The translations under genes and the position numbers were made by a program. Shown here one piece after another: positions 1-64,000 of a stretch of DNA of 64,000 nucleotides (position 1 is the stretch's first letter; every line of letters starts with the position of its first letter). This DNA is from Candidatus Woesearchaeota archaeon (GTDB taxonomy: Archaea; Nanobdellota; Nanobdellia; Woesearchaeales; UBA583): positions 544,001 through 608,000 of the forward strand of contig OZ242164.1 in the NCBI GenBank assembly GCA_965205335.1. The letters are read 5' to 3'. The notes below the pieces were generated by a model. The model was given only the letters and a program-made list of their open reading frames with translations, was not told the origin of the DNA and made no database searches.

Positions 1-1
1 A

Positions 2-580
2 CCTGCTCTGACAAATTTCAACTGCTGTTTGTCTATATGATCTGTCTTCAGATAAAGAAGTATAAATGAAAAAATTTCTTTCTAATTCATTTAATCTATC
101 TGAAACAGGTTTAATTCTTCCAAGATTTATTCCTAAATAAGAAGGACTACACTCACAGGAAAAATTATAATACCCCCCACTTTCAATATCAGAACTTATA
201 CTTGTAATCTTATTATAATCATCACAAAAAGATTCCAAAGACTTCAATCTTCCCTCTATTTTTTCTCTAAACTCAGATGGAATTTGGATAGTTTCAGAGG
301 GTTCTCCTTCCAGTATATTTCGTAAATAAAACAAATCATCTTTTAATTTTGGCTCGCCCATCCTAAGTAAAGTTAATCCTATACCGTTCCATAACTTATA
401 ATTTTCAGAAAAAAGAATACTTTCACGACATTCCTTTGATTTTGTAGAATCTTGAGAGGATAAACCATCCAAAACCCCACTAGAGCCTGCAACTTCTTGA
501 CTTAAGTTATGATTTCCCATAAAACCTCTGACGCGATAGTAAATCCGACGAGGAAATTCTGAAATTTCCATATTTATCAT
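2..580 (-). CDS. hypothetical protein, partial (runs off window start)
   Basis: Hand-translated open frame from ATG at 580 (MINMEISEFPRRIYYRVRGF...) with no stop to the window edge; not in ORF track; no recognised motif. Confidence 0.6.
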   Translation of the reverse strand, partial: MINMEISEFPRRIYYRVRGFMGNHNLSQEVAGSSGVLDGLSSQDSTKSKECRESILFSENYKLWNGIGLTLLRMGEPKLKDDLFYLRNILEGEPSETIQIPSEFREKIEGRLKSLESFCDDYNKITSISSDIESGGYYNFSCECSPSYLGINLGRIKPVSDRLNELERNFFIYTSLSEDRSYRQTAVEICQSR

Positions 581-718
581 ATCACAGTAGATATATAAAA
601 ATTTATAAAGATATCGCATTGAATTTCCAGCCATAAAATTATATTATTACATCTTTTTCATGAAATCTGAGCAGAATTAAACAATTAATTTTATTAAACG
701 GAAATTATTCGTAAAAAT

Positions 719-1771
719 ATGTTTAAAATACCTCAGGTAGAAAAATCCTCTTATTATATTGACAAAGCTATGAAATCAATGCAAGAAGTAGCCCTAAAAG
801 AAAGAGAGAAAATCAAAGAAAGATACTCAAAAAACTTAGGGATGAGAAGAAAAGAAAAAGAGGAAATAAATCTAAACAAAAGAAAAGACTTAGAACTTTT
901 TAAAATAAAATATTTAAACGAACAAATTAACAGAGACGTCAGAAAGATTGTAAAAAGATTTCCCAATTTCTTAAAAGTTAGCGAGATATACATAAAGCTA
1001 ATTAACACTTCCCAAACGCCAGTATCAAACATAAAAGATTCCCTCTCATTAATTAAATGGATTGGCGACGCCTCAGATGAATTTACAGAGAAAACGCAAT
1101 TCAAAATTAAAAAAGCAAAAACAAGTGAAACTATTGGATTTCTAATGAAAAAACACTTAGGAAAAATAAATTCTCTTTTTAGAAAAAACAAAGATGCATT
1201 TGAAATTCTTGAGAATGCCAGAAAGTTTATGAACAAATTACCAGTATTTGAAGATTTATACACTATTGCAATAGCAGGTTACCCCAATGTAGGAAAATCA
1301 ACTCTTATGAAAAAAATGACATATTCAAATGTTGAAATCGGAAATTATCCGTTTACAACAAAGAATTTAATGTTTTCATATTTAAAATATAATTCCAAGA
1401 AAGTAATTCAGGTAATTGATACTCCCGGTCTTCTAAATCGTAATAAAAACAATAGTATTGAAGAGAGAGCAAATATAATAATTAGAGATTATGCTCAGAG
1501 CATAGTTTTTGTTTTAGACATCACAGATTCAGTTGAAAAACAAATCAAACTGCTAAAGCATGCATATGAATACAAAAAGCCAATTCTAATCTATTTAAGC
1601 AAAACAGATATTTACAACGAAGAGCATAAAGAAGAACTCCAAGAAATCAAAACCAAGATTAAAAAATTCAAAATCTTTGATAACCCGGATGAATTAAAGG
1701 AGTTTATAATTAATGATTTTTTGAAAACAAAAAAAGACTTCAATCCAGATAAATTAAAAGTAATCAGGTAA
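719..1771 (+). CDS. NOG1-family (Obg-related) ribosome biogenesis GTPase
   Basis: Helical N-terminus; GYPNVGKS, YPFTTK, DTPG and SKTD motifs. Confidence 0.85.
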   Translation: MFKIPQVEKSSYYIDKAMKSMQEVALKEREKIKERYSKNLGMRRKEKEEINLNKRKDLELFKIKYLNEQINRDVRKIVKRFPNFLKVSEIYIKLINTSQTPVSNIKDSLSLIKWIGDASDEFTEKTQFKIKKAKTSETIGFLMKKHLGKINSLFRKNKDAFEILENARKFMNKLPVFEDLYTIAIAGYPNVGKSTLMKKMTYSNVEIGNYPFTTKNLMFSYLKYNSKKVIQVIDTPGLLNRNKNNSIEERANIIIRDYAQSIVFVLDITDSVEKQIKLLKHAYEYKKPILIYLSKTDIYNEEHKEELQEIKTKIKKFKIFDNPDELKEFIINDFLKTKKDFNPDKLKVIR

Positions 1772-1776
1772 TTTGC

Positions 1777-2409
1777 CTAAGTTATCTTTTCCTTAGACTC
1801 TTTGTTATCAACCAATTCTTCTGTATCTTCCACTTCTGATTCACTTGTTGTATACTCAAGTCCAATATCTTTTACTATTTGCTCATCTGATTTTAGATAC
1901 GTTTTCAGATTCTCATTTGCTTGTTCTCTAAACTCTTCATTTTGTTCTAACTTAAAATAATCATAAAATTTCTTAGTTACCCTGTAATATCTTCCAACAC
2001 CATGTTTCTCATACGATACAAACTTGGCTTTTGCTAAATAATCAACTTCCTCTTTTACATACTTCCCCAAAATCTCACTAAGTCTTGTCTTGGTTATGGG
2101 TTGCTCATACGCTATAACTGATAACACCTTTAACACATTTCTTGGAATTTCTGTTCCTGATATAAGAGATGATACTATTTCATTGAACTCATCTTTAAGA
2201 CTCATCCTCCACCTATTATCTTCATTCTCAACTGTAAAAGGAAATCCTGTTTCGTATTTTTGTTTTAGTTCTTCAAGTATGTCCTTTACTGCCATCTCTG
2301 AGTCTTCATCCATAGATTCCATAATTTCGGAAATTGTAATCCAATCCCCATAAGAAAATAAAATAGCTTCAATCTTTAATTTCATTTCATCATACTTTTG
2401 GTTATTCAT
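1777..2409 (-). CDS. scpB: SMC-Scp complex subunit ScpB
   Basis: IEAILF, LSVIAYEQPITK and YRVTKKFYDYF motifs; smc in same window. Confidence 0.9.
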   Translation of the reverse strand: MNNQKYDEMKLKIEAILFSYGDWITISEIMESMDEDSEMAVKDILEELKQKYETGFPFTVENEDNRWRMSLKDEFNEIVSSLISGTEIPRNVLKVLSVIAYEQPITKTRLSEILGKYVKEEVDYLAKAKFVSYEKHGVGRYYRVTKKFYDYFKLEQNEEFREQANENLKTYLKSDEQIVKDIGLEYTTSESEVEDTEELVDNKESKEKIT

Positions 2410-2518
2410 ACTAATAGTATCACATAACCAATTTATAAATATTTAGTATTACAAGAAAGTTTTGCAGTCTTGAAATAAATATTAATTTTTAAGAAAATAA
2501 TCTAATGGATTTACTCTG

Positions 2519-3385
2519 CTACTCCAACTTCAAAAGGAATTCATTTAACTCTTCAATTTCTGTTTTCTTTAGAGAATACGAATTAAGCATCATTATTCCA
2601 ATTCCATTAAACTTCTTTATTCTTGAATCTATGTACTTTAGAAACTCAAATACGATATAGAATGAATTCATCTTGAATAATGTGTTCATATCTATCAATA
2701 TTATTGGATTTGATGACTGTTCTAAGAAATTGTCAATGTATGAGACTAAATCATTAATATGCAGAGGATCTACCAAATCGGAGTTTTCATCCAAAACTTC
2801 TTTTAAATAACCTGAATTAATTTTCTCATCCAACTGATTAACCCAAGCAATTGGAGTTTTTTGAATATTAAACTTTGTTCTGATTTCTTTGGGATTATTC
2901 TCTGATATGAAAAATCCTTCAAATCCAATTTTAGTTGCCTTTGCAAATTGTTCAATTAGAAATTTTCTATCTTTCTTTATAAAAAGGTATGAATTTGAAT
3001 TATCTATATTTATATCAAGTTCCCCACCTAATGTTCCTTCCTGAACTGGAACAAATTTCATTTTAACGAATTTTCCTTTATAATATTTTAATATTAAATG
3101 TTCTAAGAGCAATCCACATGCTAAAAATGACATTGAGATAAATACTAGAGAATATACCAATCCTTCTGTTACTACAGGGTTAATAAATATAACTGAATAT
3201 GTTACATAAAAAAATCTTATAAGTTCTGATAATGCAAGAAAAATTGCAGATACACCAATATAAAACCAAGGTCTCCTATGTTTTTGATAGTATACTTTAA
3301 AGATTATTTTAAGAACTATGTATATTGCAAGTACTGACATAAACACAGTAAGTAAAGATATTATTGAAATAGGAGGTTCCATCAA
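2519..3385 (-). CDS. membrane protein with C-terminal DUF835-like domain
   Basis: Three N-terminal TM segments, then a KaiC-like inactive domain (GFFISENNP, PIAWV, NSF..VFEFL..I). Confidence 0.65.
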   Translation of the reverse strand: MMEPPISIISLLTVFMSVLAIYIVLKIIFKVYYQKHRRPWFYIGVSAIFLALSELIRFFYVTYSVIFINPVVTEGLVYSLVFISMSFLACGLLLEHLILKYYKGKFVKMKFVPVQEGTLGGELDINIDNSNSYLFIKKDRKFLIEQFAKATKIGFEGFFISENNPKEIRTKFNIQKTPIAWVNQLDEKINSGYLKEVLDENSDLVDPLHINDLVSYIDNFLEQSSNPIILIDMNTLFKMNSFYIVFEFLKYIDSRIKKFNGIGIMMLNSYSLKKTEIEELNEFLLKLE

Positions 3386-3663
3386 TAATCTCCTAGTTAT
3401 ATAATTTATAAATATTATTTGTTATTTGAAAATGAGGTTTTAATAGTTGGGAATTTTTAATGCAAAATTGCAAAGGAATTTAAAGTGAATCCCTACAAAC
3501 TTGAGATTCCATTCAAAAGAAGAGTTGATGAAAAGTGCAATTAAGAGCAACTATTATTTAGCAAATTAAAGAAAATAACAAATTCTTAACAAAACCAAAA
3601 TATAAAAAACTTCATAAAGACCGCTCTCTTATCCCAAATATAAAATCCCTACTTGAAAACACA

Positions 3664-4359
3664 ATGAAATTAGCAATACTATACTCAGGAGGAAAAGACT
3701 CAAACTTTGCCTTATTTGAAGCCCTGAAAAACAACAATAACAAAATTGTCTGTCTAATATATATGAAATCAGAAAATCCAAACTCTTATATGTTTCAAAA
3801 CGTTGGCTGGGAATTAGTTCAGATGCAATCTCAAGCATTGGGAATTCCCCTTCTAACCCATAAAACAAAAGGAATCAAAGAAAAAGAATTAGATGATTTG
3901 AAAACTGCAATAAAAAAAGCATGTGATGAATTTGGAGCACAGGGAATAGTTAGCGGCGCAATAAACTCATGCTATCAAGCATCAAGAATTCAGAGAATCT
4001 GTAACGATTTGAATTTATGTTCATTTAATCCATTATGGCAGATTAACGAAGATGATTTCATATCCAAGATCCTTGAAAACAATTTTGATGTCAGAATATT
4101 TGGTGTTTTCTCATATCCTCTTGATTGGAATTTCATAGGGAAAAAATTAGACAAAGAATTAATTTCAAGATTGAAAACCATAAGAAAAAATTACAAAATA
4201 TCCATTGCAGGCGAAGGAGGCGAGTTTGAATCATTTGTATTAGATTCTCCATTATTTAAGAAAAAAATAAAAATCGATTCCTTTGATGTAAAAAAAGATT
4301 CTCCTAACTGTGCAACTATTTCAAATATCTCCGCAAGATTAATCAGAAAAGAAAAATGA
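3664..4359 (+). CDS. dph6: diphthine--ammonia ligase (Dph6) / PP-loop ATP pyrophosphatase
   Basis: SGGKDS, SYMFQ, GAINSCYQ, PLW and GEGGEFESFVLDSPLF motifs. Confidence 0.85.
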   Translation: MKLAILYSGGKDSNFALFEALKNNNNKIVCLIYMKSENPNSYMFQNVGWELVQMQSQALGIPLLTHKTKGIKEKELDDLKTAIKKACDEFGAQGIVSGAINSCYQASRIQRICNDLNLCSFNPLWQINEDDFISKILENNFDVRIFGVFSYPLDWNFIGKKLDKELISRLKTIRKNYKISIAGEGGEFESFVLDSPLFKKKIKIDSFDVKKDSPNCATISNISARLIRKEK

Positions 4360-4901
4360 TTCTTATAATTAATGTCTGTTTTAATGAATTGCATTACAAC
4401 GAATTCGTAAGACCCATTGTTAATATTCTAAAAGAGAACAACTTCAAATACACAGTTGCTACATACTTGGATTTACGTGAAAAGGATATTCTCTCATCTG
4501 ATAAAATTATTATATGCGGAACTGCCCTTTCCGATAACAATTACATAAAGCACATAAATAAATTTAAATGGATTAAAAATACCTTAAAACCTGTTTTGGG
4601 GATTTGTGCTGGTGCTCAGATTATCGCACTTGTCCTTGGAGGAAAAATTACAGATGAACTGCAAATAGGCTTGATTAATGAACTTCAAATCACAAAAAAA
4701 GATAGCATATTTGATAGTGTTAATATTAATTCATATTACACACTGCACAATCATGGAATTGATAATTCAGGAGACTATGAAATTTTAGCAAAGAACTTGC
4801 AAGGAGAAATTCAGATTATTAAAAAAAACAATACTTACGGATGCTTATTTCACTGTGAAGTTCGCCAAAAAGAAATGATACTTAATTTTTGCAGACAATA
4901 A
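4356..4901 (+). CDS. class I glutamine amidotransferase
   Basis: PVLGICAGAQ nucleophile elbow and FHCE; ATGA overlap with dph6. Confidence 0.85.
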   Translation: MILIINVCFNELHYNEFVRPIVNILKENNFKYTVATYLDLREKDILSSDKIIICGTALSDNNYIKHINKFKWIKNTLKPVLGICAGAQIIALVLGGKITDELQIGLINELQITKKDSIFDSVNINSYYTLHNHGIDNSGDYEILAKNLQGEIQIIKKNNTYGCLFHCEVRQKEMILNFCRQ

Positions 4902-4931
4902 ATTTATAATATAAACTTACATATCATAATT

Positions 4932-5333
4932 ATGACAAATATTTTTGAAAAAATAATAGCAAGAGAAATCCCAGCATATATAATATATGAGGATGAGAAA
5001 CATATAGCCTTCTTAGACATAATGCCTTTTGAAAAGGGACACACTCTTATAGTCCCAAAAAAACCATACATAACAATCTTTGAAATGAATGAAAATGAAT
5101 TTACAGAGTTAATGCGAGTTGTTTACAAAATTGCAAACCATTACGAAAAAGAACTTGGATGTGGAATTAATATCTGGCAGAACAACAAAAAAGTTTCAGG
5201 TCAGGAAATTCCACATGTTCACTTCCATGTTATCCCGAGAAGAATCTCAAAACCAACATATCGTTTAGATTTAAGAGAAAAATATTTAAATAATGAAGCA
5301 GAGAATTATCGTAAGAGATTAAAATTAATCTAA
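4932..5333 (+). CDS. HIT family hydrolase
   Basis: IFEKII, GHTLIVPK and intact HVHFHVIP triad. Confidence 0.9.
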   Translation: MTNIFEKIIAREIPAYIIYEDEKHIAFLDIMPFEKGHTLIVPKKPYITIFEMNENEFTELMRVVYKIANHYEKELGCGINIWQNNKKVSGQEIPHVHFHVIPRRISKPTYRLDLREKYLNNEAENYRKRLKLI

Positions 5334-5340
5334 GCAGAAA

Positions 5341-5658
5341 ATGGTTGAGTTTTGCAATAGTTGTGGTGCTATAATTATGGGGAAAAAAGGGGAAGATGTT
5401 ACATGCCCAAGTTGTGGAAAATCTAAAAAAGCAAAAGGAGAAATTAATTTATCCCAGAAAGTTGACACAAAAGAAAACTTAGAAATACTTAATACTGATG
5501 ACACTGCTCAAATCCATCCTACAACTCAAGTTGAGTGTCCCCAATGTAAAAGCACAGAGGCTTACTATTGGACTAAACAGACAAGAGCCGCAGATGAGCC
5601 CGAAACCCAGTTCTTCAAATGCGTTGAATGTTCTCATCAATGGCGAGATTATAGATAA
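5341..5658 (+). CDS. tfs: transcription factor S (TFS/RpoM)
   Basis: Two Zn ribbons; QTRAADEPETQFFKC. Confidence 0.92.
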   Translation: MVEFCNSCGAIIMGKKGEDVTCPSCGKSKKAKGEINLSQKVDTKENLEILNTDDTAQIHPTTQVECPQCKSTEAYYWTKQTRAADEPETQFFKCVECSHQWRDYR

Positions 5659-5767
5659 ATCAAAATTATCATATATATACTGTGTACCATACTTCTTGAA
5701 AATCAAACATTAATTTCTGATGCATACATACTGGAAAATAGATGGGTTAAAGTTTTTGTGCACTTTT

Positions 5768-5986
5768 TTATATTTCACTAAAAGAGCAAAAACAAGATAC
5801 ACTTTTTACGCCATTAATACATTGATATGAGCAAGAAGTACTAGTAAAACAAATACAACTTGTAGCCTGACTTACTATACCAGAGGTAACACTGCTTACA
5901 TTCCAACTACTCAAATTACCATTAAATGAACTTGCACCAGAGAACACATTTCCCTTCATATCTGTAACACTACTTAAGGAGGGCAA
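5768..5986 (-). pseudogene. BspA/DUF285 repeat remnant overlapping the end of the large Cys-rich gene
   Basis: SSVTDMKGNVFSGASSFNGNLSSWNVSSVT is one DUF285-type repeat; no credible start codon. Confidence 0.55.
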
Positions 5987-8900
5987 TCTATAGGAGATCC
6001 ACCGTTACAACTGCACACCCAATTAGAAGATCCACCCGCTGATTCCCCTTCATCACAAGTGCCCCAAGAACCACATGCAGGACCACCACACCATACACTA
6101 TAATAACAATTATTCGTCTGATAACCGCATTTACTACCTGAACATGTTATATATGCTGATTCAGAGGTGCAACTACAAGAACCACTAATACAAGTCCCTG
6201 TTGAACATTTGGTGCCCGTTCCTGAACAGGGTTTGGTACAAGAGTTTCCAGTGACAGAATAAGTGCCTTGCACACCAGGTATTGAACTTCCACAGGAAAT
6301 ACTTGATGAGGAAGCACAAGTCCCTACACATGCATTAGTTTTACAAGTACCACCGTCACAAATCTTCCCAGATGAACATTTGGTGCCCGTTCCTGAACAG
6401 GGTTTGGTACAAGAGTTTCCAGTGACAGAATAAGTGCCTTGCACACCAGGTATTGAACTTCCACAGGAAATACTTGATGAGGAAGCACAAGTCCCTACAC
6501 ATGCATTAGTTTTACAAGTACCACCGTCACAAATCTTCCCAGATGAACATTTGGTGCCCGTTCCTGAACAGGGTTTGGTACAAGAGTTTCCAGTGACAGA
6601 ATAAGTGCCTTGCACACCAGGTATTGAACTTCCACAGGAAATACTTGATGAGGAAGCACAAGTCCCTACACATGCATTAGTTTTACAAGTACCACCGTCA
6701 CAAATCTTCCCAGATGAACATTTGGTGCCCGTTCCTGAACAGGGTTTGGTACAAGAGTTTCCAGTGACAGAATAAGTGCCTTGCACACCAGGTATTGAAC
6801 TTCCACAGGAAATACTTGATGAGGAAGCACAAGTCCCTACACATGCATTAGTTTTACAAGTACCACCGTCACAAATCTTCCCAGATGAACATTTGGTGCC
6901 CGTTCCTGAACAGGGTTTGGTACAAGAGTTTCCAGTGACAGAATAAGTGCCTTGCACACCAGGTATTGAACTTCCACAGGAAATACTTGATGAGGAAGCA
7001 CAAGTCCCTACACATGCATTAGTTTTACAAGTACCACCGTCACAAATCTTCCCAGATGAACATTTGGTGCCCGTTCCTGAACAGGGTTTGGTACAAGAGT
7101 TTCCAGTGACAGAATAAGTGCCTTGCACACCAGGTATTGAACTTCCACAGGAAATACTTGATGAGGAAGCACAAGTCCCTACACATGCATTAGTTTTACA
7201 AGTACCACCGTCACAAGTGCCTGATGAACAGTAGGTACCTGTTCCTGAACAGGGTTTGGTACAAGAGTTTCCAGTGACAGAATAAGTGCCTTGCACACCA
7301 GGTATTGAACTTCCACAGGAAATACTTGATGAGGAAGCACAAGTCCCTACACATGCATTAGTTTTACAAGTACCACCGTCACAAGTGCCTGATGAACAGT
7401 AGGTACCTGTTCCTGAACAGGGTTTGGTACAAGAGTTTCCAGTGACAGAATAAGTGCCTTGCACATCAGGTATTGAACTTCCACAAGAAATACTTGATGA
7501 GGAAGCACAAGTCCCTACACATGCATTAGTTTTACAAGTACCACCGTCACAAGTGCCTGATGAACAGTAGGTACCTATTCCTGAACAAGTTCTAGTGCAG
7601 GAGTTTCCAGTACAAGAGTAAGTGCCTGATTGGTCTGGTATTGGACTTCCACATGCTACACTTGATCGGGAAGGACATGATGGTGCATTACATGAATTAG
7701 AACTAGTTGAACACCCACTAGTCGTGCAGGCACCACTGCCGTCACTCCATTCCCCAGCAGTTGAAGAGTCACAAAGAGAAGATGTGCACTCGCAAGTTCT
7801 GGTATTTCTACAAGAACCACCGACACAAGTCCCAGATGAACAATAAGTACCTGTGCCACAGGTCTTGGTACAAGATGCACCACTAATGGAGCAAGTGCCA
7901 GATACATATGGCAATGAGGTCCCACATGCTTCACTGGAGGTAGAAGCACAAGTTCCCACACAAGTTCCACAAAGTATTGGTACACAACTACTACCATCAC
8001 AAGTATATGATGAATATGAACAATAAGTACCTGTGCCTGAGCAACTTTTAGTACAGGATACACCAGTATTAGAGCAAGTGCCAGATACAGCCGGTATTGA
8101 AGTTCCACATGATACACTGGAAGAATAAGCACAAGTTCCTTGACAAGCTCCACACGATTTTGCCTTACTGCACATACCTGAGTTATTTCCGCCATTCAAA
8201 CCTTCACAACGCCATCTGTAGTGGGTGGGGGTGTCATTATACGCTCCATCGTTAGATGTCCCACTTGTACAGCCATTTCTTATCGCATTATTGCATACTC
8301 CATTTACAGGAGATGGAGGTTTAAGTTTACTGCACATAGTATCGTTTCCACCATTAACACCACTGCAATACCATATATGATGAGTTGAATTGGAAGATGA
8401 GTTGTAAACGTTACCAACAATACAAATGTCTTTACCCGAACCGCATACTTCACTATCATCAGGGAAAGAAGAAGAAATTCTACAGCAAAAAGATCCCATT
8501 TTATTATCATCACTGCTGTTAAAATTAGGGTCTAGTCTGAATCCATCTGAAAGAAGTTCCCCTGAATCTAATTTCATCCAGTTAGAAGGACAAACTCTAC
8601 CTCTCGCCCAAGTGCAAAATTCATTACTACAGATGCTTCCTCCAAATTGGACATTAGGTGGGAAAGAAGCAAAATTCCTACAGCAAAAAGATCCCATTTT
8701 ATCATTATTGCTACTATTAAAATTTAAATCTAATCTAAATCCATAAATGTCGTATTCTCCTGAGCCTATCTTTGTCCAGTTAGATGGACAAAATATGCTC
8801 CTAGTCCAAGTACAGACCCCCTCATCACACACCCTTCCTACTTGGGCATCAACGTAATCTTTATTAACGGCATCACTTCCATTTATCGGAGTTGGAACAT

Positions 8901-9111
8901 CAGTTATCTTGCCAGAATCTCCCAAACTTAGGGTACTGTTTAAAATAAAATTGGGAAAACCTTCATCACTTCCTAAAACCCCTCCTCTTATGTCAGAGGC
9001 ATGATGCCAAACACTGTTTGTGTCTGCAAAAACAGGAACTTCCATCCCTGTAAAAACAAAAAAAATGACAAAAATACTAATAAAAATTCCAAATAAATTC
9101 CTTCTAACCAT
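5974..9111 (-). CDS. large secreted Cys/Ser/Gly/Thr-rich repeat surface protein (putative adhesin/fibre)
   Basis: Signal peptide; DAVNKDYVD stalk-like motif; two CPSNW...GSFCC modules; many Cys-rich tandem repeats. Confidence 0.8.
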   Translation of the reverse strand: MVRRNLFGIFISIFVIFFVFTGMEVPVFADTNSVWHHASDIRGGVLGSDEGFPNFILNSTLSLGDSGKITDVPTPINGSDAVNKDYVDAQVGRVCDEGVCTWTRSIFCPSNWTKIGSGEYDIYGFRLDLNFNSSNNDKMGSFCCRNFASFPPNVQFGGSICSNEFCTWARGRVCPSNWMKLDSGELLSDGFRLDPNFNSSDDNKMGSFCCRISSSFPDDSEVCGSGKDICIVGNVYNSSSNSTHHIWYCSGVNGGNDTMCSKLKPPSPVNGVCNNAIRNGCTSGTSNDGAYNDTPTHYRWRCEGLNGGNNSGMCSKAKSCGACQGTCAYSSSVSCGTSIPAVSGTCSNTGVSCTKSCSGTGTYCSYSSYTCDGSSCVPILCGTCVGTCASTSSEACGTSLPYVSGTCSISGASCTKTCGTGTYCSSGTCVGGSCRNTRTCECTSSLCDSSTAGEWSDGSGACTTSGCSTSSNSCNAPSCPSRSSVACGSPIPDQSGTYSCTGNSCTRTCSGIGTYCSSGTCDGGTCKTNACVGTCASSSSISCGSSIPDVQGTYSVTGNSCTKPCSGTGTYCSSGTCDGGTCKTNACVGTCASSSSISCGSSIPGVQGTYSVTGNSCTKPCSGTGTYCSSGTCDGGTCKTNACVGTCASSSSISCGSSIPGVQGTYSVTGNSCTKPCSGTGTKCSSGKICDGGTCKTNACVGTCASSSSISCGSSIPGVQGTYSVTGNSCTKPCSGTGTKCSSGKICDGGTCKTNACVGTCASSSSISCGSSIPGVQGTYSVTGNSCTKPCSGTGTKCSSGKICDGGTCKTNACVGTCASSSSISCGSSIPGVQGTYSVTGNSCTKPCSGTGTKCSSGKICDGGTCKTNACVGTCASSSSISCGSSIPGVQGTYSVTGNSCTKPCSGTGTKCSSGKICDGGTCKTNACVGTCASSSSISCGSSIPGVQGTYSVTGNSCTKPCSGTGTKCSTGTCISGSCSCTSESAYITCSGSKCGYQTNNCYYSVWCGGPACGSWGTCDEGESAGGSSNWVCSCNGGSPIDCPP
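6200..7570. repeat. intragenic tandem array, 8 near-identical units of 171/168 bp (57/56 aa)
   Basis: ACACATGCATTAGTTTTACAAG recurs 8 times at 171 or 168 bp spacing. Confidence 0.95.
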
Positions 9112-9259
9112 GAAAAGTTCCCCTTTGAAAAATATATATAAGTTAGTTTAAACTCCAAAGTAATAATAAACAAAAAATATACATCAAATAATAAACAACC
9201 CTGCTAAGAAAATTCCAACTACACTAAAATTTATATATAATACTTAGTTAATTTTTCAT

Positions 9260-9976
9260 ATGAATTCTAAAAAAGACAAAAAATCATCACATAATTCCAA
9301 ACAAAAAAAAAATACCAAAATTCATAAAGTTACAGATGTCGTTTCAGAAGATGAAGTTGAAACTCAGTTATCAAAAGACCTTATTAAAAAAATAGAAAAA
9401 AAGAATCAAGATGATGAACCCAGATGGTATCACTACCTTATCGTCTCACTTTGCTTCATTGCTCTCTTTATAGGTTTATATTATACATTAGATTATTTTG
9501 AAAAAGAACCTCCAAACCCTCATATCAATGTTCAATTATACACGTATCACTTCAAAGTCGGAGAAAAAAACGGTAGCATTCAGTTCTACACACCAATTAA
9601 CAAAATTGAAGACTTAGATTATCCTATTGAAGTTTCAAAATATGACTTTCTAAACTCAAAACGAATAATACTATCCTTTATGGAATACAACGGAACCGAT
9701 AATGGAGAAGTAGCACTAGTTTCAGGAAGACTGGCTCCTTTCATAAAACATGTTTACTCATTTGATTTTAACCCTTACGAGGACATCAAACATACTAATG
9801 AATCTAACTGTTCAACCTCAACATTAGATGAAAAAATTGTCACATTCAATCCCTACTCAGACAGAAATGGAGTTTTCTACAACGAATCAAACGGATGCAT
9901 TGAATTTCTAACAGATGATGCAACAAAAATGAGAGAACTTGGAGACATATTCTTCTATACCCTCATTAACGAATAA
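9260..9976 (+). CDS. hypothetical single-pass membrane protein
   Basis: Charged N-terminus, one TM segment, extracellular domain with a Cys pair. Confidence 0.7.
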   Translation: MNSKKDKKSSHNSKQKKNTKIHKVTDVVSEDEVETQLSKDLIKKIEKKNQDDEPRWYHYLIVSLCFIALFIGLYYTLDYFEKEPPNPHINVQLYTYHFKVGEKNGSIQFYTPINKIEDLDYPIEVSKYDFLNSKRIILSFMEYNGTDNGEVALVSGRLAPFIKHVYSFDFNPYEDIKHTNESNCSTSTLDEKIVTFNPYSDRNGVFYNESNGCIEFLTDDATKMRELGDIFFYTLINE

Positions 9977-9977
9977 A

Positions 9978-10118
9978 ATGAATAACTCATATCTAACAGA
10001 TTTAATTTGCTGTCCCAAATGCCAAAAAGACTTAACTGCAAAAAACAACAAACTAATCTGTTCAAACTGCAAAAAAGAATACATAATAAAAGACAACATT
10101 CCAATACTATTAATATAA
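9978..10118 (+). CDS. trm112: Trm112-family methyltransferase activator (46 aa, missed by ORF track)
   Basis: Hand translation MNNSYLTDLICCPKCQKDLTAKNNKLICSNCKKEYIIKDNIPILLI fits the CPxC...CxxC..Y.I.D.IP.LL signature. Confidence 0.85.
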   Translation: MNNSYLTDLICCPKCQKDLTAKNNKLICSNCKKEYIIKDNIPILLI

Positions 10119-10191
10119 GCAAAACAATACAAAACAAATCACATAGTAACCTTTATAAAACTTTAAAAATTAATTTACTTACTAAAAAAAA

Positions 10192-10264
10192 GGACCTGTG
10201 GTCTAGTGGCTATGACGTTGCCCTTACAAGGCGAAGATCGCCGGTTCAAATCCGGTCAGGTCCA
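10192..10264 (+). tRNA. tRNA-Val(TAC)
   Basis: GGACCTG/CAGGTCC acceptor stem, anticodon loop CT-TAC-AA, GGTTCAAATCC T-arm. Confidence 0.93.
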
Positions 10265-10302
10265 TTTAAAATAACTTAATCTCTCCTATATCTAATACAT
10301 AC

Positions 10303-10533
10303 TTAATCTATCTTATACACTCCAAAATCCTCAAAATATTCTCCTTTAGACTTTGCATTTTCCTCTTTTAACTTACTTAAAAACGCCGCTGCATCTTTTG
10401 AATCCTCCGACTTATAATAAACCCTCAAATTACTAAAAACTCTCGTCTTTGAGCATCTCTGACACTTAAAAACCTTAGATGTTCCACTTACTGCAAGCAA
10501 ATAACAATTCGGACACTTAACTACTCTAAACAC
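10303..10533 (-). CDS. small Zn-ribbon protein (DUF1922-like)
   Basis: CPNC...CQRC at the N-terminus. Confidence 0.6.
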   Translation of the reverse strand: MFRVVKCPNCYLLAVSGTSKVFKCQRCSKTRVFSNLRVYYKSEDSKDAAAFLSKLKEENAKSKGEYFEDFGVYKID

Positions 10534-11032
10534 CCTCTATCTCAAACTCACGCCTACCCCTCCTTTTATCTGATATACTCCTATAAATCTCAGACAAACT
10601 CCTTGCCTGACGCGTCATAAGACTAATCAAATAGTCATTAAACATAACATAATCAACTGTTCTTGTAATAGTATCATCAATAATTGTTACTATAAAACTT
10701 TCTATATTAACATCAAATGAAATCTCTTGCTTCTTAAAACCCCAATTAACCTTTAAAACAATTATCAAATCTTCCAAATCATAATACCATGTCTTAATTT
10801 CATCTTCATCTTCATTTAAAATCACAACTGACACAAACTCTCTAAATTCACTTGGTAGAAACCGTTTCAGAAAATCTTCTATAACCAAAGTCCTACTACT
10901 CTCTAAAAACTCAATTGCCTTTCTATTTCTATTCAAATAAAAAAACTCAGTAAACAAATCCTTATTAACAAGCTTCTTATTCTTCTTTTTGAACTGCCTC
11001 AAAATAAACTCAGTCTTTTCGCTTCTGTCCAT
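10526..11032 (-). CDS. hypothetical protein
   Basis: 168-aa ORF overlapping the downstream gene; TATA-like sequence upstream. Confidence 0.6.
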   Translation of the reverse strand: MDRSEKTEFILRQFKKKNKKLVNKDLFTEFFYLNRNRKAIEFLESSRTLVIEDFLKRFLPSEFREFVSVVILNEDEDEIKTWYYDLEDLIIVLKVNWGFKKQEISFDVNIESFIVTIIDDTITRTVDYVMFNDYLISLMTRQARSLSEIYRSISDKRRGRREFEIEGV

Positions 11033-11118
11033 ATTTGAAACTTTAACTTCATTATTTTTAAATATTTGCTTTTAAAAAAAGATATTACATAATACAATTG
11101 CAAAAATTACTTACATAC

Positions 11119-12102
11119 TGTGTTGTCCTAATTCTTTTTCCCACTTTTATTATCTCCAATCATTTTTATAAACCTACCTAATGTCCATGGCATTAATTCA
11201 CGCCAGAACACTTGTTCAGGCGTATCAAAATCCAAGCTACCATGCGGTCTATGATTATACCAGTCCATAAATTCATTAAATGTATTGAATTTCTGTCTAT
11301 GAAGTTCATAGGTATGATTCCACTTCTCAAACTTACCATTGGTTTGAGGGTGTTTATATCTACATTTTGAATGTATAATTTCTAACCTGGCAAGAACTCT
11401 TTGGAACTCAGATATGCCTTGCTGCTTACCCTCTTGCTTATTTGCATAAAACTGACTGCCTCTATCAGTCAAACAAACATCAATTGGTTTTATATGCAAA
11501 TACGTTTTGTAAGCTTGTTTGATCAACCCAATATTGTGTTTTGCTTCTTCTTTTTTGAACTCACCCCCACAAAGGATTTTCCTTGATTTATCATCTAAGA
11601 CTGCACACATCCACATTTGCAAATGTGAATTATAATGCCAATCCATATGAACCATATCTAAAGACCATGGTTTTTCATAACGAATCCATGGCTTTCTTCT
11701 CTTTTGTTTTCTAGGATTGGCAATTGCTTTATTATTTGCAAGTAACACAATATGAACATAGTTATTTGCAATTTTAAAGTTTTCTTTCTTACGCAGATAT
11801 TGACAAATGTAATTTGCTCCAAACCCTAGTTTTGAATGCAAAGAAAGAATTCTTCTTTCTAAACTTCTAGGATAGACTCTTTTTGGTTTCATGCCATTCT
11901 TCTGTAAAACAGGAAGTAACCCTGTTTTCTTAAATTCTAAGAAAAGTTGATTAACTCTTCTTTTACTAATATTGAACTGCTTAGCAATAAAAACAGATGA
12001 AACACCTTTATTCTTACGCTTAATTATCTTTTCAATGTCCAAAGCATTTAGTTTCATAAAAGACTCAATTTCCAAGGTGGGAAATTTTTTGCGGACAATA
12101 CA
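11119..12102 (-). mobile_element. IS481-family insertion sequence (984 bp) with 16-bp flanking direct repeat
   Basis: Imperfect IRs TGTGTTGTCC...TTTCCCAC and TGTATTGTCC...TTTCCCAC; AAAATTACTTACATAC at 11103-11118 and 12103-12118. Confidence 0.88.
11128..12057 (-). CDS. IS481-family DDE transposase
   Basis: N-terminal HTH; HMDWH, DDKSR, TDRGSQF, PQTNGKFEKW and YNHRPHGSL motifs; start moved to the ATG inside the IR. Confidence 0.9.
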   Translation of the reverse strand: MKLNALDIEKIIKRKNKGVSSVFIAKQFNISKRRVNQLFLEFKKTGLLPVLQKNGMKPKRVYPRSLERRILSLHSKLGFGANYICQYLRKKENFKIANNYVHIVLLANNKAIANPRKQKRRKPWIRYEKPWSLDMVHMDWHYNSHLQMWMCAVLDDKSRKILCGGEFKKEEAKHNIGLIKQAYKTYLHIKPIDVCLTDRGSQFYANKQEGKQQGISEFQRVLARLEIIHSKCRYKHPQTNGKFEKWNHTYELHRQKFNTFNEFMDWYNHRPHGSLDFDTPEQVFWRELMPWTLGRFIKMIGDNKSGKKN

Positions 12103-12172
12103 AAAATTACTTACATACCACATTCTTTATAAATACCAATCTATTCTCGCAATAATAAAAGAGTAAAACAAG

Positions 12173-15022
12173 ATGAGTGGAAATTTTTTTGATAAGAGTA
12201 TTTTAGAATCATCATACGAAGAAGAATATGAGAGTATAAAAGATTACGATAAACTAACTTACTATTTGAAAAAAACTGAGAACCTATATAGTTTTCATTG
12301 CGAAATAAATGGACAAAGACTAAACCAAGGAGAACTAAAAGCTCTCATCAAACTAAACGAAAACAAAAAAATCATGAACGAATCAGATGCAGAATTACTA
12401 ACATACATAATCCATAAAATAAGTCCAATTCAGACAATATACAAACTATCCACAGACATAGAAGTAATCATCAAATACTTAGCCAACTGTAAATTTAAAT
12501 TCTTCCTTAACGACAAAGAATCAAAAGTTGTATCAAAAAACAAAAAACTTGACCTAAACCTCTACATTGGCAAAGATTCAAACATAAAACTAGACATACT
12601 AAACAAAGGTGGATTTTTTTGGGGAAACTACGAAGCCTTCTACGTTGAAGATCAAACAATCATGCCAATCTCAGATGAACTACCCCTTAAACTTTACAAA
12701 GAAATAATTGATGGGAATAACAAATTCTCAATAGAAACATTCTTCCAGATAAAAAATTCAATAATTCCAAAACTAAAAAAACTGCATAACTTAAAAATCT
12801 CGGATGAAATTGAAAAACTATCAAGCCTTTCAATAGAAGAAAAAATTGCCCCCTACATTTTAGAAATTGGAAAATCCGTTCACTTCATCACCTTTCACCT
12901 AAAATACAAAATAGGCGATGAACTCTTTAACATTGAAGATTACAAATACCTTGAAACAATTAACTGGATGAACAAACCCAATCTAATCAAAATAACAAAA
13001 GAAGACTCCGGACTTATCAAATACATCTCTGACGAAAAACTCTCAGAGCACACAATTGATACAATATTTGAAGGAGTTAGAATTAAATACAGCAAAAACC
13101 AAAAATCACCCTTCTCAATAATGGTTCCTATCTCAAGTCTTGAAACAGTTGTCAAAAAAGTTCTGCCAAAAGCTCACAAGACATTTCAAATTGAATACAA
13201 AGAAGGACAGAAACTAACTCTGTCCAACTCAAATGTAAAATTTGAAATTGACACGAACCTAAAAAAAAACCTTAACTTATTTGAATTTAAAGTTCGCTTT
13301 AAAATTGGAGACGAATTCTTTGACATTGAATTCTTAAAAGAAATTATGTCCAAAAACAGAAAACACGTTCAACTAAAAGACGGTAGAACTGTAAACATTG
13401 AAAACTTTCGTGACATTAACAAATGGATTGAATTTTTAAATAAATTTGAATTTAAAAGAACAGAAAAAACTTACAAAGCCCAAAGCAGCAGTGCCCTTGA
13501 ACTTAACGAATTTCTAAAAAATATTGAAGGAACAAAAGTTACATCAAACGAAGATTACAAGAATATGATTACAGAAGTAAAAGATAGGACTCCAATTGAG
13601 CCCATCAAAATCCCAAAGCAAGTTTCCAATGTCCTTCGTGACTATCAAATAGATGGAGTTTACTGGATGTATTTTCTAAAAAAATATGGCTTCGGAGGAA
13701 TCTTAGCTGATGAAATGGGCCTTGGAAAAACCATTCAGGCTCTAACTGTTTTAAGTATGAACAATAACAATGGGACTCATTTAGTCGTATGTCCTAAATC
13801 TCTCATCTACAACTGGGAAAATGAAATCAAAAAATTCCTTCCTGATATGAAAGTTTTAATTATTGATAAAGACCAAGAAAAAAGAAAAAAACTAATTAAA
13901 ACTGCAAACAACTATGACATAGTTATAACCTCATACTCTATTCTGCAAAGAGACTACTCTTATTACGACGAAAATAAAATCATATTTAATTATCAAATTT
14001 TAGATGAAGCTCATTACATTAAAAACATAAAAACTCTCTCATCAAAAGCTGTTAGAGTAATTAATGCTAAAAGAAAAGTATTACTAACAGGAACCCCTCT
14101 TGAGAACAACTTAGATGAATTATTTGGAACATTTGAATTAATTATGCCAGGATATTTAGGAACTAAGACTGAATTCAGAAATAATTTTGTTGCAAAAATC
14201 GAAAGAAACAACCAGATAGCCCTTGACATCTTGCAGGCAAAAATCAGACCTTTCATTTTGCGTAGAACAAAAAATGAGGTTTTAAAAGAATTACCTGACA
14301 AGCAAGAACAAATAGTATATAACGAGATGACTAATAAACAGATAGGAGTATACAATGAAATCCTTAATCGTGTTAAAAGCGAAGTTAACATACTAATTGA
14401 AAAACAGGGATTTGAAAAATCAAGAATTCAGGTTTTATCTGCTCTTTTGAAACTAAGACAAGTATGCAACCATCCTTCCCTTGTTGATAAATCCTTTTCA
14501 GGTGAAGTTGGTATCTCTGGAAAACATGAACAATTTAAAGAACTTCTCTCAGAAGTTATTGCATCAGGTGAGAAAGTCCTCGTATTTAGTCAATTCACAT
14601 CAATGCTTAACATCTTTGAAAAAGACTTAAATGAAAGAGATATTACTTTCTCCCGATTAGATGGTTCTACAAAAAATCGCCAAGAAGTCGTTGATGAATT
14701 TAACAATAACAAATCAATCTCAGTTTTTTTAATTTCACTTAAAGCAGGAGGAGTTGGACTGAATTTGACCTCTGCAAGTGTTGTATTCTTATATGACCCT
14801 TGGTGGAATCCTATGGTAGAACAACAAGCAGTTGATCGTGCTCACAGAATAGGACAAAAGAAAAAAGTTAACATCTACAAATTCATTACAAAAAATTCAA
14901 TTGAAGAGAAAATTCTCAAACTGCAAGAAAGAAAAGGAAACCTATTTGAGAACTTAGTTGTAGAAGATTCGGGATTTATGAAAAGACTTGAATGGGAAGA
15001 TTTAATGGAACTATTTGATTAA
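12173..15022 (+). CDS. SNF2-family helicase/translocase
   Basis: LADEMGLGKT, DEAH, LTGTPLEN, SLKAGGVGLNL and QAVDRAHRIGQ motifs. Confidence 0.93.
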   Translation: MSGNFFDKSILESSYEEEYESIKDYDKLTYYLKKTENLYSFHCEINGQRLNQGELKALIKLNENKKIMNESDAELLTYIIHKISPIQTIYKLSTDIEVIIKYLANCKFKFFLNDKESKVVSKNKKLDLNLYIGKDSNIKLDILNKGGFFWGNYEAFYVEDQTIMPISDELPLKLYKEIIDGNNKFSIETFFQIKNSIIPKLKKLHNLKISDEIEKLSSLSIEEKIAPYILEIGKSVHFITFHLKYKIGDELFNIEDYKYLETINWMNKPNLIKITKEDSGLIKYISDEKLSEHTIDTIFEGVRIKYSKNQKSPFSIMVPISSLETVVKKVLPKAHKTFQIEYKEGQKLTLSNSNVKFEIDTNLKKNLNLFEFKVRFKIGDEFFDIEFLKEIMSKNRKHVQLKDGRTVNIENFRDINKWIEFLNKFEFKRTEKTYKAQSSSALELNEFLKNIEGTKVTSNEDYKNMITEVKDRTPIEPIKIPKQVSNVLRDYQIDGVYWMYFLKKYGFGGILADEMGLGKTIQALTVLSMNNNNGTHLVVCPKSLIYNWENEIKKFLPDMKVLIIDKDQEKRKKLIKTANNYDIVITSYSILQRDYSYYDENKIIFNYQILDEAHYIKNIKTLSSKAVRVINAKRKVLLTGTPLENNLDELFGTFELIMPGYLGTKTEFRNNFVAKIERNNQIALDILQAKIRPFILRRTKNEVLKELPDKQEQIVYNEMTNKQIGVYNEILNRVKSEVNILIEKQGFEKSRIQVLSALLKLRQVCNHPSLVDKSFSGEVGISGKHEQFKELLSEVIASGEKVLVFSQFTSMLNIFEKDLNERDITFSRLDGSTKNRQEVVDEFNNNKSISVFLISLKAGGVGLNLTSASVVFLYDPWWNPMVEQQAVDRAHRIGQKKKVNIYKFITKNSIEEKILKLQERKGNLFENLVVEDSGFMKRLEWEDLMELFD

Positions 15023-15057
15023 TATAAAAATTCTATTTATTTCAGAATTAAAAAAAA

Positions 15058-15546
15058 CTAACCACTTTGAGTTAGCCCTAACTTAAATTTATTTGCTAAA
15101 TCATTTAACTCATCTTCTGATAACTTCTCCCCTTTTAGATTAAAATCCAAGCCATCATGTTCATATCGTGGTATAACATGCATCATAAAATGAGAAGACT
15201 GCTGACCTGCTGCTTTCCCGTTCGCTATAAAAACAGTTGTATCCTTGCACTGCATACTCTCTTTCAATAAATCCGCTAAATATTTTGAAATAACAGACAG
15301 ATGCCCCAAAACCTCATCAGAAACCATAGGAAGCATCATATAATGTTCTTTGGGAATAAGCAGAAGATGTCCATTAGTTGCAGGATTTATATCAAGAACT
15401 GCAAAACAAATATCATCTTCAAAAACTATCTTTGCATCCATCTCCTTTGATGCCATCTTACAGAAAACACAATTATCCTTCATTAACTGCATTCTCTTCT
15501 GCACTTCTTCCGAAGATAACTGCTCTCCGTTTCCTTGCTCTGCCAT
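15058..15546 (-). CDS. HIT family protein with degenerate triad
   Basis: CVFC and GHLLLIPKEH present, but HFMMHVIP replaces HxHxH. Confidence 0.85.
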   Translation of the reverse strand: MAEQGNGEQLSSEEVQKRMQLMKDNCVFCKMASKEMDAKIVFEDDICFAVLDINPATNGHLLLIPKEHYMMLPMVSDEVLGHLSVISKYLADLLKESMQCKDTTVFIANGKAAGQQSSHFMMHVIPRYEHDGLDFNLKGEKLSEDELNDLANKFKLGLTQSG

Positions 15547-15659
15547 AAAATATCACAATAGCATTAATATATAAAACTTTGTTGTATAATTACAACGACA
15601 AAGAATTGAAAATACTAAATGAATTCCATAGAGATCCCACCAAGTTCAAAAACCAATTC

Positions 15660-16868
15660 TTAAAATAACCCCAATATCCCATACAATAAAGAAGGCCATA
15701 TCGTAAAAACAATTAAAACCAAACTAATCCAAGAAATAACATGATACACATTCAGAGCAGTTTTCTCTTTAAACTTCTTTTCAAGAAGAGTCTTGGCTAT
15801 CTGTCCCCCATCTGTAATCCATATAGGAAGCAGATTCATCAATCCAATTGCAATATTCAAAAACCAAATCCAAAAAATAGCTCTCTCAAAACCAATAGGA
15901 AAACTTCCTAAAAACCCATATCCTTCCTTTGGTTCTGTATCTACACCAACGCCAGTTATCCCTATCATACCCTTTCCTTCTACACTTGGATTCTCAAACG
16001 TTACAATACTATAATTAGTTACAAGACCTCCTTCAAGCAAAGTCAAATCAATAGTCTCATTAACTGAAAGATTACTTATCTTCTCCAAAATAACCCCTAC
16101 ATCTTCCTCACCATTTAAAGAAATAATTTCTCCTGACATCACCCCATACCCATACAGAGAACTCTCATTCATTGTATTTTGAAACGTAATACTACTAGCA
16201 TCCATTGTATTATCAACTAAAGGCACAGCCGCAAAAACCCATACAAGAAAAAACAAAAATCCGAAAATAAAATTAGAAGTAGAACCTGCCCCAAGAACTG
16301 CAATCTTCTGCCACTTCGGTTTCTTATCCATCTGTCTCTCATCGGGCTCAACAAATGCTGCGGGAACAATAGGAGCAAGAATTCCCAAAAAAGCAAATCC
16401 ACTTGACTTAACCTTTATATTAAACCTCTCAGCAATCACCCCATGAGCAAATTCATGAACAATCGCAAGTACAAATATCGCTATAATCCAATACCAGAAA
16501 GGAACAAAAAAGATTGGAACTGCATTATCAAGCCCCTTCTCTGTCTGAATAGGAAGAACCAAACCTCCTCCTGCACTCATCTCATTCTCAACAATAAACA
16601 ACAACTGCCAGAACATGAAAACAAACATAAACACCACACCAACAACTCCAACAAATATTGCCAAATATGCAAGATAAAGAAATATCTTTGGATGCTTCTT
16701 TGACCACTTATCCATCCTATTAAGCCCTAACTTAGTTCTATATATCATCATATAAAAAATAGGAAAAGCCCCAGATATACTGAGATTCTTCCTTTTAACA
16801 AACAGAAAAAGAGTCAACAACATAACAAAAATTACAAACACAATATTATTTGAAATAAATTCAATCAT
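15660..16868 (-). CDS. site-2 protease (M50) family membrane metalloprotease
   Basis: HEFAH and NLLPIWITDGG motifs; multiple TM segments; start moved to MIEFISNN. Confidence 0.9.
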   Translation of the reverse strand: MIEFISNNIVFVIFVMLLTLFLFVKRKNLSISGAFPIFYMMIYRTKLGLNRMDKWSKKHPKIFLYLAYLAIFVGVVGVVFMFVFMFWQLLFIVENEMSAGGGLVLPIQTEKGLDNAVPIFFVPFWYWIIAIFVLAIVHEFAHGVIAERFNIKVKSSGFAFLGILAPIVPAAFVEPDERQMDKKPKWQKIAVLGAGSTSNFIFGFLFFLVWVFAAVPLVDNTMDASSITFQNTMNESSLYGYGVMSGEIISLNGEEDVGVILEKISNLSVNETIDLTLLEGGLVTNYSIVTFENPSVEGKGMIGITGVGVDTEPKEGYGFLGSFPIGFERAIFWIWFLNIAIGLMNLLPIWITDGGQIAKTLLEKKFKEKTALNVYHVISWISLVLIVFTIWPSLLYGILGLF

Positions 16869-16961
16869 AAATAATATCACTTGCACTTGTTTAAAAATAT
16901 TTACATTTATGACAACACCAATAAAACTAAAATTTATAAATTTCAAAAATAGAGAAACTAT

Positions 16962-17633
16962 ATGGAGTTTAAAACATACATAAAAAAATATTCAGACAGA
17001 ATCCAAAGAATTGAGAAATTATTTCATCTAAAAGAGTTGAAAGTAAGTTACGATGTACTATCATCTAAAATAAGAAAAACCGAAAGAGAACTACTATACT
17101 TTGAATACTATGGAGTTGATGAAAGTGGAATATTCATATTCGGATTTGACTTTTTCATCAAAGAATTTGATGAACAAAACTTTAAAAAATACTTAGGAAT
17201 GAACCCTTTAAATATCAAAATCTATCACGCTTATAGCCACCTTGCAAAAAAACAAAAAAAAGTAAAAATATCCCAAATCCTGAACTTTATTCAAGACAAA
17301 AAAAAAGATTCTCTTGACATTCACAAATTCCTAAGAAGAATTCTAACTCTGGCATATTACTTCAAATGGGAATTAGAACAAGACAAAAAAGACTTAGAAG
17401 GAGACTACTTTCTGAAAATGCCTGACAAATTTTTAGTTAAAGTAAAACAAAGATTTAATTTTGATAAGATTACTTCAGTTTACGAAGATGAAAATATTTT
17501 CATATTTCTAAACACAAGAGGAAAACTTAACTTAGTTTTCAAAGAAATTGACCAATTCACTAAAAAAGATATTGAAAAACACGTTATTCCTGCTTTGAAG
17601 AATACATTTGGAATTAAAAAAATTACAACTTAG
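16962..17633 (+). CDS. hypothetical protein
   Basis: 223-aa ORF with upstream TATA box; no recognised motif. Confidence 0.6.
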   Translation: MEFKTYIKKYSDRIQRIEKLFHLKELKVSYDVLSSKIRKTERELLYFEYYGVDESGIFIFGFDFFIKEFDEQNFKKYLGMNPLNIKIYHAYSHLAKKQKKVKISQILNFIQDKKKDSLDIHKFLRRILTLAYYFKWELEQDKKDLEGDYFLKMPDKFLVKVKQRFNFDKITSVYEDENIFIFLNTRGKLNLVFKEIDQFTKKDIEKHVIPALKNTFGIKKITT

Positions 17634-17638
17634 AGGTT

Positions 17639-18382
17639 TTGCAGAAATTGTTTATATTAGAAAAATCAAAAATTGAATTTCCTAAAAAGACCACAATAAA
17701 AAATAAGGTCTTTTACATAGAAGTTATATTCTCAGAAAAGAAAACATCCTCCGTTAGAATAAAAGATGACAAACTAATTTTCAGACTATCTTCTTACCTA
17801 TCAAGAAAACAAGCCCAAATCCACTTCACAGAACTACTTGAAAAAATCACTCGCAGAATTTTAAAAGATGACACCAAAAACTTCATGCCTAACAAAAGTT
17901 TTCAGGAAATCTTTGAAAAAGGAGAATTCATATTTTCAAATGAAAAATACACATTTGAACTCACAAACAAAATTAGAGGAATTAAACTAAAAGAAAATAC
18001 ATTCTATGTGCACACTGCTTCTAATTTAGAAAACATAGAAAAAAAAGTAATTAAATTCCTAATTGAAAAATACAAACAAAAACTATATAACTATATTAAA
18101 ACATATAACTCAAATACATTTAACTATAAGATAAACGGCTTTGATTTAAAATTACTTAATTCCAAATGGGGGCACTGCACTCATAATAACAAAATTATGC
18201 TTAATCTTAAACTCCTAAACGCAAAACCAGACATTCTAAACTATATCATATGCCACGAATTAGCACATATCAAAACTAAAAACCACTCCCAAAAATTCTG
18301 GGACGAAGTATCTAAATTCTGTCCTAACTATAAAATATTAAGAAAAGAACTAAAAGCAAATCCTTGTGAGGTATTTAATTAA
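17639..18382 (+). CDS. YgjP/DUF45 (SprT-like) zinc metallohydrolase
   Basis: KWGHC and YIICHELAH...NHSQKFW motifs. Confidence 0.85.
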   Translation: MQKLFILEKSKIEFPKKTTIKNKVFYIEVIFSEKKTSSVRIKDDKLIFRLSSYLSRKQAQIHFTELLEKITRRILKDDTKNFMPNKSFQEIFEKGEFIFSNEKYTFELTNKIRGIKLKENTFYVHTASNLENIEKKVIKFLIEKYKQKLYNYIKTYNSNTFNYKINGFDLKLLNSKWGHCTHNNKIMLNLKLLNAKPDILNYIICHELAHIKTKNHSQKFWDEVSKFCPNYKILRKELKANPCEVFN

Positions 18383-18383
18383 T

Positions 18384-19304
18384 ATGAAAAGAAAATTTAA
18401 TCCGAGATGGAGTAGAGAACTCAACCTAAGAGAAAATGAATATGAAATTCAATCAGATTTTAAACTCATCTTATCCCTACTAAAAGAACTCCTCTTTTAC
18501 ATCATAATGCTTATTCCAAATCTTGCTGCAATGCTACTTTATTTAATTATAGGAAGAACCGATAAGGCCGGTGAATTTTTTTCAAAAATATTTCTTGAAC
18601 CATTTAAAATATTTGCAAAAATAACCCAATGGTTTTTTCAGGCAAAATACACAGGATTTCTAATTATCTTCTTATTTGCCATCTTTATAATCCAAATTCT
18701 ATTTATTAACCAGAGCGAAACTCTTCTACAATCTCTAATGTCCCATCCTAATAACCTTGCAAATGGAAACTACTGGGGTGTTTTCACATCTTTATTTTTG
18801 CATGCTAACATTTCTCATCTGCTATCAAACCTATTAGCCCTCTTAGTATTTGGAAGAATTGTCGAAAAGCACTTTGGATTCAATGTCATTACAGCCTTTA
18901 TCTCAAGTGGAATAATTGCAAACATTGTTTCTAATTACATATGGCTATACCTAGGAGATATTGCATACAGCCTTGGAGCAAGTTCAGGTGTTGCAGGACT
19001 TATAATCCTTGCAATCCTTCTTGAACCATTTGCTATCACAAGCGTCTTTATCGTCCCACTCCCAATATTTTTAGTGGGATGGTTTCTAATTGCTCTTGAT
19101 TTGATTGGACTATCAAACCCATCCCAGACAAACCACTTGGCTCACCTAAGCGGTTATAGCACACTATTAATACTATTTTTCTTTTTAGAATTTAGAAATA
19201 GAAAAAAAATAAAATATGGACTGCTTATTAACTTAGGATTTCTTTTACTTGGATACTTAGTAATAAATCTCATAGGTATCAATTTCTTTAAAAAAATAAT
19301 ATGA
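18384..19304 (+). CDS. rhomboid intramembrane serine protease
   Basis: HANISHLLSN, GASSG and HLAHLSG motifs. Confidence 0.88.
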   Translation: MKRKFNPRWSRELNLRENEYEIQSDFKLILSLLKELLFYIIMLIPNLAAMLLYLIIGRTDKAGEFFSKIFLEPFKIFAKITQWFFQAKYTGFLIIFLFAIFIIQILFINQSETLLQSLMSHPNNLANGNYWGVFTSLFLHANISHLLSNLLALLVFGRIVEKHFGFNVITAFISSGIIANIVSNYIWLYLGDIAYSLGASSGVAGLIILAILLEPFAITSVFIVPLPIFLVGWFLIALDLIGLSNPSQTNHLAHLSGYSTLLILFFFLEFRNRKKIKYGLLINLGFLLLGYLVINLIGINFFKKII

Positions 19305-19327
19305 TAAAACTCAAATAATTTAAGAAA

Positions 19328-19843
19328 TCAAACTAAAGAATTGGACTTGCCAATGACTTCCTCATATTCTCTTATATTCCTCTTAAGAGCCTCAATCTTT
19401 CCTTCTTTATTTTCTTCATTCATTAAAGAAGAGCAAACAGGACATGAAAAATTTGATTCAAGGGCACTCTCAAACGACAGCCTCTTGCAAAAGTTTGGAC
19501 AAATGTAAAATATTGAAGTCTCCTCATTCTCTAATCTCTCTTTGAACTGTCCTAACTTTATTTTCTTCTCATTTCTATAAACAGTCTCAAAGTTCTGAGG
19601 TAAAACCCTCCAGTAATAAAGATACCAACCTTTTTCTTTATCCTTTCTTCTATCATAATCAATTAAGTTCCTTGATTTTAACTCATAAAGAATACTTCTA
19701 ATCTGTCCAACTGTTAATCCAATCTTCTCATTAATGTCAAATTCTGAATATCCGGGGTTCTTATACAAGCATTCCACAACCCGCGCCGCATCTTCTCCAA
19801 TTAATTCATATGTAATATCAAATAATCTGTTAGTGTCTACCAC
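19328..19843 (-). CDS. tfe: transcription factor E (TFE alpha)
   Basis: Winged helix, KGWYLYYW, CPNFC...F.CPVC; probable GTG start at 19843. Confidence 0.88.
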   Translation of the reverse strand: MVDTNRLFDITYELIGEDAARVVECLYKNPGYSEFDINEKIGLTVGQIRSILYELKSRNLIDYDRRKDKEKGWYLYYWRVLPQNFETVYRNEKKIKLGQFKERLENEETSIFYICPNFCKRLSFESALESNFSCPVCSSLMNEENKEGKIEALKRNIREYEEVIGKSNSLV

Positions 19844-19987
19844 GATTCTTAACTTATGGTTTTTTGGATTTATAAATATATCTATTTTAACAACATAATA
19901 GATATATATTAACATTTATTTAAAGTTGTGTTTAATAAGAGAGGACAAATATTTATAAATGATTCCAAGAAGCAAATAATGTAATAC

Positions 19988-20587
19988 ATGGCTTATAACA
20001 CTAACAAAAAGGGAGCACAAGGGATTGGAACACTTATTATTTTCATTACCTTAATTCTTGTGGCAGCAGCAGTAGCAGGTGTGTTAATACAAACTGCAAG
20101 TAGTCTTCAATCCAAATCTTTAGGTGTTGGAAGACAATCATTAGAGAAAGTAACAACCAATATTATAGTAATCCAAGTATACGCCAAAGACACAAGTGAT
20201 AGATATATTACAAACGACAAAGATAATCTCACAGTACTAATAAAACTTGAGGCAGGAAATGAACCGATTAAGTTTGAAGATTTGTTTATAAAAATTGAAA
20301 GTAATTATGGTGCAGCCTCTTACTCATACAATAGAGGAGGTGAAATTTTCGATTCTGATACATATAGTGCCAGACATATAAGTATAGACCCCAAAGCCTC
20401 CCAATACCTAAGTGATGGCAAAATTGCAGAAATAAAATTCACTTACAGTAGTGATTCTGCAAGCGCAGACATCGGAGAAGACGAAGCATTAACCCTATTA
20501 ATTGTGCATAAGAATGGAACTGTAAGACTTACTCAGATGACTACTCCCTCAGTAATGTTAAAAAAAATTACACACCTTTACCCATAA
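19988..20587 (+). CDS. flaB: archaellin-family protein
   Basis: Class III signal KKG/AQGIGTLIIFITLILVAAAVAGVLIQTASSLQSK. Confidence 0.82.
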   Translation: MAYNTNKKGAQGIGTLIIFITLILVAAAVAGVLIQTASSLQSKSLGVGRQSLEKVTTNIIVIQVYAKDTSDRYITNDKDNLTVLIKLEAGNEPIKFEDLFIKIESNYGAASYSYNRGGEIFDSDTYSARHISIDPKASQYLSDGKIAEIKFTYSSDSASADIGEDEALTLLIVHKNGTVRLTQMTTPSVMLKKITHLYP

Positions 20588-20801
20588 AATAAAATCCCTT
20601 TATCTTTTTTGATTCCTTCATTATTAATTCCCTTATTCCTTCTTTATCTCTTTATTAGTGTTACTATCTGCTAACAACAAATATTTAAAATACATTTTTA
20701 CAAATAGATAATATGAAATATACTAAAAATACTATATCTAAGGATAATCTACCATACTTTTTAAGATATAGTCTGAATTCAAGAGGAGGTGGAATTTTAA
20801 G

Positions 20802-23800
20802 ATGTCATACATCAAAAGAATGAAACTAAAAGGGTTCAAATCATTTGCCAATCCAATAGTTTTAACATTTGAAAAGGGTTTCAACACAGTTATTGGTGCC
20901 AATGGTTCTGGAAAATCAAATGTATTTGATGCTCTGTGCTTCGTTCTAGGAAGAATGAGTTCAAAAGAACTTAGAACTGAAAAACTAGGGAATCTGGTTT
21001 TCAACGGCGGAAAGAACTTAAAACCATCAAAAGAAGCTCATGTTAGCGTTTATTTATCAAACGACAAAAGAGAACTGCTTGACAGCGATTTAAACGAGGT
21101 TAAAGTCACAAGAATAGTAACAAAAGAAGGAAAATCAAAATATCTCCTAAACAACGAAAAAGTTACAAGAACAGAGATTGTTGAAGTTTTAAACAGAGCA
21201 AGAATTGACCCTGATGGTTATAACATCATTCTTCAAGGAGACATCACAAGAATAGTTAACATGACTCCAAACGAGAGAAGAGAACTAATAGAAGAAATCT
21301 CAAACGTATGGGGTTATGAAGAAAAAAAACAAAAAGCAATTAAAAAATTAGACAAAGTTGAACTTGATTTAAAAGAAGCTGATCTTCTAATGGAAGAAAA
21401 AGCAAAATACATTAAAGAACTTAAATCAGAAAAAGAACAGGCGGAAAAATACAAAGTTGCAAAAGAAGATTTAAGATACAATAGGTTGCTTCTAATAAAA
21501 TCTAAAATTATCAGAAATACCTTCCTTAAAAAAAACAAAGAAAAAGAACTTGAAAAAAAAGAAGAGGAATTCACAAAATACAAGAACAAACTTGATGAAT
21601 TTGAGAAAATCTCAAAAGATATTGGCTCAAAAATTGAAAAAATCGGAAAAGAGATTGAAATTAAATCACATAACAACTTCATTTCTATTACTAATAAAAT
21701 CACAGAACTTGAATCAAATATAACTTCTCTAAAAGAGAAAAAAGCAGAACATAAAAAGCAAAAAGCAGAACTTGAAGGAAAAAACAAAAACCTTAAAGCA
21801 GACATTGAGAATAACAAAAAAGAAATTAAAAAACTTGAAATTCAGATTTTAGATTTGAACAAGAGAAAAGATATCACAAAAAAAGATTTTAACTCCTGCG
21901 ATGAAAAACTATCCAAACTAAAAAAGAATCTATCTTCTGATGTTTTCGAAAAAATTGAAGACATAGAAAAAGGGATTGAAGAACTAAATTCCAAAAAACA
22001 TGATAAAGGATTAATCAGATATGACAATGCAATCCAAATTGAAAAATTAAATACAAAAATTGAACACTTAGAAGAAGACAGAGCAAAGATTGAAAAATTA
22101 AACGCACAAAACAAAAGTTCAGCAAATGAATTAGAAACTCATAGAAAAGAACTCAAAAAATTAATTGTTCAAATCTCAGACAAAGCAAACAAGTCAAGTG
22201 AAACCTCCGCTAAACTAAACAGTCTTCAAAGGGAATATTCAGAAGTGGTTGAAGAAAACAACCGCCTTAAAATAAAACTTGATTCTTCTCGCGAGGCTAT
22301 TGCATTAAATAAAGCCGTTGATACAATAATAAAACTAAAACCATCAGACTCCTCAATACTTGGAACTGTTGCAGAACTTGCAAGCGTTAGTGAAAAATAC
22401 TCAAAAGCTCTTGAAACTGCGGCAGGCAAATCCTTATTCAATATCGTTGTACGTGACGATAGAACTGCAATTAAACATATCAACTATCTAAAAGAACACA
22501 AAATAGGAAGTGCTACTTTTCTGCCTCTAAACAAAGTTAATGCCAAAGTTCATTTAGATAATCAAGTTCTTGCAAAAAGAGGTGTTATTGATTATGCCCT
22601 TAATCTAATTAAATTCAACAAAGAATACGAAAGCATTTTTAATTTAATATTTGGAGATTTGCTTATTATTGAAAGAATCGAAGATGCAAAATCCATTGGC
22701 ATTGGGGATTATAAAATGGTAAGTCTTGACGGTGATTTCGTTTCAAAATCAGGTGCTATGTCAGGTGGATTTAAATCAAGAAAAAACAGTTTAGGATTAC
22801 TTAAAGACAATAAACTTGAAAAGAAAGCAAAAGATATAGAAAACAGAGCATTAAGCCTTAAATCAGCCATTAATCACTTGCAAGAAGAAAAAGAAAATAC
22901 AGAAAAAGAAATATATGATTTAAGACATCACAAAATTGAAGTTGAAGGTGAGATTGCAAAACTTGAAAAACTTCTCTCAATTGAAGGACGTGACATAAGT
23001 ACTCTAAACTCAGACATTGAAAATATTTTATCTGATAAAATAATTATTGAAAACAGCCTGAAAAAAATAGATAAAGATATTAACCAACTTAACTCTCAAA
23101 TTGAAAAATTAAACTCTAAGAAAAATGAACTCAAAGTACATTCAGGAAGTTCTGGAAATGTTATAAAAGATATTAGCGAATTTGAAGGCCAAAGAGAGAA
23201 ACTTCGCGAGAAACTATCAGAAATAACATCAGAAATTGATACGCGAAATATCCAAATTAAAAATGTTTTAACACCTGATATTACCCAGTCAATGAAAAAT
23301 CTAAGTGAGGGGGAATCTGCACTAACGAATATTTCAAAATTACTCAAAGAATTAGACAACGAAATTAAGAAATCCCAATCTTCTTTAAAGGAAAATCAGG
23401 CAATAGAAAAAGAACTATCAAAGGAACACAAAGGACTTATTTCACAAAGAGATAATCTGCGTGAAGATAAAAAGAAACTTGAATTAAAATACGAAAAAGA
23501 ATTTAACCTGTTTGATAAAATAAAAGAACAATGTTCACAGATAAGGCACACCATCTCAGAATTTAATACCTTAAATGAGACATTAGATGAAGAACTTGAA
23601 ACATCTTATAAAGACGTTAAGATGGAACTTTTATCTGATGATGAGACAACAGGGAAAGGTAAATTAGAAGAATTATTAAATTCCGTTGAAAAGGCTTTAT
23701 CCCAGAATTTATGGGATGTTAAAGAACTTCAAAACAAAGTTAATAACCTAAAATCAAGAATTAGTTCCTTTGGAGCAATTAATATGAAAGCAGTTGAAGT

Positions 23801-24413
23801 TTATGACAAACTAAACGAAGAATTTTCAAAATTGCTTGAGAAAAGAGAAACTCTCAACAATGAAAGAAGAGACATTCTTAATTTTGTAGAGGAGATGGAC
23901 AATAAGAAAAGAGAGAGATTTATGGAAACATTTAATGAACTTAAAACTAATTTCACTCATGTTTTCTCCAAATTATCAACAAAAGGAGAAGTTGAAATTA
24001 TAATTGAAGACGAAAAAAATTTATGGGAGAGCGGGGTTTTAATAAGAGTTAAACTGTCCCAGAAAAATTACTTAGACATTAAAGCTCTGTCAGGAGGGGA
24101 GAAGAGTATTACCGCTGTTGCATTTATTTTTGCAGTTCAGGAATTCAACCCTGCATCCTTCTACATATTTGATGAAATTGATGCCTCTCTTGATATTGTA
24201 AATTGTGAAAAACTTGGAAAACTTGTCCGTGAGAATGCCCACAAGGCTCAGTATATTGTAGTTAGTCACAGCGAACGTTTTATTCAGTCCGCCCAGAGCA
24301 TTTATGGGGTTACAATGGACAACTCAAAAATCAGTTCAATTGTATCACTTGACTTAAAAGGAATGAAAGACTATGTAGACACTAATGCAACCCCTGCCCC
24401 TAATGAAGTTTAA
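20802..24413 (+). CDS. smc: chromosome segregation protein SMC
   Basis: GFKSF, GANGSGKSN, hinge region, LSGGEKS and DEIDASLD motifs. Confidence 0.96.
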   Translation: MSYIKRMKLKGFKSFANPIVLTFEKGFNTVIGANGSGKSNVFDALCFVLGRMSSKELRTEKLGNLVFNGGKNLKPSKEAHVSVYLSNDKRELLDSDLNEVKVTRIVTKEGKSKYLLNNEKVTRTEIVEVLNRARIDPDGYNIILQGDITRIVNMTPNERRELIEEISNVWGYEEKKQKAIKKLDKVELDLKEADLLMEEKAKYIKELKSEKEQAEKYKVAKEDLRYNRLLLIKSKIIRNTFLKKNKEKELEKKEEEFTKYKNKLDEFEKISKDIGSKIEKIGKEIEIKSHNNFISITNKITELESNITSLKEKKAEHKKQKAELEGKNKNLKADIENNKKEIKKLEIQILDLNKRKDITKKDFNSCDEKLSKLKKNLSSDVFEKIEDIEKGIEELNSKKHDKGLIRYDNAIQIEKLNTKIEHLEEDRAKIEKLNAQNKSSANELETHRKELKKLIVQISDKANKSSETSAKLNSLQREYSEVVEENNRLKIKLDSSREAIALNKAVDTIIKLKPSDSSILGTVAELASVSEKYSKALETAAGKSLFNIVVRDDRTAIKHINYLKEHKIGSATFLPLNKVNAKVHLDNQVLAKRGVIDYALNLIKFNKEYESIFNLIFGDLLIIERIEDAKSIGIGDYKMVSLDGDFVSKSGAMSGGFKSRKNSLGLLKDNKLEKKAKDIENRALSLKSAINHLQEEKENTEKEIYDLRHHKIEVEGEIAKLEKLLSIEGRDISTLNSDIENILSDKIIIENSLKKIDKDINQLNSQIEKLNSKKNELKVHSGSSGNVIKDISEFEGQREKLREKLSEITSEIDTRNIQIKNVLTPDITQSMKNLSEGESALTNISKLLKELDNEIKKSQSSLKENQAIEKELSKEHKGLISQRDNLREDKKKLELKYEKEFNLFDKIKEQCSQIRHTISEFNTLNETLDEELETSYKDVKMELLSDDETTGKGKLEELLNSVEKALSQNLWDVKELQNKVNNLKSRISSFGAINMKAVEVYDKLNEEFSKLLEKRETLNNERRDILNFVEEMDNKKRERFMETFNELKTNFTHVFSKLSTKGEVEIIIEDEKNLWESGVLIRVKLSQKNYLDIKALSGGEKSITAVAFIFAVQEFNPASFYIFDEIDASLDIVNCEKLGKLVRENAHKAQYIVVSHSERFIQSAQSIYGVTMDNSKISSIVSLDLKGMKDYVDTNATPAPNEV

Positions 24414-24439
24414 CTTTTAATAAACAATAAATCTAATTC

Positions 24440-24694
24440 TCAGAGGGTTTCAAGAGTCTTTAGAATATCATCCATCTCATCCTTTGGAATCTTCTTTTTA
24501 GTAAAACTCTTATTCCCAACAGACAACCTATTAATTTTATCATTTAAAATTGCAAGAGCAACCCAAATCTGAGCCTTTGACTTATCCTCTGCTCTAGAAA
24601 TTGCATAATCATATTCCTTAGTCTCCTTCACCAACTCACTTAAATTCTGCTCAATTAAAGAATCCAAATTTTCCCTAAATTCCCTGTCTGTCAT
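24440..24694 (-). CDS. small hypothetical protein
   Basis: 84-aa ORF with upstream TATA box. Confidence 0.6.
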   Translation of the reverse strand: MTDREFRENLDSLIEQNLSELVKETKEYDYAISRAEDKSKAQIWVALAILNDKINRLSVGNKSFTKKKIPKDEMDDILKTLETL

Positions 24695-24811
24695 AAATAC
24701 TTATAGGTTAACTTTACTTATAAACTTTGCTTTTGTCTTTAAATAGTTGCGACAAACAGAAAAATTTATAAATACCTAACATTGGCGATTAACTACCAAG
24801 GAGATATAAAA

Positions 24812-25189
24812 ATGAAAGGAACTAAATGTAAATTAAAAATTCTGGTGGGAATTCTAATTGCTCTCCTTATAATTATTGGATTCATTATATTATACCAATC
24901 CACAAATGAAGATGTAAAAACTCAGCCACCAGTCAATTCAAGCACTGAAATAGTGGATTTTAAACCATTACAAAAAATGGAAAAACCAAAAACTACACAA
25001 ATCGTAACAGATAAATTCACTCAGAAATTAGATACAAAAGGCAATGTTGTTGTGGTAAAAGTAGATGGTAAAATGTACATAGCTCGAAAAGGAACAGTCC
25101 TAACAGATGGGATGATAATAACTGCAAACAAAGAATCATACGAAATAAGAAGACTAAACAATGAAAGAGCATCTGTTTCATCAAATTAA
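24812..25189 (+). CDS. hypothetical membrane-anchored protein
   Basis: N-terminal TM segment; start moved to MKGTKC. Confidence 0.6.
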   Translation: MKGTKCKLKILVGILIALLIIIGFIILYQSTNEDVKTQPPVNSSTEIVDFKPLQKMEKPKTTQIVTDKFTQKLDTKGNVVVVKVDGKMYIARKGTVLTDGMIITANKESYEIRRLNNERASVSSN

Positions 25190-25283
25190 ACTCTTATTTT
25201 TCCTTCTTTTATGATCTATAAACTTTAACCAAAAACCCTAGCAAACAAAACATAAAGAATTCAGATACTGCTTCAAAGTTAAA

Positions 25284-28200
25284 ATGGCTCAATATATTTG
25301 TAAACTAAAATTAAACTATATGGAACTAGTCAAAGATGATACAATTAAAAAAATCATACTAGTTTTAGTTCTTCTTTTTGGAGTATCCTTAGTTCTCGGA
25401 GCAACAAGCAATGGCGAGCCAGATTTTTATGATGATCCCTATGCACCTAACTCTTATGATGATCCCTACTCTTCTGGATCTTATAATGATCCCCATACAC
25501 CTAACTATGATGATCCCTACACTCCTGGATTTTATGATGATCCCTATGCACCTGGCTATTATGATCCCCATACACCTAACCATGATGATCCCTATGCACC
25601 TGGCTATTATGATCCCCATACACCTAACTATGATGATCCCTACACTCCTGGATTTTATGATGATCCCTATACACCTGGATTTTATGATAATAATTATGAT
25701 GCTGTGGATGGAGTTTGCGGTGTAGATGTTGATACATGTAAAAACGGGACCTACAAGAGCCTTCTGGATAATTCAACCCATTATTTATGGAATTGCATAG
25801 GATTAAATGGTGGAAGTGATGCATCTTGCAGTAAACCAAAATCTTCTACTGATGGAGTATGTGATAATTCTGGAAGAAATAGATGTTCAAGTGGAAGTTC
25901 TAATGATGGAGCACATGCAGATACAACTTGTGAGCATAGATGGCGTTGTGATGGAGTACGTGGAGGAAGTAATTCGGGTATGTGCAGTATAGTCAAACCA
26001 AGCCGAATTGTAAATGGAGTATGTGATAATTCTGGAAGGAATAGATGTTCAAGTGGAGATGATAATGATGAGGCTGTCACAGATACAACCACTCACTATA
26101 GATGGCGTTGTGGTGGAAGTTGTGGTGGAAGTAATTCAGGAACGTGTAGTTATCCTATACCACCATCTTCTATTGATGGTGTTTGTGGTTCAAGTGTTAA
26201 TAGTTGTATTGATGGAACTTTGAGTGATATTGGAGATAATTCAACCCATTATTTATGGAATTGCATAGGATTAAATGGTGGAAGTGATGCATCTTGCAGT
26301 AAACCAAAATCTTCTACTGATGGAGTATGTGATAATTCTGGAAGAAATAGATGTTCAAGTGGAAGTTCTAATGATGGAGCACATGCAGATACAACTTGTG
26401 AGCATAGATGGCGTTGTGATGGAGTACGTGGAGGAAGTAATTCGGGTATGTGCAGTATAGTCAAACCAAGCCGAATTGTAAATGGAGTATGTGATAATTC
26501 TGGAAGGAATAGATGTTCAAGTGGAGATGATAATGATGAGGCTGTCACAGATACAACCACTCACTATAGATGGCGTTGTGGTGGAAGTTGTGGTGGAAGT
26601 AATTCAGGAACGTGTAGTTATCCTATACCACCATCTTCTATTGATGGTGTTTGTGGTTCAAGTGTTAATAGTTGTATTGATGGAACTTTGAGTGATATTG
26701 GAGATAATTCAACCCATTATTTATGGAATTGCATAGGGTTAAATGGCGGAAGTAACGCTTCATGTAATGAAAGAATATCATTAAATGAAGATGATAATAC
26801 CTCAAATAGAAATAATTCTAATAATAATTCAGAAAAGATTAAATTAAATATTATTTTTGGCTCATATTATGATAAATTATACCGTCCTTCTCAAGAACAT
26901 ATTCAACTTGAATTTTCACAGAGAAATCTCTTTATGAATTGCAATGAGTTTGAAATCGATATTACACTAAATAATGAGTTTAACTACAAATATGATTTTC
27001 AAAAAAGAGTGATTCCTGTGCATCTTGGTATTGGTCTTTTCGACATAACACTTGATGAACTCAGAAATGAATCAGACACTGTTAAGTATAACGCAGTTCT
27101 ATCTGGAAAATGTGAAAACAATCCTAACAAAAGAACAACACTCTTATCGCAAGAAGGAACATTTCAAATACCTCCTTTTGATGTTACCTATGATCGGCTT
27201 ACTAATAAGATAAGAATTAAACTCCCTGGATATACCCATTTAGAAAATTATGATATATATATGTTTAATATTACATTACACAATAAATTTAGTCTCACGT
27301 CTATATTTGAACAACTTTCAAATAGAAAAGAATCATTTATAGAATTTAGTGTTGAACCTTCATTATTAGATAAACTTAGAGAAGAACCAGACTTAGTTAA
27401 ATACAATGCAATTCTTTATGGAGGAAAAACTGTAGGAGGGGATGAAAACCATTTGAATTTCAGCAAAATACTTGGTTCACAAGAAGGACTGTTTCTAATC
27501 CAGTTTCTAACCCTGTATGGTGAACAGTATGGTGAAGAAGGATGTGGGGGATACTGTGATATAGGACCTTTTCTATGGATGGGTGATGGAGATCACTCAA
27601 AATATGACTTATTTTTTGTATTTGAGGGCAAAACAGTTGAGGAAGTAGAGGACCAATTAGATAGACATTTTAGAAACGGAGATTATTCTTTGTTTAAAAC
27701 AAACCCTTTTATTGAACAAGAAGATAAGTTTAATATTTATTATGCAATAATTTCAGATGCATATGATTATAAACTGAATAAGGAATGTAAATGGGGAACT
27801 TATCCCAGACCAGATTCTCATTTCAACAACATCTTCGCTCAATATGATTGGATAGATGGAGAAGTTCATTTTAGTCAGAACCCATCTGTATGGCCTTATG
27901 CTAAGTATGGTAAGTATATTCAGATGTCTTATGCTTGTTACAGATCTGTTTGGGGTGTCAATTGGGATAAAACTTTTGTCCATGAATTTGGGCATCTGTT
28001 CGGCTCTTTGAGAGATGAATACATTTATCCTTCTTTATCAGATAATAATGCTCGTTCACATGACAGAAAAAATTGTCTTTACATAAGGGAACTAGTGGGT
28101 AAAAAATGTGAAAATGGATGTGAACTAAAAGGAACTCACAGATGGGAACATATTCCAAACTTTGATGGAGAAGTACTCTCTGGATGTAAACATCCTCTTC

Positions 28201-28328
28201 TTTTTAGGGGTGAATTTAATAGTATCATGAGAAACGAATTGCAATTTTATAAAGACACTTGGGCAGGTGGTTGGGGTCCAGTTAATGAGTATTATCTAAG
28301 AGAAAAGTTAGAGGAGAATTATAGTTAA
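25284..28328 (+). CDS. secreted repeat protein with C-terminal M64-like zinc metallopeptidase domain
   Basis: Signal peptide, YDDPYxPG repeats, Cys-rich modules, FVHEFGHLFGSLRDEY and SIMR; true start may be 25320. Confidence 0.75.
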   Translation: MAQYICKLKLNYMELVKDDTIKKIILVLVLLFGVSLVLGATSNGEPDFYDDPYAPNSYDDPYSSGSYNDPHTPNYDDPYTPGFYDDPYAPGYYDPHTPNHDDPYAPGYYDPHTPNYDDPYTPGFYDDPYTPGFYDNNYDAVDGVCGVDVDTCKNGTYKSLLDNSTHYLWNCIGLNGGSDASCSKPKSSTDGVCDNSGRNRCSSGSSNDGAHADTTCEHRWRCDGVRGGSNSGMCSIVKPSRIVNGVCDNSGRNRCSSGDDNDEAVTDTTTHYRWRCGGSCGGSNSGTCSYPIPPSSIDGVCGSSVNSCIDGTLSDIGDNSTHYLWNCIGLNGGSDASCSKPKSSTDGVCDNSGRNRCSSGSSNDGAHADTTCEHRWRCDGVRGGSNSGMCSIVKPSRIVNGVCDNSGRNRCSSGDDNDEAVTDTTTHYRWRCGGSCGGSNSGTCSYPIPPSSIDGVCGSSVNSCIDGTLSDIGDNSTHYLWNCIGLNGGSNASCNERISLNEDDNTSNRNNSNNNSEKIKLNIIFGSYYDKLYRPSQEHIQLEFSQRNLFMNCNEFEIDITLNNEFNYKYDFQKRVIPVHLGIGLFDITLDELRNESDTVKYNAVLSGKCENNPNKRTTLLSQEGTFQIPPFDVTYDRLTNKIRIKLPGYTHLENYDIYMFNITLHNKFSLTSIFEQLSNRKESFIEFSVEPSLLDKLREEPDLVKYNAILYGGKTVGGDENHLNFSKILGSQEGLFLIQFLTLYGEQYGEEGCGGYCDIGPFLWMGDGDHSKYDLFFVFEGKTVEEVEDQLDRHFRNGDYSLFKTNPFIEQEDKFNIYYAIISDAYDYKLNKECKWGTYPRPDSHFNNIFAQYDWIDGEVHFSQNPSVWPYAKYGKYIQMSYACYRSVWGVNWDKTFVHEFGHLFGSLRDEYIYPSLSDNNARSHDRKNCLYIRELVGKKCENGCELKGTHRWEHIPNFDGEVLSGCKHPLLFRGEFNSIMRNELQFYKDTWAGGWGPVNEYYLREKLEENYS
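25427..25690. repeat. short tandem repeats encoding YDDP(Y/H)xP(G/N)
   Basis: Repeated TATGATGATCCC units of about 21-24 bp. Confidence 0.85.
25767..26762. repeat. 468-bp tandem duplication (2 apparently identical copies plus a partial third)
   Basis: GATAATTCAACCCATTATTTATGG at 25767, 26235 and 26703. Confidence 0.92.
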
Positions 28329-28329
28329 A

Positions 28330-29118
28330 ATGAAACGAAAAATATTTTTAATACTATTATTTTTGATTGGTCTTTCAGCAGGAGTTTATGGTGATAGTGC
28401 GGGAGATGAACGTATGGAAATAATGGGAATTACCCTAAGCTATTTTAGTGGAGAATTTGAAATTAAAGATGTTTACATTATTACTGGATTTCCAAGTAAA
28501 GAACTCGAGTTTCCAACACATACTCTTAGTGTACTCAATAAGAAAGAAAAGAGCCTTTACTCTGTTAAATTCTCAATAGAAGATGTGTATTTTTCCCCGC
28601 CTGAGGAACATTGGTTTGATGAAGATGGAAATCAGATTTACATCCCAGAATTTGTAGAACAGGAAATCAGTCAAATTATTTTTGTTCCATACTTAAAAGA
28701 TGGATACTACATAACTGTTGAAGATTTGGAGGGAAATGAACTTCTAAGGGATGAAATAAAAAAATGGTTTGGAATTATCAGCGATGATATAAAGTATGAG
28801 ATAAAACTAGATAAAGAAAATAATATTAAAGATAACATATTATATGAGAATGTGGATGTACAAGAATATGAATTGGATAAGAGGGATAGTATAGAAAAGA
28901 ATGAACCAGACAAGGAAGAAGATAATGACAAGGATTATGGACAGAATGAAAAAAATGATATTGAAAATAAAGGATTGAACGAGAAAGATAAAATAGAAGA
29001 AAACGAAAAAGGGGGGAAAATAGTGATGTGGTTTTTCCTGATTTCAATTATAATAATTGTTGTATACACAATTGGAATTCTGTATCTTACACATATTAAT
29101 AAAAAACATAGGACTTAA
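28330..29118 (+). CDS. secreted protein with acidic linker and C-terminal membrane anchor
   Basis: Signal peptide and C-terminal TM segment; starts 1 bp after the upstream gene. Confidence 0.7.
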   Translation: MKRKIFLILLFLIGLSAGVYGDSAGDERMEIMGITLSYFSGEFEIKDVYIITGFPSKELEFPTHTLSVLNKKEKSLYSVKFSIEDVYFSPPEEHWFDEDGNQIYIPEFVEQEISQIIFVPYLKDGYYITVEDLEGNELLRDEIKKWFGIISDDIKYEIKLDKENNIKDNILYENVDVQEYELDKRDSIEKNEPDKEEDNDKDYGQNEKNDIENKGLNEKDKIEENEKGGKIVMWFFLISIIIIVVYTIGILYLTHINKKHRT

Positions 29119-29201
29119 TTCCTGCTCTAAAATATTTGAGTGGTATACTCAGATGATATTAAGGCAGATTTAATTAAGAGAATAAAAAAAATTAAACTGA
29201 A

Positions 29202-29573
29202 TTAAACCAACACACCATATAAAGTAGCATTCTGCCCGGGTCTTGATGTAATCCTTACATCTCCCTTATCGGTTTTAACAATTGCACCCTTCGTTATAAT
29301 ATTACGTCTTGTATAATTAATATTTGAAGGATTTGACACTACGCTTTCAATCTTAGCTTTTACTATTTTATTATCCTTGTTAATGCACACAATATTATGC
29401 GATAACAATTGCCTCTTTGAATTTCCTCCAAGAGTCCTCTTAACCTTAACTCTCTTCTCCCCAATATGAGTTAGAGCAGAACTTCCGCCCAAATCAGATA
29501 ATCTTTTCTTTCTAACTCCTAAGTACTTTTTTCCAGACACCTTCCTCTTTGATCTAAATTGAGATCTTGCCAT
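29202..29573 (-). CDS. rps8e: 30S ribosomal protein S8e
   Basis: RSKRKVSG, RRNIITKGAI and TSRPGQ motifs. Confidence 0.95.
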   Translation of the reverse strand: MARSQFRSKRKVSGKKYLGVRKKRLSDLGGSSALTHIGEKRVKVKRTLGGNSKRQLLSHNIVCINKDNKIVKAKIESVVSNPSNINYTRRNIITKGAIVKTDKGDVRITSRPGQNATLYGVLV

Positions 29574-30152
29574 TTACCTTAACCTCCTATTATTTGCCCT
29601 TAGCGAAGGTCTTCCCTTCTCAGTTCCAGAACCCCTCTTTCTAAGCCCTCTTGCCTTATTCCCAGCAGACGTTAAACCTCTTGATGCTCTCTTTGTATGC
29701 TTATTTAACACAATCCAACTTATATCCTTATCAGCCAAAATCTGAGTATGATAAACATCAACTAAAATAACCTCATACCAATAATACTTCTCATCATCCC
29801 CAACCCAATATGAATTCAAAACCTCTAAATTAGGAAATCTCCTTGCAACTCTTTCCTCAGAAATCCACTTATAATTCTTACTCTGGGCAATCCTTGTTGA
29901 AAGATTCCCTCCATCTCTTCCTCCCATTATTCGAGGATTCTTTGAACCTGAGCGAATAACTCTTACTCTAACAACAACAAACCCCTGCTTTGCTTTATAT
30001 CCTAAAGATCTTGCTCTATCAATTCTGGTCGGATAATCAACTCTAACAATTGCTCTCTCTCTTCTCCAATGAACTAAATTCTCCTTATAAGAATCCCTAA
30101 TATTCTTTCTGGGCTGTTCCCATGCTTTCTTAATATACTTTAAATATCCCAT
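29574..30152 (-). CDS. rpl15e: 50S ribosomal protein L15e
   Basis: RARSLGYKAKQG, LEVLNSYWVG and RGLTSAG motifs. Confidence 0.97.
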   Translation of the reverse strand: MGYLKYIKKAWEQPRKNIRDSYKENLVHWRRERAIVRVDYPTRIDRARSLGYKAKQGFVVVRVRVIRSGSKNPRIMGGRDGGNLSTRIAQSKNYKWISEERVARRFPNLEVLNSYWVGDDEKYYWYEVILVDVYHTQILADKDISWIVLNKHTKRASRGLTSAGNKARGLRKRGSGTEKGRPSLRANNRRLR

Positions 30153-30328
30153 TTTGAACTATGAAATCATGATAACAAGAAATACAAAAATCTTATCACC
30201 AATCTTTCGAAAAGGTGCTTTAAGTCATGTAACCTGCTACGATCTTATGTCCTCATCGTCAATTAGAATTTATGACTATAAAAAACAAATAAAGGATGTT
30301 TTATAAAGATTATTATGCTACACAGATT

Positions 30329-30496
30329 ATGGCAGAAGATAATACAATTAATGTTAAAGACTTGGATTTGATTGATGAGGCATACGACAGAGTAGATGTC
30401 TTAGTTGAAATACTTGATAAAAAAGGAATTATAAGCAAAAAAGAATATGAAACAAAACTAAACCAATTTCTTGATGAAAAATATTCTAAAAATTAA
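30329..30496 (+). CDS. small hypothetical protein
   Basis: MAEDNTINV...LVEILDKKGIISKKEY; TATA box about 25 nt upstream. Confidence 0.6.
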   Translation: MAEDNTINVKDLDLIDEAYDRVDVLVEILDKKGIISKKEYETKLNQFLDEKYSKN

Positions 30497-30526
30497 ACTC
30501 TGAAATACTTGTAAAGATTTATCCCA

Positions 30527-31441
30527 TTAATTCTTATCCTTCTTATTATTAAGCCACCACAAAAGCACGCTTGAATTCATGCACCAAGTTGAAATAAAAT
30601 CAACAACTAAACCAATAACTAATATTAAAGCAATCTCAAAAATAACATCAGAATTAGTTATAATAAGAGCACAAATACCTGCAAGCAATGTTGTAACAGA
30701 CATCAAAACACCAGTCTTAAGCGCAAAACCTGTCTTCTCAAAATAATCATCCCCTCTCTCCTTAAACACTCTATTTGTTAAAAGAATATCAGTATCAATA
30801 GAATAACCTAAAATCATAAGCAAAGCGCCAATCCCTGCAATTGACACCTTAAACTCCATTGCATTCAAAACTCCAACAGTCACAATCAAATCAAAAATTG
30901 CAGAAAGAACAACAGCAATACTTGGAACGAATTCTCTAAAATAAATAAAAATAACTCCTGACATCAAAACAAGTGAAATAACTAAAATATACACTGCCTG
31001 CCTAAAAAAAGCACCTGACAAAGTAGGACTTATAAAATTTGAAGAATAATTCTGGGAGAACTCTAATTCAATACCATACCTGTCAGAAACAAATTCCATA
31101 AGTAAATTCTCCTCTAAATCCGTATCAATTATAAAACCTGCTCTCTCGCCCTCACTTGATAAATCAGAAACCGAGAAAGAATTACCCGCAAAACTCCTCT
31201 CTAATTCTATCTGTAAAGATTGGGCAGATTCCAGTGTATCAACAGTAACCGCAGCAGACAAACCACCCTTTAAAGAAACATCCCTATAAATCGGAGTACC
31301 ATCATTAGAAACTGCAACAAATATAAAAATAATAGATAAAAAAAACAAAACCGCTGGAAGAATTAAAAATTTCTTATAATTATTCTTATAGAAGTCTAAA
31401 AAATTGAAACTACCTTTGATTTTATGCCCTTTACTCACCAT
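30527..31441 (-). CDS. secF: protein translocase subunit SecF
   Basis: LKGG, GYSIDTDILLT and GLVVDFISTW motifs; 6 TM segments. Confidence 0.9.
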   Translation of the reverse strand: MVSKGHKIKGSFNFLDFYKNNYKKFLILPAVLFFLSIIFIFVAVSNDGTPIYRDVSLKGGLSAAVTVDTLESAQSLQIELERSFAGNSFSVSDLSSEGERAGFIIDTDLEENLLMEFVSDRYGIELEFSQNYSSNFISPTLSGAFFRQAVYILVISLVLMSGVIFIYFREFVPSIAVVLSAIFDLIVTVGVLNAMEFKVSIAGIGALLMILGYSIDTDILLTNRVFKERGDDYFEKTGFALKTGVLMSVTTLLAGICALIITNSDVIFEIALILVIGLVVDFISTWCMNSSVLLWWLNNKKDKN

Positions 31442-31501
31442 AAAAAACTAATTAATACCCCATTTAAAAAGGTTTCCCGTAACCCCATTCAACTCTCTAA
31501 T

Positions 31502-32092
31502 CTAACGTTCAAAATACGTAACATCAATTGCAAAAGCCATAGCAAGTATTATCATTTTTAAATTATTATCTGATGTATTCATAAAATCAACAACAAAATT
31601 ATCTGCATCAGAAATAAGTTCCTTCCCACCAGACCACTTCTTTGTAATCCTTGCAAACTCCCTATTATTTTCCATAAAATTAAATGTCCAGGGGTGAACT
31701 GCCTTTGACTCACATATAAAAGTCTTTGAAGAATTAGACATTCTTATCTCCAATACTTTTCTCAGAAAAGTAAATTTACCCTTAACATCTGCTATAACTT
31801 CTCCCTTCTCATTATAAATCTTCATCTTAGGCACAAAGAAATAAAAAGGTCTTTCAACCGACACACAAATATCTCTCTTATCGTCCATTACATTGATTTT
31901 CGTAGGTCTGTTTCTGCCGCCAAAATACCGAGCCGCAAAAGAACTATCCTCAAAAGCATAAGAAAAACTCCCTCCTCCCTCTGTCTGAATCTCATACTTA
32001 TTTCTTGTCTCAAAGCCCGTAAAAATCTCTGCCATTTCCTTTATTTGCTTAACTATCAATTTATTATAAGGTATCTCCATACCCACTTTCAT
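31502..32092 (-). CDS. scramblase/LURP-one-related (Tubby C-terminal-like) protein
   Basis: GFETRNKYEI and ITKKWSG...DADNFVVDF motifs. Confidence 0.75.
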   Translation of the reverse strand: MKVGMEIPYNKLIVKQIKEMAEIFTGFETRNKYEIQTEGGGSFSYAFEDSSFAARYFGGRNRPTKINVMDDKRDICVSVERPFYFFVPKMKIYNEKGEVIADVKGKFTFLRKVLEIRMSNSSKTFICESKAVHPWTFNFMENNREFARITKKWSGGKELISDADNFVVDFMNTSDNNLKMIILAMAFAIDVTYFER

Positions 32093-32151
32093 AGAAGAAT
32101 ATTTATAATAATTTTCTGTCACGATATAGTACATTACATTCCAAACACCAA

Positions 32152-33135
32152 TTAAAATTCTGATTCAATGTTCACATAAGCATTTGGTTTCAAATCATTA
32201 ATATCAGTTCTTGCAGAGGCTCTGTCTAAATACCCCTGCCATGCAATCATAACACCATTATCCAAAGCATACTCCATACAAAAACTATCATACTTAGCCC
32301 CTCTTTGCCGACACATCTCCCCTGCCATTTCTGTTAATCTCTTATTTGATGCAACCCCTCCAACAATTATCATCTCCTTTTTATTAGTATAAGCCATCGC
32401 CCTCTCGCATATTTCCATAACCATTGCAAAGCAATTCTCCTGAAGAGAATAACACAAATCCTCTATTTCATACTTTTTAGAGTTCACCTTCTGCTTTAAA
32501 TTAGAATAAATTCCTGCAAGAGATAAATTCATCCCCTTAACTGTATACGGCAATTCAACAAACTTTTCCGACTTCTTAGCCATTTCCTCAATCTTAGGAC
32601 CTGCCGGAAAACCAAAACCAATAAACCTTCCAAACGAATCAAACAAATTCCCAAGTCCTATATCCTCACTCTCACCATATATCTTATACCTCCGCGTCTC
32701 ATCCTTTGCAATAACCTGAGTATTCACACCAGAAACATACAAAAACATAGGCTCAGACATCCCCGTAAGCATCTTTCCAATTTCCAAATGAGCCTTTATA
32801 TGATTTACTCCAACAACTGGAATATTATATTTTAAAGATAAAACCTTAGCGCAAAGAGAGCCAATCTTTAACGAATTACCAATGCCAGGTCCTCTTGAAA
32901 AAGAAATCAAATCAATATCACAAAAACCTTTCCCAATAGATTTCAAGAATTTCTTTGCCTCCTTTAAAACACAATCAAAATTTGCAACATGAAAATCAGA
33001 AAGTTTTCTTAAATCCATTCCATCAGAAGAATCCTTAAACGAAGACTTCTCATTAAAAAGAATCTTCTTCTTAGAACAATCAACTATTCCAATTCCAAAA
33101 GTATGAGCAGTGCATTCAATCCCAAGAACTAACAT
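32152..33135 (-). CDS. kae1: KEOPS t6A synthase Kae1
   Basis: GIECTAHT, SRGPG, VNHIKAH, SGVNTQ, GGVASN and DNGVMIAW motifs. Confidence 0.92.
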   Translation of the reverse strand: MLVLGIECTAHTFGIGIVDCSKKKILFNEKSSFKDSSDGMDLRKLSDFHVANFDCVLKEAKKFLKSIGKGFCDIDLISFSRGPGIGNSLKIGSLCAKVLSLKYNIPVVGVNHIKAHLEIGKMLTGMSEPMFLYVSGVNTQVIAKDETRRYKIYGESEDIGLGNLFDSFGRFIGFGFPAGPKIEEMAKKSEKFVELPYTVKGMNLSLAGIYSNLKQKVNSKKYEIEDLCYSLQENCFAMVMEICERAMAYTNKKEMIIVGGVASNKRLTEMAGEMCRQRGAKYDSFCMEYALDNGVMIAWQGYLDRASARTDINDLKPNAYVNIESEF

Positions 33136-33305
33136 AAAAAAGATAAGAACAACTAACTTATAAAATATTCCAAAGAAGATGCACAGTAACAAAAGTGAAT
33201 ATGTTGTAGATATGGAAATTATGTAACTTTGGAAATTGTTTTTGGATGCTATACTAAAAATTAGTGTCTGGAAAAGTTTAAAAAAAGTTTTTTTTCTTAT
33301 GTTCT

Positions 33306-34433
33306 ATGGAAGAAAGAGAAAATATTTTAAAAGAGATTGAAAAAAGGGAAAAAGAGATAAAGAAATATCATGAGTTATTTTTTGGTTACCCTTGTAATGC
33401 TTGTTTTAATTATAAAAAACTTTTTGGTTTTATGAATTATCCTATTAATAATGTTGGGGATCCTTTTGTTCCTTCTTCGTATAAACTCTCTACAAAAGAC
33501 TTTGAACAAAAGGTTTTGAAATTCTTTGCAAAACTCTACAAAATTAAAGAGGATGTGTTTTGGGGATATGTTACTTCTGGAGGAACGGAAGGGAATATGT
33601 ACGGATTGTTTTTAGCAAGAGAGTTATATCCTAATGGAAGACTTTATTTTTCAGAGGATTCTCATTATTCCATTCTTAAAATTGCAAAGATATTAAAGCT
33701 AAAGTATTCTATTGTAAAGTCTCTAAACTCTAAAACTGAATGGGGAGAGATTGATGTTAAACATTTAGAGAAACTTCTAATTAAATATAAGAAATCCCCT
33801 CCAATATTAAGTTTGAATATAGGAACTACTATGAAGGGTGGGATTGATAATCTCAATGAAATTTGTGCTATTTTTAAAAGGCATAATATTAAAGAGCATT
33901 ATATTCATTGTGATGCCGCTCTTTTTGGAATGATTATTCCTTTCTTAAAGAAAACTCCTGTAATTGATTTTACTCAGCCTATTAAAAGTATTGCTATCTC
34001 AGGGCATAAGTTTATAGGCTCTCCTATTCCTTGTGGTATTGTTCTTACTAAAAAAGAGTTTGTTAAGAGAATAGAAACAAAGATAAGTTATATTGATACA
34101 TTAGATACTACTCTTTCAGGTTCAAGAAATGGAATAACTCCTCTTATTTTATGGTATGCTATTAAAACAAGAAAACTTACAGGGTTTAGAAAGGAGGTTA
34201 ATGCTTGTATAAAGAACTCTAAGTATCTTTATGCTTCTTTGAGGAAAATAAAATATCCTGTGAGGTTAAATGAGTTTTCAAATACTGTTGTTATTAAGAA
34301 ACCTGTTGATGAGAGATTTGTAAAGAGGTGGCAACTTGCAACTCAGGGGGATTATGCTCATATTGTTGTTATGCAACATATCACAAAACAAAAAATAGAT
34401 AGATTTATTTCCGAACTAAAAAAGACATTGTAG
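33306..34433 (+). CDS. hdc: PLP-dependent histidine decarboxylase-like (group II) enzyme
   Basis: GYP, NNVGDP, GYVTSGGTEGN, HCDAAL, SGHKFIGSPIPCG and GSRNG motifs. Confidence 0.82.
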   Translation: MEERENILKEIEKREKEIKKYHELFFGYPCNACFNYKKLFGFMNYPINNVGDPFVPSSYKLSTKDFEQKVLKFFAKLYKIKEDVFWGYVTSGGTEGNMYGLFLARELYPNGRLYFSEDSHYSILKIAKILKLKYSIVKSLNSKTEWGEIDVKHLEKLLIKYKKSPPILSLNIGTTMKGGIDNLNEICAIFKRHNIKEHYIHCDAALFGMIIPFLKKTPVIDFTQPIKSIAISGHKFIGSPIPCGIVLTKKEFVKRIETKISYIDTLDTTLSGSRNGITPLILWYAIKTRKLTGFRKEVNACIKNSKYLYASLRKIKYPVRLNEFSNTVVIKKPVDERFVKRWQLATQGDYAHIVVMQHITKQKIDRFISELKKTL

Positions 34434-34490
34434 AGTGGTAAGTATTAGTTTCTATGTGAGTGTTAGAATTAGGGACATAATTTTGAATTC

Positions 34491-34618
34491 GGCTCTGTCC
34501 GAAAATTCAAGAGAACTTAAAATATTGTATCAGTAAAGCAATTTTTGACAAATTATTTTTTTCTTTGACTGAATATAGTTAGCATAGATTTTGGAAAAAC
34601 CAATTTCCGGACAGATGG
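34491..34618. mobile_element. MITE family A copy 1 (about 128 bp, degenerate right end)
   Basis: Starts GGCTCTGTCCG, ends CGGACAGATGG; highly similar to 34629-34756 and 60795-60922. Confidence 0.8.
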
Positions 34619-34628
34619 ACGAATTCGT

Positions 34629-34756
34629 GGCTCTGTCCGGAAAGTCAAGAGAGCATAAAATATTATATAAATAAAACAATTTTTGACAAATAATTTCTTT
34701 CTTTGATTGAACATAACTAGCATAGATTTTGAAGAAAACAATTTCAGGACAGAGCC
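34629..34756. mobile_element. MITE family A copy 2
   Basis: TIR GGCTCTGTCC/GGACAGAGCC; ACGAATTC on both flanks. Confidence 0.85.
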
Positions 34757-34805
34757 ACGAATTCCAAAGTTTTATAAACAACTTGCTGTTAAAACTTCTT
34801 ATTTA

Positions 34806-35882
34806 ATGGACCTAAAATTCGGGCTAATTAGTCTGGGGAGTACCTCCTCTAAGATGATTTTGGAAGAAGCAAAAGCTTACTTTGATGTAGTAGATAGTAT
34901 TGACCTAAAAAAGATTGAAATCAAAATTAACGATAGTATATCAGTATTATATGATGGAGAATCTCTCCCTGAATATGACTGTCTATACTTTAAGGGGAGT
35001 TTTAAATACTCTACACTTCTTTTCTCTCTCTCTGAGATCTTTAAGGATAAATGTTATATTCCTATCAGACCAAACGCTCATATAATTGCTCATAACAAAT
35101 TTATGACTCATCTTCTCTTATCTTCCGATAAATCCCTTAAAATGCCTTCAACTTACTTTACAGCAAAGATTTCCGAAACTAAAGCTTTCTTAAAAACTCT
35201 TAATTATCCTATTATTATGAAATTTCCTTCTGGAACTCATGGTAAAGGAGTTATCTTTACAGAAAGTTATTCAAGCGCCAGTTCTATGATTGATGCTTTA
35301 GATGTCTTCGATCAGCCTGTAATCATTCAGGACTACGTTAATATAAAGTCAGATCTAAGAATTATTGTTGCAGGAGATAAAGTCGTTGGAGCTATGAGGA
35401 GGATTGCAAAAGCCGATGATGTCCGTGCAAATGCTCATGCAGGAGGCAATGCTGAACCCTATTTACCAACTCCTGATGTCAAAAGAATGTCAATTAATGC
35501 TGCAAAAAAAATTGGAGCTGATATTTGCGGTGTAGATATTATAGAAACTGATTATGGACCTCAGATTCTTGAAGTAAATACTTCACCTGGGCTTCAGAAG
35601 ATTACAGAGGTTACAAAGAAAAACATAGCAAAGGAAATTGTTGAGTTCCTATATGAGAAAACAAAGGAAAGAAAAGAAAGAAAAGACAAAACCATTGCAA
35701 AATCAATGGTTGGAGAATTGGGAATTGATGAGATTGGAATTCGTGAACTTGAAGGAGATATTAGAATAGTTAACGGAAAAATTGTTCTGCCTGAATTTGT
35801 ATCAAAGATGAGTGATTTTAGTGATGGGGAAAGCGTTAACTTAAAAGTTTCAAAAGACAGTGTAACAATTGGCAAAAACTAA
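34806..35882 (+). CDS. RimK-family ATP-grasp ligase
   Basis: GTHGKGV, DLRIIV, RANAHAGG, GVDII and LEVNTSPG motifs; start moved to MDLKFG. Confidence 0.88.
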   Translation: MDLKFGLISLGSTSSKMILEEAKAYFDVVDSIDLKKIEIKINDSISVLYDGESLPEYDCLYFKGSFKYSTLLFSLSEIFKDKCYIPIRPNAHIIAHNKFMTHLLLSSDKSLKMPSTYFTAKISETKAFLKTLNYPIIMKFPSGTHGKGVIFTESYSSASSMIDALDVFDQPVIIQDYVNIKSDLRIIVAGDKVVGAMRRIAKADDVRANAHAGGNAEPYLPTPDVKRMSINAAKKIGADICGVDIIETDYGPQILEVNTSPGLQKITEVTKKNIAKEIVEFLYEKTKERKERKDKTIAKSMVGELGIDEIGIRELEGDIRIVNGKIVLPEFVSKMSDFSDGESVNLKVSKDSVTIGKN

Positions 35883-36250
35883 TCTTTCAGAACACCTTTA
35901 AGCGTTCCTGAAACTTTAATTATTTCTATTTTTGCTGGAGTTTTATCTATTCTCTGAATCAGAGAAAGAACTCCAATTAGTTTCTCCTTTGTTCTCGTAT
36001 CAACTTTTATAACTAATTCCTGATTTTTTTCATTAAACTTATCTCTAAGAATCCAAAACCCTGATTTTGATATCTCAATACTCCCTAAAAACATTATAAC
36101 CTGCGATAATATGCTCTCTGATAGTTCCTTAAATTCAAATTTCTTATCAGAAACTATTTTTGCTCTTATGAACCTCTTCTTTGTTCTAAGCGTTGGCGAG
36201 AGAGGTTTTAGTTTTGAATCATAAGAAGCATTCTTAGTTTTATTTAACAT
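35879..36250 (-). CDS. rnp2: RNase P protein component Pop5 (Rnp2)
   Basis: LSPTLRTKKRFI and VSGTLK motifs; rnpB in same window. Confidence 0.8.
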   Translation of the reverse strand: MLNKTKNASYDSKLKPLSPTLRTKKRFIRAKIVSDKKFEFKELSESILSQVIMFLGSIEISKSGFWILRDKFNEKNQELVIKVDTRTKEKLIGVLSLIQRIDKTPAKIEIIKVSGTLKGVLKD

Positions 36251-36381
36251 GTATTAATTCTTTATAACTGCTCTTTTATTAAAAAGCTTTGTTATATCAA
36301 AATAAGAAGACGAAAATAATTAACCTCCAAAAGTTAAACATAAATATTATAAAGCAAAGACACAAAGTTAAATTTAGCACA

Positions 36382-37296
36382 ATGGCTACAAATTCAAAGA
36401 AAAAAACAAAACCAAAGAAAGCAACAGAGAATATGAAGGCAACAATGCATAGTGAACAGTGTGATACAATGGCTAATGGAAGTTGTTCAAGTAACATAAA
36501 CACATTACTCATAGTTTTAGTAGTGTTGGCTGTTATACAACTTATTTTCTCTGTAATGATGTTGTACCCTCAAGGCAATGATACAGATATGAACATGATG
36601 GATAAAGGTATGAATTTAGATGATTCCTTAATGAAAAAAATTGACTCAATAGAGAGCAAAGTAAATTCAATTGATAATTTCTTTGCATCAAATGTCCAAG
36701 GCTACAATCCTGGTTCAGATAATGGACAACAAGTTGCTCCTACACCAAGTGCTCCTTCTCAACCTGTTGGAGAGCCAGATATAAATGGAGAGCCAACTCT
36801 TGGAGATGCTAATGCTCCTGTAACAATTGTTGAGTATAGTGACTATGAATGTCCTTTCTGTGCAAGATTCTACAGCCAAACTCTTGGACAGTTAAAAAAA
36901 GAATACATAGACACTGGGAAAGTTAAACTTGTATACAAAGATTTCCCATTAGATTTCCACCAGAATGCAAAACCTGCAGCAATTGCAGCAAACTGTGTAC
37001 ATAAAGAATTAGGAAATGTGAAATATTTCGAATATCACGATATGATCTTTGAGAACCAACAAAGTCTTAACACACAGAATCTTAAAAAATGGGCTCTTGA
37101 ATTAGGAGTATCTGAGAATGCTTACGATACTTGTATTAATGACCCACAAATGGCAGCAGAAGTTGAGGAAGACACGAGAGAAGGAAGTTCATTTGGTGTT
37201 AGCGGAACTCCATCATTTCTAATCAATGGAGAACTTATTGTTGGAGCTGTACCTTACAGCCAGATTAAAGCAACAATTGATAGCAAATTATCATAA
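36382..37296 (+). CDS. membrane-anchored DsbA/BdbD-family oxidoreductase
   Basis: TM anchor; SDYECPFC, DFPL and GVSGTPSF motifs. Confidence 0.9.
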   Translation: MATNSKKKTKPKKATENMKATMHSEQCDTMANGSCSSNINTLLIVLVVLAVIQLIFSVMMLYPQGNDTDMNMMDKGMNLDDSLMKKIDSIESKVNSIDNFFASNVQGYNPGSDNGQQVAPTPSAPSQPVGEPDINGEPTLGDANAPVTIVEYSDYECPFCARFYSQTLGQLKKEYIDTGKVKLVYKDFPLDFHQNAKPAAIAANCVHKELGNVKYFEYHDMIFENQQSLNTQNLKKWALELGVSENAYDTCINDPQMAAEVEEDTREGSSFGVSGTPSFLINGELIVGAVPYSQIKATIDSKLS

Positions 37297-37390
37297 ATTC
37301 TTTTTCTTTTAACATTTAAAAGAACACATAAATATCTAATATTATAGATTATATGAAAAGTATTATAAACAACAAATTCTCAAACTAAAT

Positions 37391-37828
37391 ATGATGAAAA
37401 AACACAAATTCAAAGGAATAGAATATAAAAGCACAGGTGAGTATGAAATTGCTAAATTTCTAACAAGTCTTGATTTAGAATTTGAATATGAATTTCCAAT
37501 AGCTATAGTTGATAATAAAAAACCAAAATTATGGTACCCAGATTTCTATCTAAAAGAATACCAAGTAGTGATAGAATATTTTGGAATGTACAATTATAAC
37601 AAAGTGTATAAAGACAATGCAGAACATAAAAAAGAGATATACAAACAATGTGGAATTCAGTTTGTTGCAATATATCACATAAGTAAAAATTGGCAGGAAT
37701 ATCTACTAAAAACAATTCTTACGCATCAGGAAATAAAAGCCAAAAAGATGACATCCATCTTAGATAAATTTGAGAAGAAAAATAAAGGTTTTGCAAAAAA
37801 ATTCAGATGGGATTTCTGGAAGCATTAG
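37391..37828 (+). CDS. PD-(D/E)xK nuclease-like protein
   Basis: KS.GE..IA.FL, YEFP and YPDFYL...IEYFG motifs. Confidence 0.65.
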   Translation: MMKKHKFKGIEYKSTGEYEIAKFLTSLDLEFEYEFPIAIVDNKKPKLWYPDFYLKEYQVVIEYFGMYNYNKVYKDNAEHKKEIYKQCGIQFVAIYHISKNWQEYLLKTILTHQEIKAKKMTSILDKFEKKNKGFAKKFRWDFWKH

Positions 37829-37829
37829 A

Positions 37830-38150
37830 ATGAAAGAAATTAAAACTGAAAATAAATTACATGTATTTGTTTGTGTAAATGAGAGAATTAACAAAGATTC
37901 CTGCTCACATACAATTTCTCAAAAAGATTTTTATGAATTAAAAAAATGGGCGAAAGAAGAAGGACTAATTCCCAATATATTCATAACAAAAACAGGCTGT
38001 CTTGGATTCTGTAACCCTATTGGAGGATGCATTGCAATATATCCTAATAAGAAATTCTACTCCGAAATAAAATCAATAGACGAAATAAAGGAAATAATTA
38101 GAAAATTTTCAAAAGAGAATTTAGAAAATACTTTGGAAATGAAAGTTTAA
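37830..38150 (+). CDS. thioredoxin-like [2Fe-2S] ferredoxin
   Basis: HVFVCVNER..SC and TGCLGFC..G....IYP motifs. Confidence 0.82.
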   Translation: MKEIKTENKLHVFVCVNERINKDSCSHTISQKDFYELKKWAKEEGLIPNIFITKTGCLGFCNPIGGCIAIYPNKKFYSEIKSIDEIKEIIRKFSKENLENTLEMKV

Positions 38151-38240
38151 GGAATATTTGCATAAATGAATTTAAACAATTTTGATAATATTGATTTCAC
38201 AAAACCTTATAAATCAAAATTCATTACTAATTAGTTAAGA

Positions 38241-39233
38241 GTGGTGTCTTTGTTAAGGGAGAAAACTAACAGTTCAGAAAACCATAGACTGGAACAAAGA
38301 TTAGAAGGTTGGAGAAGATTAGACTATTTAGGAAGAGAATACGTTAGATTATACAAAGATTTAGTCCATGAAGATGAGCAAGGTAATCCATTACCATTTG
38401 AAGAAACCCCTAAAATGAGATCTACTAAAGACGAAATTCTCACAAAAATTCAGCGTTATTTACATTATCTAATGAGGGAAATTGTTTTCAAAGGCAAAAC
38501 AATAAATCTGAGAGGTAGAGAAGTTGGACTTTCCCTATTTGGTAATCCAGAATGGGTGAATAATAGAGAGTATCTTCTCAATGAAGTAATTCAGGATGCA
38601 AACTTAGCAATTCTTGAAAATTTACATAAATACAATCCAGAATTTGCCTTCTCACAATATGTTTCTCTTATGTTTGTAACAGGTGTTAAAAGATATATGA
38701 ATAAAAGAAGAGGTTTAATCAGAATCTCCATTCATAGACAATCACCTTTTTTTTGGAAATGTCTAAGCAAATCAAACGGATTAGAAGATTTTGTTAGATT
38801 AGTTAATAAAGAAACAGGATTGAAGGATAATGCATGCTGTGCTATTTACTTTGGATTAACAAATGAGTATGAACCTCTCTTTGAAGAACCCCAATATAAA
38901 CAAGAAGATGGGAGTACTGCCCCTCTATCTTATGAGGAAAGCCTTGCAGATGAATCCTTATCAGGAAGAGACCCTTTAAAAATATTTGAGAAATTTGAAC
39001 TTCGTGAAAATACCAGATATGTTTTAAGTGAGACACGACTAACCAAACGTGAACGAGATATAATCTCTCTTCATTTTGGATTAGACAATAATAAAGAGTT
39101 AACTTTAGAAGAAATTGGAAAAAGGTATGGTGTAACAAGAGAGGCAATCCGACAGATTGAAGCGGAAGCATTTAAAAAATTACGCAGAAGAACTCTTAAT
39201 ACCCCTCACCTTAAAGAATATCTTGGTTCTTAA
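38241..39233 (+). CDS. bacterial-type sigma-70 (RpoD/SigA-like) protein
   Basis: Region 2-like IQDANLAI...FSQY...IRI; region 4 LTKRERDIISLHFGL...TLEEIGKRYGVTREAIRQIEAEAFKKLR. Confidence 0.85.
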   Translation: MVSLLREKTNSSENHRLEQRLEGWRRLDYLGREYVRLYKDLVHEDEQGNPLPFEETPKMRSTKDEILTKIQRYLHYLMREIVFKGKTINLRGREVGLSLFGNPEWVNNREYLLNEVIQDANLAILENLHKYNPEFAFSQYVSLMFVTGVKRYMNKRRGLIRISIHRQSPFFWKCLSKSNGLEDFVRLVNKETGLKDNACCAIYFGLTNEYEPLFEEPQYKQEDGSTAPLSYEESLADESLSGRDPLKIFEKFELRENTRYVLSETRLTKRERDIISLHFGLDNNKELTLEEIGKRYGVTREAIRQIEAEAFKKLRRRTLNTPHLKEYLGS

Positions 39234-39351
39234 ACTTAATCTCTATACAACTTTAGAAGTTGGAACACAGTAAACAAAAAAGAAGTTTTAAATACATATT
39301 TAAAACAACACATATTCTAATATACAAAGAAAATCTATATGGTGATAAGTA

Positions 39352-40395
39352 ATGAAATTAGTAAAAACAATTCTTAGCATATTTATAGTTGCCCTCACTC
39401 TATTTCTTGTATTTATCCTATGGGCTTCATCTCAAAGTGGCATAGCACACCAGATAAATGGCGTACACACTACAACAAACACATCCTATAACTCTCCCTA
39501 TGAAAGTTTAGACAACAATAAAATAATAATAGCAACATATAATATTGGATATTTTTCATATCTTTCAAATATGGGTTTATATATTGATAAGAATATCAAT
39601 GAATCCTTCCAGAAATTTGACAAACGCCCATCCAAGAACATATATGATACCGCAGAGAAGACATTTCAAAAAATAATGAAAGACAAACAAATAGATATAC
39701 TTGCCACACAGGAAGTTGATTTTAAAGCATATCGCTCATACCATGCTAATCAGGGAGAGATAATTACATCACTCCTATCATTTCCTTATTCTGCATACAT
39801 AGTAACATGGGATAAAACTTTTGTACCATACCCCTATTCATTTGATTACGCAACACGTGATGTAGTTTCAGGACAGGGAGTATTTTCACGCCACCGTATT
39901 ATCTCGCAGGAAACCATTAGCCTCCCTCAATCAGGCGGAATCCTTCGCCGGCACTTTGATTTTAAAAAAAAGATACAAATAATAAGTATGGAAATTGACA
40001 AAGAAGTTGTATATATCATACACGCGCATCTTGATGCCTTTGATGCAGATACCAACTTTAAACAGGGACAGATACTTTTTGATACATATAAAAAAACTAA
40101 AGAGAAGGGTCCAACAATTGTACTTGGCGATTTCAACAATGATATAAAAACAGAAAAAGGGGAGAATGCTCTCTCAATATTTTTAAAATCTGATGAGATC
40201 GCACATATCTCGCAAGAGCCTCTTGATGAAAATTTCTATACATACCCATCAAATAACCCCATATTTCCTATTGATCACATACTATATGACCCAGATCATT
40301 TCTCTGTTGAAAAATGGGAAGTACTTAATATCTCAGGGGTATCTGATCACCTTCCAGTTATCGCAACACTGCATCTTATTAACAAATCACAATAA
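39352..40395 (+). CDS. membrane-anchored endonuclease/exonuclease/phosphatase (EEP) family protein
   Basis: TYNIG, TQEVD, HAHL, LGDFN, IDHI and SDHLPV motifs. Confidence 0.88.
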   Translation: MKLVKTILSIFIVALTLFLVFILWASSQSGIAHQINGVHTTTNTSYNSPYESLDNNKIIIATYNIGYFSYLSNMGLYIDKNINESFQKFDKRPSKNIYDTAEKTFQKIMKDKQIDILATQEVDFKAYRSYHANQGEIITSLLSFPYSAYIVTWDKTFVPYPYSFDYATRDVVSGQGVFSRHRIISQETISLPQSGGILRRHFDFKKKIQIISMEIDKEVVYIIHAHLDAFDADTNFKQGQILFDTYKKTKEKGPTIVLGDFNNDIKTEKGENALSIFLKSDEIAHISQEPLDENFYTYPSNNPIFPIDHILYDPDHFSVEKWEVLNISGVSDHLPVIATLHLINKSQ

Positions 40396-40418
40396 CCAAA
40401 AGGAAAATCAAAAAATCT

Positions 40419-42557
40419 CTAAACTTTTTTAACCAAATCCTTATAATACATAAGTCCCAACTGAGGTCCTTTCTTTGTCACAACATTGGCGCTATTTCCC
40501 GCTGCATACTCCATTGCCTTTTTAATTGTACATCCCTTTGAATAAAAATACATAAAAGTTGCTCCAAAACAATCCCCTGCTCCTGTTGTATCAACAATCT
40601 TATCTGGCTTGAATGCAGCAGTAAAATACTCCATATTCCCATCATAAGCGTAAGAACCATTCGCTCCATCCGTTACAATAACCAACTCACACGCAAGTTT
40701 CTTCAAACCCCTAAGAACAGAACTAAAAGACTGCTCCTTTCCCAAAATCTCACAAGCCTCCTCATAATTCAAAATAATAACATCACAAATCCTAATTAAA
40801 TCCATTAACTTAGGTTCAGTGTGAATTAAAGAAGGACTTGCTCCATAAAAAATCTTTGCTCTCTTATTTCTCTTCTTTATAATCTTAGCAAGCTCTAACT
40901 GAGTCTTAAAACTCTCCCCACTAAGAGCTGTAAAATAATAAAAATTTGAAGAAAATTTATTATAATCAAAATTATCTAACTCTAAAAACTGATTTGAACC
41001 CCTATAAGTAATAATCAATCTGTCATTATCTTTTGTATCCAAAAGAATTGACTTGGCAATTGGTTTTTTTGTCTTCTTTGACTCAATTAATCTCACATTC
41101 TCTATATCAAGCCTCTCCTTTAAAAAATCAAACTCATTATATGAAATTTTTCCTAAATAGGCAACCCTTGCTCCCAACCTTGCAAGACAAACAGACATAT
41201 TAACTCCCCCCCCCCCAAGTTCTTTCTTAAAATCATCCTTAACCCTAACTTTCTCACCAATATACAAATTTGAGAACTTCTCATTAACACTAACCACTGT
41301 ATCCAAAACATTTGAACCCACTACTATAAAATCCTCTCTTCCTTCAAACTTAGAACATAACATCTCAAGAACTTCAATTCCAAAAAGTCTCTCATTTGAC
41401 AAAAACTTAACCAAAGCCCCTCCAGCAAGACTAACATACGAAAACTTATCCAAACACTTGAACTTCTCTGCAACAGTTACACTATGCCCTCCTCCCACAA
41501 AAGAAAACCCCTTTGAATTTACAATCTCTCTTAGAATGCTCTTAGTTCCAACATCACACCCTTTAAGCTCAAAATTCCCGCAAGGCCCCTTCAAATAAAT
41601 ACCTCCTGCCTGCCTTAACAATAACGAATACTTTCTTATAGTATCACTTCCTATATCATTTATCATATTCTTATCCAAAAACTTCCTATTACTACCCAAC
41701 CCACTTGCTTTTATCTCAACCCTTCTTCCATTCAAAACTAATGCAACATCACTTGGAAATAAAATCTTCTTTGGATACTTTCTAAGAAGTCCCCTTAAAT
41801 CCTTCTCAACTGATAAATAATTATTCTCTCTTAGAAAATCCAGTTTCTTCCCCAGATAAAAACCATTAACATGCAGTGCAATCTCCCCAATAACACCTGT
41901 TAGCAAAATACAATCAACTTCCTTTAACCTAAGAGACTTCTCAATCAAAGGAATTAAATCATCAGGCTTAGCTCCTCCAAAAACATATACTAATGGCCTA
42001 TGAACTAATGAAATACTATTTAACCCTCTAAGTTCTCTATCCATTAACCTTCCTGCAATTACTGGAATCTTTGAAAAACCAACAACAGACGTCTGCTTCC
42101 TATGACATACAGAAAACGCATCAAAAACATAATAATCGAAAACCCTCTCAAGCGACTTTATAATATTACCCTTCTTATTTACATCCAACTCATCATCATA
42201 GAACCTCAAATTCTCAAGCAAAAGAATCTCCCCACATTTTAGAGATAAAATCCTATCATCTCTTCTCTTATCATCCAAATCACAAAAACCAATCTTCCTA
42301 TTAATACACTTTGAAATCAGCTTAGAATGCTGCTTTAAAGAAATACAATCCACCTTCCCAGTCCTGCCCTGATGCGCCAAAATAACTACTCTTGCTCCCT
42401 TACTTACAAGTTCATCTATTGTCGAAGACGCCTTAACAATTCTCTCATTTAGAACCACCTTTGACTTAATAACAGGAGAATTAATATCAATCCTTAGCCC
42501 TACAATCCTATCCTTTAAATCAAAACTATCAAGAGTGAAATAATTATGCATAAACAC
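40419..42557 (-). CDS. pgk: phosphoglycerate kinase fused to a PfkB-family carbohydrate kinase
   Basis: PGK motifs RIDINSP, AHQGR, LENLRF, GGAK, GGGH, SLAGGA; then PfkB motifs GGGGVN and DTTGAGDCF. Confidence 0.88.
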   Translation of the reverse strand: MFMHNYFTLDSFDLKDRIVGLRIDINSPVIKSKVVLNERIVKASSTIDELVSKGARVVILAHQGRTGKVDCISLKQHSKLISKCINRKIGFCDLDDKRRDDRILSLKCGEILLLENLRFYDDELDVNKKGNIIKSLERVFDYYVFDAFSVCHRKQTSVVGFSKIPVIAGRLMDRELRGLNSISLVHRPLVYVFGGAKPDDLIPLIEKSLRLKEVDCILLTGVIGEIALHVNGFYLGKKLDFLRENNYLSVEKDLRGLLRKYPKKILFPSDVALVLNGRRVEIKASGLGSNRKFLDKNMINDIGSDTIRKYSLLLRQAGGIYLKGPCGNFELKGCDVGTKSILREIVNSKGFSFVGGGHSVTVAEKFKCLDKFSYVSLAGGALVKFLSNERLFGIEVLEMLCSKFEGREDFIVVGSNVLDTVVSVNEKFSNLYIGEKVRVKDDFKKELGGGGVNMSVCLARLGARVAYLGKISYNEFDFLKERLDIENVRLIESKKTKKPIAKSILLDTKDNDRLIITYRGSNQFLELDNFDYNKFSSNFYYFTALSGESFKTQLELAKIIKKRNKRAKIFYGASPSLIHTEPKLMDLIRICDVIILNYEEACEILGKEQSFSSVLRGLKKLACELVIVTDGANGSYAYDGNMEYFTAAFKPDKIVDTTGAGDCFGATFMYFYSKGCTIKKAMEYAAGNSANVVTKKGPQLGLMYYKDLVKKV

Positions 42558-42747
42558 ACAACAATAAAAACCAATAAAAGAAATTATATAAACTCAATAG
42601 AGAAGACTACCCAAAATAAACCCAAAACATTCCCCTGTCGTTGTTGACTTTAGCCTTTCAAAAACTCTTATTTTCTAAAAGGAAACCAGAATTAACCCCC
42701 TTAAAATAATTAATAACTTATATAATACTCCTAATGATAATTCTATT

Positions 42748-45072
42748 ATGAATACAAAAACAAAAGCCGCCCAAAAAGTTGTCCAGAAAAAGTCCCAAGC
42801 AAAACGTACAAAAAAAGCAGAAACAGTTGTTACAAAAGAAGATGCAAAACTCTTAGATGATACTCTAAATATGGTTAAATCACTAAACCAAAAAATTAGT
42901 ACTGTCAGTAAAGCAAAAACAAAACTCCAAAAGGATGTATCAGAACTAAGCAGAAGAATTGACTCAAAGGATAAAAACCAAACAGATGATTCAAAGTTAA
43001 AAGACGAAATAATAGAAGAATTTAAACCAATCTTTAATAAACTAAATCCTCAGACATTAAAAACCCAGTTAAATAAAGAAATTAATTCATCCCTTAAACA
43101 GGAAATTGAAAAAGCAAAATCCCAAGTAAAATCAGATACGAAAAAAGGAGCAGAAGAAATCTCAAAGAAAGTAGCACATTTAGAGAAGGATTTAATGCAG
43201 TCAATAAAATCAAATGAAAAACTAAAAAATGAACTAAACAGATTAAGCAACTCAAAATTAGGTGAAGATATTTTTATAGGAGTTGAAAAGAAAATCCGTG
43301 AACATGTTGAAATCTCCCTAAGAAAAATTTCAAAGGAAATTTCAGAGTTAAGAGTTAATCCACAAGGACATCAGGACAAATCCTTAAACAATAAGATAAG
43401 TAACATTGAAAAGTCTTTAAACAAACTTGAAAAGGAATTGAAAAAAACAGAGGATAAAACATCTAAAAGCATTCAAAAAGAAGTAGAAAACATCAAAAAG
43501 AAGATTCTAAGCGATTTGAAATCAAAAGATTTAAACCATAAAAGAGAACTTGAAGTATTTAAGATTGAAGTATCAAAGCATATCAGGGCATTACTTGATG
43601 GATTACATGCAGAATACAACCTACTAAAAGAGAAGGCTCAGGAGTCCCAGATGGAAGAAGAGAAATTCTTAGAGGAAGTAGCGCAGGGAAATTTGGACAG
43701 ATATGAATTATTTTCACAAAGGGTTGATAAGGCAATAAAATCAAACAAAGAAACCGAAGAGAAACTTGTGGAATTAACTTATAACAATAAAGTTGAACTT
43801 GAAAACATATTTGCGCAGCAAATCAAAGAGGACTTAGCACAGAAAACAATTTCCAATAATGAGTTCTTATTAAATCTAAAAAAATTAGCAAAAGAGAAAC
43901 AGGAGGAATTGTCAGAGAATATTGATAACAAATTAGTTAATTCAGTTGCCCAATTTGAAGGAAAGTTTCATGAGTACATGCAGGATTTTGACAAGGCCTT
44001 AAAGGAGAAAGAAAAAGAGTTTTTAGAAAAGTTAAAAGTAGTTGAGAATGAACGTTATGAAGTTATCTCTCAAATGGAAGAATTTAAAGAAGAAATATCA
44101 AAATTAACAAAAGAATATATGGCAAACCTTCATGATGAACTTGAGAGAATTAAGAAAAAAGAAGTTAAATTAGGTAATGAGAAAAACCAGTTTCTTGTAC
44201 ATATCAATGAATCATCAAAGGCAAGAAAATTAGAAATTGAAGATCTTGCAAATCAAATGAAAGATAGAGTTAAGGGAGTTTTAGAGGAAGAGAGAGACGC
44301 ATTTGACAGACATGAAGAAACATTTAGAGGAGTGTTTTATGAAAAAGTCCAGAATCTGCATGATTTCTCAAAGAAAAAACTAGAAAATATTGAAAGAAAG
44401 TTTGTTGACAAGAATCTAAAATATGTTAGTGATAAAATTAATTCAATGCTTGAACCTCTAAGATTACTTGAAGAAAGTGTCAATGCAAAGGAAGGTGAAA
44501 TTTCAAAATTAGGTCAGGAAATCAACAGCAAACAGGAAGTCTTCTTAGAAGATTTTCATTCACATCAAAAGAATTTAAATCAGGATTTTACAAAACTTGA
44601 GAAAAAGTTAAATGAAAAACTTGAAGATTCAGACAAGCAAATTATAAAATCAAGAAGTGTTGTCAAAGCTATTCTTGAAGAAGTTGAATTCTCAATGACA
44701 AAAATGGATAATTTAATCAATTCAAAGATAGAGGAAATTAATGCAGGCTTAAACAGATTAAAATCCATAGAAAGTAGACTCGTGGGAATTTCACAAATAG
44801 ATTATAAGATTAATCAGATAGAATCAAATATGAACAATATGCATGGTAAAATCAATGAAATTGAAAATCTAAATCATACACATGGGTTTGAATCACTTAA
44901 TTTATTAGTTTCAACAATTGGAGAATACGAGCAAAATTTAATTGCCTTAGTAAAATCACTTAAATCAGAAGGAGTTTCAGAAGAGCACATTAAAACCATT
45001 CTAAGACAGAAAGGTCACCCTATGCTATATGTCTCAATGGTCTTGGAAAATCTGAACTTCTTAGAGCACTAA
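42748..45072 (+). CDS. long coiled-coil protein of unknown function
   Basis: 774 aa, K/E/L-rich heptads, no NTPase motif; short C-terminal helical domain (LKSEGVSEEHIKTILRQKGHP). Confidence 0.7.
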   Translation: MNTKTKAAQKVVQKKSQAKRTKKAETVVTKEDAKLLDDTLNMVKSLNQKISTVSKAKTKLQKDVSELSRRIDSKDKNQTDDSKLKDEIIEEFKPIFNKLNPQTLKTQLNKEINSSLKQEIEKAKSQVKSDTKKGAEEISKKVAHLEKDLMQSIKSNEKLKNELNRLSNSKLGEDIFIGVEKKIREHVEISLRKISKEISELRVNPQGHQDKSLNNKISNIEKSLNKLEKELKKTEDKTSKSIQKEVENIKKKILSDLKSKDLNHKRELEVFKIEVSKHIRALLDGLHAEYNLLKEKAQESQMEEEKFLEEVAQGNLDRYELFSQRVDKAIKSNKETEEKLVELTYNNKVELENIFAQQIKEDLAQKTISNNEFLLNLKKLAKEKQEELSENIDNKLVNSVAQFEGKFHEYMQDFDKALKEKEKEFLEKLKVVENERYEVISQMEEFKEEISKLTKEYMANLHDELERIKKKEVKLGNEKNQFLVHINESSKARKLEIEDLANQMKDRVKGVLEEERDAFDRHEETFRGVFYEKVQNLHDFSKKKLENIERKFVDKNLKYVSDKINSMLEPLRLLEESVNAKEGEISKLGQEINSKQEVFLEDFHSHQKNLNQDFTKLEKKLNEKLEDSDKQIIKSRSVVKAILEEVEFSMTKMDNLINSKIEEINAGLNRLKSIESRLVGISQIDYKINQIESNMNNMHGKINEIENLNHTHGFESLNLLVSTIGEYEQNLIALVKSLKSEGVSEEHIKTILRQKGHPMLYVSMVLENLNFLEH

Positions 45073-45086
45073 ATTTTTTAATGCTA

Positions 45087-46371
45087 TCAATTAATACTTT
45101 CTATTTCAACAGGCTTTGTACGATAAGTAACTAAAAACTCTGACTTATCGTACAACAGGTTAGCAGTAATTCCCAAGTTTTCCATTTCCATAATAAGAAC
45201 GCAAATATTATGGCATACAATTTTACATAACACTTCGTTTACCTGTGCTGTCCTGTTTTTAGATTTAACATTATCCCCAAACTTCTTTTTCACCATACTA
45301 AATGTAGTTTCAACATTACTTCGTTTATGATAATGTTCCATAAACTCATCCTGATTATAAAGGAAATAATGTAATGCTTTCTTCCAGATTATACCTCGTT
45401 TATGTTTGGATTTTTCATTTACATTATTTTTGAAAGGAATATAAGGAACTGCTCCTACTTCATTGATTGCTTCTAAGTTTTCCTTACTGATATACGCCTT
45501 ATCTCCTGAAAACTCCTCTATTGTGAAGACTTCATTAGTCTTATCCAGTAACTCTTTTAACTGTGGGCTGTCGTGGTCAAATTCAGACGTTATTTTAACT
45601 GCTGGAATGATGTTAGTATGAACTCCTGAAACTATGTGACATTTAACCCATTTCTTATATCTGTCCTGTGTGGAATGCTTATACTTATTCCAGTTCTGCA
45701 CTATTGACGTACCAAATCCCGAACTGTCTATTGCAAAATTGGTTTCAACTTCTTTCAATGGCTGTGATGTAATCTTAATCAGGTTGTGCAGAATCTCTGA
45801 AACCTCTTTTTTATTAAAGTAAACTTTAAGTGTTGTAAATGGAACTTCCTTAGTTATGTACTCAAAATCCTTGCTTAACTGCATATCACAGGTAAATCTA
45901 CGCCCAGAAACCCCTGAATACACTTTAAATATCATTGAGTTAAAATATCGTGTATAGGTGTTTTAGGTCGCCCAAACTTATAACCTTCCTCCTGTGAGTT
46001 CTTAACTAAATCGCTCAACAATTTCATAAACTTGTCCTTCTCTGTTTTCTGTGCCTCATCATAAGCACTCCAATTCTGTGTGTATATCTTCTTAGTTACT
46101 TCCTGTTTTAAAGTTCCGTCGGTATAAATTGTCTGAGTTACAGTATATTCTACTGCAAAGATATGCTTACATTTAGAGTGACGCTTCTTATAGTCCATAC
46201 AACTGCATTTAGCACCAAAACCATTACTCTTAACCACATAGCACATTTTAGTATTCGTTTGGCTCGTACTATCTACGTTGTATCATTCTCCTTCTTAATC
46301 TTGAAGTCCTTTGCAATTTCAAGACCTCTTTCTTGTCTTAAGTTTTGTTGTGGTTGTTTGTTTTGTACCAT
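45087..46371 (-). pseudogene. disrupted SWIM-zinc-finger DDE transposase
   Basis: ATG at 46371; in-frame TAG and frameshift near 46265-46275; second frameshift near 45940; CSCMD..KCKH, AIDSSGF, GDKAY and HKRSNVETTFSM motifs. Confidence 0.85.
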
Positions 46372-46775
46372 AATAAGTAATAATTATTACTCTTAAAATA
46401 TTTATTAATACCTATACCTAATAATCCTGAAAAAATATCCTAAATTATTAAAGAGAATATAAAAATTGCTAAAAAGTCAAGAATAGAGGAATTAAAAGCA
46501 ATGTCCAAAATTAATGAAACTCCTATAATTTCAATTTTTGGTTCAATACAAAAAAACTAAGGACAAAAACATTTAAATATCTCTACCTTTTTATTGTATA
46601 AGAGATTTCGCTTAATTTCACTCGTGGTTGTTTGTTTTTAGGCGAAATCTCTCTTATTTTTAAATAATATATATAAATATTAAAGTTTAGTAAATTTTAT
46701 GACAAACCAAGTAATTTAAGACTTTTCGTACAGATTCCTTACTTTTCGTACAAAACACACTTTTCGTACAAAGCC
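45112..46775 (-). mobile_element. IS element (1664 bp, IS4/IS5-like DDE with SWIM finger), 9-bp TSD
   Basis: TIR GGCTTTGTACGA/TCGTACAAAGCC; ATTTCAACA at 45103-45111 and 46776-46784. Confidence 0.88.
46601..46661 (+). ncRNA. candidate IS-encoded hairpin antisense sRNA
   Basis: 15-bp stem with one G-U pair; 22-nt loop complementary to transposase nt +8..+22; TTTAAATA upstream and a T-run downstream. Confidence 0.5.
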
Positions 46776-46820
46776 ATTTCAACAATAATCTTTATAAAAG
46801 AATTCCAATTATTTTCAAGT

Positions 46821-47012
46821 ATGATAATCCCAATAAGATGTTTTTCATGCGGTAAACCAGTAGGTCATTTATGGGAAGAATTTAAAACCCAAACTGAAAA
46901 AGGGAAACCAGTAAAAGAAGTTCTTGACTCTTTAGAATTAAAAAGATTCTGTTGCAGAACAGTTGTTATGTCCCATGTTGATTCAATAGATATTGTAGGA
47001 AAATACAAATAA
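46821..47012 (+). CDS. rpoN: RNA polymerase subunit N (Rpo10)
   Basis: MIIPIRCFSCGK...RFCCR. Confidence 0.96.
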   Translation: MIIPIRCFSCGKPVGHLWEEFKTQTEKGKPVKEVLDSLELKRFCCRTVVMSHVDSIDIVGKYK

Positions 47013-47101
47013 TTCTCTATTTCTGCTTAATCCATACCCTACCTCTTAGTTTTTTATTATATCTTACAAAGTTTTATATTATTGTAATTTAAAATATTTT
47101 T

Positions 47102-47752
47102 ATGGAAGTGAAAATAATCCCAAGTGTATTTGCAACAAGCATTCAGACTTTTAATTCAAAACTTGAGAAACTAAAGTTTTCAAATGAAATTCACCTAGAT
47201 TTCATGGATGGAAAATTCACGCCCAAAAAATCAGTTAAACTCTTAGATACGAATAAAATAAAGAACCACCCTAATATTAAGTTTGAAACTCATTTAATGG
47301 CATACAATCCAATAAAATATAAAAATAAACTAAAAGACATGGGAGTTAAAAAAATTCTAATACATTTTGAGGTATTTAACAAAAGAGAAAATCTCATTCA
47401 AACATTAGATGAATTCAAAAAAGAAAAATTTGAGGTATTTCTCGTATTAAACCCTAACACAAACATAGAGAGCATTCTAAACTATACAAGATTAATTGAT
47501 GGTATAATGCTAATGTCAGTAATCTCTGGTGCTGAAGGGCAGAACTTCATTGAGAAAACTTATAAGAGGATAGAATCTCTGAGAAAAAATGAGCCCAATG
47601 TAATAATTCAGATAGATGGGGGAATAAAAGATACAAATATAGAGAAAATGGTTAAGAAAGGAGCGAATATCCTAACTATTGGTTCTTATATTTCATCCTC
47701 AGAAACTCCAGAAGATAATTTTAAAAAACTAAACCATTTAATAGGAAATTAG
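47102..47752 (+). CDS. rpe: ribulose-phosphate 3-epimerase
   Basis: HLDFMDGKF, HLM, LMSV.SG..GQ and IDGGI motifs. Confidence 0.88.
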   Translation: MEVKIIPSVFATSIQTFNSKLEKLKFSNEIHLDFMDGKFTPKKSVKLLDTNKIKNHPNIKFETHLMAYNPIKYKNKLKDMGVKKILIHFEVFNKRENLIQTLDEFKKEKFEVFLVLNPNTNIESILNYTRLIDGIMLMSVISGAEGQNFIEKTYKRIESLRKNEPNVIIQIDGGIKDTNIEKMVKKGANILTIGSYISSSETPEDNFKKLNHLIGN

Positions 47753-47849
47753 AATCCTAATTACTCTTTTATTAAAAAATGTTAGCAATTTTTTCACGAC
47801 ATTTTTTAAAACATAAATAATATTAATGAGTTTTAAGAGATATTTTTAG

Positions 47850-48128
47850 ATGGAACTTAACATACTGCATAATTATGAATTTAAAGACGTGCTTAACACA
47901 TTCCCAGTATTAAAAGAAACATTGGATGAATTAGACATCAATTTAGAAGATATTCATGATGGTGAGACAATGGATAATTACTTTAGCAGAAAATCCCTAT
48001 CACAAGAAGAGGTTGATGTTATTATCAGAAAAATGAATCGTAAACTGCAAACACATTTTCACAGAACTGATGAAAAAAGAGAACCCTCCTCGTTTGAAAA
48101 GCTCACAATAAGAGAAGAGGAGGAATAA
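47850..48128 (+). CDS. small acidic hypothetical protein
   Basis: 92-aa ORF with upstream TATA-like box. Confidence 0.55.
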   Translation: MELNILHNYEFKDVLNTFPVLKETLDELDINLEDIHDGETMDNYFSRKSLSQEEVDVIIRKMNRKLQTHFHRTDEKREPSSFEKLTIREEEE

Positions 48129-48339
48129 TCTTCTCCTTAAATCCTAATATTTTTAAATCATGTATCCTTTCCACTTCTTACAACAACAAAGTTAAATGTA
48201 AAGGCGCCAAGTTTTGAAGTTATAACATATCATAATAAACCCACATAAGAAATATATAATTTAGAGAGAACAATCCAAAGCAAACTTATGTAACTCTTTT
48301 GAGATAATTACAAATTCTTTTTAATAAAAAAAGGACAAA

Positions 48340-49152
48340 ATGAGCATGACAGATTATAGAAACATAAAGAAAGCAATGAAAAAACTTGAAACTGATGGGA
48401 AATCTTTCTTTTTAGCATATGATCATGGTCTTGAACATGGGCCAAGTGATTTAAGTGATGATAATGAGAATCCACAAGATTTATTTTATTGGGCTGAGAA
48501 GGGGGAATTTGATGGTTTCATCTGTCAGAAAGGAATTGCAGAAAAATATGGAGATTCTTATAAAACAAATATAATTCTTAAAGTTAATGGCAAGACAACT
48601 CTTGGCATAAAGGACGATCCTTATTCTCCTGTTATTTGTAGTGTGAAAAGAGCTGTCGAGTTAAACGCAAAATGTATTGGGTTTACTTTCTTCCCTGGCT
48701 CTTCATACCAGTCTAAGATGTACGAAGACTTTAGAAAGATTCAGGAAGATGCCCATGACTTTGGGCTTCCTGTTGCCGCTTGGATGTATCCAAGAGGTAA
48801 AGCAATTAAAAACGATATGGATGGAGAACTTTTGGCTTACTGCGCAAGAATTGGGCTTGAGATAGGTGCTGATATGGTTAAGATGAAATACAACGGAAAC
48901 AAAGATGATTTCGCAAAACAAGTTCAAACAGCAGGAAAAACTAAGGTTTTATTATCTGGAGGACCTAAACATAACTCAACAAAGGAGTTTTTACAAGATG
49001 TATGCGATGTTACAAGTGTTGGGGCACATGGGCTTGCAATCGGGAGAAATATATGGCAACACGAAAAACCAATTGAATTAAGCAAAGCAGTCAGAGATGT
49101 TCAGATAAGAGGCAAAGACATTTACACAGCCCTTAAAAGATTAGAAAATTGA
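48340..49152 (+). CDS. fba: class I fructose-bisphosphate aldolase (DhnA type)
   Basis: AYDHGLEHGP, WMYPRG, GADMVK, SGGPK and GRNIWQ motifs. Confidence 0.88.
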   Translation: MSMTDYRNIKKAMKKLETDGKSFFLAYDHGLEHGPSDLSDDNENPQDLFYWAEKGEFDGFICQKGIAEKYGDSYKTNIILKVNGKTTLGIKDDPYSPVICSVKRAVELNAKCIGFTFFPGSSYQSKMYEDFRKIQEDAHDFGLPVAAWMYPRGKAIKNDMDGELLAYCARIGLEIGADMVKMKYNGNKDDFAKQVQTAGKTKVLLSGGPKHNSTKEFLQDVCDVTSVGAHGLAIGRNIWQHEKPIELSKAVRDVQIRGKDIYTALKRLEN

Positions 49153-49181
49153 CTATATACAATCTCTCTTGTATTAAATTC

Positions 49182-49821
49182 CTAAAAAAAAATATTCCAT
49201 AAAGTATCATAATTATAAATAACAATAAAAGTAATAATATACCACAAAAGAACCACCCCAATTAATGGTAAATAATCTGTCTCAAACTCCTCTTTAAACA
49301 CATAAAGAGAAGTAAACATCTGCTTAAGCGAGTAATAACCAATAACAAATGATGCTAAAAGAGAAATACTATATACTAATAAAAGAGGAACTAAAGAAGA
49401 TGAGGCAAGAGTATATCCTATAGCTAAAGTAGTTAATCCCATATAAATTAAACTAAATAACACTATTCCAATATAAACAGGCAAATGCAAATAAGTTAGT
49501 ACTATATAAAATTGCGTTGCAGATAGATCTGTTTTAAAAAAGATTTTTGTATAATAATACCCTACAAAATAATGAAAAATAGAAATCCAACCAACCAAGA
49601 AGATAGTGAAATCAAAAAAGTAAAATAAGGATTACCTGTAATTGCTAGGAGAATTGGTACTGTGAGGATCAAAGTTGGTACTGAACTTACTAATCCTAAA
49701 AGCACATGAATAAGAAGCATATATTTCCATTTAAGTTTAGAAGACTTTTCTACAAACTTAGAAATCTTCTCATCATCTTTCTTCCAACTATAATATCTTA
49801 TGAATCAAAATAATTAACCAT
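49182..49821 (-). pseudogene. frameshifted polytopic membrane protein
   Basis: Hydrophobic frame (FIRYYSWKK...LAITGNPYFTFLISL) continues upstream of the 138-aa ORF in another frame; ATG at 49821 needs a second shift. Confidence 0.5.
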
Positions 49822-49972
49822 TATAATAACTTGATTTCTACGAATATATATATGCATTAACCAGAAAGTAATCATTTGTACAAAATTCTAATAGTAATAT
49901 AACATAAAACTTTATTACTAGACCTAAAAAACCAAAACATTAAGCACAATCAAAAGTAATAATTTGTTACAA

Positions 49973-52147
49973 TTACTGATTTTCGCTTAAACCTTTCCTA
50001 TCTCTTATTTGCTTGATAATATTATCCTGCAATTCTGTTGGCAGTCTCTCAAACTCTTGATATTTCACAAAAAATGAGCCCTTCCCATCTGTTGATGACC
50101 TTAAATCCCCTGTCATACCAAATGTTTCTGCCACCGGAACTTTCGCAATAACTGATAAATTATCCTCATCCATAATCATATCCTGAACCTGTCCACGCCT
50201 ATTATTAATAACTGCTGTTACATTACCCATCATATCCTGAGGACAATCAATCTGTATAGTCTGTATTGGTTCAAACAAAGAAGGACCCGCCCCCAATATC
50301 GCTTGTTTTAACCCATCACGAATTGCTGGGTACACCTGCCCTGGTCCCCTGTGAATTGCATCCTCATGAAGAGTTACATCAGTTAATTTAACCTTAAAAT
50401 TAATACATGTTTCCCTTGCCATAGGACCTGCATTCATAACCTGTACAAACCCCTCAAGCACAAGTTCAATCACTTCATTTAGAGCAACTATACCCCTTGT
50501 CATATCAACAAAAACATTACCTTTATAGATTTGCTTAACTCTCTCAGCCTCATCTTTTGGAAGTCCTTTCTCATGTAACAAATCCCATAACTCTCTGTCC
50601 TTCTTCTTAATCACACCCAGAGGAACTTCCTGATTTGCAAGTGCCTTTGAAAAAGACTCCTCAAGAGGTTCAATTGTCATATAGAACTTATTATGCTTAT
50701 TTGGAGACTTTCCCTCAACCTCAGGAGATAACTTTGTAACTGCTTCCCTATACACAACAATTGGAGGAGAAACTTTAATCTGCATACCTTTCTCATCTCT
50801 AATTCTGTTCGTTACAACCTCAAGATGCAACTCTCCCATTCCTGCAATAAGAAACTCCCCTGTCTCCTCATTAATCTTTACCTTTAACGATGGGTCTTCC
50901 TTACCTACAACCTTAAGAACTTCAAGAAGCTTAGGCAAATCAGCAGGTTTTGTGGGTTCAACTGCAACAGTTACAACAGGTTCAAATATGTGCTGTATGT
51001 CCTCAAACGGTGTAATTCCATTAACTGAAATTGTCTCACCAACATATATATCTCTAATCCCGGTAATTCCTATAATATTTCCAGCTACTGCTTTTTCAAT
51101 CTGAATTCTCGCAGAGCCCTTTGAAATAAATACCTGTTGAACTCTCCCCTTCTGTCCACCAGATGTTACAACCTCTACACCCTTGCTAACCGTCCCCGAA
51201 AACATACGCCCTGTACACACCTCTCCTGCATGTTTATCCTGAGTAATCTTCGTTACAACAAACGCTAACTCTCCATTAGGATTACACTCAGCAAGATCCC
51301 TTCCTTCGTTTGACTCTGCATCTCCAGGCCAAATTAACGGAATTCTGTACTTTTGGGCATCAATCGGATTTGGTAAATGATCAACCACTGAATTTAATAA
51401 AACCTCATGTAACGGGGCTTCCTTTGCTAACTTTTTAATCTCTTCTCCATCATCTTCTTTCTCATAAGCCTCTATTACTTTGCTAAAAGTAACCCCTTTC
51501 CTCTTCATATAAGGAACTGACAGAGCCCAATTTGAATAAGCCGAACCAAAACACACCGAACCATCAGACACATTAACCTGCCACTTGATCTTAAACTCAG
51601 GAGGAGCAATCTTTTTTATCAGAACATTCAATTCATTAATAATCTTAATAAACCTCTCCTGCATCATCTCAGGGGTTAATTTCAACTCCTTAATCAACCT
51701 GTCAGCCTTATTAATAAAAAGAATAGGTTTAACCTTCTCTTTTAGAGACTGCCTTAAAACAGTTTCGGTCTGAGGCATAATCCCCTCAACGGCACATGAC
51801 AAAACCACCGCGCCATCTACTGCTCTCATAGCTCTTGTTACATCCCCTCCAAAATCCACATGCCCAGGGGTATCTATAAGATTAATTAGAAAATCTGTTC
51901 CTTCCACCTCATGAATCATTGAAACATTAGCAGCATCAATAGTAATTCCTCTCTGAGCCTCATCCTCATGAAAGTCCATAAACCTCTGCTTCCCAGCAAG
52001 CTCTTCACTTATCATCCCTGCACCTGACAATAAATTATCAGAAAGAGTTGTTTTTCCGTGATCAATATGAGCAGCAATTGCAATATTTCTAATCAAAGTA
52101 GGTCTTCTCATTGCCTCAACTACTGCCTGTCCTAAATCCTTTGCCAT
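49973..52147 (-). CDS. fusA: archaeal elongation factor 2
   Basis: AHIDHGKTT, DTPGHVDF and diphthamide loop HEDAIHRGPGQ. Confidence 0.97.
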   Translation of the reverse strand: MAKDLGQAVVEAMRRPTLIRNIAIAAHIDHGKTTLSDNLLSGAGMISEELAGKQRFMDFHEDEAQRGITIDAANVSMIHEVEGTDFLINLIDTPGHVDFGGDVTRAMRAVDGAVVLSCAVEGIMPQTETVLRQSLKEKVKPILFINKADRLIKELKLTPEMMQERFIKIINELNVLIKKIAPPEFKIKWQVNVSDGSVCFGSAYSNWALSVPYMKRKGVTFSKVIEAYEKEDDGEEIKKLAKEAPLHEVLLNSVVDHLPNPIDAQKYRIPLIWPGDAESNEGRDLAECNPNGELAFVVTKITQDKHAGEVCTGRMFSGTVSKGVEVVTSGGQKGRVQQVFISKGSARIQIEKAVAGNIIGITGIRDIYVGETISVNGITPFEDIQHIFEPVVTVAVEPTKPADLPKLLEVLKVVGKEDPSLKVKINEETGEFLIAGMGELHLEVVTNRIRDEKGMQIKVSPPIVVYREAVTKLSPEVEGKSPNKHNKFYMTIEPLEESFSKALANQEVPLGVIKKKDRELWDLLHEKGLPKDEAERVKQIYKGNVFVDMTRGIVALNEVIELVLEGFVQVMNAGPMARETCINFKVKLTDVTLHEDAIHRGPGQVYPAIRDGLKQAILGAGPSLFEPIQTIQIDCPQDMMGNVTAVINNRRGQVQDMIMDEDNLSVIAKVPVAETFGMTGDLRSSTDGKGSFFVKYQEFERLPTELQDNIIKQIRDRKGLSENQ

Positions 52148-52272
52148 TTTTTATCTAATATACTCTAAAAGAACTATAATACCTTTATAAAAGTTTTTAG
52201 TATTCAAAAGAGTTAAAACAATTCGCAAACAAAATTAAAACAGAATAAACAAATGAAAATCCTATAAAAATA

Positions 52273-52345
52273 TAGTCCCGCCCAGATTCGAACTGGGGTC
52301 TGCAGATCCAGAGTCCACAATGATAGTCCACTACACTACGGGACT
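52273..52345 (-). tRNA. tRNA-Gln(CTG)
   Basis: AGTCCCG/CGGGACT acceptor stem with archaeal A1-U72 pair; anticodon loop CT-CTG-GA. Confidence 0.93.
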
Positions 52346-52492
52346 GCAACAAATAAATCAAGTCAATTAGGTTTTATAAATTTTATTTCCATCATCCTCT
52401 CAATCATAACCCAGTCAGCACAAAAAAACACTCAAAAACTTAAAAAATCCTACGCCAATAACATATAACACTCAGCAAGAACCAATTAAACC

Positions 52493-54487
52493 CTAAAAAT
52501 AAATTTCCTTCTTCTCTCTCTCTTCTGTAATCCTTTGAATGAACTCCTTTAAAGTTGTAGTAAACTCTTCATTCTTACCATTTTCAAACTTGCGGGTTCT
52601 AACTGAGATTGTTTTATTCTTCTCATCCTTATCTCCAATAATTAAAGTATAATTTGGCTTCTCCTCATCACGAGACATTGCAATCTTTTTGCTAACCCCT
52701 TCATTCTCATACCCGCTTGAAACCCTAAAATCCAACTTCTCAAGTTCCGATTTAATCTTCTCACAATACTTAACATGCCTGTCTGCAACATTTATAATCT
52801 TAATCTGAGTTGGGGACAACCACAAAGGAAACTTGCCTGCAAAATGCTCAATCAGAACTCCAATGCTTCTCTCAAGACTTCCTGCAATTGCCCTGTGTAT
52901 TACAATAGGTCTTTGCTTCTTTGCATCCTCATCAATATAAAACAACTCAAACTTATCAGGAAGATTAAAATCTAATTGAATAGTAGACAACTGATGCTCT
53001 CTCCCGATAGCATCCTTAAACATAAAATCCAATTTAGGCCCATAAAATGCCGCCTCACCTTCAACTTTTTTGTAATCAACTCCAAGTTCCTTTGCAATCT
53101 CTTCTAAAACACTCTCTGCAATATCCCAGACATCATCAGAACCCACATAATCCTTCTTATTTCCTTTATCTCTAACTGACAGACTTACCCAGTAATCCTC
53201 TGCCATCCCCATAACTTCATAGAACTCTTTAATTATTTCAACAATTACCTCAACCTCTTTTTTTATCTGATCTTTTCTGCAAAACAAATGCCCATCATCC
53301 TGCGTAACTGCCCTGACTCTCGTTAAACCGCTAAGAGTCCCGGACAACTCATCCCTGTAAACCGTTGCAGGTTCAAAATACCTAACAGGCATATCCTTAT
53401 ACGAAAAATAATTATCCGCAAAAATCTGCATATGATGAGGACAATTCATGGGCTTTAGCATAAACTCCTCTTTGTCCTTTCCCATTGCCTTAAAATTCTC
53501 TTTATAATGTTCATAATGTCCCGACTGCTTATACAACTCGGACTTTGCAATATGAGGTGTCCACACTCTTGTATACCCTCTCTTTTTATGCAAACTCCAG
53601 AGAAAATCTTCAATCTCCTTTCTTAAAACAGTTCCTTTCGGTCCAAATAACGGCAATCCCGCTCCAACCATTTCCGAAATTGTAAATAACTTCATCCTTG
53701 AGCCTAAAATCCTATGATCTCTCTTCTTAGCTTCCTCTAACATCTCAAAATACTCATCCATTTGAGACTTCTTCCAAAAAGCAGTTCCATACACCCTAAA
53801 CAACTGCTTATTCTTTGAATCCGCTCTCCAGTATGCTCTTGTTATCTTCTCTAACTTAAACGCCTTGACTAATCCAGTTCTTGGAAGATGCGGACCTGTG
53901 CAAATATCTTCAAACTCTCCTTGCTTATAGAACTTAAACTTACCACTTCGAATTGAACCTTCCTTCTTCTCCTCATCACTAAGACTTCCAGAAGCGATAG
54001 AATCAATTATCTCCTGCTTATATTGATTATTATAAAAATGCTTTTTGGCTTCATCAAGAGACTTATAATTTACTGTAATCTCTAAATCTTCATATATTAT
54101 TTTTTGCATTTCCTTCTCTATTGCTTCAAGTTTATCCTCTGTTAAATCATCATAATCAACATCATAATAAAATCCATTATCTATTGACGGTCCTATTGTG
54201 ATTTTTGCTTCTGGGAATAACCTCAAGACTGCTTGAGCAAATACATGAGCAGTCGTATGTCTTAATATCTCAACAGACTCTTCACTTTTTGGAGTAATTA
54301 CTTCAACCTTAGAACCCTTCGTAATTACTTGGGTCAAATCAGAAAGTTCGCCATTTATCTTTATAGCAACAGCACTCTTCAAAAGTCCTTGCGATATGGA
54401 TTTTGCAATCTCCAAGCCATTTGTTTCCTTCTCAAACTCTCTTATGCTCCCATCTGGCAAAGTAATCTCTATCATAGTACTATCCAA
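52493..54487 (-). CDS. thrS: threonine--tRNA ligase (bacterial-type, TGS plus editing domain)
   Basis: ITLPDGS, RHTTAH, CTGPH, KPMNCPHH, AFYGPKLD and IHRAIAGSLER motifs. Confidence 0.95.
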   Translation of the reverse strand: MDSTMIEITLPDGSIREFEKETNGLEIAKSISQGLLKSAVAIKINGELSDLTQVITKGSKVEVITPKSEESVEILRHTTAHVFAQAVLRLFPEAKITIGPSIDNGFYYDVDYDDLTEDKLEAIEKEMQKIIYEDLEITVNYKSLDEAKKHFYNNQYKQEIIDSIASGSLSDEEKKEGSIRSGKFKFYKQGEFEDICTGPHLPRTGLVKAFKLEKITRAYWRADSKNKQLFRVYGTAFWKKSQMDEYFEMLEEAKKRDHRILGSRMKLFTISEMVGAGLPLFGPKGTVLRKEIEDFLWSLHKKRGYTRVWTPHIAKSELYKQSGHYEHYKENFKAMGKDKEEFMLKPMNCPHHMQIFADNYFSYKDMPVRYFEPATVYRDELSGTLSGLTRVRAVTQDDGHLFCRKDQIKKEVEVIVEIIKEFYEVMGMAEDYWVSLSVRDKGNKKDYVGSDDVWDIAESVLEEIAKELGVDYKKVEGEAAFYGPKLDFMFKDAIGREHQLSTIQLDFNLPDKFELFYIDEDAKKQRPIVIHRAIAGSLERSIGVLIEHFAGKFPLWLSPTQIKIINVADRHVKYCEKIKSELEKLDFRVSSGYENEGVSKKIAMSRDEEKPNYTLIIGDKDEKNKTISVRTRKFENGKNEEFTTTLKEFIQRITEEREKKEIYF

Positions 54488-54670
54488 ACCTTATACTTTA
54501 TAAATATTATCTCTTGGATTCTCTTTAAATTAAGTTTTCATGCAAAAATATCTTGCAAAATAATAGAATATCCTGCTTAGTTCAAACTTTAAAAAAGCCA
54601 AAAATTCAAAAATATCCTTACACCTTAATAATACCAAATTTATTTAAAGCATTAAATCAAGTCTTAGATA

Positions 54671-55132
54671 ATGTTTAATAATAAAAAAGGCTCTCTTCCA
54701 GTACTTGAACTTATATTCATACTTCTTCTATCTACAATAATATTAGTTTTATGGGTATTAGTTCTTCTAAATGCCCAGAATTTCTATATCGATGAAAGAA
54801 AAATTCAAACTCAATTAGTAATAAATAATATACTCTCAAATGATTGTTTTGGTAATGGTTACGCGGTATTTAATCTTGATGAATTCACTCAGAATTCTCT
54901 TGATACCTGTTTAAGCGGACTTAATGACTCATCAGCATTAGTTAGAATAAAATTAGAGTCAAAAAGGTTTGTCGCATTCAAAAGAGATAAAGATTTCCAA
55001 GAAAAAGCAGTTTTGTGTACAAGATCCAGTTCTATACTCTGCACTGAAATGAGGTATCCTGTAAGAATACTGTCTCAAAACAACGAAGAAATGGATATAT
55101 TAACTCTTCAAAGTATAGCCACTGTATCATAA
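54671..55132 (+). CDS. pilin-like protein with class III signal peptide
   Basis: NKKG/SLPVLELIF followed by a hydrophobic helix; Cys pairs. Confidence 0.6.
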   Translation: MFNNKKGSLPVLELIFILLLSTIILVLWVLVLLNAQNFYIDERKIQTQLVINNILSNDCFGNGYAVFNLDEFTQNSLDTCLSGLNDSSALVRIKLESKRFVAFKRDKDFQEKAVLCTRSSSILCTEMRYPVRILSQNNEEMDILTLQSIATVS

Positions 55133-55330
55133 TCATTCACATTTATCACTTTTTAATTATAAGACAAAACTTTATAAATATGTAGGTTTCCTCTTTAGTA
55201 TCAATTAAGTAGTTAATTGAAGTCCTTTTAACTGGATACTAAATAGTTTGTATTATTTCACGGTCAAAACTATTGGTAAGTTTTATAAATAAGGGAGTAT
55301 TAATAATACTATTAATAAGTATGATAAAAA

Positions 55331-56128
55331 ATGATTGTTAAGGAAGAATTTCTAAATATGCTAAGGCAGTATTTTAGTCTAAATCTTTATGAAGTTAAGA
55401 TTTGGACTGCCCTTTTATCACGAAAAGTAGCAACTGCTGGCGAACTAAGTGACTTAGCTGTAGTACCTAGATCAAGAACATATGATGTTTTGGAATCTCT
55501 TGAGAAGAAAGGATTTGTAATGGTTAAGTTAGGCAAACCAATTAAATACATTGCCATATCTCCAGCCGATGTTATCGACAGAGTAAAGAAAAGATTTACA
55601 GAAAAGTCTAAAGAGAAATTGGATAAGTTAGAGGCCTTAAGGGATTCTGACGTTTTAAAGGATTTAGAGCAATTACATGAACAAGGAATTCAATTAGTTG
55701 AACCCTCTGATTTAAGTGGTGCTCTAAAAGGAAGATATAACCTATACAATCATTTAGAAGCAATGGTTAAGTCAGCTGAATCTGAAGTAATCATAATGAC
55801 TACTTCAACTGGATTTCTAAGAAAGGTTGAAGCTCTTAGAGGAGTATTTGAAGAATTACAAGACAGAGGAGTTTCCATTAAGATTGCATGCCCTAAAACT
55901 GATAAAACAAAAGATTTAAGCAGTACCCTAAAAGACTTAGCAGAAGTAAGGTTCACAAATGAAATTGAAGCAAGATTCTGCATCATTGATGGAGAAGAAG
56001 TATTATTTATGACACTTCATGACAAAGATATTTACCCAGCATATGACATTGGAGTATGGGTTAACACACCATTTTTCGCCCAGGCTCTTCAGCAATTATT
56101 TGAAATCGCTTGGAAAGAGATGAAATAA
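55331..56128 (+). CDS. TrmB-family transcriptional regulator
   Basis: LNLYEVKIW..VPRSRTYDVLESLEKKGF, GKPIKY, PLD-like C-terminus. Confidence 0.9.
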   Translation: MIVKEEFLNMLRQYFSLNLYEVKIWTALLSRKVATAGELSDLAVVPRSRTYDVLESLEKKGFVMVKLGKPIKYIAISPADVIDRVKKRFTEKSKEKLDKLEALRDSDVLKDLEQLHEQGIQLVEPSDLSGALKGRYNLYNHLEAMVKSAESEVIIMTTSTGFLRKVEALRGVFEELQDRGVSIKIACPKTDKTKDLSSTLKDLAEVRFTNEIEARFCIIDGEEVLFMTLHDKDIYPAYDIGVWVNTPFFAQALQQLFEIAWKEMK

Positions 56129-56278
56129 TTCCTTAATTCTCATATATTATTATACTAAATAAATATTAACTCATTCTAATTAGAACAAAAAACTTCACAC
56201 ATTTCTCACACCAAACAAATCATACAGTAGATTTTATAAATTAATTATAGTTAATTTTAATTATTTCTCATATTTCAA

Positions 56279-56352
56279 GCCGATTTAGCTCAGCTGGTTA
56301 GAGTGCCAGACTCATAATCTGGAGGTCCCGTGTTCAAGTCATGGAATCGGCA
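56279..56352 (+). tRNA. tRNA-Met(CAT), probably elongator
   Basis: GCCGATT/AATCGGC acceptor stem; CCAGA-CT-CAT-AA-TCTGG anticodon arm. Confidence 0.88.
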
Positions 56353-56506
56353 TTTAAGATTTCAGTAATACCATAATTTGAAACCCTAAACCCTCTTTCA
56401 ACAACTCTCTTAATCAAGATATGCATATACGAAAAATCAAACCTACTTAATCTCACTGAAACTTCTAAACACAAAATTTATAATATATCATTAATGCTCC
56501 ATAACT

Positions 56507-56971
56507 ATGGCTGAAAAAATTACAGCAAGATTTGTAATACAAATTGCAGGAAAACCTGTTGAAAATGTATCAAAAGTACTTGAAAAAATTGAAGAGAGTA
56601 TAAAAGAAGATGAAAGATTTAAAGTTCTTGATTCAGAAATAATTGAACCAGAATTAGATAAAGAAACAACAATGTATTCAGGACTAATTGAATTGGGAAT
56701 TAAATTTGAAAATAGTGAAAAACTAATGGAATTCATTGTAGACTACACACCAAATTCAGTTGAAATTGAAGACCCAAGCACTCTTAAATTTGATTCTGTT
56801 TCATTTACCGCAATTCTAAACGATATGAGTTCTCATCTATTAAGAAACAGTATTAATCTCAGACAGGCATTAATTAGAATCCAAATACTTGAAAAAGAAC
56901 TAAGAGAATTACAGGAAAAATCTAAAAAAGAACCAACTTCTAAACCTAAAAATTCCAAAAAGAAAAAATAA
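56507..56971 (+). CDS. conserved archaeal-type hypothetical protein
   Basis: IQIAGKP.E.V...L.EFIVDYTPNSVEI pattern. Confidence 0.65.
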   Translation: MAEKITARFVIQIAGKPVENVSKVLEKIEESIKEDERFKVLDSEIIEPELDKETTMYSGLIELGIKFENSEKLMEFIVDYTPNSVEIEDPSTLKFDSVSFTAILNDMSSHLLRNSINLRQALIRIQILEKELRELQEKSKKEPTSKPKNSKKKK

Positions 56972-57063
56972 GCCTAATGCTTCCTCTATTTATTCAGAAT
57001 TTCACCACTGTTTAAACACAAAAACCTAAGTTTTATAAATACAATATAATTCACTATTATAAT

Positions 57064-57477
57064 ATGCGAGAAATTGCTAAAGCTGACAAGAAATCAAACA
57101 AGTTACTATCACAAATCAGAAAAAACATAACTCATTTGATAGAACTAAACGACTCAAATCACAAAGACGCAAAAAAACTTAAGGAAGTTATAGATGAAAT
57201 TCACTATGGATTAAATAAATATGAATCAACTGAAGAAGACAAAAATAACCAAACCCTGCCAGATGAATCTTTCAAAAAGCACAAAGAAGAAAAAAATTTG
57301 AAGTCAAATATAGACTTAAAAAATCTAATGACACAAAGCAAAACTGAAATGGATAATGTGAGAGAATCCCAAAAAGAAGAACTAAAATATTTAGATGTGC
57401 CAAGCAAAATTGTAGTAAAAAGAATATCAAGAAGAAGATCTTTTTCAGGGTGGCTGTTTAATAATATGGACATATAA
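57064..57477 (+). CDS. hypothetical protein
   Basis: 137-aa ORF with upstream TATA box. Confidence 0.55.
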   Translation: MREIAKADKKSNKLLSQIRKNITHLIELNDSNHKDAKKLKEVIDEIHYGLNKYESTEEDKNNQTLPDESFKKHKEEKNLKSNIDLKNLMTQSKTEMDNVRESQKEELKYLDVPSKIVVKRISRRRSFSGWLFNNMDI

Positions 57478-57482
57478 GAAAA

Positions 57483-57908
57483 ATGATGATAGGTAAACTA
57501 ATAACACTAAACATATTGGGGCTTTTAGCAATGCTAAATACTTTCTATACTTTCTTTAATAATGGAATTCTTCCTTTCTCACTAAGTAACGATTATTTTT
57601 CACATATAGCTCAAGGTGGTTTTTTAATCCTTCTTATATGGCTTTTAATACTAATATCCACTCTAAATTCTGCAGCAAATAGAGCATTACATAAAAAAAA
57701 CATGCTTAGAGTTCCATTAGTATTTTTTGTAGTATTATTACTAATTAGTATCTCCTTAAGAATTAACGAAGCGTTAAACGGAACTTACTGTATACCATGC
57801 TATATCCAGACAGTATTATACTTACTTATTATAATTGTTTTATATCTAATGCTAAAAAACCTGCATATAACTATAGATACATTACTTAGCGAAAAAAAAC
57901 AAGTTTAA
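57483..57908 (+). CDS. hypothetical membrane protein (4 TM, CxxC)
   Basis: Hydrophobic segments and YCIPCY motif. Confidence 0.6.
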   Translation: MMIGKLITLNILGLLAMLNTFYTFFNNGILPFSLSNDYFSHIAQGGFLILLIWLLILISTLNSAANRALHKKNMLRVPLVFFVVLLLISISLRINEALNGTYCIPCYIQTVLYLLIIIVLYLMLKNLHITIDTLLSEKKQV

Positions 57909-57933
57909 TAAGTAAACAGTTTCTTTAAATTTT

Positions 57934-58536
57934 ATGACTAAATCAAGAAAGAATTTCTCATATAAAAAAAACAAGGAAATTTTTTACAAAGATGCAAAAA
58001 ACAAAGATATCAGAGCCCGTTCCTATTTTAAACTGCAACAGATAAACGAAAAATTTAACCTAATAAAAGACAACCAGAACATAATTGACTTGGGAGCATC
58101 CCCTGGAGGCTGGCTTCAATATATTGATGAGAATATAAAAAAAGGAAATATAATTGGAATTGATATCTTGGAAATAAGAAATACTCACAAATTTAGCAAT
58201 AATATCTCTATAATAGAAGATGACTTTAATAACATTGAAAATTACAACCTAGGCAAATTTGATTTGATTCTATCAGATATGGCTCCTGAATTTAGCGGAG
58301 ATTCAAAAGCCGATAGGGGAAGAACCCATAAACTTAATATTTCAGTTATTGAATTTTGTAAAAAGCATCTAAAAAAAGGTGGAAACTGTATATTCAAATC
58401 CTTTGAAGGAGAAGACTTACAATATGTAACAAACACTGCAAGAAACCTATTTCAAGAAATCAAACATTTCAAACCAAAATCTTCTATGAAAAAAAGTTCT
58501 GAGGTGTTCATAATCTGTCTAAACAAAAAATTATGA
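57934..58536 (+). CDS. rlmE: 23S rRNA 2'-O-methyltransferase RlmE/FtsJ
   Basis: RARSYFKL, DLGASPGGW, SDMAP and KPKSS..SSE motifs. Confidence 0.92.
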   Translation: MTKSRKNFSYKKNKEIFYKDAKNKDIRARSYFKLQQINEKFNLIKDNQNIIDLGASPGGWLQYIDENIKKGNIIGIDILEIRNTHKFSNNISIIEDDFNNIENYNLGKFDLILSDMAPEFSGDSKADRGRTHKLNISVIEFCKKHLKKGGNCIFKSFEGEDLQYVTNTARNLFQEIKHFKPKSSMKKSSEVFIICLNKKL

Positions 58537-58584
58537 TTAATTAGATAATCTGTTATTCAATTAATATCTAAAACTCAATATCTA

Positions 58585-59558
58585 TTATGGAGTACATATA
58601 CTAAAAGTCGGTTGGTTGGTAGAGTTCCATGCACTAGCTCCTCTACTAAAATTACCACAATCTATTACTCTATTTGTATTCCATAAACTTATATCTCCAT
58701 TAAATGAAGTTGCACCATCAAACATACTTCCCATATCTGTAGTACCTGTCAAATTCAATACATCGGTAGCAGACACATCTAAATTAGAACACCCTTGAAA
58801 ATAACCTCTATAACCGCCAAGTCTTAATGAACCCCAATTCTTAATATCAATGATTTTATTCTTATCTCCCGAATCACTGAATCTAAAACCTATTATATCC
58901 CCTTTAATTCTTATTTTATATTCTCCCTCATGCGGATATGAATGCATTACTTCTGACTGATTCCATTGAGTGATTCTATAATGAGTTCCATCCCCCCCAA
59001 AAAACCGTAAAATCATATCTTCCTGAAGGAGATAAAGGTAATTTAATTGAATGACGATTTGAACTTCCCAAACTTGTTTCATTTGTTCTCCAGACTGAAA
59101 CAAACGAACCCTTAAAATCCCTAATAGGTCCTTAAAGAAATTCCCTCAAATCTATTCTTGTGCGGCTTTGAAAAATTAATCTCTACATCTCCATTTGCAC
59201 GCTCTGAAAAATTTATTCTGACATTTTCAGGGATATTATAATGATAAACATCTGCTCTATCTCTGGCATAATGAAAATATTCAAACGAAAGAGAACTTCC
59301 ATTAATACTTAAATTAAAACTCTCAGTATGTGAAGACGGAATGACAATCTGTCTTGAATATCCCTCATCAACCTCTTGGAGAATCTCAAACTCAATAAAA
59401 ATTCTCTCTGCAAAATCATCACTAATCTTTCTGGCTTCATTATCTTTTAAATCAATAACAATCCTCCCAGAAATTGCAATTATAGTAGTTACAATGATAA
59501 TAACGAAAACAAAAATAGAAAGAAATTCAAATGCTATCTGAGTTTTCCTATTTCCCAT
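58585..59558 (-). pseudogene. pilin-like N-terminus fused to a BspA/DUF285 domain, split by two +1 frameshifts
   Basis: ORF 59121-59558 has a class III signal (RKTQ/IAFEF); bridging frame GPIRDFKGSFVSVWRTN...LPLSPSGRYDFTVFWG joins it to ORF 58585-59103 (GDG...MFDGATSFNGDISLWN). Confidence 0.7.
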
Positions 59559-59700
59559 AACAAAAAACCAAATCTATAATTTATAAATTTGTTTATTCTC
59601 TAAATAAAATAAATTAATAACAAAAACTTGAATTTGCTTTATTAATCAAACAATCCATTTAATTAAAGTCATTTTATAAAGTATTAACTTAAAATATTAT

Positions 59701-60693
59701 TTAATAATTAAATTCCTTTCTAAATATTCTAATAAGAGTTGTAAACAAAGAAATAATCAAAGGTCCAATTAGAATACCAATAAATCCAAAAAAACTAAGC
59801 CCCATAAAAACCCCTAAAAACGTTTCAAGAGGGTGAATATTTGCAAATTTATTTACAAGTTTTGGACGAATGAAATTATCAACCTGAGACACAACAAGAA
59901 CTCCCCATACAAGAACAAAAATTCCTTGCCATATCTGTCCGCTAATTAAAAGAAAAATTCCAGCTGGAAGCCAGATCAAAAACGCTCCTACAACAGGAAT
60001 AATAGATAAAATAGTCATGATAATTCCCCAGAAGAAAAAACCTGAAATCCCCACAATAATAAACGAAAACATTCCAAGAGCACCTTGAATAATTGCAGTT
60101 AAAACCTGCCCAATCAATACTGCCTTTATTACTCGTGAACTATTACTTAACAATTCCTTTGTATTATTCTTAGAAAAAGTGGAAATACGGTAACATTCAT
60201 TAATAAAAAAATCCTTTGAAACAAGCAGATAAAATAGAATAAAAAATACTATGAAAATTTCAAGCAGGAAATTAGATGTATATGAAAAAAAAGATGGTAG
60301 ACTTTCTTTAGCTGTGCTTTGAATCCATTCCTGCCCCCTCGCCATTAATTCAAAGAAATTAATTTCAACTCCAATTTTATTTGCAAAAAAATACTCAATT
60401 CTCTCAACCTTTTCTTCATCAATCTCAAAGTTGTCAATCTGTTCAAATAACACCGCCGCAACAGTACTAATAGGTATAATTATAATCAAGAAAAGCCCAA
60501 CCAAAACAATTGATGCCGCTGTAACATCACTCCTAAATTTGCTCCTAATCCACTTATACGAAGGATACAAAAGAGGAGCAATAACAATCGCACTTAAAAT
60601 TGGAGTAATAAATCTCCCAAGCATATAAAGAATTGCAATCCCTAAAACAATTATTACAAAAAATGAAACATACTTCCTTACAAGTTTTTCCAT
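59701..60693 (-). CDS. AI-2E family transporter
   Basis: IQGALG, IPVVG, DNFIRP, HPL and GILIGP motifs. Confidence 0.9.
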   Translation of the reverse strand: MEKLVRKYVSFFVIIVLGIAILYMLGRFITPILSAIVIAPLLYPSYKWIRSKFRSDVTAASIVLVGLFLIIIIPISTVAAVLFEQIDNFEIDEEKVERIEYFFANKIGVEINFFELMARGQEWIQSTAKESLPSFFSYTSNFLLEIFIVFFILFYLLVSKDFFINECYRISTFSKNNTKELLSNSSRVIKAVLIGQVLTAIIQGALGMFSFIIVGISGFFFWGIIMTILSIIPVVGAFLIWLPAGIFLLISGQIWQGIFVLVWGVLVVSQVDNFIRPKLVNKFANIHPLETFLGVFMGLSFFGFIGILIGPLIISLFTTLIRIFRKEFNY

Positions 60694-60794
60694 ACGAAAA
60701 GATATTTTTATTAATTTATAAACTCTCCTATATCCGAACTAAGAATATAATATTGGGGCTTTACTTTCTAACCTCACACATAAATTCTATTAGT

Positions 60795-60922
60795 GGCTCT
60801 GTCCGAAAATTCAAGAGAACTTAAAATATTGTATTAATAAAACAATTTTTGACAAATAATTTTTTTCTTTGATTGAAGATAGTTAGCATAGATTTTGGAA
60901 AAAACAATTTTCGGACAGAGCC
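60795..60922. mobile_element. MITE family A copy 3 (128 bp), 8-bp TSD
   Basis: TIR GGCTCTGTCCGAAAAT/ATTTTCGGACAGAGCC; CTATTAGT on both sides. Confidence 0.9.
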
Positions 60923-60965
60923 CTATTAGTAAAAGTTTTATAAATAAGAACTTTTTAAATGTACT

Positions 60966-61805
60966 ATGGAAAAAATTATAGACGCTCTTCTAAAAAAAAT
61001 AAAATCAAAACCACAAATTAAGCATTTAGAAGACAAATTTATACTAGAGAGAATTAGAAAGTTTCTCAAAACAAACGGTGATATTAGAGTAAAACTTGAA
61101 AAAGAATTTAAGTTAAAACAAGATAAAATAACTAAATCAAAAGTTTTCAAGGAAATTGTAAAAGCAATCAGATGGGAAATAGGAGTAATCTATGGAAGTT
61201 TTCTGACAAAGAGCTTTCCAAAAAAAAATAAATTAATTGAAAGCAATTACAAAGACTTACTAAAACTTCACAAATCAACAAAAGAGAGAATTGAACTATA
61301 TGAAAAAATTTACAGACAGATACTCAGATGGTATAAACCAAAAAAAATAGGGGACTTAGGATGCGGATTAAATCCTATCTCTTATGAAATAATTGAAAAA
61401 ATTCTAAAATACAAACCAGAATACTTTGCATCAGATTTAAACTCTGAGGACATAGAATTTTTAAATAACTACTTTGAATCAAACGACATTAAGGGAAAAG
61501 CCAAAGTATATAACATAACAAACCTTGAAATATTAAAAGATGAAGATTTTAAAGAGTGTGATTTAATATTCTTATTTAAGGTTCTTGACAGTTTTGAATT
61601 CATTAAAAAAAATATCTCAAAGAAATTGCTTGATGAAATAAAATCAAAACATATAGTTGTTTCATTTCCAATGAAATCCCTTATTTCAAAGAAGACTTTT
61701 GATTTCAGTAAAAGAAACTGGTTTAAGAATTACATAAATAAAATGAATTGGGATTACAAAGCATTTGAAGTTGAAAACGAAATATTTTATTTAATTAAAA
61801 AATAG
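60966..61805 (+). CDS. ArmA/Rmt (FmrO)-like rRNA methyltransferase
   Basis: LHKSTKERI, DLGCGLNP, LFKVLD.FE and VVSFPMKSL motifs. Confidence 0.75.
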   Translation: MEKIIDALLKKIKSKPQIKHLEDKFILERIRKFLKTNGDIRVKLEKEFKLKQDKITKSKVFKEIVKAIRWEIGVIYGSFLTKSFPKKNKLIESNYKDLLKLHKSTKERIELYEKIYRQILRWYKPKKIGDLGCGLNPISYEIIEKILKYKPEYFASDLNSEDIEFLNNYFESNDIKGKAKVYNITNLEILKDEDFKECDLIFLFKVLDSFEFIKKNISKKLLDEIKSKHIVVSFPMKSLISKKTFDFSKRNWFKNYINKMNWDYKAFEVENEIFYLIKK

Positions 61806-62062
61806 ACAATGCATAAGCCACGTTCTGTAATTTCTGTAGCACCTAAACATTTAGGCAACGAAATTCGTATAATTCATCTAAGCGAGCATTAAACTCTTGC
61901 ACCAGTCAGTTTGTTTCAACTTTGAAGGATTTATAACGCTCAACTAATATCATCGCTAAATCAACCAAAGGGATTTTCTGTATAGGCTGTTTCCATCCTC
62001 TGACTATAACTAAGGGTGCGTGGACTTTCCTCCCAAAAGGGTTTATACTAATTGCCTATTGC
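61806..62062 (-). ncRNA. rnpB: RNase P RNA (short archaeal type)
   Basis: GAGGAAAGTCC (CR-I), ACAGAAA, TGAAAC, TAGATGAAT and ACAGAACGTGGCTTA (CR-V); TATA box near 62081-62092. Confidence 0.88.
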
Positions 62063-62106
62063 AATAAAACATACGAGATTTTATTTATAAAACTATCTCC
62101 ACTTGG

Positions 62107-62223
62107 GGCTTTGTACGAAAAGTAACAATTGCTTTAAAAAAGATTAAAACATTATATTATATATTGATAATTTTAATTATTTCTAATTTATTGTTAATTC
62201 TTAATGACTTTTCGTACAAAGCC
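62107..62223. mobile_element. MITE family B (117 bp), 9-bp TSD, same ends as the IS at 45112-46775
   Basis: TIR GGCTTTGTACGAAAAGT/ACTTTTCGTACAAAGCC; TCCACTTGG on both sides. Confidence 0.9.
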
Positions 62224-62288
62224 TCCACTTGGAAATTCTACAACCCTCACTAAAAAAATTTTATAAAAGGATGTCAATTAAACAATTT

Positions 62289-63209
62289 ATGAGAAAAGCT
62301 ATTTCCATTAAAAACTTGAAAAAAACATATGACAACAATTTTCAGGCTCTTAAAGGAATTAACTTGGAAATTGAAGAAGGAGACTTCTTTGCACTCTTAG
62401 GCCCAAACGGTGCAGGCAAATCCACAACCATAGGAATACTAACATCCTTGGTTAGAAAAACGTCAGGACAAGTTAAAATTTTTGGAATAGACATAGATGA
62501 AGATTTTGATAAAGCAAAAACATACATTGGGGTAGTTCCTCAGGAATTCAACCTTGGAATCTTTGAAAAAGTAGAAGAAATAATAACAACACAGGCAGGA
62601 TATTATGGAATCCCGTACAAAGAAGCAAAAAAAAGAGCAGAAAAATACCTTAAAGAATTAGGACTCTGGAATAAAAAAGACCATAAAGCAATGCTTCTCT
62701 CAAGCGGAATGAAAAGAAGATTAATAATTGCAAGAGCCTTAGTTCACGAACCAAAACTATTAATTCTTGACGAGCCAACTGCAGGCGTTGACATTGAAAT
62801 AAGAGCAACCATTTGGAAACTCCTTAAAAAAATAAACAAAGAAGGAGTAACCATTGTTCTTACAACCCATTACTTAGAAGAAGCAGAAGCCATGTGCAAA
62901 AACATAGCAATAATTGACAAAGGAGAAATTGTAGTAAACACATCCATCAAATCACTATTAAGAAAAGCAAACACTCAGACAATTTTAGTTGATACAAAAA
63001 ATCCAGTTCATAAAATCCCAAAACTAAAAGACTGCAAATATGAATTAATTGACGAGCATACAATTAAAATAAGTTTTTCAAACAAAGTAACACTTAATGA
63101 TGTATTTAACTGCCTGAACAAATATGAAATTCAAATCATTTCAATGAGAAATCAAAGAAACAGATTAGAGGGATTATTCTTAGAACTAACAAGAGGTACA
63201 TTAAGATGA
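62289..63209 (+). CDS. ABC transporter ATP-binding protein (YadG-like)
   Basis: GPNGAGKST, LSSGMKRR and LDEPTAGVD motifs; start moved to MRKAISIK. Confidence 0.9.
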   Translation: MRKAISIKNLKKTYDNNFQALKGINLEIEEGDFFALLGPNGAGKSTTIGILTSLVRKTSGQVKIFGIDIDEDFDKAKTYIGVVPQEFNLGIFEKVEEIITTQAGYYGIPYKEAKKRAEKYLKELGLWNKKDHKAMLLSSGMKRRLIIARALVHEPKLLILDEPTAGVDIEIRATIWKLLKKINKEGVTIVLTTHYLEEAEAMCKNIAIIDKGEIVVNTSIKSLLRKANTQTILVDTKNPVHKIPKLKDCKYELIDEHTIKISFSNKVTLNDVFNCLNKYEIQIISMRNQRNRLEGLFLELTRGTLR

Positions 63210-63982
63210 GAATCTCATACACAAAAAGAATTGCATTTTACACAATCGCAAGAAAAGAAATTAATAGAATCCTAAGAATATGGACTCAAACACTTTTCCC
63301 ATCAGTTATAACCTCAATACTATATTTTGTAATCTTTGGTGGTTTAATAGGTTCTCATATTGGAGAAATGGATGGAATTGAGTATATATCGTTTATTATC
63401 CCTGGCTTTATTATGATGGCTGTAATCAATAACTCATATATAAACACAGCATCATCATTTTTTATGAACAAATTCCATAAATCAATTGAAGAGATAATAG
63501 TTAGTCCAACTCCAAGTTGGGTTATCGCAACAGGTTATGCTATTGGTGGAATGTTCAGAGGACTTGTCGTGGGTTTTTTAGTGATATTAGTATCTTTATT
63601 TTTTGTGGAACTAGAAATCTTCAACATTGCAATTCTTATATCAAGCATTGTTTTAACATCAGCACTGTTCTCATTTGCAGGATTAATCAATGGGATTTAT
63701 GCTAAAAAATTTGATGATGTCGGAATTATCCCCATATTTATATTAACTCCCTTAACCTACTTTGGAGGAGTTTTCTATTCAATAACACTTCTTCCTCAAT
63801 TCTGGCAGAATCTTTCACTAATTAACCCTATTCTTTATATGGTAAACATTTTCAGATATGGATTCTTTGGAGTATCAGATGTAAACATTATATTCGCCAT
63901 TTCAATGATTATAATCTTACTTGTAATATTTTACGTATGGGTAATTTATCTTCTAAGCAAAGGCCATAGCATGCGCTCATAG
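63206..63982 (+). CDS. ABC-2 transporter permease (YadH-like)
   Basis: RIWTQTL, IPGFIMM, PLTYFGGVFYS and NPILYMVN..RYGF motifs. Confidence 0.9.
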   Translation: MRISYTKRIAFYTIARKEINRILRIWTQTLFPSVITSILYFVIFGGLIGSHIGEMDGIEYISFIIPGFIMMAVINNSYINTASSFFMNKFHKSIEEIIVSPTPSWVIATGYAIGGMFRGLVVGFLVILVSLFFVELEIFNIAILISSIVLTSALFSFAGLINGIYAKKFDDVGIIPIFILTPLTYFGGVFYSITLLPQFWQNLSLINPILYMVNIFRYGFFGVSDVNIIFAISMIIILLVIFYVWVIYLLSKGHSMRS

Positions 63983-64000
63983 AACCAAATCAACTCAGGA

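Follow-up and report, generated by a model that had tools for sequence, protein, structure and literature searches.

The insertion sequence and its transposase gene

The stretch of DNA analysed, referred to as the window, comprises 64,000 nucleotides of a Candidatus Woesearchaeota archaeon (contig OZ242164.1, 544,001-608,000) with a genome of 1,199,749 bases. It contains an insertion sequence (IS) of 1664 bp (45112-46775), which is orientated on the minus strand and ends 46 nt before the start of rpoN. The extent of the element was read directly from its ends and from the flanking 9-bp target-site duplication ATTTCAACA, whose left copy (45103-45111) is identical to the right copy (46776-46784). 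At the transposase 3' end, the 17-nt terminal inverted repeat GGCTTTGTACGATAAGT (45112-45128, plus strand) is accompanied by an inward copy of the repeat unit (45143-45155). The upstream end (46721-46775, minus strand) consists of the terminal inverted repeat (46759-46775) and further direct copies of ACTTTTCGTACA at 46721-46732 and 46741-46752, and these units are presumed to be binding sites of the transposase. The element ends of this clade have the form GGCTTTGYACGADAAGT, and the doubled unit reads TGTACGADAAGT. The genome contains a single full copy of the IS; elsewhere it carries one solo end and one short derivative that has the same ends and a 9-bp duplication of its own. Duplications of 9 bp also flank related elements, namely AGATAAAGC at L012 and TATGTTTTG at L009.

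The element was assigned to the IS5 family on the basis of a DDE transposase that matches the family model and of inverted ends with a direct target duplication. Pfam identified DDE_Tnp_1 (PF01609, 1.9e-24) and SWIM (4.4e-4) domains in the transposase. The NCBIfam IS5 model NF033579, which has a cut-off of 140 bits, gave 131.6 bits with the truncated DDE frame of the window and 144.3 bits with the intact homologue from a genome of the same genus (G301, see below). A target duplication of 9 bp is typical of the IS903 group. The element shares with the IS5 family the DDE transposase, the terminal inverted repeats and the 9-bp duplication; it differs in the N-terminal SWIM zinc finger of its transposase and in a variable upstream module that holds passenger genes or, in this clade, a hairpin.

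The transposase gene (45090-46371, minus strand) is distributed over three frames that encode the N-terminus (46371-46276), the SWIM finger (46246-45935) and the DDE part (45935-45090), the last of which runs through the IS end into the flanking DNA. Two 1-nt frameshifts separate the frames; on the assumption of a 1-nt deletion, each frame can be fitted to the intact homologues. Independent contigs from runs X1 and X2 agree with the window and show no indel in the transposase gene; both runs represent one sample, possibly the window's own source. A search for sequencing runs that contain 45000-47100 gave three DNA runs, all from one sample, and no RNA run. The window copy does not have the intact reading frame of an IS5 element; it is a non-autonomous member whose transposase is a pseudogene, and therefore the circuit proposed below regulates nothing here at present.

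The transposase ATG lies at 46371 on the minus strand. In a putative promoter region (46376-46408, minus strand), TTAATAAATA (46399-46408) precedes AGTAATAATTATTACT (46376-46391), a perfect palindrome of 16 nt that stops 4 nt short of the ATG. By position, this arrangement is comparable to GGTTTATAAATA and the palindromes found in the relatives L054 and L070. The role of the region as a promoter is presumed. The transposase mRNA would be leaderless or would have a very short leader; for the mRNA of G301, a leader of about 20 nt is probable.

A hairpin whose loop repeats the start of the transposase gene

Between the upstream end of the IS and the transposase gene lies a hairpin (46601-46652, plus strand) with a 15-bp stem and a 22-nt loop. 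It is located 137 nt inside the IS end and 230 nt from the transposase ATG, and it points toward rpoN. The stem pairs 46601-46615 with 46638-46652 and includes a single G-U pair (U46612-G46641); in the minus strand these two positions form an A-C mismatch, which favours the plus strand. Accordingly, the predicted folding energy is -23.0 kcal/mol on the plus strand (z -6.0; none of 200 shuffled sequences folded as well) and -17.0 kcal/mol on the minus strand.

The 3' side of the loop, past an 8-nt spacer, is formed by the segment GUGGUUGUUUGUUUU (46624-46638, plus strand). This 15-mer, GTGGTTGTTTGTTTT, is identical to 46350-46364, nucleotides +8 to +22 of the transposase coding sequence (CDS), from which it is separated by 274 nt. 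As RNA, the corresponding segment of the transposase message (AAAACAAACAACCAC, minus strand, codons 3-8) is the exact complement of the loop segment, and in the predicted fold of the mRNA 5' end it is unpaired. A preliminary description of this DNA had reported the stem with its plus-strand-only G-U pair, the exact repetition of the CDS start in the loop, a distance of about 230 bp to the ATG, and a TATA box and a T-run on either side of the hairpin; all of these were found in the sequence.

The match is more than chance would give. On both strands of its 1,199,749 bases, GTGGTTGTTTGTTTT occurs exactly twice, both times within this IS, and one further site appears if one mismatch is allowed. 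The longest match between CDS nucleotides 1-60 and the 406-nt upstream region is the 15-mer; when the upstream region was shuffled, the mean was 7.4 and the maximum 13, with 0 of 2000 shuffles reaching 15, and shuffling of the CDS gave 1 in 2000. The duplex of the loop with its cognate mRNA has a calculated energy of -21.0 kcal/mol, which was equalled by none of 2000 shuffled loops. Duplex energies given here refer to the loop only, folding of the whole RNAs having yielded extended structures with large internal loops. A helix search that tolerated G-U pairs over 5 kb cannot discriminate, its background of 10-17 nt being as high as the signal. Pairing of the 5' arm of the hairpin with mRNA nucleotides +21 to +70 was also considered and was dropped as chance-level, since 302 of 2000 shuffles in G301 and 1015 of 2000 in the window were as good.

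Similarity extends beyond the 15-mer: 46337-46364 and 46611-46638 agree at 23 of 28 nucleotides. The loop segment looks like a diverged duplicate of the CDS 5' end in which a short core has been kept perfectly matched.

The counterpart in a genome of the same genus

The genome G301 encodes an intact transposase of 411 aa that is 71% identical to the window protein over the DDE part. Its gene is on contig C3, with an archaeal phage-type integrase gene upstream. Another contig, C2, has at 155086 an IS end of the window's upstream type with four ACTTTTCGTACA-type units, and a hairpin lies beside it in the position known from the window. A 17-mer located 108-124 nt inside the C2 end is identical to nucleotides +4 to +20 of the G301 transposase CDS; in the 1.1-Mb genome these are the only two sites with up to two mismatches, the reversed pattern used as a control gave none, and 0 of 2000 shuffles reached 17. 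The 17-mer lies in the loop of an 11-bp hairpin, for which folding gave -20.2 kcal/mol with the antisense strand, relative to the transposase, and -11 kcal/mol with the sense strand.

Aligned by position, the hairpin regions of the window and G301 show a common architecture of 5' arm, 8-nt spacer (UUUCACUC or UUUUCCCA), antisense segment and 3' arm. Stem sequences differ between the window and G301, and pairing is kept in both. This comparison of the stems was made by hand, as the MAFFT alignment was out of register and the pair counts of RNAalifold derived from it are not meaningful. The two stems contain three wobble pairs, one in the window and two in G301, and each of these can form only in the antisense strand. 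Within the 16-nt core, four positions differ between the lineages; at three of them the loop and the CDS carry the same change. The match of each loop with its own target is uninterrupted (15/15 in the window, 17/17 in G301), in contrast to 7 and 9 nt for the non-cognate combinations. The duplex energies follow the same pattern, with -21.0 and -27.4 kcal/mol for the cognate pairs as opposed to -13.9 kcal/mol (window loop with G301 mRNA) and -10.5 kcal/mol for the non-cognate pairs. The seed co-varies with its target across the lineages. The comparison is a single one, between two lineages, and concerns a low-complexity, A/C-rich segment.

A duplication by itself might account for such a match. 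The loop segment would then have remained from a duplication that copied part of the transposase 5' end, and the hairpin would have an unrelated role, for example as the 3' end or terminator of the divergent transcript that encodes a small zinc-ribbon protein in relatives. The similarity over 23 of 28 nucleotides is what a duplicate would show, both known hairpin carriers are decayed or rearranged, and a T5 run follows the stem. In addition, relatives of the element carry a divergent small zinc-ribbon gene in this region upstream of the transposase, and a weak trace of one may precede the hairpin in the window: at 46504-46560 (plus strand), tblastn with the zinc-ribbon proteins of five relatives revealed a possible decayed remnant, in short matches only (e.g. 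NETPIIS versus KETPIIC, E 0.14-0.4 in a 419-nt database). A neutral copy, however, should diverge at the rate of the lineages (4/16), whereas 15/15 and 17/17 are observed, with sharp drop-offs on both sides, and the perfect core lies within the single-stranded loop of both elements. A terminator role would also leave the agreement between loop and cognate CDS unexplained. We regard a relic of this kind as unlikely.

Distribution among related elements

The hairpin was followed through further relatives. Neither a hairpin nor a CDS match occurs in any of eight more distant SWIM-DDE relatives (47-57% identity), of which 3.3-7.7 kb of upstream DNA were examined, and the feature therefore belongs to a narrow clade and not to the family. 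The expectation raised in the preliminary description, that related elements keep the hairpin with a loop that tracks their own transposase start, holds for G301, the one related element in which the comparison can be made. Sense-strand hairpins of about -16 kcal/mol lie 52 nt inward from the ends of L011 and L012 and proved to be unrelated to the transposase starts of these elements.

The closest relative of the window IS is L070, with 81% protein identity, the one close relative among eight metagenome loci. DNA homology between the two stops at 46346, CDS nucleotide +26, and the N-terminus of the L070 protein is shorter and does not contain the target, from which it follows that the target travels with the hairpin-bearing upstream module. 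As the L070 contig ends 934 nt upstream of the ATG, it is uninformative with regard to the hairpin itself. In other relatives, the same upstream place is occupied by genes for small zinc-ribbon or ribbon-helix-helix proteins. In G301 the hairpin stands beside a solo IS end on C2, and at the corresponding place the transposase on C3 has a zinc-ribbon gene. Among the elements examined, none combines the hairpin with a working transposase in one intact element.

A search of genome contigs with the transposase protein gave no further relatives. With the repeat pattern, 17 stretches were obtained, 15 of which were bacterial chance matches; L093 and L102 were the only ones with the ends of the element, and they resemble the two G301 places, without a base-by-base check. 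In viral contigs, the alignment search yielded no relatives and the pattern search two matches, both due to chance. At the class level, the best match among 401 genomes was 55% and no further close relatives were found. The host genome also carries four copies of another IS, about 1032 bp long; that element is compact and lacks a non-coding module of this kind.

Putative transcription signals and possible roles of the hairpin

A putative TATA box, TTTAAATA (46572-46579, plus strand), agrees with TTTAWATA at 8/8 positions and ends 21 nt ahead of the first base of the stem. In G301, TATAAATA ends 22 nt ahead of the first stem base. Matches to TTTAWATA of at least 7/8 occupy 1.4% of the positions in the non-coding DNA of the window IS and 0.7% in the G301 region, which speaks for a promoter at these places. 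Against it, TATA-like words are frequent in this AT-rich DNA. Downstream of the stem, a T5 run (46657-46661, plus strand) was read directly and is likely to be the archaeal termination signal of the hairpin RNA. An Rfam scan of 44900-47100 with E values up to 1 gave only two weak and unrelated matches, SNORD61 (E 0.11) and MIR159 (E 0.88).

In both elements, the strand asymmetry of the stem and a TATA box at the right distance favour an RNA that runs on the plus strand, antisense to the transposase. To this extent the reading advanced in the preliminary description gains from the second element, and it is narrowed by the restriction of the feature to one small clade. We consider it moderately probable, as judged from the sequences, that the hairpin specifies an antisense RNA which is transcribed outward and whose gene is separate from its target. 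Three other roles of the hairpin have to be weighed against this one.

In an arrangement of the IS10 type, with face-to-face pIN and pOUT promoters, the transposase mRNA would originate from a minus-strand TATA box at 46677-46670, its 5' end would overlap the hairpin, and the match with the CDS start would be secondary. A perfect minus-strand TTTATATA is present at this position and would put the start at about 46647, within the 3' arm. However, TATA words are expected by chance in the (TA)-rich stretch 46659-46680. The sense strand of G301 contains no TATA-like word from the terminal repeats to the hairpin (by reading; the scan covered the antisense strand), and the transposase promoter of the relatives is situated 45-48 nt before the ATG, where the window has the homologous TTAATAAATA. 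These observations make an overlapping antisense RNA improbable.

The location of the hairpin between the IS end and the transposase gene, directed at rpoN and followed by plus-strand T runs, could also indicate a barrier to read-through that stops or destabilizes transcripts entering the IS or leaving it toward rpoN, the identity of the loop being incidental. Against such a function, the hairpin is weaker on the sense strand and is not followed by a T run there, and a scan of 46200-46900 found no bacterial-type terminators (the hairpin loop has 22 nt). Matched loops in two lineages would be left unexplained, and we hold this function to be very improbable.

Finally, the inverted repeat might act as DNA, as a cruciform or as the binding site of the transposase or a host factor, for which its position near the IS end among repeated units resembling binding sites would be suitable. 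But the stems of the two elements are unrelated in sequence, the three wobble pairs preserve pairing in the RNA of one strand only, and the conserved part is the loop and not the arms. Of the roles considered, a DNA-level site is the one to which we assign hardly any likelihood.

A model of antisense control

According to the antisense model, which we prefer, the hairpin gene would use a TATA box of its own to produce a small plus-strand RNA of about 55-60 nt, with transcription running outward to the nearer IS end. In the large loop of this RNA, 15 nt would be exposed for perfect pairing with codons 3-8 of the transposase mRNA of the same element. The diffusible RNA would use its loop to bind the transposase message at the unstructured 5' end and would either prevent ribosomes from reaching the start or target the message for degradation, by which transposition would be held down for every copy in the cell. 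Transcription of the hairpin, pairing in the cell, repression of the transposase and the leaderless state of its message are what we infer from the arrangement of the sequences.

A more far-reaching and rather doubtful proposal is that the hairpin gene is a portable immunity module that arose by duplication of the target, that is, a trans-acting anti-transposase RNA which resides in the exchangeable upstream module and may outlive the transposase. The perfect match between the orphan hairpin of G301 and the start of the transposase on the other contig would make sense if the orphan were retained by the host to repress the active copy. Mu killer is a eukaryotic locus that silences a transposon; a portable hairpin module, if this proposal is correct, would be a prokaryotic analogue.

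Comparison with known antisense systems

Antisense control of transposases is classic, and the textbook cases known to us (IS10, IS30 and IS200) involve RNAs that overlap their targets. In IS10/Tn10, RNA-OUT is an outward stem-loop RNA, with a family of its own in Rfam, that is transcribed from an internal promoter opposite the 5' end of RNA-IN, which it overlaps, and its loop pairs with the extreme 5' end of RNA-IN. Like IS10, the element described here encodes a stable stem-loop, expected to act in trans on all copies, with complementarity in its loop to the 5' end of the transposase mRNA. It differs in that the RNA gene is 230-280 nt away from its target, with a shared core of only 15 nt in the window and 17 nt in G301, in its archaeal host with TATA-type promoters and in the lack of an Rfam match. 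We know of no Hfq-dependent system in this archaeal host. With the overlapping gene layout of IS10, IS30 and IS200, complementarity comes free. An antisense determinant encoded at a distance must have its match maintained, and maintenance is seen in two lineages.

Small-RNA genes outside a transposase CDS are described for ISPpu9 of Pseudomonas putida (IS110 family). Asr9, whose gene overlaps the tnp 5' UTR, is reported to be an activator of expression, and the target of Ssr9 is not the mRNA but Asr9, with which it pairs in trans from a non-overlapping gene (PMC8450116). Orphan copies of the small-RNA gene without a transposase are also described (PMC8450116), as in G301. That system is bacterial, and the single hairpin proposed here would aim directly at the first codons of the CDS. 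The small antisense RNA art200 of IS200 is reported to base-pair with the transposase message and to suppress it (PMC4513863). It is likewise an IS-encoded antisense RNA against a transposase message, but it is described as cis-encoded opposite the tnpA 5' UTR of a bacterial element with a Y1 transposase (PMC4513863). Among archaea, the RNA-257 paralogues of Sulfolobus solfataricus are described as transposon-derived and antisense to the 3' UTR of a host phosphate-transporter mRNA (PMC3674436). They share with the hairpin RNA the archaeal, transposon-derived origin and an mRNA target encoded elsewhere; in that description the target is the 3' UTR of a host mRNA, as opposed to the start of the element's own transposase (PMC3674436).

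If the antisense circuit is confirmed, this would be the first IS known to us, and in the literature searched, that controls the start of its own transposase by means of a separately encoded hairpin RNA. It would also provide an example of riboregulation in a DPANN-type archaeon, a group for which, to our knowledge, almost no riboregulation has been described. With matched segments of 15-17 nt, the two elements would offer a compact natural RNA-target pair that contains its own compensatory test and could serve to study how archaeal small RNAs act on mRNAs with a short leader or none, and duplication of the target would be a route by which trans-acting small RNAs originate.

Hairpin and its match to the transposase start

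Within the insertion sequence that spans 45112-46775 of the window (1664 bp), 46601-46615 pairs with 46638-46652 in a stem of 15 pairs, one of them G-U (U46612-G46641), and a run of five T residues (46657-46661) follows the stem. The folding energy of the hairpin is -23.0 kcal/mol on the plus strand (z -6.0; none of 200 shuffles as good) and -17.0 kcal/mol on the minus strand. The 15-mer in the loop (46624-46638) is identical to 46350-46364, which are nucleotides +8 to +22 of the coding sequence of the transposase, whose gene starts at 46371 on the minus strand. On both strands of the host genome, an archaeal genome of 1.2 Mb in a single contig with 31% G+C, the 15-mer occurs exactly twice. 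Shuffling of the 406-nt upstream region did not yield a 15-nt match to the coding sequence in 2000 trials (mean 7.4, maximum 13), and shuffling of the coding sequence instead yielded one in 2000. In nine related elements, comparable matches in the 1.1 kb upstream reach no more than 6-9 nt. The stem, the G-U pair, the loop copy, the TATA box and the T run of the preliminary description are all present in the window sequence. Its interpretation of these features as antisense control is supported in part: its core passes, in a related element, the co-variation test that the description put forward.

A related element in the same genus

A search of 20 genomes of the genus revealed, on contig C3 of genome G301, an intact 411-aa transposase that is 71% identical over the DDE part. 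An insertion sequence end of the upstream type lies on contig C2 of the same genome, with four TTTGTACGA(A/G)AAGT units from C2:155086. Located 108-124 nt inside this end, GAAACCACACAACTACA equals nucleotides +4 to +20 of the C3 transposase. Only these two places in the genome carry the 17-mer at up to two mismatches (reversed control, 0), and none of 2000 shuffles reached a 17-nt match. The 17-mer forms part of the loop of a hairpin with 11 bp, two of them G-U or U-G, and a folding energy of -20.2 kcal/mol (z -4.3) on the strand antisense to the transposase versus -11 kcal/mol on the sense strand. According to the preliminary description, a related element should keep the hairpin with a loop that follows its own transposase start, and G301 does so.

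The two hairpin regions align by position (MAFFT) and share a layout of 5' arm, 8-nt spacer (UUUCACUC or UUUUCCCA), antisense segment and 3' arm. The two elements have arms of unrelated sequence, which pair in each; the loops are the best-conserved part. In the MAFFT alignment the 16-nt core, AAAAACAAACAACCAC in the window and GAAACCACACAACTAC in G301, differs at four positions, at three of which the coding sequence has the change of the loop. This count rests on window nucleotides 7-22 aligned to G301 nucleotides 4-19, a low-complexity segment with a one-codon offset and 12 of 16 positions identical. Independently of the alignment, perfect identity between a loop and its own coding sequence spans 15 nt (window) and 17 nt (G301), and between a loop and the coding sequence of the other element only 7 and 9 nt. 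Cognate loop-mRNA duplexes reach -21.0 and -27.4 kcal/mol, values attained by none of 2000 shuffled loops, versus -13.9 and -10.5 kcal/mol for the non-cognate duplexes. The target stretches are predicted to be unpaired in both mRNAs. The co-variation was seen in two lineages, the window and G301.

The similarity between loop region and coding sequence extends to 23 of 28 nt, which suggests that the loop segment originated as a duplicate of the 5' end of the coding sequence. The same similarity would be left by a mere relic, a duplicate that is drifting; however, drift predicts that loop and coding sequence differ within a lineage about as much as between lineages (4 of 16), whereas they are identical over the core. 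Moreover, the identical core is sharply bounded and lies in the single-stranded loop of both elements, which argues against a relic. Gene conversion could also keep the loop equal to the coding sequence, but for so short a tract we infer that it is less likely than selection for pairing. That the hairpin is an antisense RNA directed against the transposase mRNA is, on the sequences compared, a moderately probable reading.

An intact element with the hairpin and a working transposase together was not seen: the transposase gene of the window is dead, and the G301 parts are on different contigs (C2 and C3). The C3 transposase is surrounded by a zinc-ribbon gene and an archaeal phage-type integrase gene, with an Mrr-type nuclease gene downstream. 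The integrase gene (3229-3768 of locus L054, which holds this transposase; PF16795, 1.4e-24) lies upstream of the transposase, about 0.5 kb past the zinc-ribbon gene. Integration of an element may have split the transposase off from its upstream end and the hairpin, now on C2.

Predicted strand and promoters

All three wobble pairs of the two hairpins favour the strand opposite the transposase. The TATA box TTTAAATA (46572-46579) ends 21 nt before the window stem, and TATAAATA ends 22 nt before the G301 stem. Words matching TTTAWATA in at least 7 of 8 positions occupy 1.4% of the region in the window and 0.7% of that in G301; a box at the right spacing in both elements is therefore unlikely to arise by chance. 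Transcription is predicted to start at the stem's first base, which in each element is a purine preceded by T or A, and to proceed outward to the nearer end of the insertion sequence, as from pOUT in IS10. By eye, the predicted hairpin promoter region of G301 is about 70% like the zinc-ribbon promoter on C3 over 36 nt, a weak resemblance in AT-rich DNA. Just before the window's predicted hairpin promoter, 46504-46560 (plus strand) resembles, over short and frame-shifted stretches, the C-terminal half of the relatives' zinc-ribbon proteins (NETPIIS vs KETPIIC, FWFNTKK vs YWNKPKK); the resemblance is weak and may mark a decayed gene remnant.

The presumed TATA box of the transposase, TTAATAAATA (46399-46408, minus strand), has a positional homologue, GGTTTATAAATA, in L054 and in the metagenome contig L070. 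Next comes a 16-nt palindrome, AGTAATAATTATTACT (46376-46391), whose end is 4 nt from the ATG. Because of these two features, the window's transposase message would start at or a few bases from the ATG. The relatives have 20-25 more bases before the ATG, with GGTG there in several. Perfect or near-perfect palindromes between presumed TATA box and ATG occur in the window, in L070 (TACTTATATAAGTA, two copies, at about 860-930) and in L054 (sense strand, about 1030-1050). These may serve as operators, perhaps bound by the zinc-ribbon protein that is encoded divergently. A variant with overlapping transcripts may also be considered, in which a sense RNA comes from the perfect TTTATATA at 46677-46670 (minus strand), inside a (TA)-rich stretch. 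If used, this TATA box would place the start of a sense transcript within the 3' arm of the hairpin.

The insertion sequence and its transposase gene

The element is bounded by GGCTTTGTACGATAAGT (45112-45128) and, inverted, ACTTTTCGTACAAAGCC (46759-46775), and is flanked on both sides by a perfect 9-bp duplication, ATTTCAACA (45103-45111 and 46776-46784). The ACTTTTCGTACA unit has two further direct copies at the upstream end. A 774-aa coiled-coil gene lies on one side and rpoN (46821-47012; RNA_pol_N, 1.1e-25) on the other. An Rfam match at the left junction (45047-45115, minus strand) to the C/D-box snoRNA-like SNORD61, which is weak at 29.2 bits (gathering score 43; E 0.11), is probably due to chance. 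The host genome, G000, contains this one full copy, a solo left end that adjoins a tRNA-like region (G000:C1:386142-386217) and a gene-free derivative of about 88 bp (G000:C1:1182963-1183067, at about 1182972). The derivative keeps the two ends, GGCTTTGTACGAAAAGT and ACTTTTCGTACAAAGCC, is flanked by a 9-bp duplication of its own, CAACTAATC, and resembles a MITE. A second, compact type, about 1032 bp long and coding for a 306-aa DDE transposase, is present in four copies (G000:C1:173574, 820014, 923171 and 927735), three of them mutually 99.7-100% identical and the fourth 89%. The long non-coding module is absent from all four.

The transposase gene is broken into three frames on the minus strand, 46371-46276, 46246-45935 (SWIM; Pfam 4.4e-4) and 45935-45090 (DDE_Tnp_1; 1.9e-24). 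Compared with intact homologues, both breaks match single-base deletions, one after ACAAC near 46276 and the other at 45935-45945 in a T run (ATTTTAAC, minus strand). Independent contigs from two DNA sequencing runs, X1 and X2, span the broken gene without an indel and with the same sequence; they argue only weakly against an assembly error, because both come from one sample, possibly the source of the window itself. As it reads, the gene is dead. NCBIfam assigns the intact G301 homologue to the IS5 family (NF033579, 144.3 bits; cut-off 140).

Relatives and the exchangeable upstream module

A related DDE domain was found in 40 of 301 genomes of the same order, a tally that takes in G000 and the unpublished G132, on which no other result rests; the best relative outside the genus is 57% identical. 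The SWIM N-terminus is present in eight of the 24 loci L007-L030 and absent in 16. In these eight (47-57% identity) a small divergent gene of zinc-ribbon, ribbon-helix-helix-like or AbrB-like type lies directly upstream of the transposase; the types are named from the sequences, and profile scans covered the zinc-ribbon gene and its neighbours in L054 and L070. Nucleotides 1-60 of the coding sequence had no match of at least 13 nt in the 3.3-7.9 kb upstream in the eight loci or in L054, the longest being low-complexity matches of 12 nt in L009, L010 and L012.

Recognisable ends of the relatives begin with GGCTTTG and are accompanied by 9-bp duplications, as in the elements of L012 (5.1 kb; AGATAAAGC) and L009 (2.35 kb; TATGTTTTG). 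In the SWIM-IS5 relatives (L078-L086, for example the 5.1-kb L012 element), passenger genes occupy the stretch from the upstream end to the transposase; they are small zinc-ribbon, ribbon-helix-helix-like, or AbrB-like plus HTH-like genes. The family therefore has a variable module at this place, and these relatives behave as small transposons. In the closest relative, L070 (81% identity), an in-frame TAA and a frameshift likewise interrupt the transposase, and the contig ends 934 nt upstream of the ATG inside a C-5 DNA methylase gene. Its DNA homology to the window's element (77.6% over 1258 aligned nt) stops abruptly at 46346, nucleotide +26 of the coding sequence, and the target codons are missing from its N-terminus. 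The first 25 or so nucleotides of the coding sequence are part of the exchangeable upstream module.

Comparison with known systems and proposed action

The hairpin has no Rfam match. As proposed here, it resembles RNA-OUT of IS10 in a loop that meets the 5' end of the mRNA, an outward promoter and action in trans; unlike RNA-OUT, it lacks the defining overlap with its target. The nearest precedent is ISPpu9, for which PMC8450116 describes non-overlapping small RNAs borne by the element and orphan sRNA copies; there, unlike in the window element, Ssr9 targets another sRNA and Asr9 activates. In the full-text literature searched, mostly outside the subscription journals, no insertion sequence was found in which a hairpin encoded apart from the transposase gene is directed at the start of that transposase. 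In the proposed mechanism, a hairpin RNA of about 55-60 nt would use its loop to nucleate pairing at codons 3-8 of the transposase message. If that message starts near its ATG, a duplex in the first 22 nt would presumably keep the ribosome out or lay the RNA open to decay.
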